Shown: one piece after another, positions 1 through 52,693 of the stretch
Position numbering within the stretch: position 1 is the stretch's first letter
Layout: the number at the start of each line of letters is the position of its first letter
NCBI GenBank assembly: GCA_001004345.1
Contig: LCQW01000005.1
Span: 1-52,693, forward strand
Source of the DNA: Candidatus Kaiserbacteria bacterium GW2011_GWA2_52_12
GTDB taxonomy: Bacteria > Patescibacteriota > Minisyncoccia > Phycocordibacterales > UBA2100
Direction: 5' to 3'
Length of the DNA stretch: 52,693 nucleotides
Translations under genes and position numbers: made by a program
Notes under the pieces: model-generated
The model's database searches: none
Told to the model about the DNA's origin: nothing
The model's input: the letters and a program-made list of their open reading frames with translations, nothing else

Positions 1-171
1 AAGTTATTGCTGAAAAGAATCAACGTGCTACAGTTTCTACATTAGCAACAGTCATTTTTAACAAAAATGGGTGTTCTACTTGAGGGGTTTTTGTGGGCCG
101 CAGTTATACGGTTAGTTTACAACACAAAGCGAACTGTCTTGCAAGCGTAATTCTATGGTATTACGTTATAC

Positions 172-1260
172 ATGGCCTATGTAGTCAAGGCTTCACCACG
201 AAGGGTTTCAAGGGTTGAAAAGCCTGACAATACACACGTTGAAGACGCCGTCTTCCGCTCACTCGTCGGCGCATCCCCGCGACCGGTCCTCATCACGAAT
301 GACCGCGCACAGATCATATACGTCAACACAGCATGGGAACACGTGACGGGGTATACACTCGCCGAAGTGATAGGAAAAAATCCACGCATTCTGAAAAGCG
401 GTAAAACGTCTCTGAAAATTTATGATGAAATCCGCAAAAAGCTCATAAGCGGGCAGCAATTCGTATCGAGCGAGCTCATAAACCGCAAAAAAAACGGACG
501 CCTGTTCAATCTATACACCATGATCTTTCCCGTGAGTGTCGGGACGAGCATGTACTACGTTCAGATTTTCGAGGATGTAACGATACAAAAACACGCCGAA
601 GAATATCGTTCAACATTTCTGAAAACGGCGGCGCACGATATGCGGACGCCGCTCTCATCACTCGCCATCATGAGCGAAATGCTCGCGCTCCATTCCCCCA
701 ATTGTTCGAAGGAGGCGACCGATCTGCACGAAGAGGTCATACGATTACAGGAACTCGCGACCTCGCTCCTCGATATGCGTGAATTTGAAAACGGAAAAAT
801 GATACTTGAGAGGGTCCCCATAGACCTCGGCGCGCTCGTCAAGGAAACGGTCGACACGGCGCAAGGCTCATGGCAGGACCACTTGATAGAAATAGAGAGT
901 CCTCTCGATGTGTTTGCGGATGCGGATAAGGTCCGGGTCAGGCGGGTGCTTATGAATCTGCTCGACAACGCCCTGCGGCACGCGAGCGAAAGTTCACCCA
1001 TTCACATAAGTCTCAAAAAGGATGATTCGAATGCACTCGTTTCCGTCAAGAACCACGGCTCGTACATTCCGCGTGATCAACGCAAAGATATTTTCAAATC
1101 ATTTTACAAGATCGGCACCAAATCAAAAGGATATGGCCTCGGCCTCTATATCGCATCGGAAATAATCCACGCACATGGAGGAAAAATATGGGTGGAATCA
1201 CGTGAGAGGAATCCATATACGGCGTTCCATTTCACGTTGCCGCTCGTGAGCGGGAATTGA
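172..1260 (+). CDS. PAS-domain sensor histidine kinase (soluble)
   Basis: PAS motif (YVNTAWEHVTGYTLAEVIGKNPRIL), H-box AHDMRTPL, N-box NLLDNALRH, G2 GYGLGL. Confidence 0.9.
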   Translation: MAYVVKASPRRVSRVEKPDNTHVEDAVFRSLVGASPRPVLITNDRAQIIYVNTAWEHVTGYTLAEVIGKNPRILKSGKTSLKIYDEIRKKLISGQQFVSSELINRKKNGRLFNLYTMIFPVSVGTSMYYVQIFEDVTIQKHAEEYRSTFLKTAAHDMRTPLSSLAIMSEMLALHSPNCSKEATDLHEEVIRLQELATSLLDMREFENGKMILERVPIDLGALVKETVDTAQGSWQDHLIEIESPLDVFADADKVRVRRVLMNLLDNALRHASESSPIHISLKKDDSNALVSVKNHGSYIPRDQRKDIFKSFYKIGTKSKGYGLGLYIASEIIHAHGGKIWVESRERNPYTAFHFTLPLVSGN

Positions 1261-1339
1261 GAGCACCGTCTCCTTGACACTGGTTTGCCTGATGGGCATT
1301 GTTAGGTAAGCAAACGCATTCCCACCCAAGGAGGGAGCA

Positions 1340-2326
1340 ATGCGAAATAGTCTCAAATATTGTTTGGCGGCTGCCCTCGCGGTGGGGGCGATATCGTTAT
1401 CCGTTGGCTCGGCTTTTGCGCGAACATACTCGGAAGAAGAATATAAATGCGTCGCGAAGGCGCTCTGGTTCGAGTATGGCTCGACTGCCGGAAAGAGATT
1501 GAAAGAAAACACGGAAGTGGCACGAGAAGAGCTTCGGCTCATTGCCCACTCCATAGTCGTACGGGGGCAGGCCAGTCATTGGTACAACCGGAAAGATTGG
1601 GGTGGGCCCAACCTCTGCGATGTCATCAAAAAGAAAACCGGCGGGGTATGCCAATACTCATATATGTGTACGTCCGCTGTTCGTGAGCAGCCGATCCCCG
1701 GCAATTTATGGGAAACACTCATTGAGGCTATCACGGCACCAATCAAGTCGGTCATTGAGACCACCAAGGAAAAAGCGGCGGATATAAAAGCGATGATCCA
1801 ACAAAATCTCACTGACCGCGAAAAGTGGGAAGAGGTCAAAAGTGCCGCGCGTGACACTCTTAAGTATCGCGGCACTAAGCAAAGTGACCCACCGCCGCAA
1901 CCGTGGGATCCACCGCAGCAGTATGCGGCGACGGATACATATCAAGAATCATGCTCCGAGCCTGCATATTACGCCGACACCTGCGACGAGCGGATCGTTT
2001 CAGGTCCGAGAAGCAAGTGCTATTTTGCACTTGAGGGAGTGTTGCTTGAAAGAGGTCAGCTGCCGGCGGGACGCCGGCATACTTTCTATCGTCGCGTCAC
2101 TATCGACGAGGTGCGGGTGAAGATACTGCAAGAACCGCCGGAGATTTGTACCGGTTTGAGGACGCTCAAGATCGTACACGAAGCATGGAGAGCATGGATC
2201 GCGTGGGAAGATCAAAAGCTCCAAAACCCCGATCTCAAGCCTCTGGAATTTAAAAAAAGCGAACCGAAAAAAAAGATCAATTTCGGCCATCGCGGCAAGA
2301 AGAAATACAAACATAGACGCAGATGA
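1340..2326 (+). CDS. Secreted cell-wall hydrolase (SleB/Hydrolase_2-like) with Lys-rich C-terminal tail
   Basis: Signal peptide ending AFA; CVAKALWFEYG, PNLCDVI and CQYSYMC resemble SleB-family motifs; SD GGAGGGAG upstream. Confidence 0.6.
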   Translation: MRNSLKYCLAAALAVGAISLSVGSAFARTYSEEEYKCVAKALWFEYGSTAGKRLKENTEVAREELRLIAHSIVVRGQASHWYNRKDWGGPNLCDVIKKKTGGVCQYSYMCTSAVREQPIPGNLWETLIEAITAPIKSVIETTKEKAADIKAMIQQNLTDREKWEEVKSAARDTLKYRGTKQSDPPPQPWDPPQQYAATDTYQESCSEPAYYADTCDERIVSGPRSKCYFALEGVLLERGQLPAGRRHTFYRRVTIDEVRVKILQEPPEICTGLRTLKIVHEAWRAWIAWEDQKLQNPDLKPLEFKKSEPKKKINFGHRGKKKYKHRRR

Positions 2327-2334
2327 ACAGAAAT

Positions 2335-2364
2335 TCGGCCACGTCAAGCGTGGCCGATTTTTTT
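2335..2364 (+). terminator. Rho-independent terminator
   Basis: Stem tcggccacg/cgtggccga followed by a T run just after the stop of 1340..2326. Confidence 0.8.
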
Positions 2365-2388
2365 GCTTGAAGAAAGCCATTATTTCGT

Positions 2389-2419
2389 GCTTGCACTGCG
2401 AAGCTCCACAACGGAGGTG
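2389..2419 (-). repeat. Short palindromic repeat, family A (degenerate copy)
   Basis: Reverse complement cacctccgttgtggagcttcgcagtgcaagc shares the agcttcg..g.gcaagc end with other family A copies. Confidence 0.45.
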
Positions 2420-2423
2420 AATA

Positions 2424-2453
2424 TGCCCTACTTCGCTAAAGCTACGCAGGGCA
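2424..2453 (+). repeat. Short palindromic repeat, family A
   Basis: tgccctacttcgctaaagctacgcagggca; shares core cttcgctaaagctacg with 30255..30287. Confidence 0.8.
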
Positions 2454-2491
2454 CACTACTTCGCTCTCCCATGGGAGAGCGAAGTAGTGTG
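2452..2491. repeat. Perfect 40-bp palindrome
   Basis: cacactacttcgctctccca|tgggagagcgaagtagtgtg with no loop. Confidence 0.9.
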
Positions 2492-2501
2492 GATAACTGC
2501 C

Positions 2502-2552
2502 TTGTGGTGGTGTATAATGGTTTTATACTAAATGATAGTGGGAAAAGGTGGT
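2502..2552 (+). promoter_or_regulatory. Putative dcw promoter and MraZ-binding boxes
   Basis: TATAAT at 2513 and TATACT at 2524; GTGGG (2538) and GTGGT (2548) 10 bp apart, as known for MraZ operators. Confidence 0.55.
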
Positions 2553-2561
2553 AAATACTAT

Positions 2562-3005
2562 ATGATTGCATTACTCATTGGAGAATATCTGCACAGCCTT
2601 GATGAGAAAAAACGCATCTCGCTCCCAAAAAATTTTCGTGCGGCGCTTGGAAAAAAAGTAATCATAACGCGCGGTCTTGATAATTGTCTTTACATCTATT
2701 CGCGTACGAGTTGGGAGAAAATTGCACAGAAGCTCCAGTCACTCTCCATTGCAGATGCGGATACGCGCGGTTTTAGCAGATTCATGCTCTCTGGCGCGGC
2801 TGAAGTCGATGTTGATGGTGTCGGAAGGATTCTGATCCCGGATCACCAAAAGACATATGCAAATCTCAAGAAGAATGTCGTATTTACAGGTGTTTCTGAT
2901 CGCGTGGAAGTATGGAATGCCGAACGGTGGAACACATACAAAAATCGAATTGATAAACGAGCGCAGCAGATGGCCAAAAAGCTCGGCGAGATAGGTGCCC
3001 TATGA
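2562..3005 (+). CDS. mraZ: Transcriptional regulator MraZ
   Basis: GEYLHSLDEKKRISLP, ITRGLDNCL, DGVGRILIP, GVSDRVEVW; directly upstream of rsmH. Confidence 0.96.
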   Translation: MIALLIGEYLHSLDEKKRISLPKNFRAALGKKVIITRGLDNCLYIYSRTSWEKIAQKLQSLSIADADTRGFSRFMLSGAAEVDVDGVGRILIPDHQKTYANLKKNVVFTGVSDRVEVWNAERWNTYKNRIDKRAQQMAKKLGEIGAL

Positions 3006-3066
3006 AAATCATATTTTCCCAATTTTCCCGATTGGTAACACCAGGTAGCTGGGGGATATAAACGTC

Positions 3067-4026
3067 ATGCGCACGCGACGCTCACCATCTTCCAGCGACC
3101 CGGCGTTGTCATCCGCCTCGACGATGCTCGGGGCAGGCACACACCAAAGTGTTCTTTTACATGAAGCAGTAGAAATGCTGGTGATACAACCTGATGATGT
3201 TGTCGTCGACGCGACACTCGGCGGTGCCGGGCACGCACGTGCCATTGTCGATCGTTTGGGGGAAGACGGCATCCTCATTGGATTCGATCTCGACGAAGAT
3301 GCGCTCTTGCGCGCGCGGCTTGCTCTCGAAGATGCAACATGTCAGACGCACGTGGTTAAAGCAAATTTTCGCGATTTGAAGCGCGAACTCGGGAAGCTTG
3401 GCATCGCACAGGTGACGAAAGCACTTTTTGATCTCGGCTGGAGCGCGTACCAACTGGATTCGTTGCGCGGATTTTCATTTCAAAAGGATGAGCCGCTGCT
3501 CATGACCTACGAAAAAAATCCGGGCGGGGGTGCACTGACGGCACGCGTTATCATCAATGAATGGAAAGAAGAGTCGATCGCCGACATCCTGTGGGGATGG
3601 GGAGAGGAACGCTATTCGCGAAGGATAGCGAAAGCGATAGTAGAGAGGCGCGCGCAAAAGCCCATCGAAACATCGACCGAACTTGCCGACATCATTAAAG
3701 CTGCAGTACCGCCCACATATCGGTTTGGTCGTTTGCATCCTGCCACGCGTACGTTCCAAGCCTTGCGGGTCGCCGTCAACGACGAATACGGCGCATTGCG
3801 CGAGGGACTCGATGCCGTGTTTGAAATGCTCGCACCTCATGGACGTCTCGCGGCCATCACCTTCCACAGCATTGAAGATAGGCTCGTCAAACAAACGTTC
3901 GTGCGTTGGTCCAAGGAAGAGAACGGCGAGCGTATCACGAAGAAGCCTGTTATTGCCTCGAGTGAAGAATTGAAAGAAAATCCCCGCGCTCGCAGTGCGA
4001 AGCTCCGTGTCTTCCAAAAAAAATAA
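3067..4026 (+). CDS. rsmH: 16S rRNA (cytosine1402-N4)-methyltransferase
   Basis: HQSVLL, VDATLGGAGH, DLGWS, HPATRTFQALRVAVN, FHSIEDRLVK, NPRARSAKLR; start could be 3124. Confidence 0.96.
   Translation: MRTRRSPSSSDPALSSASTMLGAGTHQSVLLHEAVEMLVIQPDDVVVDATLGGAGHARAIVDRLGEDGILIGFDLDEDALLRARLALEDATCQTHVVKANFRDLKRELGKLGIAQVTKALFDLGWSAYQLDSLRGFSFQKDEPLLMTYEKNPGGGALTARVIINEWKEESIADILWGWGEERYSRRIAKAIVERRAQKPIETSTELADIIKAAVPPTYRFGRLHPATRTFQALRVAVNDEYGALREGLDAVFEMLAPHGRLAAITFHSIEDRLVKQTFVRWSKEENGERITKKPVIASSEELKENPRARSAKLRVFQKK
3114..3137 (+). repeat. Short repeat, family B, in the rsmH 5' region
   Basis: cgcctcgacgatgctcggggcagg aligns with reverse complements of 46053..46076 and 48405..48428. Confidence 0.55.
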
Positions 4027-4031
4027 TTTAT

Positions 4032-4463
4032 ATGTCACGCAATGTATTAAAAATAAGCAGGCATGTGCCCTCGGTTTTCCAGGGCAGTTTGGATTTTTCC
4101 GGCGGGCGGACATTTTCGCTCACGATCGAGCATCCGCTCGAGCCGCTCTTGTTTCGCGGGCTTTTCGGATGCCTCGCATTTTTGCTGTGCCTGTATCTTT
4201 ATTTCGTTACGGCGTCCGTTTTGAATGTCATCGCGCGCGAGGAAGCGAGCTCAAGAACGGCGGAGCTCCAGAACAGCATCAGCCACATGGAGCAGAACTA
4301 TTTTGCTCTGTTGCAGGACCTTAAGCCACAAACGGGCGCATCGCTCGGCCTCGCTCCCGTATCACAAACGAGTTACGTACATCGACCGGGTGCTACCGCT
4401 TTGGCCGACCTGCCCGGCCAGGGCCAAGGTGCTGCTACAATAGTGCATAATGACGGGATCTAA
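4032..4463 (+). CDS. Probable cell division protein (FtsL-like)
   Basis: One TM helix followed by a coiled coil, located between rsmH and ftsI. Confidence 0.6.
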   Translation: MSRNVLKISRHVPSVFQGSLDFSGGRTFSLTIEHPLEPLLFRGLFGCLAFLLCLYLYFVTASVLNVIAREEASSRTAELQNSISHMEQNYFALLQDLKPQTGASLGLAPVSQTSYVHRPGATALADLPGQGQGAATIVHNDGI

Positions 4464-6165
4464 TGTGGTTCTTCGCACGCGTATCCTGTGCGGGTTGTTC
4501 ATCCTTGCCGCGGTCCTCATTATTGCGAGGCTGTATTTTGTACAGATAGTAAAAGGTTCTGAATTCCTGAAAAGTGCCAGCGCGCAGTACCAGGAGCCCT
4601 CGCAAGATACGCAAGGCCGAGGAACGATATTCTTTACCACCAAAGATGGGGAACTGGTGGCCGGAGCCGTCATGCAATCCGGCTGGCGCATTGCGATACA
4701 GCCAAAAGACATCGTCGATTCCACGGCAGCGTATGCGGCCATGAATGCCATTGTGCCCATCGACATACAACGATTTACGAATGCCGCCGCAAAAAAGAAC
4801 GACCCGTATGAAGAGGTGGCATTCCACGTTGCCGACGAGGCGGTGAGTGCACTTCGGACCCTGAAAATAGCAGGCGTGATGTATGTGCCGGATCAGTGGC
4901 GCTTGTATCCGGCGCGCACTTTGGCGGCCCAAACCATCGGCTTTGTCGGGTATCAGGGGAATACGAAGACCGGCGTCTACGGACTCGAGCGTTCATACCA
5001 AGACACACTCACGATTGAATCGTCGGACCTGTACGTCAATCCGTTCGCCGAGATATTCAGCAACGTGGAGGCGTTTTTCTCGAGGAATCCCGCGACGTAC
5101 ACTGGAAGCATCGTGACTTCGATAGAACCAAAAGTGCAGCAGCAATTGGAAGACACGCTGGACGGGGTCATGGAGATGTATACGCCGGCCGTTGCCGGCG
5201 GCATCGTGATGGACCCGCACACCGGAGAAATATACGCTATTGCGGTGAGGCCATCGTTCGATCTCAACACATACAATATGGTCGACGAAGTATCGACCTA
5301 TTCCAACCCGCTCGTCGAGGGATCGTATGAAATGGGTTCGATAATGAAGCCACTCACGATGGCCGAAGGCATCGACGCGGGTGCCGTTACGCCGAATACG
5401 ACATACAACGATACGGGCTGCAAAGATGTGAGCGGAAAGACGATATGCAATTATGATCGCAAGGCGCGCGGCGTAGTGAACATGCAGGAAGTATTGAATC
5501 AGTCGCTCAATCTCGGTGCGTCGTTCGTCGTCAATGCAATGGGTCACCGTACCTTTGCGGACTACGTGCAGCGGCTCCAGCTTGGAAAAAAGACGGGGAT
5601 AGACCTGCCGAACGAGGCAGTCGGTCAGATATGGTCTCTCCAAAGCGGCTCGGATATCGATTTCGCATCCGCGTCTTTTGGACAAAGCATTGCCGTGACA
5701 TCGATAGAAATGATACGCGCGCTCTCGATCTTGGCGAACGGTGGCGCACTGCCTTCTCCGCATATCGTGACCTCCATCAAATATCAAAGCGGGCTCTCGC
5801 GCTCCATGGCCGTGCCGGAGGGGATACCGATCGTAACGGGGGAGACGGCGACCACCGTGACCAACATGCTCGTAGAAGTGTTTGACGACGCGCTCTTGAA
5901 GGGTATCTTGAAACAAGAACACTATTCGATCGCGGCAAAGACGGGGACCGCGCAGATCGCGATACCGGGCGGCGGCGGGTACTATACCGACAGATTTCTG
6001 CACTCATTTTTCGGCTATTTTCCGGCGCATGATCCGAAATTCATCATTTTTCTTTTTGCCAAGGAGCCGCACGGAGCGGAATTCGCTTCGGCGACCTTGG
6101 CGCATCCCTTCATGGACATTACGAAATTCTTGATTAACTATTACGATATTCCGCCAGATAGATAA
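4450..6165 (+). CDS. ftsI: Class B penicillin-binding protein (FtsI/PBP2 family)
   Basis: N-terminal TM, RGTIF, transpeptidase motifs SIMK, SLN, KTGT; dcw context. Confidence 0.9.
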   Translation: MTGSNVVLRTRILCGLFILAAVLIIARLYFVQIVKGSEFLKSASAQYQEPSQDTQGRGTIFFTTKDGELVAGAVMQSGWRIAIQPKDIVDSTAAYAAMNAIVPIDIQRFTNAAAKKNDPYEEVAFHVADEAVSALRTLKIAGVMYVPDQWRLYPARTLAAQTIGFVGYQGNTKTGVYGLERSYQDTLTIESSDLYVNPFAEIFSNVEAFFSRNPATYTGSIVTSIEPKVQQQLEDTLDGVMEMYTPAVAGGIVMDPHTGEIYAIAVRPSFDLNTYNMVDEVSTYSNPLVEGSYEMGSIMKPLTMAEGIDAGAVTPNTTYNDTGCKDVSGKTICNYDRKARGVVNMQEVLNQSLNLGASFVVNAMGHRTFADYVQRLQLGKKTGIDLPNEAVGQIWSLQSGSDIDFASASFGQSIAVTSIEMIRALSILANGGALPSPHIVTSIKYQSGLSRSMAVPEGIPIVTGETATTVTNMLVEVFDDALLKGILKQEHYSIAAKTGTAQIAIPGGGGYYTDRFLHSFFGYFPAHDPKFIIFLFAKEPHGAEFASATLAHPFMDITKFLINYYDIPPDR

Positions 6166-6170
6166 AACAT

Positions 6171-7487
6171 ATGCCAGCTTTTAAAAAAATACTCGTTTTT
6201 ATTTTGATGTGCGAGGCGCGCCTCGTCCTGTGGCGCTACGCGCCGCGCATCATCGTCATCACGGGCAGCGTCGGCAAGACGACGACGAAAGACGCAATAT
6301 ATTCCGTTCTTGCCGATCATGTGCATGTGCGCAAGAGCGAGAAAAGCATGAACAGCGAGATAGGCGTGCCGCTCACGATACTGGGGCAGGGCAATGCGTG
6401 GAAAAATCCTTTCAAATGGTTCGTCAACATCGTCCGCGGAATACTTCTTCTCATCATCCCGCAAAAGTATCCTGGATGGCTCGTTCTCGAGGTGGGCGCA
6501 GATCGGCCGGGGGATATTAGTTCGCTCGCGAGATGGCTGCGTCCCGATATTGCGGTCATGACGGGAGTACCCGAAATACCGGTGCATGTGGAATATTTTC
6601 ATTCGACCGAAGATGTCGCGCATGAGAAACTGTCACTTCTGCGATATGTGCGACCGGGCGGTACGGTGATTCTGAATGGCGATGATGTGCGGCTAGAGGG
6701 AATGAAGAAGGATATCAAGGAAAAATGCTTGACGTACGGCATCGAAGGGTTCAACGATTTTTTCGCGACAGGGGCGTCGATATCATATGAAAAAGGTATG
6801 CCGACGGGCATGAAATTTGAAATGCACCATGGTGGTGTTTCAGAGCCGGCTACTCTTTATGGCGCACTCGGTACTCCGCGCGTGTACTCGGCACTTGCCG
6901 CTGTCGCCGTGGGGAAGATCGTCGGCGTTGGGCAGGCGGCTGCTGCGCGTTCGCTTGGCGCCTCCGTGCCGTCGCCGGGAAGAATGCGGACACTCGATGG
7001 GACGCGGAATTCAATAATTATCGATGATACGTACAATTCTTCGCCGGCGGCGGCACTCTCCGCGCTCGATACGATGCGGGAAATAAAGAAAATGCCACCG
7101 GGTCAAGGCAAGCCGAAGCGAAAAATAGCGATATTGGCCGACATGCTCGAGCTCGGAAAATACTCGGCCGAAGCGCATAAGCTGGTGGGCGCGCGCGCGG
7201 CCACGTGTCTCGACCTGCTTATTACGGTTGGGTTCCGCGCGCGCGGGATCGCGCAAGCGGCGCTGGATGCGGGAATGCCTGACGGCAATATCCGTCAATA
7301 CGAACAGAACGAGGCGGTGCGCGCGGGCAATGAGCTCGAATCGGAATTGCAAAAAGGAGATATCGTGCTCGTGAAAGGTTCGCAAAGCATGCGCATGGAG
7401 CGCGCCGTCGAGGAAATAATGGCCGAGCCGATGCACGCTTCCTCCCTGCTGGTGCGTCAGGATGATGAGTGGTTGAAAAAAGCGTAA
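6171..7487 (+). CDS. murF: UDP-MurNAc-tripeptide--D-Ala-D-Ala ligase
   Basis: ITGSVGKTTTK, LEVGAD, DDTYNSSP, DMLELG, LVKGS. Confidence 0.92.
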   Translation: MPAFKKILVFILMCEARLVLWRYAPRIIVITGSVGKTTTKDAIYSVLADHVHVRKSEKSMNSEIGVPLTILGQGNAWKNPFKWFVNIVRGILLLIIPQKYPGWLVLEVGADRPGDISSLARWLRPDIAVMTGVPEIPVHVEYFHSTEDVAHEKLSLLRYVRPGGTVILNGDDVRLEGMKKDIKEKCLTYGIEGFNDFFATGASISYEKGMPTGMKFEMHHGGVSEPATLYGALGTPRVYSALAAVAVGKIVGVGQAAAARSLGASVPSPGRMRTLDGTRNSIIIDDTYNSSPAAALSALDTMREIKKMPPGQGKPKRKIAILADMLELGKYSAEAHKLVGARAATCLDLLITVGFRARGIAQAALDAGMPDGNIRQYEQNEAVRAGNELESELQKGDIVLVKGSQSMRMERAVEEIMAEPMHASSLLVRQDDEWLKKA

Positions 7488-7542
7488 GTGTCGAGTGAGA
7501 GAGTGGAAAATTGGCTGAAATTCGGTATAATTTTGTTGTCAG

Positions 7543-7574
7543 GCTTGCCCTTCGAAGCCTTGGCGTAGTAGGGC
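7543..7574 (-). repeat. Short palindromic repeat, family A, overlapping the tRNA 5' end
   Basis: Reverse complement gccctactacgccaaggcttcgaagggcaagc matches family A. Confidence 0.75.
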
Positions 7575-7643
7575 CCTATCGTCTATCGGCTAGGACACAT
7601 CCTTCTCAAGGATGGAAGCAGGGTTCGATTCCCTGTAGGGTCA
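7572..7643 (+). tRNA. tRNA-Glu (anticodon CTC); CCA not encoded
   Basis: Acceptor GGCCCTA/TAGGGTC, anticodon arm CATCC-TTCTCAA-GGATG, T arm CAGGG-TTCGATT-CCCTG. Confidence 0.93.
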
Positions 7644-7708
7644 CATTCAGAAACTTCCGCCGGAGTGAGGGCGAATGAACTGCCATTTCGTAGTGTAAAA
7701 TTGCCATC

Positions 7709-8779
7709 ATGGCGGCGCACCCGATATACGAAAGGCTCATCGCACAGCATCTCAAAATACTGGAGAGTTTGCAGTATGAGTCGGGTCTCTTTGCCGCATC
7801 GAAGAAGGGGATAGGGACTGGCTACGACAAAGCATGGCTGCGCGATAATTTCTATGAATGTATCGCGTTCGAAGTGCTCGGCGATTTCGAGACAGTCCGC
7901 AAGACATACCGCGCGATACTCGATATTTTCAAAAAGCATGAGGTGAAGATCGACTATGCCATCAGCAAAAAACCGGAGCATACGCATCAGTATATTCATC
8001 CCCGTTACAATCCGGTGACGTTCGAGGAATACTGGGAAGAGTGGGGAAATAAACAGAATGATTCCGTCGGCTGCATTCTTTTTAAGGTCGGCGAACTTGA
8101 ACAAAATCACAAAGGTTTGCTCGCGCTCGATGACGATGACAAAAGAGTGCTGCAAAAGCTCGTGTGGTATCTATCAACGCTCGAATATTGGCATGATCCC
8201 GATTCCGGCATGTGGGAAGAAGATCAGGAAGTGCATGCTTCGTCGGTCGGGGCGTGTCTCGCCGGTCTCAAAATGGCGCGGCATATTGAAAACATTGACG
8301 TGCCGGACGACCTCATTGCGCTCGGCGAACAAGTCCTCCATGCGATACTGCCGCGCGAATCGAGCGGGAAGTTCGCCGACCTTGCGCTCCTGTCGCTCAT
8401 CTGGCCGTACGAGCTGGTAAACAAAGAAGAAACCGCGACCATACTTGAAAATGTGGAATATCACCTCGTGCGAGAGCGCGGCGTTATACGGTACAAAGGC
8501 GACCACTATTACAACAAAAATCCCGACGGGTGGTCGGAAGAAGCAGAGTGGACTTTTGGCTTATGCTGGCTCGCGATCATCTGCGAAAAATTGGGCGATC
8601 ATGCGAAGGCGGCGTCGTATGTGGAAAAAGCACGTTCGATAGCGACGAAGAAGGGAATGCCCGAATTGTATTTTTCCAATTCAACGAAGTACAATGACAA
8701 CACACCGCTCGGCTGGAGTGAGAGCCTCTTCATCGTCGCGCTTCACGATGTCAACGAGCGCGCTTTAAGTCATAATTAA
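7709..8779 (+). CDS. Glycoside hydrolase family 15 (glucoamylase-like / phosphorylase kinase-like)
   Basis: GLFAAS, YDKAWLRDN, DSGMWEE, HASSVG, RGVIRYKGDHY, PLGWSES. Confidence 0.85.
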   Translation: MAAHPIYERLIAQHLKILESLQYESGLFAASKKGIGTGYDKAWLRDNFYECIAFEVLGDFETVRKTYRAILDIFKKHEVKIDYAISKKPEHTHQYIHPRYNPVTFEEYWEEWGNKQNDSVGCILFKVGELEQNHKGLLALDDDDKRVLQKLVWYLSTLEYWHDPDSGMWEEDQEVHASSVGACLAGLKMARHIENIDVPDDLIALGEQVLHAILPRESSGKFADLALLSLIWPYELVNKEETATILENVEYHLVRERGVIRYKGDHYYNKNPDGWSEEAEWTFGLCWLAIICEKLGDHAKAASYVEKARSIATKKGMPELYFSNSTKYNDNTPLGWSESLFIVALHDVNERALSHN

Positions 8780-8784
8780 CTGCT

Positions 8785-9030
8785 ATGGATGAAAAGGAAC
8801 AATCAGTGAATGAATTTGTCGAGGAAATGACGCGTCGCCGCATTGCGGAGAACAACGAACGCAACAAAGAGTTCATGCCGGGCGCCGAACGAAAAGCCCG
8901 CGGTCTCACAGGACTCCTCATGAAAACGTACCTTTTTGATACCGAGCACGATGCGAGGGTCGGGTTCACGGTGTTCACCGTGGTCGTTTCAGTTGTAGCG
9001 CTTATAGTGCTTGTGCGGTTTTTTGTTTGA
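8785..9030 (+). CDS. Small hypothetical membrane protein
   Basis: Starts 5 nt after the GH15 stop; charged N-terminus and one C-terminal TM helix. Confidence 0.7.
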   Translation: MDEKEQSVNEFVEEMTRRRIAENNERNKEFMPGAERKARGLTGLLMKTYLFDTEHDARVGFTVFTVVVSVVALIVLVRFFV

Positions 9031-9089
9031 CGGTGTTACACGGGGTCGGTTCGTGGTGGTGTGTGCCGACATAACGGTATACTGGAGAA

Positions 9090-9650
9090 GTGAAGCATAT
9101 ACATACCCCCGGCTCGTTATTTCAAGATTTTTGCATCATTGCCTTGAGTATTTTCATCGCACTCATTTTGACGGAAACCACTGTTTTGGAACGAATACTT
9201 GATTCCACGAGAGAGTTGGGGATTGTGGGAAGCTTTATAGCCGGTTTGTTTTTTACATCGGTGTTTACGACGGCACCGGCTATCGTTACGCTTGGAAAAA
9301 TAACACTCCTGCAACCGATCCTTCAGACGGCGTTTTTCGGCGCGGTGGGCGCTGTCGTAGGCGATCTGATCATTTTCAAATTCGTAAAAGATCATGTATC
9401 GGAGCACGTCATGGAATTGGTCAATCAGCAGGGCGGAGGTAGAAGATTGCGACATCTCTTGAAGTTGAAACTTTTTCGCTGGTCCGCTTTTTTTGTAGGA
9501 GGTCTCATTATTGCATCGCCACTGCCGGACGAGCTCGGTATAGCGCTTACCGGATTTTCAAAAATGAGATCGTATCAATTCGTTCTTCTATCGTTCACGT
9601 TCAATTTCCTCGGGATCATCTTGATAGGACTTGTGGCGCACACGATGTAG
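9090..9650 (+). CDS. Multi-pass membrane protein (DedA/VTT-like)
   Basis: Several hydrophobic helices; GAVGAVVGDLIIF and SPLPDELG motifs; GTG start 6 nt after TATACT. Confidence 0.7.
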   Translation: MKHIHTPGSLFQDFCIIALSIFIALILTETTVLERILDSTRELGIVGSFIAGLFFTSVFTTAPAIVTLGKITLLQPILQTAFFGAVGAVVGDLIIFKFVKDHVSEHVMELVNQQGGGRRLRHLLKLKLFRWSAFFVGGLIIASPLPDELGIALTGFSKMRSYQFVLLSFTFNFLGIILIGLVAHTM

Positions 9651-9715
9651 CATGCCGCAATTCCTTCGCAGGCGTCACTTCCATGGAGGAGGTACAACCT
9701 GCTATAATTGCACAC

Positions 9716-10654
9716 ATGTCACGCATTCTCGTATCAGGCTCGCTCGCGTACGACCGGATCATGAACTACGGCGGTCTTTTCGCGGATAGTATTTTGCCGG
9801 ACAAGGCCAATAGCATCAATTTAAGTTTTCAGGTTGAAGATCTCTCGGTCGAATTTGGCGGCACCGCGGGTAACATCGCGTACAACCTCGCACTTCTCGG
9901 CGAGCATCCGGACATTATCGCGACCGCCGGCAATGATTTCGCCAGATACAAATCACATCTGCTGCTCGCCGGTATAGAGGCGACCACCGTTCGTTTTGTT
10001 GAGAACGACATGACCTCGTCTGCCTATGTGTTCACTGATCGCGAAGACAACCAGATCGCCGCTTTTCATGCGGGCGCGGGCGCACAGCCGTACAATTCGC
10101 CGGTCGGCATCGATGGGCGCGCTTTTGCCATCGTTGCTCCGGGTTGTACCGAAGACATGGCGACGCTCCCGCAATCGTATCGGCGGCAGAATTTCAAGTA
10201 TTTTTTTGATCCGGGACAGCAGACGACGGCGCTTTCACCCGAGGCGCTCAAAAACGGCATCAGCGGCGCGCAGATACTCTTCGCGAGCGATTACGAATTG
10301 GGACTCATCGCGATGAAGACCGGATGGACCGAGGATGTGATCATGGACAATGTGCCGACACTCGTCGTGACCTTCGGCGCGCAGGGTTCGCGTATCCGCA
10401 CCCGCACGGGGGACGCGAAGGTTTCCGCGGCGACTCCCGCCAAAGTCGTCGATCCGACCGGCGCAGGCGACGCGTATCGCGCGGGATTTATGAAAGGAAT
10501 TCTCGCTGGTTTTTCGCTCGAAGCGTGTGCAAAACTCGGAAGCGTGATCGCGAGCTACGTCGTCGAAGTCCACGGGACGCAGAATCACAAATTTACGATG
10601 GAAGAAGTCAAGCAGCGCCATCAACAATCGTACAAGGAGGAATTGAAGTTGTAG
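9716..10654 (+). CDS. PfkB-family carbohydrate kinase, adenosine kinase-like
   Basis: VSGSLAYDRIM, FGGTAGNIAY, FDPGQ, VVDPTGAGDAYRAG; near ahcY. Confidence 0.9.
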   Translation: MSRILVSGSLAYDRIMNYGGLFADSILPDKANSINLSFQVEDLSVEFGGTAGNIAYNLALLGEHPDIIATAGNDFARYKSHLLLAGIEATTVRFVENDMTSSAYVFTDREDNQIAAFHAGAGAQPYNSPVGIDGRAFAIVAPGCTEDMATLPQSYRRQNFKYFFDPGQQTTALSPEALKNGISGAQILFASDYELGLIAMKTGWTEDVIMDNVPTLVVTFGAQGSRIRTRTGDAKVSAATPAKVVDPTGAGDAYRAGFMKGILAGFSLEACAKLGSVIASYVVEVHGTQNHKFTMEEVKQRHQQSYKEELKL

Positions 10655-10699
10655 AAGATCGTGGTACTGTTGTTGCAGTTCAACAGAAGGAAAGCTGCA

Positions 10700-10888
10700 A
10701 TGCGAATGAAGCCGTGTAAACCTCATCCGGAACTCGATGCGCTTATGGCGCTTGCCAAGAACCACGTCATGACGCGGGAAGAAATGGTCGCACAACGTAA
10801 GTCGTGGGTCATTGGAGAAATGTTGGAAGAACGCCCCGACATGACCCGTGAAGAGGCGGAGCGCATCTATGATGAGGTCACCTATTGA
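10700..10888 (+). CDS. Small hypothetical protein (62 aa)
   Basis: SD-like AGAAGGA upstream, MTREE motif twice, terminator directly downstream. Confidence 0.6.
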   Translation: MRMKPCKPHPELDALMALAKNHVMTREEMVAQRKSWVIGEMLEERPDMTREEAERIYDEVTY

Positions 10889-10890
10889 AC

Positions 10891-12250
<1,360 letters not shown>

Positions 12251-12289
12251 GGGGTGCTAAATAATGGCTATACAAAGCCATAAAATAGC

Positions 12290-12318
12290 TTGACTTCATG
12301 ATTGCTCCATGCTAGTAT
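12290..12318 (+). promoter_or_regulatory. Putative sigma70 promoter
   Basis: TTGACT-N17-TAGTAT with TGn extension, upstream of the 3D-domain gene. Confidence 0.55.
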
Positions 12319-12349
12319 TGATGTTGCAAGGAAAGCCGACTTGCATTAC

Positions 12350-12928
12350 ATGACTTCAATGTTTAGTACGGCCCTTATGGGGCTGTTTCTTTTATCGACC
12401 GTGGGCACGACTATCATCCCCGCCCCTACCTGGACAAAAGAAACCCCACCCGAGGCGCCAACATATGAGACATATACCGTCGGCATGACGGGGTATAACG
12501 CGGTACCTGAGCAAACCGATGAGAGTCCCGGTATTACCGCCAGCGGCTTTCCGGTTAACCCGGAGATAGACGCGGCACGCTCGCGGGATCTCGCCGATGA
12601 GTTGCCTTTTGGTACCGTCATCGAACTCGTGCCCAATACGGCAACCTCGACACGGTCATGTGAATTGCCGGCCGTCGAAGGCTCGATCGGGTACCGTGTC
12701 ATTACCGATACCATGCACCCGCGCATTCGCAATCATGTCGACATTCTTTTTGATACGGATACCATGATACATATCGGCGGCAGGAAACTGAATGCCGCTA
12801 GGGCGATGGGCTGGTGCAACGACGTCAACATTCGTATCGTCGGTCGCATCGACATGGCACACCTACCTGCTTCACAGAAAGAATTACAAATACTTCTTGG
12901 TAGAAGCACATTCGCACTCAGTAAATAG
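12350..12928 (+). CDS. Secreted 3D-domain (lytic transglycosylase-like) protein
   Basis: N-terminal hydrophobic segment; TGYN..PEQTD, ITASG, LPFGTVIE, ITDTMH, VDILF. Confidence 0.75.
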   Translation: MTSMFSTALMGLFLLSTVGTTIIPAPTWTKETPPEAPTYETYTVGMTGYNAVPEQTDESPGITASGFPVNPEIDAARSRDLADELPFGTVIELVPNTATSTRSCELPAVEGSIGYRVITDTMHPRIRNHVDILFDTDTMIHIGGRKLNAARAMGWCNDVNIRIVGRIDMAHLPASQKELQILLGRSTFALSK

Positions 12929-12930
12929 AC

Positions 12931-12972
12931 ACATGTACTTATAGTAACCGGTCGGCTAATATAAGTACATGT
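12931..12972. repeat. Palindromic element, family D
   Basis: 13-bp inverted repeat acatgtacttata/tataagtacatgt around AACCGGTCGG; second copy at 38669. Confidence 0.8.
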
Positions 12973-12996
12973 CGTCGTATCTGGTACAATCGCGAG

Positions 12997-13851
12997 ATGA
13001 AACCGGCATTCGTCGTTGAAATAGTCACACCGAAGAAATACCTTCTGAACGGTCTGTGGTTCGGGCCTAAAAAACCGAAACGGGCGATCGTGTGGGTGCA
13101 CGGGCTTGGAAGTTCAATGTTTAGCAAGCTAACGATCGCTGACCATTTGGTAGAGAAGGACACGGCAATCTTGGCGTTCAACAACCGCGGACACGACAAA
13201 GTTGCGAGCGTATCTTCAGGAAGAAATAAACGCGTTCGCGGTGGTGCGGCACATGAGAAGTTCACCGAGTGTGTCGATGATATTCAAGGTGCTATCAATT
13301 TTGCGAAAAGATCCAGTTCTCGCAAGGTGTACCTCGCGGGACATTCAACGGGATGCCAAAAGTCTATCTATTGGGCGTCGAAAAAACAAAATGAAGTGAA
13401 AGGAATTATCCTTCTTGCGCCGATGAGCGATTATGCAGCTGCAATGAAGATCGATGGAGCAAAAAAGATTTCGACAGCGGACAAGGTTGCTCAAAAGATG
13501 ATGCGTTCTAATCGTCGCCACATGCTTCTACCGGAACATACATGGCAATGGTCGCAACTTGCTGATGCCCAACGTTTCATCAGTTTGTATTCTGGTAAGG
13601 GCCCGGAAGAGATATTTACCTATTGGGATTCGAAACGGAAGCCGAGAACACTGCAATCGGTACGGATACCGACCCTTGTTCTTTTGGCGGAAAAAGACGA
13701 ATACGGCGATCGGCCTGCAAAAAAGATTGTCGAATGGTTTGATAAGAATATCCAAACGTCGCACCGTGTGCACGTCATTCCCGGTGCGTCACATAGTTTC
13801 AAAGGAAAAGAGAAAACGGTCGCACGAAAAATCAAGGATTTTATATCATAA
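12997..13851 (+). CDS. Alpha/beta hydrolase (DUF1749-like)
   Basis: WVHGLG, NNRGHD, nucleophile elbow GHSTGCQ, LLAPMSD, GASHSF. Confidence 0.85.
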   Translation: MKPAFVVEIVTPKKYLLNGLWFGPKKPKRAIVWVHGLGSSMFSKLTIADHLVEKDTAILAFNNRGHDKVASVSSGRNKRVRGGAAHEKFTECVDDIQGAINFAKRSSSRKVYLAGHSTGCQKSIYWASKKQNEVKGIILLAPMSDYAAAMKIDGAKKISTADKVAQKMMRSNRRHMLLPEHTWQWSQLADAQRFISLYSGKGPEEIFTYWDSKRKPRTLQSVRIPTLVLLAEKDEYGDRPAKKIVEWFDKNIQTSHRVHVIPGASHSFKGKEKTVARKIKDFIS

Positions 13852-13870
13852 CGACATACGATGTCGTTAT
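13848..13870. repeat. Short hairpin, family C
   Basis: ataacgacat-ACG-atgtcgttat; same cgac.t-ACG-a.gtcg core as the atpG insert. Confidence 0.6.
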
Positions 13871-13945
13871 AGCGGAGTGTGTATAACCTCGTTGTGTACC
13901 CGCTTCATCGGCGGGACAATTTGTGGTATTCGAAAGAAGCCATAC

Positions 13946-14095
13946 ATGGAGCACATAGACGATAAACGACTGTGGGGCGGACTCGCTGGTCTAGCGATAC
14001 TTATACTTTTGTGGATATGGTTATCGTCGGCGAGCTTGCCGAATACCACGACCGATAGTCTTGCTGAATTGATGTCGTCGCAACAGCAACAATAG
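13946..14095 (+). CDS. Small single-TM hypothetical protein
   Basis: MEHIDDKRLWGGLAGLAILILLWIWLSS fills the intergenic gap before atpB. Confidence 0.55.
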   Translation: MEHIDDKRLWGGLAGLAILILLWIWLSSASLPNTTTDSLAELMSSQQQQ

Positions 14096-14167
14096 TTCCG
14101 CTCAAAGCTCTTACCGCGCGGCCCTTTCGGGCTGATTTTTGTATTCTCCCGTGCTAGGATGCTGCCA

Positions 14168-14923
14168 ATGGAAGGTGGAATTCATGTTGCTTTGAAACCC
14201 GAGGTCATCGGCACGCTCGCCGGTATCCCGATCACCAATTCGCTGGTCACCAGCTGGGCGGTCATTGCACTCCTGGCTCTCATTGCGGTCCTGATGAGCA
14301 GAAGGGCTGGCCTTATTCCGGGTACATTTCAGACCGTCATCGAATGGGGATTTGAATACGTCTATGACTATGTCGTCGAAGTATTGGAAAGCCGCGAGCT
14401 CGGCGCAAAATTTTTCCCGCTCGTGATGACGATATTTCTTTTTATTTTCACCGCGAATCTTCTCGAATACATGCCGGGCATCGGCAGCATCGGATTTTTC
14501 AAACCTGGTGAATTCATCCCGCTCCTGCGCAGCGTCAATACCGATCTCAACGTGACGCTCGCGCTCGCGGCGATTTCGTTTTTTGTCATCGAGGTGGCCG
14601 GTTTTGCGGCGCTTGGCGCCGTCAAATACATGGGAAAGTTCATCAATTTTTCCGGCGGATTCATCGGATTTGCCGTGGGACTTGTGGAGATGATAGGCGA
14701 ATTCGCGCGACTCATTTCGCTCTCATTCCGGCTTTTCGGCAACATCATCGCTGGCGAGGTGCTCATCATCGTTGCCATGTTCTTTGTGCCATATTTCGGC
14801 CCCGTGCCGCTGATGATGTTCGAACTTTTCATCGGCTTCTTGCAGGCCGCGATCTTTGCGCTCCTGACACTTTTCTTCATTAAGTTGGCTATCACGGAAC
14901 CCCACGCCGCAGAATCTCATTGA
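14168..14923 (+). CDS. atpB: ATP synthase Fo subunit a
   Basis: PITNS, NTDLNVTLALA, ISLSFRLFGNIIAGE, FLQAAIF. Confidence 0.97.
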   Translation: MEGGIHVALKPEVIGTLAGIPITNSLVTSWAVIALLALIAVLMSRRAGLIPGTFQTVIEWGFEYVYDYVVEVLESRELGAKFFPLVMTIFLFIFTANLLEYMPGIGSIGFFKPGEFIPLLRSVNTDLNVTLALAAISFFVIEVAGFAALGAVKYMGKFINFSGGFIGFAVGLVEMIGEFARLISLSFRLFGNIIAGEVLIIVAMFFVPYFGPVPLMMFELFIGFLQAAIFALLTLFFIKLAITEPHAAESH

Positions 14924-14993
14924 TCGAGGGGGAAAATTGAGGCGGCGGCATTTCGTGATAGGATGGGCGGGTCGAACAATTTTATCCAGCTAA

Positions 14994-15231
<238 letters not shown>

Positions 15232-15233
<2 letters not shown>

Positions 15234-15355
15234 ATTCACGTAATTTTTGCGCATTGTTTTGTTGCTGCATCGGATTTCTGCGCTCGTCGTGTACAGATAC
15301 GCCTCCCGCAAAAATCCTCGCGCGCCTCACACTGCCCCCAAAATTCCATGAATTT
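15232..15355. mobile_element. 124-nt palindromic MITE-like element (copy 1)
   Basis: Imperfect terminal IR aaattcacgtaatttt/aaaattccatgaattt; internal motifs shared with 23631..23754. Confidence 0.6.
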
Positions 15356-15366
15356 GACCTCGTGTC

Positions 15367-15816
15367 ATGTCAGACCTCTTCGCAGTATTCGGTGTTAATT
15401 GGAAGCTCCTTTTGATACAGGCGCTCAATTTTGGCGTGCTGCTCGGGATACTTTCATATTTCCTCTACACACCGCTGTTGCGAACGATCAAGGAACGTCA
15501 GAAAAAGATAGAGCAGGGTGTCCGCACTGCCGAAGCAGCGGCACAGAAGCTTCACGAAGCGCAAGGTGAAAGTAAAAAAATCGTCGGTGATGCTGCGCGC
15601 GAGGCGGAAGGACTGGTCGCGACGGCGCGCACACACGCCGTGCAGCAGGGAAGTGGCATCGTGAAGGGCGCCGAAGAGCGGGCCTCGGGCATTCTCAAAG
15701 ACGCCGCCGCGCATGCCGAGGAAGCAAAACGCCAGGTGCTCAAGGAAAGCGAGCGTGAGATAGCTCGCGCCGCCATGCTCGCCGCGGAAAAGTTATTGCT
15801 TGAAAAATCCGCCTGA
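15367..15816 (+). CDS. atpF: ATP synthase Fo subunit b
   Basis: QALNFGVL TM helix, ERQKKIEQG, Ala-rich coiled coil. Confidence 0.94.
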   Translation: MSDLFAVFGVNWKLLLIQALNFGVLLGILSYFLYTPLLRTIKERQKKIEQGVRTAEAAAQKLHEAQGESKKIVGDAAREAEGLVATARTHAVQQGSGIVKGAEERASGILKDAAAHAEEAKRQVLKESEREIARAAMLAAEKLLLEKSA

Positions 15817-15859
15817 TCCCATGAATTACTACTTACTATTTCCTACTTACTACTAAACT

Positions 15860-16249
15860 ATGGAGTCTGCATATGCACAGGCACTATGGAAGATGGTCAA
15901 CGGCGGGAAGACGCCGCACGCAGCAGTTGCGGCGCTTCGCGAGCTGCTTATCAATGACGGACGTGAGATACTTCTGCCGCGGATTGGCAAAGCATTCGAA
16001 AAGATCGCCGCTCGAGAGCTCGCACGCACGCGCCTCACACTCAGCGTTGCTCGGGAAAAAGATGAGCGGCGTGCGAAACACGAAGTCAAAGATGTTTTGG
16101 AGAAGTTGAACCTCGATATGAAAGATATGATCACGCACATAGACTCACATTTGATCGGCGGTTGGCGCCTCGAAGGCGCCGAGCACCTCGTAGACGCGAG
16201 TTATAAGAAACACCTACTTTCAATATATAATGCGGCCACAAAAGAATAA
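15860..16249 (+). CDS. atpH: ATP synthase F1 subunit delta (short form)
   Basis: YAQAL, IDSHLIGG, VDASYK; position between atpF and atpA. Confidence 0.88.
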   Translation: MESAYAQALWKMVNGGKTPHAAVAALRELLINDGREILLPRIGKAFEKIAARELARTRLTLSVAREKDERRAKHEVKDVLEKLNLDMKDMITHIDSHLIGGWRLEGAEHLVDASYKKHLLSIYNAATKE

Positions 16250-16252
16250 TAT

Positions 16253-17824
16253 ATGGATTCAACAATTGTCGAAAAAATCATCAAGGAGATCGAAAAATTC
16301 ACACCTACGCATGAAGAGGAGCATGTGGGGCGCGTGACCACCGTCGGCGATGGAGTGGTTGCCATCGACGGTCTTTCGAAAGCGGTGATGAGCGAGATTA
16401 TTATTTTTGAAGAAACAAAGGGCAAGAAACTCGAGCATGCGATGGAAGATCAGCAGGATCTCTACGGGCTTATTTTGAATCTTGAAGAAGACGGCGTGCG
16501 TGCAGCGGTGCTCGGGGATACGGCGCGGGTTGTCGATGGCATGACGGTAAAATCGACAGGCAAAATCCTTTCAGTCCCGTCTGGCGATGAATTACTTGGC
16601 CGCGTAGTCAATGCACTCGGCGAACCGATCGACGGCAAGGGGCCGTTCAAGAACGCTACCATGATGCCCGTGGAACGCGGCTCATATGGCGTCATCGACC
16701 GCAAATCTGTCACCGTACCGCTGCAGACCGGCATCAAAGCGATCGATGCACTCATCCCCATCGGTCGCGGCCAGCGCGAACTCATCATCGGCGATCGCGG
16801 CACCGGCAAGACATCAGTCGCCATCGACACGATAATCAACCAGCGCAATGAACCCAAAGAGTCGCGGCCTATCTGCATCTATGTGGCCATCGGTCAGAAA
16901 GAGAGCAAGACGGCACGCATCGTCGCGCAGCTGCGCGCGGAGAACGCGTTTGATTACACCATCGTCGTCGATGCACCGGCATCTGCACCGGCCGCGTTGC
17001 AATTCTTGGCGCCGTTTTCAGGCGTCGCGATGGGCGAGTATTTCATGGACCGCGGACGCGACGTCTTGATTATTTACGACGACCTCTCGAAGCAAGCCGT
17101 CGCCTATCGCGAGATATCACTGCTTCTGCGGCGTCCGCCGGGACGCGAAGCATACCCGGGCGACATTTTCTACCTGCACTCTCGTTTGCTCGAGCGCGCG
17201 GCATGTCTTTCCAAGGAAAAAGGCGGCGGTTCTATCACTGCGCTGCCTATCATCGAGACGCAAGACGGCGACGTTTCCGGCTACATTCCGACCAACGTCA
17301 TCTCTATCACCGACGGACAGATGTTCCTCATCTCCGAACTTTTCAACAAGGGCATCCGGCCGGCCATCGACGTCGGCATCTCGGTATCGCGCGTCGGCTC
17401 TGCGGCGCAGACCAAGTCGATGAAAGCGGTCGCCGGCGGGCTCAAGCTCGAGCTCGCGCAATTCCGCGAGCTGGAGGCATTCATGCAATTCGCGCAAGAC
17501 CTCGACAAAGCGACCGCCGATCGTATCGCGAGCGGCCAGCGTATGGTGGAAGTTCTGAAGCAGAAAAATGGCGCTCCTATCCCTCTTGAGCTGCAAGTCG
17601 CCGTGCTCTACGCAGCCGGAAAGCAATTGTTCATACAGGTGCCGGTCAATCGCGTCACCGAAGCCGAGGCGAAACTCACCGCATTCCTCGGCGGACAATT
17701 CTCGGAATTGCTTGCCACCATCAAAAAATCCAGCGTGCTTTCAGACGAGAGTAAAAAACAATTCGACCATGCATTCGACGAATTCCGCCTCGCACACACC
17801 GAACTATTCGGTGCGGCAAAATAA
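16253..17824 (+). CDS. atpA: ATP synthase F1 subunit alpha
   Basis: PIGRGQRELIIGDRGTGKT, RRPPGREAYPGDIFYLHSRLLER. Confidence 0.98.
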   Translation: MDSTIVEKIIKEIEKFTPTHEEEHVGRVTTVGDGVVAIDGLSKAVMSEIIIFEETKGKKLEHAMEDQQDLYGLILNLEEDGVRAAVLGDTARVVDGMTVKSTGKILSVPSGDELLGRVVNALGEPIDGKGPFKNATMMPVERGSYGVIDRKSVTVPLQTGIKAIDALIPIGRGQRELIIGDRGTGKTSVAIDTIINQRNEPKESRPICIYVAIGQKESKTARIVAQLRAENAFDYTIVVDAPASAPAALQFLAPFSGVAMGEYFMDRGRDVLIIYDDLSKQAVAYREISLLLRRPPGREAYPGDIFYLHSRLLERAACLSKEKGGGSITALPIIETQDGDVSGYIPTNVISITDGQMFLISELFNKGIRPAIDVGISVSRVGSAAQTKSMKAVAGGLKLELAQFRELEAFMQFAQDLDKATADRIASGQRMVEVLKQKNGAPIPLELQVAVLYAAGKQLFIQVPVNRVTEAEAKLTAFLGGQFSELLATIKKSSVLSDESKKQFDHAFDEFRLAHTELFGAAK

Positions 17825-17827
17825 CGT

Positions 17828-18178
17828 ATGAGCGAAGAATTTCGGCCAAAAAAACCGAACATCGAAAGGACCGATGTGCACAAAATGCACGATAGGGCGG
17901 CAGCTGCATTTCGGGTCGCAGATACTGCGGAAGATTCATATCTTGAGATGGCTGCCGAACTTATTGATGCCAGAAATATGTATGCGAATGCGATCGCAGA
18001 GGCGGACCACCTCGATCCCGTCAGTGACAAAGGAAAAAAACAAGCAGAGCGAATAGAGCAATTGGGCCAACTCGTTGCTCAAATACAGCTTCTTCTGGAC
18101 GACGATGTGGAACGTACGAACGACAAATACAAGCAATACGAAGCACTCAAGGATCAAATGAAAAGACACCTCAACTAA
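17828..18178 (+). CDS. Hypothetical helical protein inside the atp operon
   Basis: 116-aa ORF filling the atpA-atpG gap with 3-nt and 2-nt spacers. Confidence 0.75.
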   Translation: MSEEFRPKKPNIERTDVHKMHDRAAAAFRVADTAEDSYLEMAAELIDARNMYANAIAEADHLDPVSDKGKKQAERIEQLGQLVAQIQLLLDDDVERTNDKYKQYEALKDQMKRHLN

Positions 18179-18180
18179 TC

Positions 18181-20534
<2,354 letters not shown>

Positions 20535-20537
20535 CGT

Positions 20538-20786
20538 ATGGCAGAACAGCAAACGTTTCATCTCGTCATCGCGTCCGTCGGCGAGACGCGATTCGATGGC
20601 GACGTGTATTCGGCGACCGTCCCCGGCTCGGAAGGGCAGTTCACGGTTCTTGCGCACCATGAGCCTATCGTTACCACGCTCACGTCCGGCATCATTACGG
20701 TCAAAACAAAAGACGGCGAGAAAAAATTCTCTATAGACAATGGTGTCGTCGAATGCTCGCAAAACCGCACGGTTGTGCTGCTCTAG
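20538..20786 (+). CDS. atpC: ATP synthase F1 subunit epsilon (N-terminal beta domain only)
   Basis: PGSEGQFTVLAHHEP; ends at 82 aa without C-terminal helices. Confidence 0.92.
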   Translation: MAEQQTFHLVIASVGETRFDGDVYSATVPGSEGQFTVLAHHEPIVTTLTSGIITVKTKDGEKKFSIDNGVVECSQNRTVVLL

Positions 20787-20822
20787 TTTTCTCGCGTTCC
20801 CCGACGTGGCACAATCGTGTGT

Positions 20823-22298
20823 ATGATGCCCGCACAAGAAACTAAGAACACTTCTTCGAGCCGAGACACCTTGCACGAACAGTATGCAAAATACTTTGCG
20901 GGACTGATCATTATTGTCGCCTGTTTTCTATTTTTGTTCCATGTGGGACGAGGAGCTTTTCGGGATTATGACGAGGCGGCATACGCCGATGCATTCCGCG
21001 TCACGGAAGCATCAGGCGATCTCATGACGATGCGACGATTTGAAAATCCATGGTTCGATAAGCCGCCATTGTATTTTTGGAGCGCGATAGCGATCGAAAA
21101 AGTCATACCGGACAAAGAATTTGCATACCGTCTCCCGAGCGCTCTTAGCGGCATACTCTCGATCATTCTCACGATGTTGATCGTGTACACAGCCGCCGAA
21201 AGTTATCTCGCCGCTTCTATCGCGGGTGGGGTAGCACTGACATCGCCGATGTTCCTGTATGCGGGCCGGCAGCTGCGCATGGATGTTCCGGTCACCGCGG
21301 CGATCCTTTTCACGATCTTCAGTTTTTTGAAAGGACTCAAAGACGAACGCTGGTATGCGGGGGTAGGAGTCGGCATCGCGCTCGGCATAATGATGAAGAG
21401 TGTTATCGGCCTCCTTCCGCTCGGTTTCATCGCAATCTTTGCGTTCATTCATCGGAATACGTCTTTCTTCAAAAGTGTGTACCTATGGATCGGCATTGCG
21501 GCAATGTTTGTGATCGCTGCGCCGTGGCATATATACGAGAGCGTGAAATTCGGCAGTGTTTTTTGGGACAGTTACCTATTTCATTTGGTGATCCAGCGGG
21601 TCGGCGAGAACATACTCGGCGGTATCGCACCGCCTTCAAATAGCGTTGAATATTTCAATATTTTACTTACATGGGCGCAACCATGGACCACTCTTTTTGT
21701 ACTCTTTATACCGGTAGTGTGGTGGATGTATCGAAAAGGGGAGACGGTCAGAGACACCTTCGTTTTTCTTTTGTTTCCGATCGGCGTACTGTGTATTTTT
21801 TTGCTGGCAAAAACGAAACTTGGTTATTATTTGATGCCGATATATCCGTTTATCGCGATCTTTGTAGCATTGACGACGTATTGGTTATTTCAGCGGATAC
21901 GGAAGCGTGCACTTAGAATCACGGCACTGGTCGTCGGTGTCGTGTTATTCATCGGTGGTTTTGCGAACACGATATATGTGGGATACAACTACGCGGATAA
22001 TGAGCAACTGATCGCGAATGAAGAACGCAACCTCGGAGCTTTTCTGAACGCGAATCCAGCGCCGAAGCTCGTCTACACGTACTATTGGGACTACTGGGAC
22101 ACGATTTGGTATTACGGAAATGGAAGAGTTATCCAGCAAATGAAAGACGGTCAACCGATTGATAGTTCTTTTTTTCTCGTCATGCATTCGGGATACACGT
22201 ATCATTTTCCTCCATGGTTCTCGTCGCGCCTCGATGTGGTGTATAAGGGTGCGGCAATGACAGTGTATAAATTCACCTACACGCCGCCACGCAAGTAG
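20823..22298 (+). CDS. ArnT/PMT-like membrane glycosyltransferase (GT-C)
   Basis: DYDEAAY, WFDKPPLYFW, YRLPSAL, YYLMPIYP; many TM helices. Confidence 0.88.
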   Translation: MMPAQETKNTSSSRDTLHEQYAKYFAGLIIIVACFLFLFHVGRGAFRDYDEAAYADAFRVTEASGDLMTMRRFENPWFDKPPLYFWSAIAIEKVIPDKEFAYRLPSALSGILSIILTMLIVYTAAESYLAASIAGGVALTSPMFLYAGRQLRMDVPVTAAILFTIFSFLKGLKDERWYAGVGVGIALGIMMKSVIGLLPLGFIAIFAFIHRNTSFFKSVYLWIGIAAMFVIAAPWHIYESVKFGSVFWDSYLFHLVIQRVGENILGGIAPPSNSVEYFNILLTWAQPWTTLFVLFIPVVWWMYRKGETVRDTFVFLLFPIGVLCIFLLAKTKLGYYLMPIYPFIAIFVALTTYWLFQRIRKRALRITALVVGVVLFIGGFANTIYVGYNYADNEQLIANEERNLGAFLNANPAPKLVYTYYWDYWDTIWYYGNGRVIQQMKDGQPIDSSFFLVMHSGYTYHFPPWFSSRLDVVYKGAAMTVYKFTYTPPRK

Positions 22299-22363
22299 AT
22301 CGACGTGGCGGTTTTCAACATCCACGCTCCAAACATCGCGGTAAAAGGCGATACAATACGAGT

Positions 22364-23632
22364 ATGCGCAGGATCGCAGCGGTTCTTTTTTCATTTTTTG
22401 TATTGTTTTCTCTACCGATCGTAGTCAGTGTCGTTGTTCTTGCTTCGCCCCTGGCGATATCAGCCCAAACACTCGGTGTGGGATGTAGATTGTCTACGGT
22501 GCAAGATAAAGCCGAAATGGCTGCTCGTGGTATACCGCAAAAGTTTGAAGTGTGTCCCGCAGACGAAAAAATATTGGGTATTGGGCGTGACTTCGAGCAG
22601 TGGTACGCGCAATTGAAAGCGCAATTACCGTGCAACAAAAACACCTGTACGCTGTCGTGCCGCACACGCAATACGGGTGCCCAAGTGTGTGGCCCCACGG
22701 CGACGCGGTGGAACTCGATCGGGTGCCATCCGAACAATCGAACCGCTATTTTTCCCACGGTTTCTCATGGATTTGCCGCCCATATAGAGCTGCTCCGACG
22801 ATATTGCGGGGAACGCGGTCGATGCACGATCGGCGGCGTCGTCCAGCAATGGACTGCGACAGCCGGTGATCGATCTGCGTATGCAAATTTCGTTTCCAGA
22901 AATGCCGGCATTCCCGTGAATCAAGTGTATAATCCAAACGACATTGACCTCGTGGCACGTCTCGCAATGGCGATGGCCTGTTTCGAGGCGGGTTCTCTGC
23001 CATATAGCGCAGATGAACTCAAGCAGGGCCTCATTATGGCTAGCGGTGGTGCCCGCGTGCCAGTGCCGAGCAATGTCGGACAGTTGCTCAATGAAAGTAT
23101 GACTGGAGGCTACGCCACGAACCCGAGCTATTCACCGAATTCGCACCCGGGAAGCTGGACGTACCCACTATCGAGTATCAGCGGAAACAACTATAATCCA
23201 CCGCGTCAATCAAGTGGTTTCATGAGCGGAGCGGGTAACGCTTCCTACACATCAAGTCCTTTCGCCAATCTCTCGCCGGTACCAATCGGCGGTACTGCAC
23301 AAATAGGACAACCAACAGCGGGCACTTCTTCAAATGGAACGACTTCCTATGCGCCCACTTCGGCAAGTTCGACGCGCTACTTCGCGTCATCCATCGTCGT
23401 TCAGCCGAGAGTTGTATCGAGTGGTGATACCGTCGTTGTTTCGTGGACGAGCGTCGGTACGAGTGCCTGCCAGATCTTTGCCAGCTCGCAGTCCATCGGT
23501 GAGGGAATGGAGGGCTCCCGCACCATTACTACATCAAGCGCGCCTTCCGACACGTCAATGACATTTACGCTGCGATGCCGGACATTGCAAGGAACACTGG
23601 ATGAACACATCGCATCTGTTACGCTACGTTAG
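22364..23632 (+). CDS. Secreted Cys-rich protein with putative lysozyme-like domain, S/T/P linker and beta-rich C-terminal domain
   Basis: Signal/TM segment; AIFPTVSHGFAAHIELLRRY..TIGGVVQQW..AYANFVS..MACFEAG resembles phage virion muramidase-like proteins. Confidence 0.6.
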   Translation: MRRIAAVLFSFFVLFSLPIVVSVVVLASPLAISAQTLGVGCRLSTVQDKAEMAARGIPQKFEVCPADEKILGIGRDFEQWYAQLKAQLPCNKNTCTLSCRTRNTGAQVCGPTATRWNSIGCHPNNRTAIFPTVSHGFAAHIELLRRYCGERGRCTIGGVVQQWTATAGDRSAYANFVSRNAGIPVNQVYNPNDIDLVARLAMAMACFEAGSLPYSADELKQGLIMASGGARVPVPSNVGQLLNESMTGGYATNPSYSPNSHPGSWTYPLSSISGNNYNPPRQSSGFMSGAGNASYTSSPFANLSPVPIGGTAQIGQPTAGTSSNGTTSYAPTSASSTRYFASSIVVQPRVVSSGDTVVVSWTSVGTSACQIFASSQSIGEGMEGSRTITTSSAPSDTSMTFTLRCRTLQGTLDEHIASVTLR

Positions 23633-23754
23633 AAACTGTTGAAAAAGTCCATATGCATCGTTGTCATCGTCGCTCGAACGCTCACCGTACGTTCAGTACG
23701 GCTCACGTTCTCGTTCCTCGACGCCTCGCCTCTGGAGCTTTTTCAACAGTTTCT
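23631..23754. mobile_element. 124-nt palindromic MITE-like element (copy 2)
   Basis: 17-bp perfect terminal IR agaaactgttgaaaaag/ctttttcaacagtttct; central hairpin ccgtac..gtacgg. Confidence 0.72.
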
Positions 23755-23778
23755 TAATTCTGGTACACTCTGGTAATC

Positions 23779-24108
23779 ATGCTCCAAAGTAATGGACAGA
23801 AGAAATTCCAAAGAACCATCGAGGACTTTACCTGTGAGCACTGTGGAGAGTTCGTAAAGGGTACCGGCTACACCAATCACTGCCCGAAGTGTCTCTGGAG
23901 CAAGCACGTGGACAAAAATCCGGGCGATAGGGCAGAGGCGTGTTGCGGCATGATGGAGCCCACGAGGCTCGAAGGCACGACACCGCACTATCGCATCGTG
24001 CACCGGTGCGTACGCTGCAAAATGAAGCGCAAGAATGACATTGCGAAGAATGATAGCAACGAGGCCATCATTGCGCTTGCCACAAAGGCAGCGCATACAA
24101 GGATGTAG
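23779..24108 (+). CDS. RNHCP-domain Zn-ribbon protein
   Basis: FTCEHCG, YTNHCPKCLWSKHVD, PGDRA..C.G.M, HRCVRC. Confidence 0.9.
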   Translation: MLQSNGQKKFQRTIEDFTCEHCGEFVKGTGYTNHCPKCLWSKHVDKNPGDRAEACCGMMEPTRLEGTTPHYRIVHRCVRCKMKRKNDIAKNDSNEAIIALATKAAHTRM

Positions 24109-24164
24109 GGGCTATATCCCATTCGGAGTTGCATATTTTTGGTATCGTGCCATGATTTTGATAT

Positions 24165-24668
24165 ATGTCGCCAATTGACCCGGGTCTGGAAAGTATACCG
24201 CACTACTGGGGCGATGTGGCGCGCCAGCTCTCGGTGGGCGGCGCGGCGCTCATGCTCGTTGGTGCGCCGTGGTATGCCAATGAATTATTGACGCAATTCC
24301 CACTCATCATCATTGCAGCCATTTTGTCGGTCGGCCTCGCGGCGCTCGTCAATCCGCTCATGCGGTGGGTGTCCGTGTTCGATGCGATGATGTCCTGCAT
24401 TATCGCCATTGTGTATGCCCCGTGGGCGTTTTATGCGTATCAGGATGGAGAATATCTGATGTTTGTACTCCGGATGGCCGTTGCGATCATTTTCCTTTTC
24501 GCCTTTTATTTCAATACAAAGACCGTGCGCGCGATGGTTCTGCATCAATTCAATAGTCGCGACATTGAAGTTTCGGAGGCAGAAAAGAGAATGGTAACGG
24601 ACGCAGAGATTATGCCGGGTTCTGATGATCTATCTACGGATAATGGCAATTCATCGTCTTTGTCATGA
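24165..24668 (+). CDS. Hypothetical membrane protein
   Basis: About four hydrophobic helices; fits gene spacing. Confidence 0.75.
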   Translation: MSPIDPGLESIPHYWGDVARQLSVGGAALMLVGAPWYANELLTQFPLIIIAAILSVGLAALVNPLMRWVSVFDAMMSCIIAIVYAPWAFYAYQDGEYLMFVLRMAVAIIFLFAFYFNTKTVRAMVLHQFNSRDIEVSEAEKRMVTDAEIMPGSDDLSTDNGNSSSLS

Positions 24669-24698
24669 AGGGACGAATAATGAGGTAAAATAGGGGGA

Positions 24699-25292
24699 AT
24701 GGTCGCAAAAAAGATACTCCTTCTTTTGGGGCATCCCGATAAAAGCGGTTTTTGCGGCGCGCTTGCCGACGCATACGAAGCGGGTGCACACGAAGGAGGT
24801 CACACTATCGAGCGACTCAATCTCGGTGACATGCAATTCGATCCGATATTGCACAAGGGCTATCGGGAGATACAGCCGCTCGAGCCCGACCTCATAAAAT
24901 TTCAGCAGCTCGTCGCATGGGCGGATCATTTCGTCATTATTTATCCCGTGTGGTGGGTGGGTATGCCGGCCTTATTGAAAGGACTGTTTGATCGCGCATG
25001 GCTTCCCGGTTCCGCATTTCGCTACATCAAGACAAAAACAGGTGCCCACACGATTTTCTGGCATCGACTCTTTCGCGGCAAAACAGCGCGCACTATTCTT
25101 GCGAGCGGCACGGCCCCGCTCCTCGTGCGGTTCTTGCCGGGCAACGTGAATGCACAACTCCGATGGGGGATCTTATGGTTCGCCGGCTTCCGCGTATGCG
25201 GCACATGGTTTGGACCATCCGAACATATCCCCGAGACAAGGCGAGAAAGGTGGATACGTCACGTCAGGGATATCGGAAGGAGAGGAAAATGA
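24699..25292 (+). CDS. NAD(P)H-dependent oxidoreductase (Flavodoxin_2 family)
   Basis: LGHPDKSGF, LEPDL, WADH, YPVWWVGMPALLKGLFDR. Confidence 0.9.
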   Translation: MVAKKILLLLGHPDKSGFCGALADAYEAGAHEGGHTIERLNLGDMQFDPILHKGYREIQPLEPDLIKFQQLVAWADHFVIIYPVWWVGMPALLKGLFDRAWLPGSAFRYIKTKTGAHTIFWHRLFRGKTARTILASGTAPLLVRFLPGNVNAQLRWGILWFAGFRVCGTWFGPSEHIPETRRERWIRHVRDIGRRGK

Positions 25293-25321
25293 TATATCAA
25301 GGCGACGCCTTGAGAGGGCCT

Positions 25322-25543
25322 CTACCAGACCGTCAATATCTTTGAGGGTCGTTTGTGTCCGCGCACGAGGCGGACTTTTGATACCGGGACATGGAAGTGG
25401 CGTGCAACGAGTTCAATGACGCGGGAATTCGCGCGGTTCTCGAGCGGCTTTTCCTTGACCGATATTTCAAGTACATGTTCCGACACGACGCTGATGCTTT
25501 CCTTTCGCGCATTCGTGTGTACTCGCGCTCGTATCTGATGCAT
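25322..25543 (-). CDS. DUF167/YggU family protein
   Basis: VKEKPLENRANSRVIELVARHF, VRLVRGHKRPSKIL. Confidence 0.85.
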   Translation of the reverse strand: MHQIRARVHTNARKESISVVSEHVLEISVKEKPLENRANSRVIELVARHFHVPVSKVRLVRGHKRPSKILTVW

Positions 25544-25602
25544 ACAGTGAGGATAGCAGGGCACGACAAAACGACAAAATAGGCTATAATCCAGTCTAAA
25601 TT

Positions 25603-26730
25603 ATGTCGCTATCGATAGGGATAGTGGGGATGCCGAACGTCGGGAAATCGACGCTTTTTAATGCTTTGACGAAGAAAGGCGTGCCCTGCGAGAATTATCC
25701 TTTTTGCACGATAGACCCGTCGGTCGGCGTCGTCGCCGTGCCGGATTTCCGAGTGGATAGGCTTGCGGAGATGTCGCACTCGGTGAAAAAAATCCCGGCG
25801 GTCGTTGAGTTCGTGGATATTGCGGGATTGGTGAAGGGTGCCTCCGAGGGAGAAGGTTTGGGCAATCAATTCCTCACACACATACGCGACGTGGACGCGA
25901 TTGCTGAAGTGGTGCGTATTTTTGATGATGAAGATATTCATCATGTGGCAGGCACGGTGGATCCGCGGCAAGATATTGAAGTCATAGACCTTGAGCTCGT
26001 GCTTGCCGATCTGCAGAGCGCGGAGAAACAACTCGAGCGTCTCGAACGTGACGCGAAGGGCCTCGCCCATAGGTCTACGGCCGAGGGAGGTGACAAGGAC
26101 ACGATTGCGAGCAGGGACGTGCTACGGAAGATCATGCCGGCACTGAAAGCGGGCAAAGCTGCGCGCACTGTGCAGCTCGACGATAAAGAAAAAGATGTCG
26201 CGCGACTCTTTCACTTCCTAACGACCAAACCGATCCTCTACGTGCTCAATAGAAAAAGCGGCGTGATCAACGTCGATGCCGAGAAGGGGGAGCGCTCGCG
26301 AGCACTGATGGAATTTCTCGAATCTACGCATGCTGGATATGTGACGATCGACGCCGGCGTGGAGCGCGACCTCTCCGACGTGCACGAAGACGAACGTGCG
26401 GAGTTTCGCCGCGAACTCGGTTCTCTCGACGATGGTATCGACACTCTCATCAAAGGTGGGTACAAACTTCTCGACCTCATTTCATTTTTCACGACCGGCG
26501 ATGATGAAACACGGGCATGGACGATACATCGCGGCGCAAAAGCGCCCGAAGCGGGCGCCGCTATTCACACCGATTTTCGTGATAAATTCATCCGCACCGA
26601 AGTCATAGACTGGGATACATTGCTCGAAGTCGGTTCATTCGCAAAAGCACGCGAAAAAGGAATACTCCGCACCGAAGGCAAAGAATACATCGTGCAAGAC
26701 GGCGATGTCATGGAGTTTTTGCACAGTTGA
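25603..26730 (+). CDS. ychF: Ribosome-binding ATPase YchF
   Basis: GMPNVGKSTLFN, NYPFCTIDP, DIAGLVKGASEGEGLGNQFL, EGKEYIVQDGD. Confidence 0.97.
   Translation: MSLSIGIVGMPNVGKSTLFNALTKKGVPCENYPFCTIDPSVGVVAVPDFRVDRLAEMSHSVKKIPAVVEFVDIAGLVKGASEGEGLGNQFLTHIRDVDAIAEVVRIFDDEDIHHVAGTVDPRQDIEVIDLELVLADLQSAEKQLERLERDAKGLAHRSTAEGGDKDTIASRDVLRKIMPALKAGKAARTVQLDDKEKDVARLFHFLTTKPILYVLNRKSGVINVDAEKGERSRALMEFLESTHAGYVTIDAGVERDLSDVHEDERAEFRRELGSLDDGIDTLIKGGYKLLDLISFFTTGDDETRAWTIHRGAKAPEAGAAIHTDFRDKFIRTEVIDWDTLLEVGSFAKAREKGILRTEGKEYIVQDGDVMEFLHS
26060..26088. repeat. Hairpin insertion in frame in ychF
   Basis: cctcgcccataggtctacggccgagg adds LAHRSTAEG within the AKG-GDK segment. Confidence 0.55.
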
Positions 26731-26761
26731 GTGTAGAATTAGCGGATGGCACACTGCTCAT

Positions 26762-26989
26762 ATGAGTGAAAAAGAGGTTTCAAATAAAGCAATATTCGAA
26801 CTCGTCTCCTCTCTTTATGAGAAAGTGAATAATGATGTAACAATGAAGAGCGACCTTGAGCGAGTTAAAGAAGAGATTCTTGATGTCGTTCGCCCGATTG
26901 AGCGCGCTGTCGACAAAGACGCAGTGAAACTCGTCAGCCATGAAAGTCGTATAACTAAACTTGAGCGGCATCTCGCGCTCGGATCATAG
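26762..26989 (+). CDS. Small hypothetical coiled-coil protein
   Basis: 75 aa with TMKSDL and HESRITKLE; -10-like CACACT 6 nt before ATG. Confidence 0.65.
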   Translation: MSEKEVSNKAIFELVSSLYEKVNNDVTMKSDLERVKEEILDVVRPIERAVDKDAVKLVSHESRITKLERHLALGS

Positions 26990-27020
26990 TTAAAAAGAAA
27001 GAGCGACCACGAGTCGCTCT
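26990..27020 (-). terminator. Terminator-like hairpin between convergent genes
   Basis: agagcgac/gtcgctct stem with A tract on + (T tract on -). Confidence 0.6.
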
Positions 27021-27030
27021 GGGGTTCAGC

Positions 27031-27450
27031 CTACTTGTTGAACTGTTTGAGGAGCTCGCGAGCAAGGTCTTTGTCCTTTTTCGCTTCCTCCTGTTTGATT
27101 GTTTGTTGTCGACCTTCATCCATTGCCGCAAACCACCGTTCTGTTGAAATAAAAGCAGCAGTACCGTTTGGACACCGTACGATGGTTCCCGAAAACTGTT
27201 CGTTTCTGTAAAGGACAAGCACTCGACCATCATCGGTGATGCCAGCCACGGTTATCGTGCCACCGATTTTAGTCATGCATACTTCGTTTTGTGTCCATTT
27301 ATAAAACAGTGTACTTAGGGACTCTGCATTTTGAACGTTGAGCCACATGCCTTCCACGGAAGGAATCATGTCGTTCTTCTTGACCTCTTGCGCAAAGCTC
27401 GGTGTGAGTGAAAGAGCAAACACAGCTGTTGCCAGCAATAAGCGACGCAT
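27031..27450 (-). CDS. Secreted hypothetical protein
   Basis: Signal peptide MRRLLLATAVFALSLTPSFA; SD GAGGGAG; two Cys. Confidence 0.8.
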   Translation of the reverse strand: MRRLLLATAVFALSLTPSFAQEVKKNDMIPSVEGMWLNVQNAESLSTLFYKWTQNEVCMTKIGGTITVAGITDDGRVLVLYRNEQFSGTIVRCPNGTAAFISTERWFAAMDEGRQQTIKQEEAKKDKDLARELLKQFNK

Positions 27451-27529
27451 TTTTAGTCTCCCTCTGTTTGAACTGTACTATTTGTACACTGTGCCGAATT
27501 GCGGTCAAGTCACTCATATCCGGATGTAT

Positions 27530-27562
27530 AAAAAAATGGGTCTCGGCTTTTGGCCGAGACCC
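27530..27562 (-). terminator. Rho-independent terminator
   Basis: 10-bp stem gggtctcggc/gccgagaccc with T tract on - strand downstream of 27590..29014. Confidence 0.8.
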
Positions 27563-27589
27563 GATGGCAAACGAGTGAGTGCCGTGTAC

Positions 27590-29014
27590 TCAACTCGCAG
27601 AGAAGTTCCTGCACACCTTCCACTTCAGAGCGACCGCATAGAAATAGATCGTGCTGGGCCGGAATTTGAGTCGTCTGATATCGGGAGTTCGAGGGCCCGT
27701 CGTCTCACAGATGAGCTCTTGAACTTCGCGTTCGAGGTCGAGCTTTTTGCGGCGCGCATTCTCCTCGTTCGCAAAACACTTACGTTTTGCGGCCGCTCGC
27801 GTGGATTCGTTCAGCTTCCTGTTCAACCTCTCGAATTTCGCATTCCAGTCCACGCCTTCGGCCCAGAATAGAACGAGTGAGACGAACCCGAAGAATACGC
27901 CGGTGACGAGCATGCCGATGGCGAAAGCTGTCAGCAGCTGCAGGAGTGCCCCCAGACCGACCGTGAGAACTGCCACGATGAGAACTTGCAGAATTGTCAA
28001 TGGACTGAAGATGAAGGGGAAGATGAGATGTCGATTCCCCATTTTCCAGATAAATCGAGATCCAGTCACATCGGCACCGACGTTTCCCGGGCTCATCTTG
28101 AGCGGATGTCGCAGGGGAGCATAGTTGATTCCGCGCATTCCCACCAAGTTCAGTACAATCACTCCGAGAAGCGCGACAGCGAATTTTACAATCGCTTTGA
28201 CCCCGAGATACGGGAATCGCACGAGCTGGAACGGATACACGAGTAGCCGACGGTCGCGGAAGGCACATTCGTCCCTCGGTTTATTTTTGAAGAAGGAATT
28301 GACCCACTCATAGTCTCGCGGTTTCTCGGCAAAGAGCGCCTCCGGCATATCGATGTCGAAACAGCTGGAGCCGAGCATTTTGATGGACGTAAGGCAATCA
28401 CCGTGACTTGAGATGACGTTACTCGTATACTCACCGTCCCTCATATTGAGGTACCTGTCGATGAGGTCTCTTTGGCTGCCCCATTGATTGACGATCACAC
28501 CGACAACGCGATGTCTTCCTGACGTGTTGAACGACAGCACCGCCATCGGCTTGTTGAGGGCGATTATCTGCCGCCTCTCCTTCAGCGACTGATGCCTGTC
28601 GTCAGAATTAGAAAGTGGGTACTGGATTATCAGAAGACCCAAGGCATCCCCTTCCAATGACTGTTTTTTAATCTTTGCAGCTGTCTTTGCATCGACGCAC
28701 CATGAAACAAAGAAGCTCGGCTGTAGGAGGGCGTGTTCGGGCACTCCCAATGTGACACCGTCGTTTGCGAGACCCGCAAAACGGCTTTCGGGTGTCTCGT
28801 GGGCATACGGAGTGCGGAAGAATCCCTTGCCGCGTTTCTCGTCCGGCTGCACACCGAACTCAAGTTCCATCCCGACGCGGAGTGGCCGATTGCAATCATT
28901 TCCATGGACGAAGATGCCGTCCGTCGTCTCGATGGGCGGTTCGACCGTTGTTTGGTCGATGTAACCGTATCTGTCTTCTTTCGTCCATTTTAAGGTGCCT
29001 CTATAAAGTGCCAT
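27590..29014 (-). CDS. Cold-shock-domain-containing membrane protein
   Basis: N-terminal GTLKW..YGYI..IFVH..LRVGMELEF (CSD RNP1/RNP2), unknown middle region, C-terminal TM helices and coiled coil. Confidence 0.75.
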   Translation of the reverse strand: MALYRGTLKWTKEDRYGYIDQTTVEPPIETTDGIFVHGNDCNRPLRVGMELEFGVQPDEKRGKGFFRTPYAHETPESRFAGLANDGVTLGVPEHALLQPSFFVSWCVDAKTAAKIKKQSLEGDALGLLIIQYPLSNSDDRHQSLKERRQIIALNKPMAVLSFNTSGRHRVVGVIVNQWGSQRDLIDRYLNMRDGEYTSNVISSHGDCLTSIKMLGSSCFDIDMPEALFAEKPRDYEWVNSFFKNKPRDECAFRDRRLLVYPFQLVRFPYLGVKAIVKFAVALLGVIVLNLVGMRGINYAPLRHPLKMSPGNVGADVTGSRFIWKMGNRHLIFPFIFSPLTILQVLIVAVLTVGLGALLQLLTAFAIGMLVTGVFFGFVSLVLFWAEGVDWNAKFERLNRKLNESTRAAAKRKCFANEENARRKKLDLEREVQELICETTGPRTPDIRRLKFRPSTIYFYAVALKWKVCRNFSAS

Positions 29015-29060
29015 TTTCAGTAGTCCTCAATGGGTAGCAGGAGCTGATATTTGAAAGAAC

Positions 29061-29124
29061 TACCCTTTCCTCCAGATATCCCTCGTACCCTCCACGGATA
29101 CGGAGGAGACTGGAGAAAAAGGTA
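29061..29124 (-). promoter_or_regulatory. Long stem-loop in the putative 5' leader of the CSD gene
   Basis: tacctttttctccag..tccgtatcc pairs with gggtacgaggga..ctggaggaaagggta on the - strand. Confidence 0.55.
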
Positions 29125-29195
29125 TGTATTTTTACCACGGTTATTAGATCATGTCTAGTGGTCGGCAAAAAAGACGATTATGCTATGCTATAGCA

Positions 29196-30164
29196 ATGGA
29201 CAAACCAAAAGTAACCCCAAAGGACTTTTTCCTCTGGGCGGGGGCGATGGTTTCTTTATACGTAAGCGTTTTTTCGTTCATTTCGTTGATATTCGATTAC
29301 ATCAATTACACATTTCCCGATCCGCTCCAATACTTTCCCACCAATCCGTATTCCGGCTCCATCAGCTACGAAATGGCGTCGCTCATCGTTATGTTCCCGA
29401 TATTTCTCATCCTTATGCGCGTCATCAACAATGACATCGCGCGCGACCCAACAAGGCGCGATATCTGGATACGGCGCTGGGCTCTCTATTTGACCCTTTT
29501 TATCGCAGCGCTCGCGCTCGCGGGAGACCTCATCACGCTCATCATGTATTTCCTCAACGGTGAAATAACCATCCGTTTCATCGCGAAAGTATTCGTCGTG
29601 TTCGCGGTCGCGGCTGCGGGCTTTCTGCATTTTGTCGCCGACCTGCGCGGATTTTGGGAGCAAAATCGCAATCAGGCGCGTTCCGTGGGCTTGGCGACAG
29701 GCGGTCTCATCCTTATCACGGTCATCTCTGGATTCTTCATCATCGGAACGCCGTGGGAGGCCCGCTTGTATCGGTTTGATGAGCAGAAAGTGGGCGACCT
29801 GCAGAATATCCAGTATCAGATAGTCAATTATTGGCAGCAAAAGCAAACGATTCCGCCTGCATTGGCCGATCTCTATGACCCGATACAGGGCAATATTCTT
29901 CCACGCGACCCGCAAACGGGAGAGCAGTATGCCTACGCCATCCTCGGGACGTATTCTTTCAAACTCTGTGCCACGTTCAATGCCGAGACCCCGGCTCGTT
30001 CGGCCGATGCGGCGAATAGCCCAGCAGTACCGGTGAGTCCCGTGGGCTCAAAGCTTGTACAAAATGAAACGTGGTATCACCCGGCAGGAGAGTTCTGTTT
30101 CAATCGCGGCATCGATCCCCAGCGCTATCCGCCGTACTCAAAGACGATACAAAAAACACAATGA
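29196..30164 (+). CDS. DUF5671-like membrane protein
   Basis: PKDFFLW, RRWALYLTLFIA, GDLITL, IIGTP..ARL.RFDE..V.DLQ, DPQTGEQY, FKLCATF. Confidence 0.78.
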   Translation: MDKPKVTPKDFFLWAGAMVSLYVSVFSFISLIFDYINYTFPDPLQYFPTNPYSGSISYEMASLIVMFPIFLILMRVINNDIARDPTRRDIWIRRWALYLTLFIAALALAGDLITLIMYFLNGEITIRFIAKVFVVFAVAAAGFLHFVADLRGFWEQNRNQARSVGLATGGLILITVISGFFIIGTPWEARLYRFDEQKVGDLQNIQYQIVNYWQQKQTIPPALADLYDPIQGNILPRDPQTGEQYAYAILGTYSFKLCATFNAETPARSADAANSPAVPVSPVGSKLVQNETWYHPAGEFCFNRGIDPQRYPPYSKTIQKTQ

Positions 30165-30216
30165 GCATCGATATGGTCTTTTCGAGCAGCGTAGCCGTAT
30201 GCTACGCTGTCTTGAT

Positions 30217-30300
30217 ATGCACGGATATGACCATAAAAAAATAGAAAAAAAATGGCCCTCCTTCGCTAAAGCTACGGACGGGCAAGCAAAAATCGTATGA
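30217..30300 (+). pseudogene. 27-aa uORF resembling a LeuRS N-terminal fragment with a family A repeat
   Basis: MHGYDHKKIEKKW vs leuS MKRYDHKGIERKW; stop overlaps the leuS start (ATGA). Confidence 0.6.
30255..30287 (+). repeat. Short palindromic repeat, family A
   Basis: gccctccttcgctaaagctacggacgggcaagc. Confidence 0.85.
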
Positions 30301-33284
30301 AACGGTACGATCATAAAGGAATTGAACGTAAATGGCAGAAAATATGGGCTTCGAAGGGCATTTTCAAGACCGCCGACGCTAAAAAAAATAGCGATAATTT
30401 TTACCTCCTTACCGAATTTCCGTACCCGTCGGGCAATCTCCACGTCGGACACTGGTATGCATTTGCGGTGCCCGATATTCTCGCGCGTGCGCTGCGCATG
30501 CAGGGGAAAAATGTGCTGTACCCGATCGGTTTCGATGCATTCGGACTTCCAGCGGAAAATGCCGCGATAAAAAATAAACTCAACCCCAAGAAATGGACGT
30601 ACGCCAACATCGCGTACATGAAAAAGCAGATCGTCTCAATGGGGGCTTCATTCGACTGGTCGCGCGAAGTCATTACCGCCGATCCCACATATTACAAATG
30701 GACGCAGTGGCAATTCTTGCAGCTCTTCAAAAAAGGTCTCGCATATCAGAAAGAGACGGCCGTCAACTGGTGCCCAAAAGACAAAACGGTTCTGGCCAAC
30801 GAACAAGTAGTGGGTGGCAAATGTGAGCGATGCGATTCGATCGTCGAGCAGAAGATGATGCTGCAGTGGAATATCAAGATCACCGATTACGCCGACAGGC
30901 TCATCGACGACCTTGAGCCTCTTGATTGGCCGAAGGAAATAAAAGAGTCGCAGCGCAATTGGATCGGCCGCTCGGAGGGTGCGGAGATCGATTTTCGTCT
31001 ACCGATCGATACGATGAAACATGTCGTTATTTTGCACAGTCGAGGCGGGACGCCGGATTCCGATTTCATCCCGTGGGTAAAAGATGAACTTGAAAAGCTG
31101 GGATACACAGTTGAAGTGCCCATGCTCCCGAATAATACTGAACCGGACGATATTGAGCAGTCAAAATATATTGCGAAGAATTGCACGATTGATGAGAATA
31201 CAATCATTGTCGGACACTCTTCAGGTGGCCTTGCGGCCATGCGACTTCTTGAAAAAACAAAAGGGGGTCGCCTTGTGCTCGTTGGTACTCCTCATAACTC
31301 TGTGTTTGCAGACGGCAAGGAACGCGCATCCGTTTCGCGCTCGATCAATCGCGGATACGACTACAGGAAGATTTGCTCGAATGTGCGGGACGTTATCGCA
31401 CTCTACGATAGTGGCGATCCGATCATTCCGCTTTCGGACGGAAAAGCGTATGCTGAAAAACTCGGAGGAATATATATCGAGGGTAAGGGAACGATAGGCC
31501 ATTTCAACGGTGATAAGGAGCCGGATGTTTTGATGGCCATAACGCCGACGCTCCGCGTGTTCACAACTCGCCCAGACACCTTATTTGGTGCCACGTATCT
31601 CGTGCTCGCGCCGGAACATCCGTGGATCGCGCTCGTACTCACACATTGTGGATTGTTAACAAATGAGGATGAAATAGGGCGATATATCGCCCTATCGAAG
31701 AGAAAAACGGAACTTGAACGTTTAGTCGATCAAAAAGAAAAGACGGGCGTGAAGCTTGATGGTGTCGAGGCGATCAATCCCGCGACGGGGGAGAAGATAC
31801 CGGTATTTGTGGCGGATTACGTGCTTGCCACCTACGGCACTGGCGCCATCATGGCAGTGCCCGCGCACGACGAGCGTGATTTTGCATTTGCGAAAAAGTT
31901 CGACCTGTCTATAAAGAATGTGATACGACCGGCAACTTTAGGGTTTGGACCGGGGGGAAATTATCGGTCGCCAACAATCAACGAATCGCACGAAAATGTA
32001 CATGTTTACAGCGGCATCGGTGAATTGATGGATTCGGGAGAGTTCAACGGTCTGTCAGGACAGGCTGCAAAGATAGCTATAACTGAACGTTTCGGACGCA
32101 AAAAGACAACCTATAAACTGCGCGATTGGATCGTATCGCGCCAACGTTATTGGGGTGTGCCGATACCGATCATTCATTGCAAAAAGTGTGGAGCAGTCGC
32201 GGTGCTCGACAAAGACCTGCCGGTGAAGCTTCCGGAAGTCAAAGATTATTTGCCGGAAGGGAGCGGAAAATCTCCACTTGCCAAAGTAAAGACATTTGTG
32301 GACACGGTGTGTCCTAAATGTTGCTCAAAAGCTATGCGAGAGACCGACACACTCGATACGTTCATTGATTCATCATGGCACTTCCTGCGTTATACGGATC
32401 CGAAAAATACAAAAGAATTCGCGTCGAAAAAGAAAATGATGAATTGGATGCCTGTCGATCTCTATTCGGGAGGGGCCGAACATACAACGATGCACTTACT
32501 CTATTCACGATTTTGGCACAAGGCACTTTTCGACCTCGGATTGGTCGACGACCATGAACCGTACAGGCGGCGTATGAATCGGTCGCTCATCCTCGGGCCT
32601 GACGGTCAAAAAATGAGCAAATCACGCGGCAATGTCATTGATCCGGATGCTATCGTGGCGCAGCTCGGTGCCGACACGGTACGCATGTATTTGGCGTTTA
32701 TCGGCCCATACAACGAAGCGTCGAGTTATCCGTGGAATCCCGATGGGGTGGTGGGCGCGAGGCGGTTTTTGGAACGTGTATGGAGGGTAGGGGAGTTGGT
32801 ACAAAAAACAGATGTATCGGAGTTGACCACATTGCTGCATAAAACCATCAAAAAAGTCGGCGACGATATCGCAGCCATGAAATTCAACACGGCCATCAGC
32901 CAGCTCATGATATTGCTTAATGAAATTGAAAAGCAGAAAAAAATAAGCACAGATCAGTGGGCTACTCTTTTGAAGCTACTTGCGCCGTTTGCGCCACACA
33001 TGACGGAGGAATTGTGGGCTCTTGCGAAACACAAATCCTCTATTCATACACAAGAATGGCCGGTATACGATCCTCAATTACTGCAGGATGCGACGGTGAC
33101 GATAATGATCCAGATCAATGGTAAAACTCGCGGTGAGATTATTGTTTCTTCGGATGCAGATAAAGCAACTGTTGAGGCAAAGGCGCGCGAGGCGATGACG
33201 AGTCGCATGGGAGGGAAGTCTGTCACCCGTACCATTGTCGTCCCGGGCAGGCTGATCAACTTTGTACTAGAGGAGAAGTTATAG
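30297..33284 (+). CDS. leuS: Leucine--tRNA ligase with inserted alpha/beta hydrolase domain
   Basis: FPYPSGNLHVGH, VFTTRPDTLFG, GTGAIMAVPAHDERD, SRQRYWG, KMSKS; extra domain with GHSSGG. Confidence 0.97.
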   Translation: MKRYDHKGIERKWQKIWASKGIFKTADAKKNSDNFYLLTEFPYPSGNLHVGHWYAFAVPDILARALRMQGKNVLYPIGFDAFGLPAENAAIKNKLNPKKWTYANIAYMKKQIVSMGASFDWSREVITADPTYYKWTQWQFLQLFKKGLAYQKETAVNWCPKDKTVLANEQVVGGKCERCDSIVEQKMMLQWNIKITDYADRLIDDLEPLDWPKEIKESQRNWIGRSEGAEIDFRLPIDTMKHVVILHSRGGTPDSDFIPWVKDELEKLGYTVEVPMLPNNTEPDDIEQSKYIAKNCTIDENTIIVGHSSGGLAAMRLLEKTKGGRLVLVGTPHNSVFADGKERASVSRSINRGYDYRKICSNVRDVIALYDSGDPIIPLSDGKAYAEKLGGIYIEGKGTIGHFNGDKEPDVLMAITPTLRVFTTRPDTLFGATYLVLAPEHPWIALVLTHCGLLTNEDEIGRYIALSKRKTELERLVDQKEKTGVKLDGVEAINPATGEKIPVFVADYVLATYGTGAIMAVPAHDERDFAFAKKFDLSIKNVIRPATLGFGPGGNYRSPTINESHENVHVYSGIGELMDSGEFNGLSGQAAKIAITERFGRKKTTYKLRDWIVSRQRYWGVPIPIIHCKKCGAVAVLDKDLPVKLPEVKDYLPEGSGKSPLAKVKTFVDTVCPKCCSKAMRETDTLDTFIDSSWHFLRYTDPKNTKEFASKKKMMNWMPVDLYSGGAEHTTMHLLYSRFWHKALFDLGLVDDHEPYRRRMNRSLILGPDGQKMSKSRGNVIDPDAIVAQLGADTVRMYLAFIGPYNEASSYPWNPDGVVGARRFLERVWRVGELVQKTDVSELTTLLHKTIKKVGDDIAAMKFNTAISQLMILLNEIEKQKKISTDQWATLLKLLAPFAPHMTEELWALAKHKSSIHTQEWPVYDPQLLQDATVTIMIQINGKTRGEIIVSSDADKATVEAKAREAMTSRMGGKSVTRTIVVPGRLINFVLEEKL

Positions 33285-34751
33285 TTTGAAAACGCGGGAA
33301 CTGCCGTGCGCGTCGTCGATCTCGTAGCCACAATCGAGAATTTTTGTTCGTAATTGGTCGGCACGCGCCCAATCTTTATCTTTGCGCGCTGTCTCGCGCT
33401 CGGCAATGAACGTGCGTATCGCTTCTGGCAGGTCAAAGAGCGTCAACTCGGCGCGCAATTCTTTGCTCGCAAGCTCTTGTGCGCGCTCGTCTGGATCGGA
33501 AAGTTTCAAACCAAGGACGCAATCGGCATCGAGAAGTGTAGCGATCTTTTCTTCTTTGCTGAGTGAATTATCCTTAATCATCTGCCACGCGGTAGCGAGG
33601 GCGCCCGGCGTGTCGATGTCGTCGTTGAAGCGTTGGTGGAATATCGTATGCCATTTGTTGTTTGGTGCCGTTGCTCGCTCTTTGTCTTTACAGTAAGCCA
33701 GCAATTTGCCGTATGCCGTCTGTGCTGCGGCGAGTGATTCCCATGTAAAATTCATCGGCGTCCGGTAGTGCGCCCCGAGGAAGAGGTAGCGAAGCGAGAG
33801 GGGATGAAAGCCGCGCTCTATCACATCGGAGAGATAGACGACGTTGCCTTTCGATTTTGCGATCTTACCGCCTGCAAGTTGTATGTGAGCACGATGAAGC
33901 CAAAAACGCGAAAATGGTTTTTTGCCGGTAGCGGCTTCCGACTGGGCTATCTCGTTATTGTGGTGAATGGCAACATGCTCGATACCGCCGGTATGGATAT
34001 CGATCTGCTCGCCGAGCGTGGAGCGTATCATGGCGGAGCATTCTATGTGCCAGCCGGGGAATCCCTTGCCCCATGGCGAATCCCATCCGAGCTTTTTATC
34101 ACTTTTCCAAAGAATAAAATCGGTCGGGCTGCGCTTTTCGGGGTCCGCTTTCACCCGTGCCCCTTCTTTGAGGGACGAGAGATCGATATTTCCCAATTGC
34201 CCGTACGATGGGAAGCGCGACGTGTCATACATCACGCCGCTTTTTGTGCGGTATGCGTATCCTTTTTCCTCGAGTGTCCGTATCATCGCTATTTGCGCGG
34301 GGATATAATCGCTCGCGCGGGGGAATGTTACCGTGTCCACCTCCACGTTGAGCGCACGCATATCTTCCAGAAAAAGCTGCGAGTATTTCTCTCCGAGCGA
34401 ACGCATGTTGGCCATCGTCAAGGCGAGTCCTTCACGTTTGAGGCCTTTCGTCATTTTGTCCTCGCCCTCATCGGCATCTGAAGTGAGATGTCCGAAATCC
34501 GTAAAATTAATGACTTGTTTAACATTGAAGCCATTGTATTGCAGCGTGCGGCGCAGGATGTCGGTGAAAACGAACATCGAAAGGTTGCCGATATGTTGGC
34601 GGCCGTAGACCGTCGGTCCACAATTGTACATGCGCACCAAGTTGTCCTTTTTTACCGCGTTGAATTCCTGCTTTACCGCACCGAGCGTGTTGTATAAATA
34701 AAGCGGCACCCGCCCCAGCCCTTCAGATCTGAAGAGGTCGAATAATCCCAT
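33279..34751 (-). CDS. cysS: Cysteine--tRNA ligase
   Basis: CGPTVY..HIGN, DFILWK, PGWHIECSAM, HHNNEIAQSE, KIAKSKGN. Confidence 0.96.
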   Translation of the reverse strand: MGLFDLFRSEGLGRVPLYLYNTLGAVKQEFNAVKKDNLVRMYNCGPTVYGRQHIGNLSMFVFTDILRRTLQYNGFNVKQVINFTDFGHLTSDADEGEDKMTKGLKREGLALTMANMRSLGEKYSQLFLEDMRALNVEVDTVTFPRASDYIPAQIAMIRTLEEKGYAYRTKSGVMYDTSRFPSYGQLGNIDLSSLKEGARVKADPEKRSPTDFILWKSDKKLGWDSPWGKGFPGWHIECSAMIRSTLGEQIDIHTGGIEHVAIHHNNEIAQSEAATGKKPFSRFWLHRAHIQLAGGKIAKSKGNVVYLSDVIERGFHPLSLRYLFLGAHYRTPMNFTWESLAAAQTAYGKLLAYCKDKERATAPNNKWHTIFHQRFNDDIDTPGALATAWQMIKDNSLSKEEKIATLLDADCVLGLKLSDPDERAQELASKELRAELTLFDLPEAIRTFIAERETARKDKDWARADQLRTKILDCGYEIDDAHGSSRVFKL

Positions 34752-34752
34752 A

Positions 34753-35664
34753 TTAGAGCCATCCTTTGTGCTTGAAGTACCAGAGCATTATCGAACCAGA
34801 GCCAAGGACGGTGGCAACAACGAACCAAAAACCGTTCTGCATGGTGTCGATTGGATTGCTCGTGAAATGGAGATTGAATATCGCGACGAGGAGCGCGAGC
34901 GGGAAGGTGAGGAACGCCATAATAGTGAGGACGCGCATCGTTTCGTTTTGTTTTGTGGTGAGGAGAGAATTGTTGGTCTCGCGAAGCTCGTGGAGTGATT
35001 CGGTGTTGCGCATGACATGGTTGTGTACGCGATAATATTCATTGGAAAGCGATTTTAAATAAGGTGTGAACGATTCACCGAAAACGGTCGCACCCGCCAC
35101 TTCGAGCTCTCGCAACACATCCCGGTGCGGCTCTATGACCTGTCGTATGTTCAGGAGGTCGCGCGCGGCGCGCGATATTTCTTCGACCATACCCACTTCT
35201 TGTCCGGCGAATATTTTTTCTTCGATGGTATGGAGACCAATGCGAATGGCCTCTATTTCGTCCTCCATCGCTTTATAGATCTCCTTCATCATGTAAAAGA
35301 ACAAAAAGCCGGCGTGATCACCGACCGGCTGCTTATCCAAGATCGAATTAACTTCGAAAATTTTTGAAAACTTGTGCAAGGAATCGATCGTGTCGTATCG
35401 CGTCGTGATGAGGAAATTCTTGCCGATCACGAAATCAACCTCCTGTTCTTTTTCCTTGTGTGAATGCCGCAGCGCCGGAAAATGCAATACAAGATAGAGG
35501 TGGTCGCCGTGTAATTCGGTGCGCGGCTTGGTCGAGGGCACCATGAGTTCCTCCGATACGAACCTGTCGATGTTGTACGCAGAGGCAAGTTCTTGCACCT
35601 CCTCACGGGTTGGCGTTTCGACATCGAACCACACAAGGTCTTTGTGCTCAAACTTGGTTTTCAT
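34753..35664 (-). CDS. corA: CorA-family divalent cation transporter (non-canonical signature)
   Basis: WFDVETPT, RTE..YLVLHFP, QNETMRVLTIMAFLTFP, two C-terminal TM helices. Confidence 0.85.
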   Translation of the reverse strand: MKTKFEHKDLVWFDVETPTREEVQELASAYNIDRFVSEELMVPSTKPRTELHGDHLYLVLHFPALRHSHKEKEQEVDFVIGKNFLITTRYDTIDSLHKFSKIFEVNSILDKQPVGDHAGFLFFYMMKEIYKAMEDEIEAIRIGLHTIEEKIFAGQEVGMVEEISRAARDLLNIRQVIEPHRDVLRELEVAGATVFGESFTPYLKSLSNEYYRVHNHVMRNTESLHELRETNNSLLTTKQNETMRVLTIMAFLTFPLALLVAIFNLHFTSNPIDTMQNGFWFVVATVLGSGSIMLWYFKHKGWL

Positions 35665-35755
35665 ATACATATAGTATACCTGATGATAGAGCTCGTTTAA
35701 CGTCCATTGCATGTTATTCTTAGATACTTTCCAATGGGGTACTTGGCAACATTTT

Positions 35756-36898
35756 ATGAACCCGCTCTTCAAAGAACATCACCATAAAACACTGCATGTC
35801 CGCATTATGGTCATTGCGGGGATTGTTCTCGCCGTCGCCGGTTTTTTTACCGGATATATTGCGGCGGGGAAGAGTGCCGTGCTCCCCATCATAGGACAGG
35901 AAGCGCAGCCGCCGGGAGAGCGCGTGTGGGGAATGATAGAGGGCCTCGCGGCCTCTTTGAACGATCCATATAGTTTCTTTTTGCCACCCGTAGAAAGTCA
36001 GCAATTTAATTCGGACATGAGCGGCTCGTTCGAAGGAGTGGGCATGGAGATAGCTGTACGCGACCAGATACTGACGATTGTCTCGCCGCTCAAAGGTACG
36101 CCGGCGTATAAAGCAGGGCTGAAGAGCGGCGATCAAATTTTGAAAATTAACGGGACGGATACGCACGGCATTGATGCAAGCGCTGCCGTGAAATTGATAC
36201 GCGGACCGCAAGGAACGAACGTAACGCTCACGATACTGCGCGTGGGATGGAGCGAGCCAAAAGATTTCAAGGTCATGCGCGACGTCATCGATGTGCCGAC
36301 TGTCACGACGACCGCGCGTCCCGACGGGATTTTTGTGATCCAGGTATACACATTCACGTCCAATTCGCCCGAGCTTTTCCGTGGTGCGCTCAGGGAGTTC
36401 GTGCAATCAGACGACTCAAAGCTCATTCTTGATCTGCGCGGCAACCCCGGGGGGTATCTTGACGCGGCGGTCTCAATGGCGAGTTGGTTCTTGCCTTCCG
36501 GCGCGGTCGTGGTGACGGAAGATTATGCGGGGCACTCGTCCAACATCGTGCATCGTTCGCTCGGTTATGATATCTTCAATAAAAATCTTAAGATGGTTAT
36601 TTTAGTTGATAAAGGATCGGCATCGGCTTCCGAAATTCTTGCCGATGCGCTCCGGTACTATGGAGTCGCAAAGCTCGTCGGCGTGAATACCTTCGGCAAG
36701 GGTTCGGTTCAGGAGCTGATCGAGATCACTCCCGAAACGTCACTCAAGCTCACGGTCGCGCGCTGGCTGGGACCCGACGGCAAACAGATTCCCCGCGAGG
36801 GAATAGTGCCGGATGTGAAAGTGGAGATGAGCGAAAAGGATGTAAAAGAAAAACTCGACCCGCAGCTGGACAAAGCCGTCGAGTTGGTAAATAAATAG
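35756..36898 (+). CDS. ctpA: S41 C-terminal processing protease
   Basis: LNDPYS, GSFEGVG, PDZ domain, LDLRGNPGG, SASASEI, TFGKGSVQ. Confidence 0.92.
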   Translation: MNPLFKEHHHKTLHVRIMVIAGIVLAVAGFFTGYIAAGKSAVLPIIGQEAQPPGERVWGMIEGLAASLNDPYSFFLPPVESQQFNSDMSGSFEGVGMEIAVRDQILTIVSPLKGTPAYKAGLKSGDQILKINGTDTHGIDASAAVKLIRGPQGTNVTLTILRVGWSEPKDFKVMRDVIDVPTVTTTARPDGIFVIQVYTFTSNSPELFRGALREFVQSDDSKLILDLRGNPGGYLDAAVSMASWFLPSGAVVVTEDYAGHSSNIVHRSLGYDIFNKNLKMVILVDKGSASASEILADALRYYGVAKLVGVNTFGKGSVQELIEITPETSLKLTVARWLGPDGKQIPREGIVPDVKVEMSEKDVKEKLDPQLDKAVELVNK

Positions 36899-36903
36899 CA
36901 TAT

Positions 36904-37350
36904 ATGAAAATCCTCATACTTAAAGATGTCGGTGGGGTAGGGCAACACGGCACCGTCAAAGAGGTGAAGGATGGCTATGCGCTCAATTTTCTCATTCCAA
37001 GAGGTCTTGCGGTGCAAGCTACTCCGGAGAAGGTGGCAGCGCATGCGAAGCAGGCCGAAGAAAACGCGAAGAAGGCGGATGCTGCCAATAAAGACATGGT
37101 AGAGAAACTACACAACCTTAACGGTAGAAGAGTCGTAGTAAGAGCGCCTGCAAACAAGCAGGGGCACTTGTTCAAGGGCATCAACAAAAAAGCCGTGGCG
37201 GACGAATTAAGTAATCTTGGAGCTGCAATCTTGCCGGACACCATTACAGGACTGGAGGATGCCATCAAAGAAGTTGGTGAGTATGTAATACACGTAGTTG
37301 ACGCAGGTGTTGATGCTGCTATCACGATTGCGGTCGAAGCCGCTAATTAA
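36904..37350 (+). CDS. rplI: 50S ribosomal protein L9
   Basis: [36 protein letters not shown]. Confidence 0.95.
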
Positions 37351-37619
37351 ACGACGTCTACGATACTGCGACGATTGGATCGTCCGTCAAAATTCGTTTT
37401 TCGTTTTGTGTGGAAATGCACAGTGCCCGCAATCTCAGCGAACAGCGTGTGGTCTTTGCCGACGCCGATATTTTTTCCGGCCATGATCTTGGTGCCGCGT
37501 TGGCGCACGATGATCTCGCCGATCCCCACTTTTTGACCGTCAGCGCGTTTAACCCCGAGATACTTCGGATTTGAGTCGTTGAGATTTTTCGCTGAGCCGC
37601 CTGCTTTTGTTGTTGCCAT
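37347..37619 (-). CDS. rpmA: 50S ribosomal protein L27
   Basis: [38 protein letters not shown]. Confidence 0.96.
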
Positions 37620-37638
37620 AATGCTGTAGTATTCCCCG

Positions 37639-38016
37639 ATGGGTTTCGGAACTATACAGGAATTCACCGCTCGCCGCAAGGCATTTCTTGAGGAGGGAGT
37701 GGGCGACTGGGGGCTATATATAGCCATTTGCCTCCTCGCCCTCGCTGCGTTTGGCCTAGGCCGTATTTCGGCCCTACAGGGGTCGCGGCCGCCCATTTCC
37801 GTGACGCAGGCTGCCGCAGCAGCTGCTTCACTGGGGATGTACCCGGGCGGACAGATAATCGCATCGATAAGCGGAGGAACCTACTACTATCCGTGGTGCT
37901 CGGGAGCTACAAAGATCAAGGAGGGTAACGCGGCGTGGTTCAAAGATGAACAGGCTGCGCAAGCTGCCGGCTATCAGCCTGCCAAGAATTGCAAAGGCCT
38001 GCCTGTCGGTAGGTAG
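37639..38016 (+). CDS. Membrane-anchored protein with Ada metal-binding-like domain
   Basis: One TM helix then IAS..YYYPWC..KIK..WF..A.AAGY.PAKNC. Confidence 0.75.
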
Positions 38017-38017
38017 G
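37998..38017. repeat. Short palindrome forming the last codons of the Ada-like ORF
   Basis: cctgcctgtcggtaggtagg, a hairpin with G-U pairs. Confidence 0.5.
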
Positions 38018-38055
38018 TTTGGCTACCGAGTGATGCGGGGTACAATGAGCTGCAT

Positions 38056-38652
38056 ATGATCGTCATTGACGTTGAAGCATCGGGAACAGACTACAGCAAA
38101 CACTCGATCGTGAGCGTCGGTGCTCTCGATTTTGCGAATCCCAACAATCGCTTTTATGAGGAGTGCCGTATTTGGGATGGCGCGCACATCATGGATGAAG
38201 CAATGGAAGTGAACGGCTTTACGCGTGAGCAGATCACCGATCCGAAGAAAATGAGCGAGGCCGACCTCACGCACGCTTTCCTCGCGTGGAGCGAAGGGGT
38301 ACCCGAGCGCACGCTCGCCGGTCAGAACGTTTCTTTTGATAGAGATTTTTTTAGAGCAGCCGCCGAGCGTGCAGGACACACCGATTGGCCGTTCGCCCAC
38401 CGCACGATTGATACGCACACGATGTGCTACATGCACATGATACAGCGGGGAAAACAGCCGCCCGTCCAGCACCGACGTTCCGCGCTTAACCTCGATGCCG
38501 TGCTTAACTATGTGGGCATTCCAGAAGAACCGAAACCGCACAATGCCCTTACGGGTGCACTTTCGCACGCAGAGGTCATCGCACGACTTTTGTACGGCCG
38601 CAAACTGCTGCCGGAATTTTCCCAATTCGAAATCACCTGGAAAAATAAATAG
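38056..38652 (+). CDS. DEDDh-family 3'-5' exonuclease
   Basis: IDVEASG, GQNVSFD, TIDT, HNALTGA (ExoIII Asp replaced by Gly). Confidence 0.85.
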   Translation: MIVIDVEASGTDYSKHSIVSVGALDFANPNNRFYEECRIWDGAHIMDEAMEVNGFTREQITDPKKMSEADLTHAFLAWSEGVPERTLAGQNVSFDRDFFRAAAERAGHTDWPFAHRTIDTHTMCYMHMIQRGKQPPVQHRRSALNLDAVLNYVGIPEEPKPHNALTGALSHAEVIARLLYGRKLLPEFSQFEITWKNK

Positions 38653-38668
38653 AAGTTCAGAAATTTAA

Positions 38669-38708
38669 TCCGTACTTATCTTAACCGGTCGGATAGAATA
38701 AGTACGGA
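38669..38708. repeat. Palindromic element, family D
   Basis: 11-bp IR tccgtacttat/ataagtacgga around AACCGGTCGG. Confidence 0.8.
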
Positions 38709-39183
38709 ATATTTTTGTCCCATGTACCCCTTGCGGGGAGGGGAGGAGTGATATTCCGGTACAAAAAAGTCGCTCAAAAAATTGTGCACCGCAAAAATAT
38801 TCTCAATTGAAATGTTTTATGCGGGCGAAATGTCGCAAAAGGAGAGGGGCACATCTAGAGTAGCCGAGCTTGCCTGTGGATAACTTTTCATGTCGTAATA
38901 TATAGCGTGTCGCACAATATATCTTTTCCGACGTATAGATCTGGCAAATCCGGATGCTGCGGCTGTGCTGATCGTGCCATGCATGGGGTTTTGTCATTGG
39001 CTGTGTGTACGTGCGTTGTAGAGGCGTATACGAGGTCAAATCACCCATACTTGGCATTCAGACTGAATCGGTTCCCTAAAATTTTCTATCGCCTTTTTCC
39101 GAGCTCGGATCGCAATTATTGAATAGGCCACAAAAGGCCCGCCGGTCCCCTATGGCAAAAATAGCTTTTTTTGGAGAGTCAAA

Positions 39184-39214
39184 CAAAAAGACCCCGATAA
39201 TCTGGGGTCTTTTG
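39184..39214. terminator. Bidirectional terminator-like hairpin
   Basis: aaaagacccc/ggggtctttt stem flanked by A and T tracts. Confidence 0.55.
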
Positions 39215-39281
39215 AGTGCGGCGGTATCATTTACTTTTCACAATGTCAAATTTCTTATTTTTTCTATTGTACAATCACCAC

Positions 39282-39929
39282 GTGACCTATTCCCTGCGGC
39301 TCAAATCAACTTTAACATCCGACGAGCGGAAAATTTTTGCGAAATTGCGGACGCCGCAGAAAATTCAGGACTATTTGGATACCTTTCCGGTCAATTTTGA
39401 GCAATGTGGTGAGACGTATATGTCGCCGCGGCGCGTCATAGAGGAAAAAACGGCGCATTGCCTCGAGGCTGCCGTATTTGCCGCTGCGGCGTTTGCATAC
39501 CATGGCCAGCATCCTCTTTTAATGGACCTGCAAACGATTTCAATGGATCAAGATCATGTTGTCGCACTTTTTCAGGTCAACGGGTATTGGGGCGCCATCA
39601 GTAAGACCAATCATGCCGTTCTGCGATACCGCGATCCGATATACTCTACGCTCCGCGAGCTTGCCGCGTCATATTTTCACGAATATTTTATGGATGATGG
39701 TCTTAAATCGCTCCGGCGTTATTCGAAACCGTTTGACTTATCCAAGTATGCGCCGGAAAAATGGGTCACAGCAGAAAAAGACCTATTTTGGCTCATTGAG
39801 CCGCTTGATTCCTCTCACCACTTCCCTATCGTTCCGAAAAAAAATGAGCGACTACTGCGGCATGCCACGCAAGCCGAACTCGACGCCACTGATTTCGTCG
39901 AGTGGAAAAAGAAACCTGATGATTTATAA
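39282..39929 (+). CDS. Transglutaminase-like (Cys-His) hypothetical protein
   Basis: TPQKIQDYL, SPRRV..AHCLEAA, DHVVALF, WGAISKTN; GTG start 6 nt after TACAAT. Confidence 0.75.
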   Translation: MTYSLRLKSTLTSDERKIFAKLRTPQKIQDYLDTFPVNFEQCGETYMSPRRVIEEKTAHCLEAAVFAAAAFAYHGQHPLLMDLQTISMDQDHVVALFQVNGYWGAISKTNHAVLRYRDPIYSTLRELAASYFHEYFMDDGLKSLRRYSKPFDLSKYAPEKWVTAEKDLFWLIEPLDSSHHFPIVPKKNERLLRHATQAELDATDFVEWKKKPDDL

Positions 39930-41225
39930 ATAGTTCATCGGATTGAGGTAGCCCGTAAGTGGTGTGACCGGCATGGTGGCGGCGGCGCACGGCGTTTTGG
40001 AATTAGTGGCTTCACCGAGCTTTAATATCTGCGTAGCAGATGTCACATATACGCCAAAATGCAGGTGCGGACCCGTCGCGTAGCCCGTCTCGCCGCTGTA
40101 GCCGAGCAATTCCCCCGTCGCGACCGTTTGTCCGGACGAAACGCCGATCTGTGAGAGGTGCGCATAGAGCGTGCTCAATCCATTGCCATGCTGGACCATC
40201 ACCCATTTTCCGAATGAATAGCAGCCGCGCACGCTGTCCGTGTTGCCGGTACCGATGATGGTGCCGGTAAGAGCAGCCTTGATCGGCGTACCGATAGAAG
40301 CTGCGATGTCTATGCCATTATGTCCCTTTCCGTTGTACGCACCGGCGGCCGCAAATTGCGTGTTGCCGAAATACTGTGTGATGCGGACAGCGTCGAGCGG
40401 CCACTGCAGGACCCCCTTCCCTGCCGGAGTGATCGTCGAAGGATCGACGACGAATTGCAGTTTTGTTTTGAGATTATTGAGCGCTTGCTCGAAGCTTTCT
40501 TTCGCTGCTTTCTTTTGCGCAAGAATGTTCTGGAAATTCGATTCGAGCCCTTTTGTTTCCGCGAGCAGATCGCTTTGCGCCTGTTTTTGAACGGTCAGAG
40601 TGCCCTGTTGCGCCACGAGTTTATTTTGCTGCCGCACGAGCTCCGCTTTTTTCGCCTCTGTCGCTTTTTTGGTATCAGCAAGCGATTGTTTTTCATCCGA
40701 GAGTTTGTCAATATTATTCTTGACTGCAGATTGCAAAGCGATCATCGAGTCGGCGTCGTCCCATGAAGCCGAGATGGAACCAGAAGAAAGTATCGATTGG
40801 ATAAGCGGCCTCGTTTCCGTTTCGTTGAGCCGACGGATGGATTCCGCGAGGCCAGCTTCACCGAGATTGATCGACTCTTGTTTGCCGGAGATGCTTTGTG
40901 AAAGTTGCTGTATCTCGAGCTGTGTCGCGTTGACCTTATTCTTGGTGAGCTTGACCTGCGAGGTCGTCTGTTTGATCTGTAAATCGAGCTGCGCAACGGT
41001 GTTCTGGAGTGTTTGTTTCTTGCTCGAAACCTGATTGAGCTGCGTTTGATACCGGTCTATCTCCTTATTCAGCATATCTATCTGCGAATTATGGTCGTCA
41101 ATCTGTTGCTGCAATTCCGCGGCTGTCTGTGCGAGAATTATAAACGGCATCGTGCATACTGCAATCGCAATGGCGAATAGGCATATCGATAGGAACAGGG
41201 CCGTAGTGTGCGTAAGCCCTCTCAT
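39924..41225 (-). CDS. M23 metallopeptidase with N-terminal coiled coil (murein hydrolase/EnvC-like)
   Basis: Signal/TM segment, long coiled coil, HNGIDIA, YAHLS, TGPHLHF; ATGA overlap with gltX. Confidence 0.9.
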   Translation of the reverse strand: MRGLTHTTALFLSICLFAIAIAVCTMPFIILAQTAAELQQQIDDHNSQIDMLNKEIDRYQTQLNQVSSKKQTLQNTVAQLDLQIKQTTSQVKLTKNKVNATQLEIQQLSQSISGKQESINLGEAGLAESIRRLNETETRPLIQSILSSGSISASWDDADSMIALQSAVKNNIDKLSDEKQSLADTKKATEAKKAELVRQQNKLVAQQGTLTVQKQAQSDLLAETKGLESNFQNILAQKKAAKESFEQALNNLKTKLQFVVDPSTITPAGKGVLQWPLDAVRITQYFGNTQFAAAGAYNGKGHNGIDIAASIGTPIKAALTGTIIGTGNTDSVRGCYSFGKWVMVQHGNGLSTLYAHLSQIGVSSGQTVATGELLGYSGETGYATGPHLHFGVYVTSATQILKLGEATNSKTPCAAATMPVTPLTGYLNPMNYL

Positions 41226-42571
41226 GATGCCGTTCCCAGTATTTTGATCGCTGCGTGCAGGCGTCTCTCGGCCGCTTCTTTGCCGATCACTGAAGCGATA
41301 AGCATGGGATCGGCGGAACGCTGTCGGCCGGAGAGCGCATATCTGAATGGCCAGAGGACGTCGCCGCGGCCGTTCGCCGTTGCGTACTCCCACACCGACC
41401 GTTTGATTATGTCAGGATTCTTGAAGTCAGCTTCGGAAATGCCTTGCAGCGTGTGGAGCATTGCTAATAGGTGTGCCGAAGCCGCCACTTTGTCGCCACC
41501 CGCATGGGGAATGTCCGCCGGCGATGGCCGCGGATCGTAAAAGAAATAATCGTATTCCCCTTCGTCTATCTGCTTGGTGATGTCTTGCCAGATACTGATA
41601 CGCTCGCGCAGCAATGGAAGCAGACGTACGGCGATTTTTTCATCCCACGTAAAACCGCGTGCTAGAGCGGCGGCTTTCAGAGTGGGAAGCGCACCTTTCC
41701 CGAATGTATCGTCACTCATTTTCTTGAGATATTCTTTGTTGAACCAGCGAAGTTTCTCGATGTTGAATATGGCGCCGCTTATCTGAACGTTCTCCAGTGT
41801 AAATTTTTCAACCAATTCCGGCATCGAATACAGTTCCTGATCGCCGCCTGGATTCCAGCCGAGGAGCGCGAGGTAATTGACGAACGCCTCGGCAAGGTAT
41901 CCTTCCACTTTGTATTGATTGACCGACACTGCGCCGTGCCGCTTCGAGAGTTTGGAGCGATCTGGTGCGAGGATGAGCGGTATGTGTGCATAGAGCGGAC
42001 GCGGAAACCCGAGCGCTTCGAGGATGAGTATCTGACGCGCGGTATTTGAGATATGGTCTTCGCCGCGGATGACGTGTGTGACACCCATTTCATAGTCGTC
42101 GATGACGACCGATAGGTGGTAGAGCGGATCTTTGATGCTCCTCGCGATAATGAAATCATCTAGCTCGGTCGTGTCGAACGAGATGTCGCCGCGAATGAGG
42201 TCGTTGAAAGTCATGGGGATGTTCGGATTCTTGAACCGGACGACTTTTTTATTTTGCTCGGTGTCGCTCGACTCCGCTTCGTACGCGAGCCCTTTCCCAA
42301 TGAGCTGTTCCAGATATTTTCGGTACGTATGCGTGCGTTCCGATTGTCGAAATACCCCGGGAAGTTCATAGGTGATGCCGAGCCATTGCAGGCCCTCGCG
42401 GATATCATCTTCGTATTCCCGCTTGCTTCGCGCGGTATCGGTATCTTCGAAACGGAGATACATTTTTCCTCCCGTATGTGCGGCAAAAAGATAATTGAAC
42501 AGCGCAGTGCGCGCGCTCCCAATGTGGAAGGAACCAGTCGGCGACGGAGGATAGCGGGTAATGACCGTCAT
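41222..42571 (-). CDS. gltX: Glutamate--tRNA ligase
   Basis: TRYPPSPTG..HIGS, RFEDTD, THVIRGEDH, KLSKR. Confidence 0.96.
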   Translation of the reverse strand: MTVITRYPPSPTGSFHIGSARTALFNYLFAAHTGGKMYLRFEDTDTARSKREYEDDIREGLQWLGITYELPGVFRQSERTHTYRKYLEQLIGKGLAYEAESSDTEQNKKVVRFKNPNIPMTFNDLIRGDISFDTTELDDFIIARSIKDPLYHLSVVIDDYEMGVTHVIRGEDHISNTARQILILEALGFPRPLYAHIPLILAPDRSKLSKRHGAVSVNQYKVEGYLAEAFVNYLALLGWNPGGDQELYSMPELVEKFTLENVQISGAIFNIEKLRWFNKEYLKKMSDDTFGKGALPTLKAAALARGFTWDEKIAVRLLPLLRERISIWQDITKQIDEGEYDYFFYDPRPSPADIPHAGGDKVAASAHLLAMLHTLQGISEADFKNPDIIKRSVWEYATANGRGDVLWPFRYALSGRQRSADPMLIASVIGKEAAERRLHAAIKILGTAS

Positions 42572-43710
42572 ACAGATTCGTGAGAAATAGCGGTGTCGAG
42601 CAGTATGGTAGCAATCTTTCGCGCGGCATCGGGGCGCGCATACAAGTGCGCTGCCTCGGCCATTTTTTTCTGGAGCGCTTTGTCGCCGATGATTCGATCG
42701 ATCTCCGCTTCCAAGACATGCGGCGTAAGGTTCTGCTGTTCGATAACGATCGCTGCGCCCGAGCGCGCATACGAGAACGCGTTCTCGGTCTGATCATGAG
42801 AGACGTCCTTGGGTATCGGGACCAAGATAGCGGGCTTCTCCCAGCTCGCAATTTCAAACACCGATCCGCTTCCCGCGCGTGCAATGATGACGGATGCCGC
42901 ACCGGCGGTCATTCGTAGCGCGAGCACATTGAGGAGTCCGAACGCCTTGTAGCGGTCTTTGTATTGCGAATCTTTGAGTACGACCGATGCGATATTGCTC
43001 ACGTCTTTGAGATTCACGGCTCCCGCTTGATGGACGACATTGTATTTGGTGACCAGATTGGCCAGCGCGTCGACGACGACTTCATTTATCGCGACGGAAC
43101 CCTGTGAGCCGCCCATGATGAACACGAGAGGCAATGAAGCGTTTAATTTCAGAAATTCATACCCGCCTTCTTTCGTGGGATGTTCGATCTCCTTGCGTAT
43201 CGGGTGGCCGACCCGCGCGATACGATCGCGGACTTTGGGAGGAAATTTATCTACGGCATCCGGATGCGCGATAGCGATACCGAGCGCAAAACGCGATGAC
43301 CAGAGTGACACGCGTCCCGGCAGCGAGTCGGCGTCGTAGATGATGGTGGGAATGCGGAGCAGCCGCGCGGCGTAGAGCGTGGGAAATGCGGCATACCCGC
43401 CCGTCGAAAAAACCACGTCGGGGTAGATGCGGAAGAGCTCGGATGTGGCCCGTATGATCCCCCACATGTTCAATAGTAAACTCAAGAAATTCAATATGCT
43501 CGGATACCGGCGCATTTTCCCTGCGGACACATTCACGAGCGTGATGTCGTGTTCCATGAGCGCTTGGCGGTCAAAAGCCGTCGAGCCGATGTAATATAAT
43601 TCGGGTTCAATGACGGTGCGTTCTTGACAAAGATCTTCCAGCGCTTCAGCGACGGCTATCAGAGGATAAAAATGTCCCCCCGTCCCCCCGCCTGTAAGCA
43701 CGATACGCAT
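42568..43710 (-). CDS. murG: Undecaprenyl-PP-MurNAc-pentapeptide GlcNAc transferase
   Basis: GGGTGGHFYP, TGGY, GHPIR, GGSQG, RAGS, HDQ..NA. Confidence 0.96.
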   Translation of the reverse strand: MRIVLTGGGTGGHFYPLIAVAEALEDLCQERTVIEPELYYIGSTAFDRQALMEHDITLVNVSAGKMRRYPSILNFLSLLLNMWGIIRATSELFRIYPDVVFSTGGYAAFPTLYAARLLRIPTIIYDADSLPGRVSLWSSRFALGIAIAHPDAVDKFPPKVRDRIARVGHPIRKEIEHPTKEGGYEFLKLNASLPLVFIMGGSQGSVAINEVVVDALANLVTKYNVVHQAGAVNLKDVSNIASVVLKDSQYKDRYKAFGLLNVLALRMTAGAASVIIARAGSGSVFEIASWEKPAILVPIPKDVSHDQTENAFSYARSGAAIVIEQQNLTPHVLEAEIDRIIGDKALQKKMAEAAHLYARPDAARKIATILLDTAISHESV

Positions 43711-43870
43711 TTCACCATTGTATCAAATGAGAGGGGGTGAGTGCAGCGAAGTGGTCGTAGACCGTGCCAAGCGCCAGCGACCAATTTTTCTTAGGGCTCT
43801 GCCCTTAGAAACAATGGAAGTACTCTTGTGGTGTAGGCGGCGGGTGCAAAAAAGTGAAGACCCCCGAACT

Positions 43871-44974
43871 CTACCTTCTGTTTCTTCGCCTCGAAATGTT
43901 GAGAAGGATACCGGCACTCGCAAGTGATGCGAGCATGGCGCTGCCGCCCTGGCTTATGAATGTGAGTGGGACACCGGTCAAGGGCGCGATGCCAAGCATT
44001 GCCGCTATATTGATGAATGCCTCGCTTGAAAGATAGGTGGCAATACCGACTGCCGCAAGCGCCCCGAAGAGATTCGGCGCACTTGAAGCGGTGGCGTATC
44101 CACGGAGCACAAGCGCAAGGAACAAGAGGACAAGGATCACGGAACCCACAAAACCCATTTCTTCGCCCACGACGGCAAAGATGGAATCTCCCATCGGTTC
44201 CGGCAAATAGGTGAATTTCTGCACACTTTGTCCGAATCCCCTTCCGGCCAATCCACCCGAACCGATGGCGATAAGTGATTGCTTGAGCTGGTACCCTTCC
44301 GCTTGCTGACCTTGCGCGGGATTAATAAATACCGCCACGCGATCCCATACATACGGCCTGAAAACGGCGAGCGTGCCGAGAGAGAGCAGGGCGATGCAGA
44401 GGACAAGTCCGATGTCCCGCCACCTCGCGCCCGCCGCGAAAAAGACGGCGAACGTCGCTATGGTAATAATACCGAGCGTTCCGAGGTCGGGCTGCAGGAG
44501 AAGTATCAGCGTGGGGCCGGCCATGATGGCGAGAAATCCCAGTAGTCCATAGGTGAGCGTCGCTGCGCGGCCGCGAATGGCGGCAAAATACGCGGCGGCC
44601 ATGAGTACCGTTGCTATTTTCAAGGCTTCGGATGGTTGGATGGTCATACCCGCGAGCGAGAGCCAACGTTTGCCGCCGCCGTGTTCCATGCCGAGATGCG
44701 GAATGAAAACAAGCGCGGTCGCTATCAATGCTGTAATGTATATATATGGTGCGATCTTTCGCCACTGATTGTAATCGATGAAACAGAGGGTGATGAGCAG
44801 TACGATGCCAACTCCCCCGCCCAAGACTAAGTGATTGAATGCGACCGAGGTGACATTGGTCGCGCCTCTGCCGAGAAAGCCGAGCGCGGCGGACGCAAAA
44901 ATAAAAAGTCCCGATATGATCAGTATCGCGATCAAACTCGCGAGCACGGCATCGATGTGTGCGCCTCTCCGCAT
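43871..44974 (-). CDS. ftsW: SEDS-family peptidoglycan polymerase FtsW
   Basis: KRWL, QPSEALK, QPDLGT, LPEPMGDSIFAVVGEEMG, ISQGGS; between mraY and murG. Confidence 0.92.
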   Translation of the reverse strand: MRRGAHIDAVLASLIAILIISGLFIFASAALGFLGRGATNVTSVAFNHLVLGGGVGIVLLITLCFIDYNQWRKIAPYIYITALIATALVFIPHLGMEHGGGKRWLSLAGMTIQPSEALKIATVLMAAAYFAAIRGRAATLTYGLLGFLAIMAGPTLILLLQPDLGTLGIITIATFAVFFAAGARWRDIGLVLCIALLSLGTLAVFRPYVWDRVAVFINPAQGQQAEGYQLKQSLIAIGSGGLAGRGFGQSVQKFTYLPEPMGDSIFAVVGEEMGFVGSVILVLLFLALVLRGYATASSAPNLFGALAAVGIATYLSSEAFINIAAMLGIAPLTGVPLTFISQGGSAMLASLASAGILLNISRRRNRR

Positions 44975-44975
44975 G

Positions 44976-46037
44976 TTAATTGGCAGCTACCGCGAGGATA
45001 ACTCCCGCACAGGCAAGTACAATGGAGAGCACCCAGTAGCGCATAACCACTTTGTATCCCGGCCAGCCGATAGCTTCAAAATGATGATGCAAAGGCGCCA
45101 CGCGCAGAAGTTTTCTACCGAATAATTTTTTGAAAATGACTTGCGCGATATTCGAAGCGACCGTAACGACGAGCAATCCGCCGACTATCGGCAATACCGC
45201 GATCCCCACGCCGCTGCCGTGGTTGTTGGTCATGAACGCGACGACGGCGAGCGTGAGTGTGAGACCCATCGTGCCGGTGTCCGACATATAGAATCGCGCC
45301 GGCGGGATGTTGAACCACAGGAATGCGAGGAGGCCGCCGACAATCGCAGCGCAGAATGCCGCGAGGTCAATTTGGTTCTGTGAAAAAGCGATGATGGCGT
45401 ACGCCGCGAATATGGAGCCAAATACACCACCGGAGAGGCCGTCAATTCCGTCGATAACGCCGGAGGCATAGAGCGCGAGCGACGTGATGACGAAAAGCAC
45501 GATGACGAGCCAGCCAATCTGCACCGGCGCAAAAAATGGAATACCGATCGCGCTTACTCCGAGCTTGTCATAGAACCACCAGCCGATGAAGGTGGAAATG
45601 ATGACAACAAAAAGAAGTCGGTATCGAAGGCGCATACCTTCTCCCGATTCGCGAATGACCATGAGGTCGTCGAGGAGCCCGATTATCGCTCCGATCGCGA
45701 GCGTCGCGAGCGGTATCCACGTTTGGCTGCGACTCAAAAAATTTATAGTATCGAGAGTAGCGGATGTCGTCAGGGATGCCAGAAATGCCACACCGAGCGT
45801 GGTGATAAGCACGCTTGCCCACACAATAATGCCGCCCATGCGCGGCGCGCGCGTCTCTTGCACCTCGTGAAGTCGATTAAACTCTAGCGCCACCGAACCG
45901 TCGAGTGCGAGCTTGCCAGATTTTTTCTTCCACATCTTGTGCTTGTAGAGGTAGTGCGTGAGTAACGGAGTGATGGCCATACCGACGATAAATGCCATCG
46001 CGGCGGGTATCAATACTCGAATAACTTCCGGTACCAT
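44976..46037 (-). CDS. mraY: Phospho-MurNAc-pentapeptide transferase
   Basis: PRMGG, GLLDD, DGIDGL, FNIPPARFYMSDTG, APLHHHFE. Confidence 0.95.
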   Translation of the reverse strand: MVPEVIRVLIPAAMAFIVGMAITPLLTHYLYKHKMWKKKSGKLALDGSVALEFNRLHEVQETRAPRMGGIIVWASVLITTLGVAFLASLTTSATLDTINFLSRSQTWIPLATLAIGAIIGLLDDLMVIRESGEGMRLRYRLLFVVIISTFIGWWFYDKLGVSAIGIPFFAPVQIGWLVIVLFVITSLALYASGVIDGIDGLSGGVFGSIFAAYAIIAFSQNQIDLAAFCAAIVGGLLAFLWFNIPPARFYMSDTGTMGLTLTLAVVAFMTNNHGSGVGIAVLPIVGGLLVVTVASNIAQVIFKKLFGRKLLRVAPLHHHFEAIGWPGYKVVMRYWVLSIVLACAGVILAVAAN

Positions 46038-46052
46038 GGCTCTATTGTACGG

Positions 46053-46076
46053 CTTGCCATGAGCTTCGTCGAACGG
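46053..46076 (-). repeat. Short repeat, family B
   Basis: cttgccatgagcttcgtcgaacgg vs cttgccctgagctgggtcgaaggg at 48405. Confidence 0.7.
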
Positions 46077-46110
46077 CTTTTTGCCCGTTATGCCAAAGTC
46101 GCCGTGCGTT

Positions 46111-47088
46111 TCAGTTTTCGGCGCTGGCGGTTACTTGGGCGGCGGTGACTAATTTTTTGATGTCGGCGAAGCGGCCGTCGACAGTCGAGCCGAGGACGAT
46201 GGCGACGACAGAATGCTCCGGTGCGATATCAAAAACGACCGCGAGGTTGCCGCCGGCGAGATCGGTGAGACCGGTTTTTCCCATGGTAAGGCCGGGGATG
46301 TCGCCTATTGCCTCATCAGTGTTCGAGCCGGATATTTTTTTGCCGTTAAGTGATGTAAAGGTGACGTTGTCTTCCTTCGTACTGGTAAATAATTGCGCGT
46401 CGTTCGTCGCAGCATAGGCGAAAAGTCGGGCGACGTCGCTGGCACTACCGTACGCGCCGGATTCCGTGGTGGAGAGATCGAGGCCGCTCACATTGAGAAA
46501 GTAGGTGTGCACAAGACCGAGCGATTGCGCGAAGTCGTTCATGCGCCAGAGCGTCGCGCGCTCATCCGCCTGCGGATATTTTGCTGCAATGAGTGAGTTG
46601 GCGGCGCTGGCGAGTATTTCCGCTCCTCCGTTGTTCGAAGCGGCGAGCGTGTAATCGAGTATGTCGCGCATACGCCACGTGTCACCTGTTTGGAACGGTG
46701 CGAGCGATATATTGGAAGCGACGCTGTACGGGACGGTGACCATGGAGGAACTCCCCAGCACTTCAGAGATGACGAGCGCAAGCGGGACTTTTGTGAGCGA
46801 GGCGAGCGGTAATTGCACAGTAGGATTTTTAACGAACAGGACCGTGCCCGTCTGCATGTCGAGGACGTATGCGCTTTTTGCGACGAGAGTTATATCAGCG
46901 AACGCGGAGGCTGGTTTCCATGTTATCGCCACGAGGGCGGCGCCGGCTTGCGATTGCTTTGAAGGCGGATTTGGTATGGTCATCGCAAATACGATAAGCG
47001 TGATGGCAAGTAAAAAAAGCGCGATCATCGTGAGACCGGCGATTTTTTTTCTCTGTGGCTGTGTGCAGGTCTCAACCGCCCTCGCCAT
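46111..47088 (-). CDS. D-Ala-D-Ala carboxypeptidase (peptidase S11)
   Basis: N-terminal TM; ASLTK, SNN, KTG motifs; start uncertain (47088 or 47115). Confidence 0.88.
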   Translation of the reverse strand: MARAVETCTQPQRKKIAGLTMIALFLLAITLIVFAMTIPNPPSKQSQAGAALVAITWKPASAFADITLVAKSAYVLDMQTGTVLFVKNPTVQLPLASLTKVPLALVISEVLGSSSMVTVPYSVASNISLAPFQTGDTWRMRDILDYTLAASNNGGAEILASAANSLIAAKYPQADERATLWRMNDFAQSLGLVHTYFLNVSGLDLSTTESGAYGSASDVARLFAYAATNDAQLFTSTKEDNVTFTSLNGKKISGSNTDEAIGDIPGLTMGKTGLTDLAGGNLAVVFDIAPEHSVVAIVLGSTVDGRFADIKKLVTAAQVTASAEN

Positions 47089-47671
47089 CGAGCATTGAAT
47101 TGGTGGTGCTTGCATGTTCTTGAAATGGACCGCTCTTTTGTTCAAAGACGGCCAGTTCATTTGAGATTTTAGCATAATCGGGCAATTCTGCGGGCGTGCG
47201 GACACCGAGATGTGCGAGCAGCTCCACGGTCGGTCGGTAAAGGAATTCACGCCCGTCTTCGGGATTGCCAGTGCGTTCTATGAGGCCGCGCGAGAGGAGT
47301 GTGCGCATTGTCGAGCTTGTGTTGACGCCGCGAATGTAATCTATCTGCGAACGCGTTGAAGCGCCGCGGTAGAGAAGGATCGCGAGGACTTCGAGTCCGG
47401 CATCGCCTATCTCGCGTCCAAATTCAAGCTCGTATGCCGTTTTTATTTCTTCGGAAGTTTCCGGCGAGACGACGAGTGATACCTCGGTATCTGTTTCTAT
47501 CAGACTTACTCCCCTGCCGTCGATGTGTTTCGTTAATGCAGCGAGTGCGTGTCGCAATTCCTCATCTTTTACATTGAGAAGTCGGCAGAGTTTTTTGCGC
47601 GTCAGAGAACCGCCCTCGGAGAAGAGAAAACTTTCTGCGCGTGCTGCGAGGTCGGGTTTGTTTTTATCCAT
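47072..47671 (-). CDS. scpB: SMC-Scp complex subunit ScpB
   Basis: AESFLF, LEVLAILLY..TRSQIDYIRGVN..LLSRGLI; follows scpA. Confidence 0.94.
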   Translation of the reverse strand: MDKNKPDLAARAESFLFSEGGSLTRKKLCRLLNVKDEELRHALAALTKHIDGRGVSLIETDTEVSLVVSPETSEEIKTAYELEFGREIGDAGLEVLAILLYRGASTRSQIDYIRGVNTSSTMRTLLSRGLIERTGNPEDGREFLYRPTVELLAHLGVRTPAELPDYAKISNELAVFEQKSGPFQEHASTTNSMLDGEGG

Positions 47672-48389
47672 ATTTTGGTGCACCCATGTGCTCGGCTTCG
47701 ATGGTGATTTCCTCAAATAATTTTTCTTGCGTCGCACTTACCGATCCGTTGCGTACAAGCTCAAGCATTGCCAAAAAGTATACGATACGTTCGTGTTTGT
47801 CGGAACTTTTCGTAAGCTCACTAAAGCGGGTGCGCAGCGCCTTCGTGAGCCTGCTCTTCAGGCGCACAATGATGTCCTCAAGCGCCAAAATGGGTGCAAC
47901 CACTGCTTCTGCGAGTGCTTCCGGCTTTGGGAGCAGGCTTAGCATGCGCATGGCCACCGAGGCGATGATAGCAACACTGGATTCTCCCGGATTGAAAATG
48001 GCGGGACGGGTGGGGCCGCGCCTCGCGAATATGAGCGGCGCTCTTCCCCACTCGCGGCGCAGCATTTTCGCGATTTTTCGATAGAGCGCGTAGCGTGCGA
48101 GCCGTCGCTCGAGCTCTTCGACGCTCTCGCGCTCATCTTCAGAGAGTTGCAGCATTGGCAGGAGTGTGCGCGATTTGATGAGCAGCAGCGTCGAAGCGAC
48201 GAGGATGAATTGCGCCGTCTCGCCGAGCGGCATCTCCGGCAATTTTTCGACATAGGCAAGATACGAATCGGTCACTTCCGAGAGCGACACTTCCGAGACC
48301 GACATCTTGCGCGCCTCTATCAAATTGAGCAGCGCCTCGAGCGGGCCCTGGAATTTTTCCGTAGAAATACTGAAATTCTGGTCGATCAT
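47664..48389 (-). CDS. scpA: Segregation and condensation protein A
   Basis: FQGPLEALLNLI, ASTLLLIKSR.LLP, FLAMLEL, QEKLFEEI. Confidence 0.94.
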   Translation of the reverse strand: MIDQNFSISTEKFQGPLEALLNLIEARKMSVSEVSLSEVTDSYLAYVEKLPEMPLGETAQFILVASTLLLIKSRTLLPMLQLSEDERESVEELERRLARYALYRKIAKMLRREWGRAPLIFARRGPTRPAIFNPGESSVAIIASVAMRMLSLLPKPEALAEAVVAPILALEDIIVRLKSRLTKALRTRFSELTKSSDKHERIVYFLAMLELVRNGSVSATQEKLFEEITIEAEHMGAPKYG

Positions 48390-48404
48390 TTTATAGTGAG
48401 CTTA

Positions 48405-48428
48405 CTTGCCCTGAGCTGGGTCGAAGGG
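48405..48428 (-). repeat. Short repeat, family B
   Basis: Reverse complement cccttcgacccagctcagggcaag begins immediately after the aspS stop. Confidence 0.7.
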
Positions 48429-49850
48429 TCATTTTTTTACCTTTTTGATTTCGATACCAAGCTCATCCAGCTGCTTTTTGGACACTTCTGTCGGAGCTCC
48501 CATGAGAAGATCCTTACCCTCACCCGTTTTTGCGAACGCGATGACTTCACGGATGTTGGGCTGATTTTCCAATATCATGACGATACGGTCCACCCCCGGT
48601 GCGAATCCGCCGTGCGGCGGGGTGCCAAATTTGAATGCCTCGAGCATATGCCCAAATTTTTTCTGCTGTTCCTCCTCGGTAATACCCAAGAGGTCGAATA
48701 CCTGTTTTTGCTCTGCTGCATTGTGGATACGTATCGATCCCGACGAAAGTTCGTAGCCGTTCAAAACGAGGTCGTATGAATTGGCACGGATGGACATGAG
48801 GTCGGTGCCCGACATGAATTTTCCTCTGTCTTCTGGGTGTACCGAGCAGAATGGGTGATGCGCCGCCTGCAGCTTTCCCTCGTCGTTCTTCTCGAACATC
48901 GGAAATTCGGTTATCCAGGCGAACGCAAGCTCGTCTTTGTCATTTTTATCCTTGCGAAGGTCCGGTTTGTCATTGCCATGCTGCTTCACGGATTCCGCAA
49001 AGGTGAGGCGCGGGAACGGTGTTTGCGTGATGTGCTTGTGCGGATAGAGGGCCGCGATGAGTTCGATGAACATCTTTTCCGTATACGCGAGCACGTCCTC
49101 TTGTGTGACGAACGACATCTCAAAGTCGAGCTGGGTGAATTCCGGCTGCCGGTCGCCGCGCGTATCTTCGTCGCGCATGCACCGCGCTATCTGGAAATAT
49201 CGCTCGAATCCGGCGACCATGAGGAGTTGTTTGAATTGTTGCGGCGACTGCGGGAGCACGTAGAATTTGCCCTTTTCGAGACGCGACGGAATGATGTATT
49301 CACGCGAGCCTTCCGGTGTCCCTTTCATCATGATGGGCGTCTCTACTTCCACGAAGCCATTTTTGTGCATGTGCTCGCGGAAAAACGTGATTATCTTGTC
49401 GCGCATGCGGATATTGCGCTGCATGCGGGGGCTTCGAAGGTCGAGATAGCGATACTTCAAGCGGACATCTTCATTGACGGCGAGTGTGTCGTCCACGACC
49501 TCGAACGGGAGTGCGAGCGATGTGTTGAGGATTTCTATCGTGTCCAAACAAAGTTCGATGTCGCCGTTCGCCTTACCCTCATCGATATTCTTTTCGGGCC
49601 GGTTGTTCACCATACCGGTCATCGCCACGACGAATTCACGATTTGCCTCTTTGGCCGCTTCTATCGCCGCGCTTTTCGGCAAGGCGACGGCTTGTACGGT
49701 GCCTGTCATGTCGCGGACATCAAAAAAGACCATTTTGCCCTGATCGCGCCGCACGGAGACCCATCCCATAATGGTAATGGTCTCGTCAACGTGTTTCTTC
49801 AAGTCGCCTATGTATGTTCGTTGCATAAAATTAATGGTTTCGTAAACCAT
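48429..49850 (-). CDS. aspS: Aspartate--tRNA ligase (short form without GAD insertion domain)
   Basis: RLKYRYLDLR, LPQSPQQFKQ, RDEDTRGDRQPEFTQLD, PPHGG; start 49850 (TAATG overlap) or 49826. Confidence 0.96.
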   Translation of the reverse strand: MVYETINFMQRTYIGDLKKHVDETITIMGWVSVRRDQGKMVFFDVRDMTGTVQAVALPKSAAIEAAKEANREFVVAMTGMVNNRPEKNIDEGKANGDIELCLDTIEILNTSLALPFEVVDDTLAVNEDVRLKYRYLDLRSPRMQRNIRMRDKIITFFREHMHKNGFVEVETPIMMKGTPEGSREYIIPSRLEKGKFYVLPQSPQQFKQLLMVAGFERYFQIARCMRDEDTRGDRQPEFTQLDFEMSFVTQEDVLAYTEKMFIELIAALYPHKHITQTPFPRLTFAESVKQHGNDKPDLRKDKNDKDELAFAWITEFPMFEKNDEGKLQAAHHPFCSVHPEDRGKFMSGTDLMSIRANSYDLVLNGYELSSGSIRIHNAAEQKQVFDLLGITEEEQQKKFGHMLEAFKFGTPPHGGFAPGVDRIVMILENQPNIREVIAFAKTGEGKDLLMGAPTEVSKKQLDELGIEIKKVKK

Positions 49851-50785
49851 TAAAACGCTACACCTATCTTCTGCCGGACGTCAGCCATTTTTGTTTCCGC
49901 TATCGCGCGGGCTTTCTCACTACCGTCTTTCAGAATGGCGTCTACATCGGCGTCGGATATATGTGAGCGGTACTCTCTTTTTGGCGCAATGAATGCCTCG
50001 ATATCTTCGATAAGCGCCTCTTTGCTCGCTTTGTAATTGCCTTTGTTGGCCTTGTAGAGAGCCGCAAGCTCATCGCCGCCTTTGAAAAGCTGGTGAATGT
50101 TGTAGACGTTGGTCGGGCTTTCGCCGGATGAATCCGTGACGATACTCATCACCGCTTTAGTAATTTCATCTTTGGCGCCAAAGAGCGGAATGGTATTGCC
50201 GTAGCTTTTGCTCATCTTCTTGCCGTCGGTGCCGGGGACGACCGCGACATCGCGCAGTATCTGCTCTTTCGGCTCTATGAACGTCGCACCGTACGCTGCA
50301 TTGAATTTCGCAGCTATCTCGCGCGTGTATTCGATGTGCTGCTTTTGATCAGCTCCGACCGGCACGACGTTGGTATCGTAGAGCAGAATGTCGGAGGCCA
50401 TCAGGACCGGATAATCAAACAGTCCGACATTGGTTTCGATCCCGCGCGCCTCCTTGTCTTTGTAGGCGTGTGCGAGTTCGAGGAATGGCATGGTGAGAAG
50501 ACAATTGAGTATCCACGTGAGCTCGGTGTGTGCCGATATGCGCGATTGTTGGAAAATGACGGCTTTCTTCTGGTCGACGCCGCATGCCACATAATCGCGC
50601 ACTGTATTGCGAATATTTGCCCGCAGTGTCTCGGGCTCTCGTAGTGTCGTGAGTGCGTGATAGTCGGCGACCATCAGAAAACTTTCATACTTTTCGTACA
50701 TGTCGACGAACGGCTTCAGCGCACCAAAATAGTTGCCGATATGAAGCGCGCCCGATGATTGAATGCCAGTCAAAAGTCGTTGCAT
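49850..50785 (-). CDS. trpS: Tryptophan--tRNA ligase
   Basis: TGIQSSG.LHIGNY, YPVLMASDIL, PVGADQKQH, KMSKSYGN. Confidence 0.97.
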   Translation of the reverse strand: MQRLLTGIQSSGALHIGNYFGALKPFVDMYEKYESFLMVADYHALTTLREPETLRANIRNTVRDYVACGVDQKKAVIFQQSRISAHTELTWILNCLLTMPFLELAHAYKDKEARGIETNVGLFDYPVLMASDILLYDTNVVPVGADQKQHIEYTREIAAKFNAAYGATFIEPKEQILRDVAVVPGTDGKKMSKSYGNTIPLFGAKDEITKAVMSIVTDSSGESPTNVYNIHQLFKGGDELAALYKANKGNYKASKEALIEDIEAFIAPKREYRSHISDADVDAILKDGSEKARAIAETKMADVRQKIGVAF

Positions 50786-50893
50786 TGGCCTATTCTAGCA
50801 GAAAAGGAGAGACTCATGCCATAGGGGCCGTTATAGGCCACACTCGCTGTATTCGCTACCACACTTTTCCTTAACCTGCTCACAATGTCCTTA

Positions 50894-50935
50894 AATATCC
50901 TTATTTTTTCACGATCGTGAAAAAATAAGGATATT
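50894..50935. repeat. Perfect 42-bp AT-rich palindrome
   Basis: aatatccttattttttcacga|tcgtgaaaaaataaggatatt with no loop. Confidence 0.9.
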
Positions 50936-50957
50936 GTTTTAACGAAACATGGTATGG

Positions 50958-52523
50958 TTATGCCGCATTGAATTCGATGATGAAGCGGGAGCCTTTGTCT
51001 TTACCCTCCGATTCGGCCCAGATGCGGCCACCCATTGCATCAATAAAAGTCTTTGCGAGATACAGACCGACGCCGGTACCGAGGATGTTTACTTTTTGCG
51101 CGTCGGCGCGCGAGAATTTTTTAAATAGGTGCGGCAGCGTCTCTGCGGGAATGCCGACGCCGGTATCAGAGACGACGATGCGCACATGCACGCCGTGGCG
51201 ATGCGCGGCGACGGTAATACTTCCCGAAGGAGTGTATTTCAGAGAATTGTCGATGATATTCCCTATCACCTCCTTCATTTTTTCCTGGTCGGCCTTGATG
51301 TGCAGATTTTCGCTAGCATCAAGTTCTTTTTTCAGCTCGAGACCTTTTTGCAGCGCGTGCGGACGGTAGCCGTCGGCGACGACCGATACGACCGAGCCAA
51401 CGTCAAAATCGGTGACGCTGTATGATATTTGCCCGAGTTCCATCTTTGATTTATTCAAGAACTGCGAGATGAGTGCCAGGACCTCGTCTCCGAGCACGAG
51501 TATCTTTTGCGCCGCGTCCATGACTTTTGGCGGCACTGCGCCGGTTGTGCCGTCGGTGATGAGCGAAGCGTACCCGCGCATCGCGGTGATCGGGTTGCGT
51601 ATCTCGTGTGAAGCAAACGTCATGAACTCCGATTTCTCCTCGCTCAACTTCTCGATCTGCTCGCGCTGTTCAACTTCTCTCCGTACACTGCGAAGAAGTA
51701 GTACACCCACGATACCGACGACACCGAGAAGCACGCCATCGATCAGCTGGTCGTTGAATGCCTCGGTCAACACCAACCTGACGAACAGGAATAAAAGCAG
51801 CGCATACACAAGGAGCTCTGCGAGGATTGCGCGCGGATTGAAGAATTTGAATCGAAATATGGAATATGTGATGGTGACCGCAATAAAGAATGTGAAAAGC
51901 GGGCCTGACCATATGTATCGAAAATCCTGCAAAAATGGTGATGGTAAGAGAAGGTTGAAATACATTCCGAGAAAGCCAGCAACGGTGACGCTTCCGCCGA
52001 TAGCGAGAAGCTGCATCTTCAGTGCCCCCGTCGCTTTAAAATAGTTGATCCAAATTCGAACGAGTCCGCCGACGAACAGATAGGAAAAAAGCAGCGTAAA
52101 GTAAATGTATTCAGGCCATGAAAGGATGGTTTCTCTTCCCCATGAATGTTCGACGATACCCCGTGTAAGGAATTGGGGAATACTTACGATCAAAAGGACA
52201 AAAATAACCGAGGGTACATATACGAGGAATTGTTGGAAATGCGGTATTTCATATTTATCGGGAAAAAGGAAGGAAAAAAAATAGAAACTAATGCCTATGC
52301 ACAAAGCCGCGATATACGATCCCTTCATTAAATAGATCGCTATTGAGGTGTCCGGGATGACCGCATACATGATCAAAATGATCGCCCAGAGAGCAAGGCA
52401 GATCGAGAACATGGAGAAATAAAAATTGATCTTGTTCTCGCGGTTGCGGCTGCGGATGAAGAGCGTCATCCCGACATTGCAGAGCGCGGTAATGCTTAGA
52501 AGAATATTCGGTAATCCAAACAT
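50958..52523 (-). CDS. Multi-pass membrane sensor histidine kinase (7TM-type input domain)
   Basis: About nine TM helices, ASHEIRNP, NIIDNSLKY, DTGVGI, GTGVGL. Confidence 0.9.
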   Translation of the reverse strand: MFGLPNILLSITALCNVGMTLFIRSRNRENKINFYFSMFSICLALWAIILIMYAVIPDTSIAIYLMKGSYIAALCIGISFYFFSFLFPDKYEIPHFQQFLVYVPSVIFVLLIVSIPQFLTRGIVEHSWGRETILSWPEYIYFTLLFSYLFVGGLVRIWINYFKATGALKMQLLAIGGSVTVAGFLGMYFNLLLPSPFLQDFRYIWSGPLFTFFIAVTITYSIFRFKFFNPRAILAELLVYALLLFLFVRLVLTEAFNDQLIDGVLLGVVGIVGVLLLRSVRREVEQREQIEKLSEEKSEFMTFASHEIRNPITAMRGYASLITDGTTGAVPPKVMDAAQKILVLGDEVLALISQFLNKSKMELGQISYSVTDFDVGSVVSVVADGYRPHALQKGLELKKELDASENLHIKADQEKMKEVIGNIIDNSLKYTPSGSITVAAHRHGVHVRIVVSDTGVGIPAETLPHLFKKFSRADAQKVNILGTGVGLYLAKTFIDAMGGRIWAESEGKDKGSRFIIEFNAA

Positions 52524-52693
52524 AAAAGAAAAACTCCGTACGGATGCATGTAATAGTAGCATTCATACGGAGCTGTGAGTTGAAGAGCTGTATATTTTAG
52601 TGTCCATCTTTGGGAGCAAACCCCTCGGCTTTAGCCGAACCTTTTAAGATAGATCAGCCACGTACGCTACACTGGAGCGTATGCAACTCTACC

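Follow-up and report, generated by a model that had tools for sequence, protein, structure and literature searches.

The leuS gene in the stretch of Candidatus Kaiserbacteria DNA analysed here (52,693 nucleotides, the window) encodes a bacterial-type leucyl-tRNA synthetase (LeuRS) with a further domain nested in its editing domain, CP1. Profile comparisons and structure models confirm that this insert is a complete serine hydrolase of the RBBP9/YdeN type, with a putative activity of the esterase/peptidase kind. As to its role, we favour, at a probability of about 45%, an accessory hydrolase of alpha-aminoacyl (thio)esters or amides that serves the synthetase. Few enzymes have been studied as well as aminoacyl-tRNA synthetases, and the extra domains known from them are used for editing, for tRNA binding or, in eukaryotes, for signalling. 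Here, an essential synthetase carries a second complete, predicted hydrolytic enzyme inside its proofreading domain, and a literature search found no description of an RBBP9/YdeN-type hydrolase nested in LeuRS.

The whole protein scores 971 bits against the NCBIfam profile leuS_bact (TIGR00396; cut-off 548.4), and the profile aligns in two blocks, 1-234 and 239-842, on either side of the insert. From this split alignment it follows that about 180 residues are interposed in LeuRS. The sequence-only reading, made from this DNA before our analysis, had placed the hydrolase at 31002..31547, i.e., amino acids 236-417, which matches the break in the profile. The motifs that it named were all found: GAEIDF at 228-233, VVILHS at 243-248 and VFTTR at 421-425, together with GHSSGG, GDPIIP and GHFNG at the positions given below. 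The features are as follows.

30297..33284, + strand: leuS, open reading frame of 995 amino acids, bacterial-type LeuRS with nested hydrolase
30297..31001, + strand: LeuRS amino acids 1-235, N-terminal Rossmann half, Zn module and first CP1 hairpin strand
30441..30452, + strand: HIGH signature, here HVGH, amino acids 49-52 (from the alignment)
31002..31547, + strand: RBBP9/YdeN-type alpha/beta serine hydrolase domain of clade L, amino acids 236-417
31212..31229, + strand: nucleophile elbow GHSSGG, amino acids 306-311, with the Ser308 codon at 31218-31220, aligned to RBBP9 Ser75
31416..31418, + strand: putative catalytic acid Asp374, in GDPIIP, amino acids 373-378 (from the alignment)
31500..31502, + strand: putative catalytic His402, in GHF of GHFNG, amino acids 401-405, invariant in alignment A1
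31548..33284, + strand: LeuRS amino acids 418-995, with the second strand of the hairpin, the CP1 editing domain, the remaining half of the catalytic core, and the anticodon-binding and C-terminal domains
31563..31580, + strand: T-rich editing motif TTRPDT, amino acids 423-428 (from the alignment; role from the available text of PMC3747510)
31836..31880, + strand: editing-site GTG loop and conserved Asp residues, GTG...D..D, GTGAIMAVPAHDERD, amino acids 514-528
31938..31997, + strand: site-B loop, amino acids 548-567, of low model confidence and cassette-free in this LeuRS
32610..32624, + strand: KMSKS signature, amino acids 772-776 (from the alignment)

In agreement with the sequence-only reading, the synthetic motifs HVGH and KMSKS and the editing motifs TTRPDT and GTG...D..D are retained; the T-rich region as well as the GTG loop and conserved Asp are defined as in the available text of PMC3747510. 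Among 41 aligned LeuRS, the HIGH and KMSKS columns are invariant or nearly so (H49 and G51 invariant, H52 nearly), and T423, T424, R425, D427 and T428 of TTRPDT, which starts five residues past the insert end, are invariant in the LeuRS alignment. The CP1 editing domain matches PF13603 with an E-value of 9e-53. The Kaiserbacteria-like genome (0.92 Mb, 91% complete) contains this leuS as the sole LeuRS found, its remaining class I matches scoring far under the TIGR00396 cut-off. Because it is the sole LeuRS found at this level of completeness, the protein is presumably functional in both leucylation and editing.

The insert occupies the first CP1 hairpin and substitutes for the hairpin tip. Searched alone, it matches human RBBP9 (E 4.7e-13, residues 8-170 of 182) and B. 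subtilis YdeN (E 6.9e-9). The model of the isolated insert (pLDDT 97.2, pTM 0.93) superimposes on 2qs9, 7oex, 9fcr and 1uxo with TM 0.82-0.86 and rmsd 2.2-2.7 Å (E ~1e-13), and the next-best fold match has an E-value of 5e-6. These values bear out the earlier proposal of an intact YdeN/RBBP9-type hydrolase at the start of CP1. The domain scan suggested along with it was borne out in part: similarity to RBBP9/YdeN and the fold were recovered, but the insert reaches 16.4 bits against PF06821 (Ser_hydrolase), under the Pfam cut-off of 22, and is also missed by a PF06821 search of the genome. Scores above this cut-off are reached by the inserts of 16 relatives and of most representatives.

In the sequence alignment, Ser308, Asp374 and His402 fall on Ser75, Asp138 and His165 of RBBP9. 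We take Asp138 and His165 to be the acid and base of the RBBP9 triad, a numbering that agrees with Phe140 and Leu141 of this protein. In the available text of PMC8866121, Ser75 is the RBBP9 nucleophile, and Phe140 and Leu141 are also named. Conservation of the triad columns extends through alignment A1 and both clades described below, and the insert is probably catalytically competent. In the full-length model, the hydrolase and both linkers lie in blocks with pLDDT 82-96, with strands 225-234 and 418-423 of the hairpin retained around the insert. A predicted complex of LeuRS 1-235 plus 418-995 with the insert returned an ipSAE of 0.00, which gives no answer either way. An intein or other self-splicing element was rejected since Pfam searches of the whole protein and of the insert (E up to 0.1) found no Hint or intein family, and the insert consists of a whole alpha/beta hydrolase fold. 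The trans-editing families AlaX, YbaK and Dtd are likewise absent from the Pfam and NCBIfam matches, and the fold of the insert is that of an alpha/beta hydrolase.

The sequence-only reading had named the junctions as a point to check. A chimeric assembly or mis-joined contig could have put a hydrolase gene into leuS; this explanation is refuted. The left junction (31001/31002) is spanned by X6 record 18, X8 record 26 and X11 record 4 and the right junction (31547/31548) by X5 record 13, X6 record 20 and X8 record 28, the bridging contigs coming from four runs, each from a different other study. Furthermore, the reading frame is unbroken across leuS, and the same architecture recurs in 17 of 21 LeuRS of the genus, in all 12 other named-MAG loci and, among metagenome loci, in 74 of 80. 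A short X6 contig links 30979 to 31606 and omits the insert; its shorter side measures only 22 nt, and it may derive from an insert-less relative.

In a domain tree built from 163 rows, two clades separate with a support of 99. Clade L (74 rows) holds all 42 LeuRS inserts at the site described here (site A), rows labelled site C and site B behind NUDIX, and inserts from ValRS, AlaRS, TsaD, Der and SecA, whereas the other clade (clade S, 89 rows) is mostly free-standing, with UvrB, Adk and HD among its hosts. The metagenome loci show the same preference: the 74 LeuRS loci comprise 68 at site A and six at site C, and four more lie in IleRS-type ORFs, at the CP1 junction equivalent to the LeuRS site. 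By score, 77 of the 78 embedded ORFs at these loci were assigned to clade L. P0124 as the sole query had no match in the metagenome contigs. Free-standing clade-L representatives number 13, and the genomic context could be seen for two truly free-standing genes, both on the strand of leuS and upstream of it, at distances of 73 nt and 1.27 kb. In the phylum sample, all 65 free-standing copies at 60 loci belong to clade S by score, and leuS is absent from the flanks (up to 6 kb) at 59 of these loci. The idea that free-standing homologues generally neighbour leuS therefore fails for clade S, and only the two clade-L cases fit it. Clade L lies almost exclusively within LeuRS (at three sites), IleRS, ValRS or AlaRS, or immediately upstream of leuS, and the lineage is represented in numerous uncultivated CPR bacteria and in genomes labelled as DPANN.

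The residues of the triad are well kept in clade L, with Ser at 98%, Asp at 74% plus Glu at 22% (acid 96%) and His at 98%; in clade S, Ser reaches 100%. Clade L carries additional polar marks, namely Glu52 (86%), Gln53 (91%, Trp in clade S) and Glu173 (94%). The apparent dedication of this clade to editing synthetases speaks in favour of a link between the insert and its synthetase.

The hydrolase occurs in at least 120 protein clusters of nested design and is nevertheless optional. Four of the 21 genus LeuRS do without it and have a short, ancestral-looking loop instead. The insert-less genomes G002 (99% complete), G009 and G022 show no PF06821 match elsewhere, which led us to reject a single copy per genome that hops between hosts. 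In G033 the same site-A loop is occupied by an unrelated insert of ~131 amino acids and, in other relatives, by NUDIX and hydrolase or hydrolase and Ham1 in tandem. Two further LeuRS loops of relatives host NUDIX, HAD or the same hydrolase; at site B, the position of the I4b loop of S. pneumoniae LeuRS, a NUDIX cassette is present in 19 of 36 related LeuRS. Neither the G033 site-A insert nor the site-C insert of G027 belongs to a Pfam family; the former had no usable match in the protein Atlas. These guests support the alternative, already raised by the sequence-only reading, of a hotspot for passenger domains at this site.

On the tree of the LeuRS body, cassette presence changes at least five times at site A and at least nine times at site B, and the type of insert is incongruent with this tree (AU p = 7.5e-5). 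The cassette is swappable between lineages, and its history is decoupled from that of the host gene. An essential role is disfavoured, given the optional nature of the cassette and the complete absence of the hydrolase from close relatives. Compensation for a missing Dtd was considered as well, but PF02580 was found in none of 41 genomes of the order, insert-bearing or not, and an absence this uniform does not discriminate. Where the cassette is present, substitution estimates indicate that it is under purifying selection. The dN of the insert is 0.16-0.54 in 10 of 10 genus pairs, with dS saturated in nine of them, which precludes a dN/dS ratio there, and 2.3 in the remaining pair. In the three closest pairs the insert shares 75-78% amino acid identity, compared with 70-77% for the LeuRS body. 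The copy in the window is the most diverged of its group, with 42-50% identity to its nearest genus relatives and 70-71% in the LeuRS body.

If the insert serves the synthetase, the hydrolase would be held beside CP1 with the synthetic and editing sites of LeuRS kept, where its task would be to remove or recycle small aminoacyl compounds arising as by-products at the synthetase; mis-acylated ends may be a further substrate. The sequence-only reading had suggested that the hydrolase might deacylate mis-acylated or blocked tRNA ends, provide Leu or break down inhibitors. In our reading the cassette would be a helpful but dispensable module, gained, swapped and lost via recombination between leuS alleles. 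What we infer here is the catalytic activity, the class of substrates and the cooperation with LeuRS. According to the available text of PMC8866121, RBBP9 cleaves off N-terminal hydrophobic residues and requires a free alpha-amine, and its Ser75-to-Dap variant captures the acyl groups of Leu/Ile, Met, Phe, Tyr and Trp from substrates that are amides, esters or thioesters. The counterpart of RBBP9 Glu108, which anchors the alpha-amine, is Glu107 in our insert, but this column is 45% gap and 17% Glu in clade L, and the specificity of RBBP9 is not simply transferable because the residue is not conserved. Cooperation with LeuRS would add a new accessory activity to translation quality control and provide the YdeN/RBBP9 family, at present an orphan, with a physiological substrate.

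Evidence against such a role comes from the dispensability of the cassette, the other hosts and the other guests. Clade L is also found in TsaD, Der and SecA, and the LeuRS loops that take the hydrolase accept NUDIX, HAD, Ham1 and two domains without a Pfam family; given such varied guests, a merely permissive scaffold fits. The hydrolase could accordingly be an autonomous housekeeping enzyme that resides in a permissive loop of an essential, constitutively expressed gene without cooperating with LeuRS, an arrangement that would save genes in a 0.9-Mb genome. The turnover of cassettes at sites A and B, the clade-S hosts UvrB, Adk and HD and the close relatives that manage without a hydrolase all point in this direction, and we regard it as the most serious competitor, although rather unlikely. 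It does not readily account for a separate clade that has conserved residues of its own and is nearly limited to four synthetases, nor for the generic clade S, which is abundant in the phylum yet essentially never inserted. Both free-standing clade-L genes with visible context adjoin leuS, and tolerance alone hardly explains independent insertion at three LeuRS sites and at the IleRS CP1 junction. If the enzyme is nonetheless a passenger, it provides a clean natural case of swappable enzyme cassettes in the permissive loops of an essential protein, of use for domain-insertion engineering and for understanding the genome economy of ultra-small cells.

An aminopeptidase or esterase for hydrophobic residues that frees Leu (or Ile/Val) from scavenged peptides for an amino-acid-auxotrophic cell, beside the enzyme that uses it, would suit the aminopeptidase activity of RBBP9 on N-terminal hydrophobic and aromatic residues described in the available text of PMC8866121, the hydrophobic residues at the RBBP9 pocket positions of our insert (Phe102, Ile141 and Ile142 of the insert) and hosts that are synthetases for Leu, Ile, Val and Ala. 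Family members are also fused to Peptidase_S51 in two representatives, but these belong to clade S and not to clade L, and the pocket positions vary within clade L. Free amino acids diffuse, so tethering would be of little obvious benefit; the sites of insertion are grouped around the editing domain and not around the amino-acid binding site, and relatives without the domain show no replacement copy. We consider a role in substrate supply improbable. Less probable still, and indeed very unlikely, is a structural or regulatory appendage, such as a docking surface or a small-molecule sensor, in which the triad is a relic. The LeuRS-embedded copies are known from sequence and models alone, and the strong divergence of the copy studied here would be compatible with such a relic; however, Ser, acid and His are each kept at 96-98% in clade L at sequence identities of only ~30-50%, and the G-x-S-x-G elbow and the His-Gly motif of the oxyanion region are retained as well.

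A more specific and speculative form of the accessory role, to which we assign a low likelihood, is that clade L constitutes a third layer of synthetase quality control, a tethered hydrolase of alpha-aminoacyl (thio)esters that would destroy reactive editing by-products at their source, foremost homocysteine thiolactone. Five synthetases, LeuRS, IleRS and ValRS among them, are said to edit homocysteine in the available text of PMC5370406, and these three account for three of the four synthetase hosts of clade L. In the parts of the literature available to us, the carbonyls acted on by RBBP9 and by the unrelated valacyclovirase BPHL adjoin a free alpha-amine, and BPHL hydrolyses thiolactones efficiently. 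The genome encodes SAM synthetase and SAH hydrolase (AhcY), and genes for MetE, a MetH-type enzyme or LuxS were not found in it at 91% completeness, so homocysteine may be a dead-end metabolite in this organism. The hosts AlaRS, TsaD, Der and SecA fit this proposal poorly. Co-occurrence with AhcY was rejected as support, since the co-variation is unclean and mostly a genus-level signal: 16 genomes have both the insert and AhcY, the insert was found without AhcY in G003 and G028, and AhcY without the insert in G002, G018 and G007.

The closest known proteins, RBBP9 (2qs9, 7oex, 9fcr), YdeN (1uxo) and the PF06821 family, share the alpha/beta hydrolase fold of ~180 amino acids with the insert. 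RBBP9 and YdeN are free-standing, whereas the insert is nested in a LeuRS loop and belongs to a separate clade marked by Glu52, Gln53 and Glu173. LeuRS itself is known for idiosyncratic CP1 insertions, I2b and I4b in bacteria and I4ae in eukaryotes and archaea, some of them near the editing pocket (PMC3747510, in its available text). Our insert resembles these in being a lineage-specific extra segment around the conserved CP1 core (beta1-beta2-alpha1-...). As far as this text describes them, however, I2b, I4b and I4ae are loops or a few helices without catalytic residues, whereas the insert is a whole enzyme with a triad, and its position in the hairpin before the T-rich region is not among theirs. 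A class Ia synthetase with an unrelated catalytic domain is suggested by the model NF040702 (isoleucine--tRNA ligase, N-acetyltransferase domain), a likeness based on the model name alone; both the host and the guest, GNAT instead of an alpha/beta hydrolase, differ from ours.

BPHL, in the partial description available, is an alpha/beta serine hydrolase that, like RBBP9, prefers a free alpha-amino group beside the scissile carbonyl. It belongs to a different, larger family and is outside the 50 fold matches listed for the insert, so that the two would be linked by chemistry only. RBBP9 itself is reportedly listed as a valacyclovir-activating enzyme. AlaX, YbaK/ProX and D-Tyr-tRNA deacylase are hydrolytic quality-control modules that occur fused to synthetases or as separate genes and have demonstrated deacylase activity. 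Their folds are unrelated to that of the insert, for which a deacylase role is hypothetical, but their fused-or-separate pattern is like that of clade L, whose members are embedded or encoded just upstream of leuS.

The leucyl-tRNA synthetase (LeuRS) of this Kaiserbacteria genome is complete. At its first CP1 hairpin (site A) it holds a hydrolase fold, intact, under selection, and with the catalytic triad in place, which belongs to a clade dedicated to editing synthetases. The features needed here are as follows.

30297..33284, + strand: leuS, one long ORF of 995 aa (ORF reading, NCBIfam leuS_bact)
31002..31547, + strand: hydrolase insert, LeuRS residues 236-417
33279..34751, - strand: cysS, cysteinyl-tRNA synthetase (TIGR00435, 382 bits)

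Against leuS_bact, the protein scored 971 bits (cut-off 548.4), and the alignment fell into two pieces, profile positions 1-234 and 239-842, so that about 180 residues are interposed. Pfam recognized the class I core, the anticodon-binding domain, and the editing domain PF13603 (E 9e-53, from residue 418). The sequence-only reading had described a hydrolase set into a LeuRS that keeps its own motifs, and its coordinates correspond exactly to residues 236-417. The motifs it listed can all be found in the LeuRS or insert sequence, as can HVGH (49-52), KMSKS (772-776), TTRPDT (423-428), and GTG...D..D (514-528). The convergent cysS overlaps the 3' end of leuS by 6 nt (33279-33284), and no NCBIfam family was found for the two ORFs upstream of leuS (27590-29014, -; 29151-30164, +). 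Neither a second LeuRS nor a second copy of the insert was found in the genome (924,614 bases, 38 contigs, 91% complete). The closest proteins are named in public sources as Candidatus Kaiserbacteria, Parcubacteria, Paceibacterota, and Patescibacteria.

Sequence and predicted fold identify the insert as a complete YdeN/RBBP9-type serine hydrolase. This kinship, suggested earlier from motifs, was borne out by the insert alone, which aligns over its full length with human RBBP9 (E 4.7e-13) and with B. subtilis YdeN (E 6.9e-9). The insert model, folded with a 46-sequence alignment, reached a pLDDT of 97.2 and a pTM of 0.93; its top Foldseek matches were RBBP9 (2qs9, 7oex, 9fcr) and YdeN (1uxo), with TM 0.82-0.86 and E about 1e-13, and all remaining hydrolases had E values of 5e-6 or worse. 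The RBBP9 triad aligns with Ser308, Asp374, and His402, all three invariant or nearly so. On Pfam PF06821 the insert scores 16.4 bits, under the cut-off of 22 that relatives' copies pass, and we read this score as that of a diverged family member, not of another family. The full-length LeuRS model (pLDDT 87.6, pTM 0.78) is confident across the insert and its two linkers (blocks 82-96) and keeps the flanking strands 225-234 and 418-423, so that the insert takes the place of the hairpin tip. The T-rich motif, whose role in editing is described in the available text of PMC3747510, begins five residues after the insert ends. The window contains a second alpha/beta hydrolase gene, a 308-aa frame that matches PF06821 in its nucleophile-elbow part only (13294-13434, +, 27 bits); many relatives have similar frames of about 300 aa, and this gene does not duplicate the LeuRS insert.

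Contigs from sequencing runs of four other studies span the junctions (left: X6 record 18, X8 record 26, X11 record 4; right: X5 record 13, X6 record 20, X8 record 28), which answers the reservation attached to the original observation and rules out an assembly artefact. One short contig of run X6 joins 30979 to 31606 and omits 626 nt including the whole insert. With just 22 nt on its shorter side, the contig may come from the leuS of a co-occurring insert-less relative, and we gave it no weight.

We searched 40 relatives and fetched leuS from 35 of them, excluding G004, G007, G013, G023, and G030, in which leuS is incomplete or spread over several contigs. Among LeuRS of the genus, the window's included, 17 of 21 have the hydrolase at site A; it is absent in G002, G009, G018, and G022, and likewise in G007 as judged from search coordinates. 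Outside the genus it was present in one of 14 assessable LeuRS (G028), with G040 truncated at the site. The insert-less genus members have a short, outgroup-like loop, which looks from its sequence like the ancestral allele rather than a clean deletion. The proposed survey of this site in related LeuRS also uncovered an unrelated insert of about 131-140 aa in the same hairpin of G033 (L064:1183-1602), with no Pfam family and no usable Atlas hit. Another insert, of about 136 aa and without a Pfam family, occupies a third LeuRS site in G027 (L058:1605-2090). A further CP1 loop, site B (residues about 545-557, the I4b position), carries a NUDIX cassette (PF00293) of about 150 aa in 19 of 36 related LeuRS, an assignment confirmed by Pfam on the three scanned; in the window's LeuRS this site is only a disordered, low-confidence 20-residue loop (aa 548-567, window 31938-31997).

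In a large protein collection, the best 120 clusters, at 43-99% identity, all extend across the insert-bearing region. Where the site-A hydrolase is present, some LeuRS have extra domains, either a HAD phosphatase further on (about aa 655-840) or Ham1/ITPase directly behind the hydrolase and before CP1 (clusters P0033, P0054, P0093). A species-genome scan that started from free-standing homologues gave 12 loci, each with a bacterial-type LeuRS and the site-A hydrolase, under the titles Saccharibacteria (4), Levyibacteriota (2), Pacearchaeota (3), Woesearchaeota (1), 'bacterium' (1), and 'Gammaproteobacteria' (1). L110, the 'Gammaproteobacteria' locus, shares its gene arrangement with the Levyibacteriota loci L112 and L114. 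The four loci titled as DPANN archaea (L105, L109, L111, L116) encode insert-bearing LeuRS above the cut-off of TIGR00396 and far below that of leuS_arch, which could reflect CPR-DPANN transfer or a binning error. Two metagenome loci have leuS as two adjacent ORFs, broken about 20 residues before the hydrolase (L156:2397-3992) or at the NUDIX-site loop (L176:479-3863); these could be real splits or sequencing frameshifts.

With the insert as query, 1.84 billion representatives yielded 1426 relatives at E <= 1e-3, of which 294 reached E <= 1e-10. A Pfam scan covered 59 of the 150 best, and 33 of these 59 contained the LeuRS editing-domain family. Single hosts among them were ValRS, AlaRS, UvrB, TsaD, SecA, and Der/EngA, and further fusions involved Adk, HD, NUDIX, Peptidase_S51 (two), glyoxalase, Smr, DUF1653, and nucleotidyltransferase. 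A FastTree phylogeny of 163 domain rows separated two clades with support 99. Clade L (74 rows) comprises all 42 site-A LeuRS inserts, the rows labelled as LeuRS inserts at the third site (site C) and at site B behind NUDIX, the inserts in ValRS, AlaRS, TsaD, Der, and SecA, and 15 rows labelled free-standing (13 complete small ORFs and two fragments). Besides its mostly free-standing members, clade S (89 rows) includes one LeuRS site-B insert and the fusions with UvrB, Adk, HD, S51, and NUDIX. Conserved in clade L are Glu52 (86%), Gln53 (91%; Trp in 76% of clade S), and Glu173 (94%), at whose position clade S has hydrophobic residues; an extra loop of clade L contains Phe102.

The hydrolase lay within LeuRS in 74 of 80 metagenome loci, 68 at site A and six at the third site near body position 435. 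Another four had one or two tandem copies within ORFs of 1286-1753 aa (L185:5245-9498, L186:5218-9075, L189:705-5837, L190:4348-9606); the NCBIfam scan covered L185, L186, and L189, all three IleRS, with the insert just before profile positions 221-257. From the alignment we read this point as the CP1 start, a junction equivalent to site A of LeuRS. In L185, L186, and L190, the opposite strand bears one more hydrolase copy a few kb downstream. The clade-L profile outscored that of clade S in 77 of 78 embedded ORFs. In the last two loci (L150, L196), a free-standing clade-L gene precedes leuS on its strand, by 1.27 kb and 73 nt respectively; these two cases support adjacency of free-standing genes to leuS for clade L only.

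In the phylum sample, 185 of 401 genomes had a homologue at E <= 1e-10; among the 150 matches listed, 30 were in frames of at least 874 aa and 119 in frames of at most 265 aa. We took 60 short-frame matches in rank order, with up to 6 kb on each side. No leuS was found in 59 of the 60 stretches, and in the other it lay 4.2 kb away on the opposite strand. All 65 short copies in these loci belong to clade S, including two directly downstream of ileS (L201:2530-6585 in G280, 3-nt gap; L248:2462-6558 in G323, 4-nt overlap). This contrast points to a common generic family unlinked to leuS and a specialised offshoot tied to editing synthetases.

On a LeuRS body tree (insert columns removed, IQ-TREE quick), site-A presence changes at least five times and the site-B NUDIX at least nine times. 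The genus inserts form two distant clade-L subclades that are interleaved on this tree. Constraining the seven LeuRS bodies that carry subtype-1 inserts to a single clade cost 183 log-likelihood units (AU p 7.5e-5); the group was taken from the insert tree, and the body tree was already known at the time of the test. The cassette and its host gene thus have decoupled histories, most likely owing to recombination of leuS alleles via their conserved flanks.

The cassette is dispensable, because no PF06821 copy was found anywhere in the insert-less genomes G002 (99% complete), G009, and G022. Sequence divergence indicates that the insert is under constraint, with dN of 0.16-0.54 in all 10 pairs (dS saturated, giving no estimate, in nine and 2.3 in the tenth) and conservation equal to that of the LeuRS body in the three closest pairs. 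We favour the reading that the LeuRS-held insert would act as an accessory alpha-aminoacyl (thio)ester or amide hydrolase serving the synthetase; we infer both activity and substrate, and put its probability at about 0.45. A tolerated passenger of LeuRS is less likely, and an aminopeptidase supplying amino acids seems improbable. RBBP9, the best-studied relative, takes off N-terminal hydrophobic or aromatic residues and requires a free alpha-amine, according to the accessible part of PMC8866121; it is also listed as a valacyclovir-activating enzyme. RBBP9 Ser76, Glu108, Leu103, Phe140, and Leu141 align with Ser, Glu, Phe, Ile, and Ile here, and since these positions vary within clade L, RBBP9 specificity cannot be transferred with confidence.

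In the boldest alternative, the insert might be a tethered hydrolase of homocysteine thiolactone. Five synthetases edit homocysteine, LeuRS, IleRS, and ValRS among them (available text of PMC5370406), and BPHL, another hydrolase of esters with a free alpha-amine, is an efficient thiolactonase (accessible portion of PMC4198189). The genome encodes MetK (contig C10) and, within the window, the following gene.

10958..12244, + strand: AhcY, S-adenosylhomocysteine hydrolase (gene search)

MetE, a MetH-type methyltransferase, and LuxS were not found in the genome, which is 91% complete, so homocysteine may be a metabolic dead end. Against the thiolactone reading, insert and AhcY do not co-vary cleanly. 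D-aminoacyl-tRNA deacylase (PF02580) was found in none of 41 genomes of the order and in 8 of 14 control genomes.

Judged by sequence, an ordinary bacterial LeuRS hosts a PF06821 member or close offshoot. In public records, such proteins are automatically labelled 'alpha/beta fold hydrolase', 'NUDIX domain-containing protein', or 'class I tRNA ligase family protein'. A full-text literature search found no paper on a hydrolase or NUDIX domain within LeuRS, and the domain-insertion literature it found mentioning LeuRS covers CP1 itself only. The combination is new: a catalytic enzyme set within the first CP1 hairpin, and a synthetase-specialised hydrolase clade. The known CP1 insertions I2b, I4b, and I4ae are, in the available text of PMC3747510, non-catalytic loops or helices, whereas the insert described here is a whole hydrolase with its triad.
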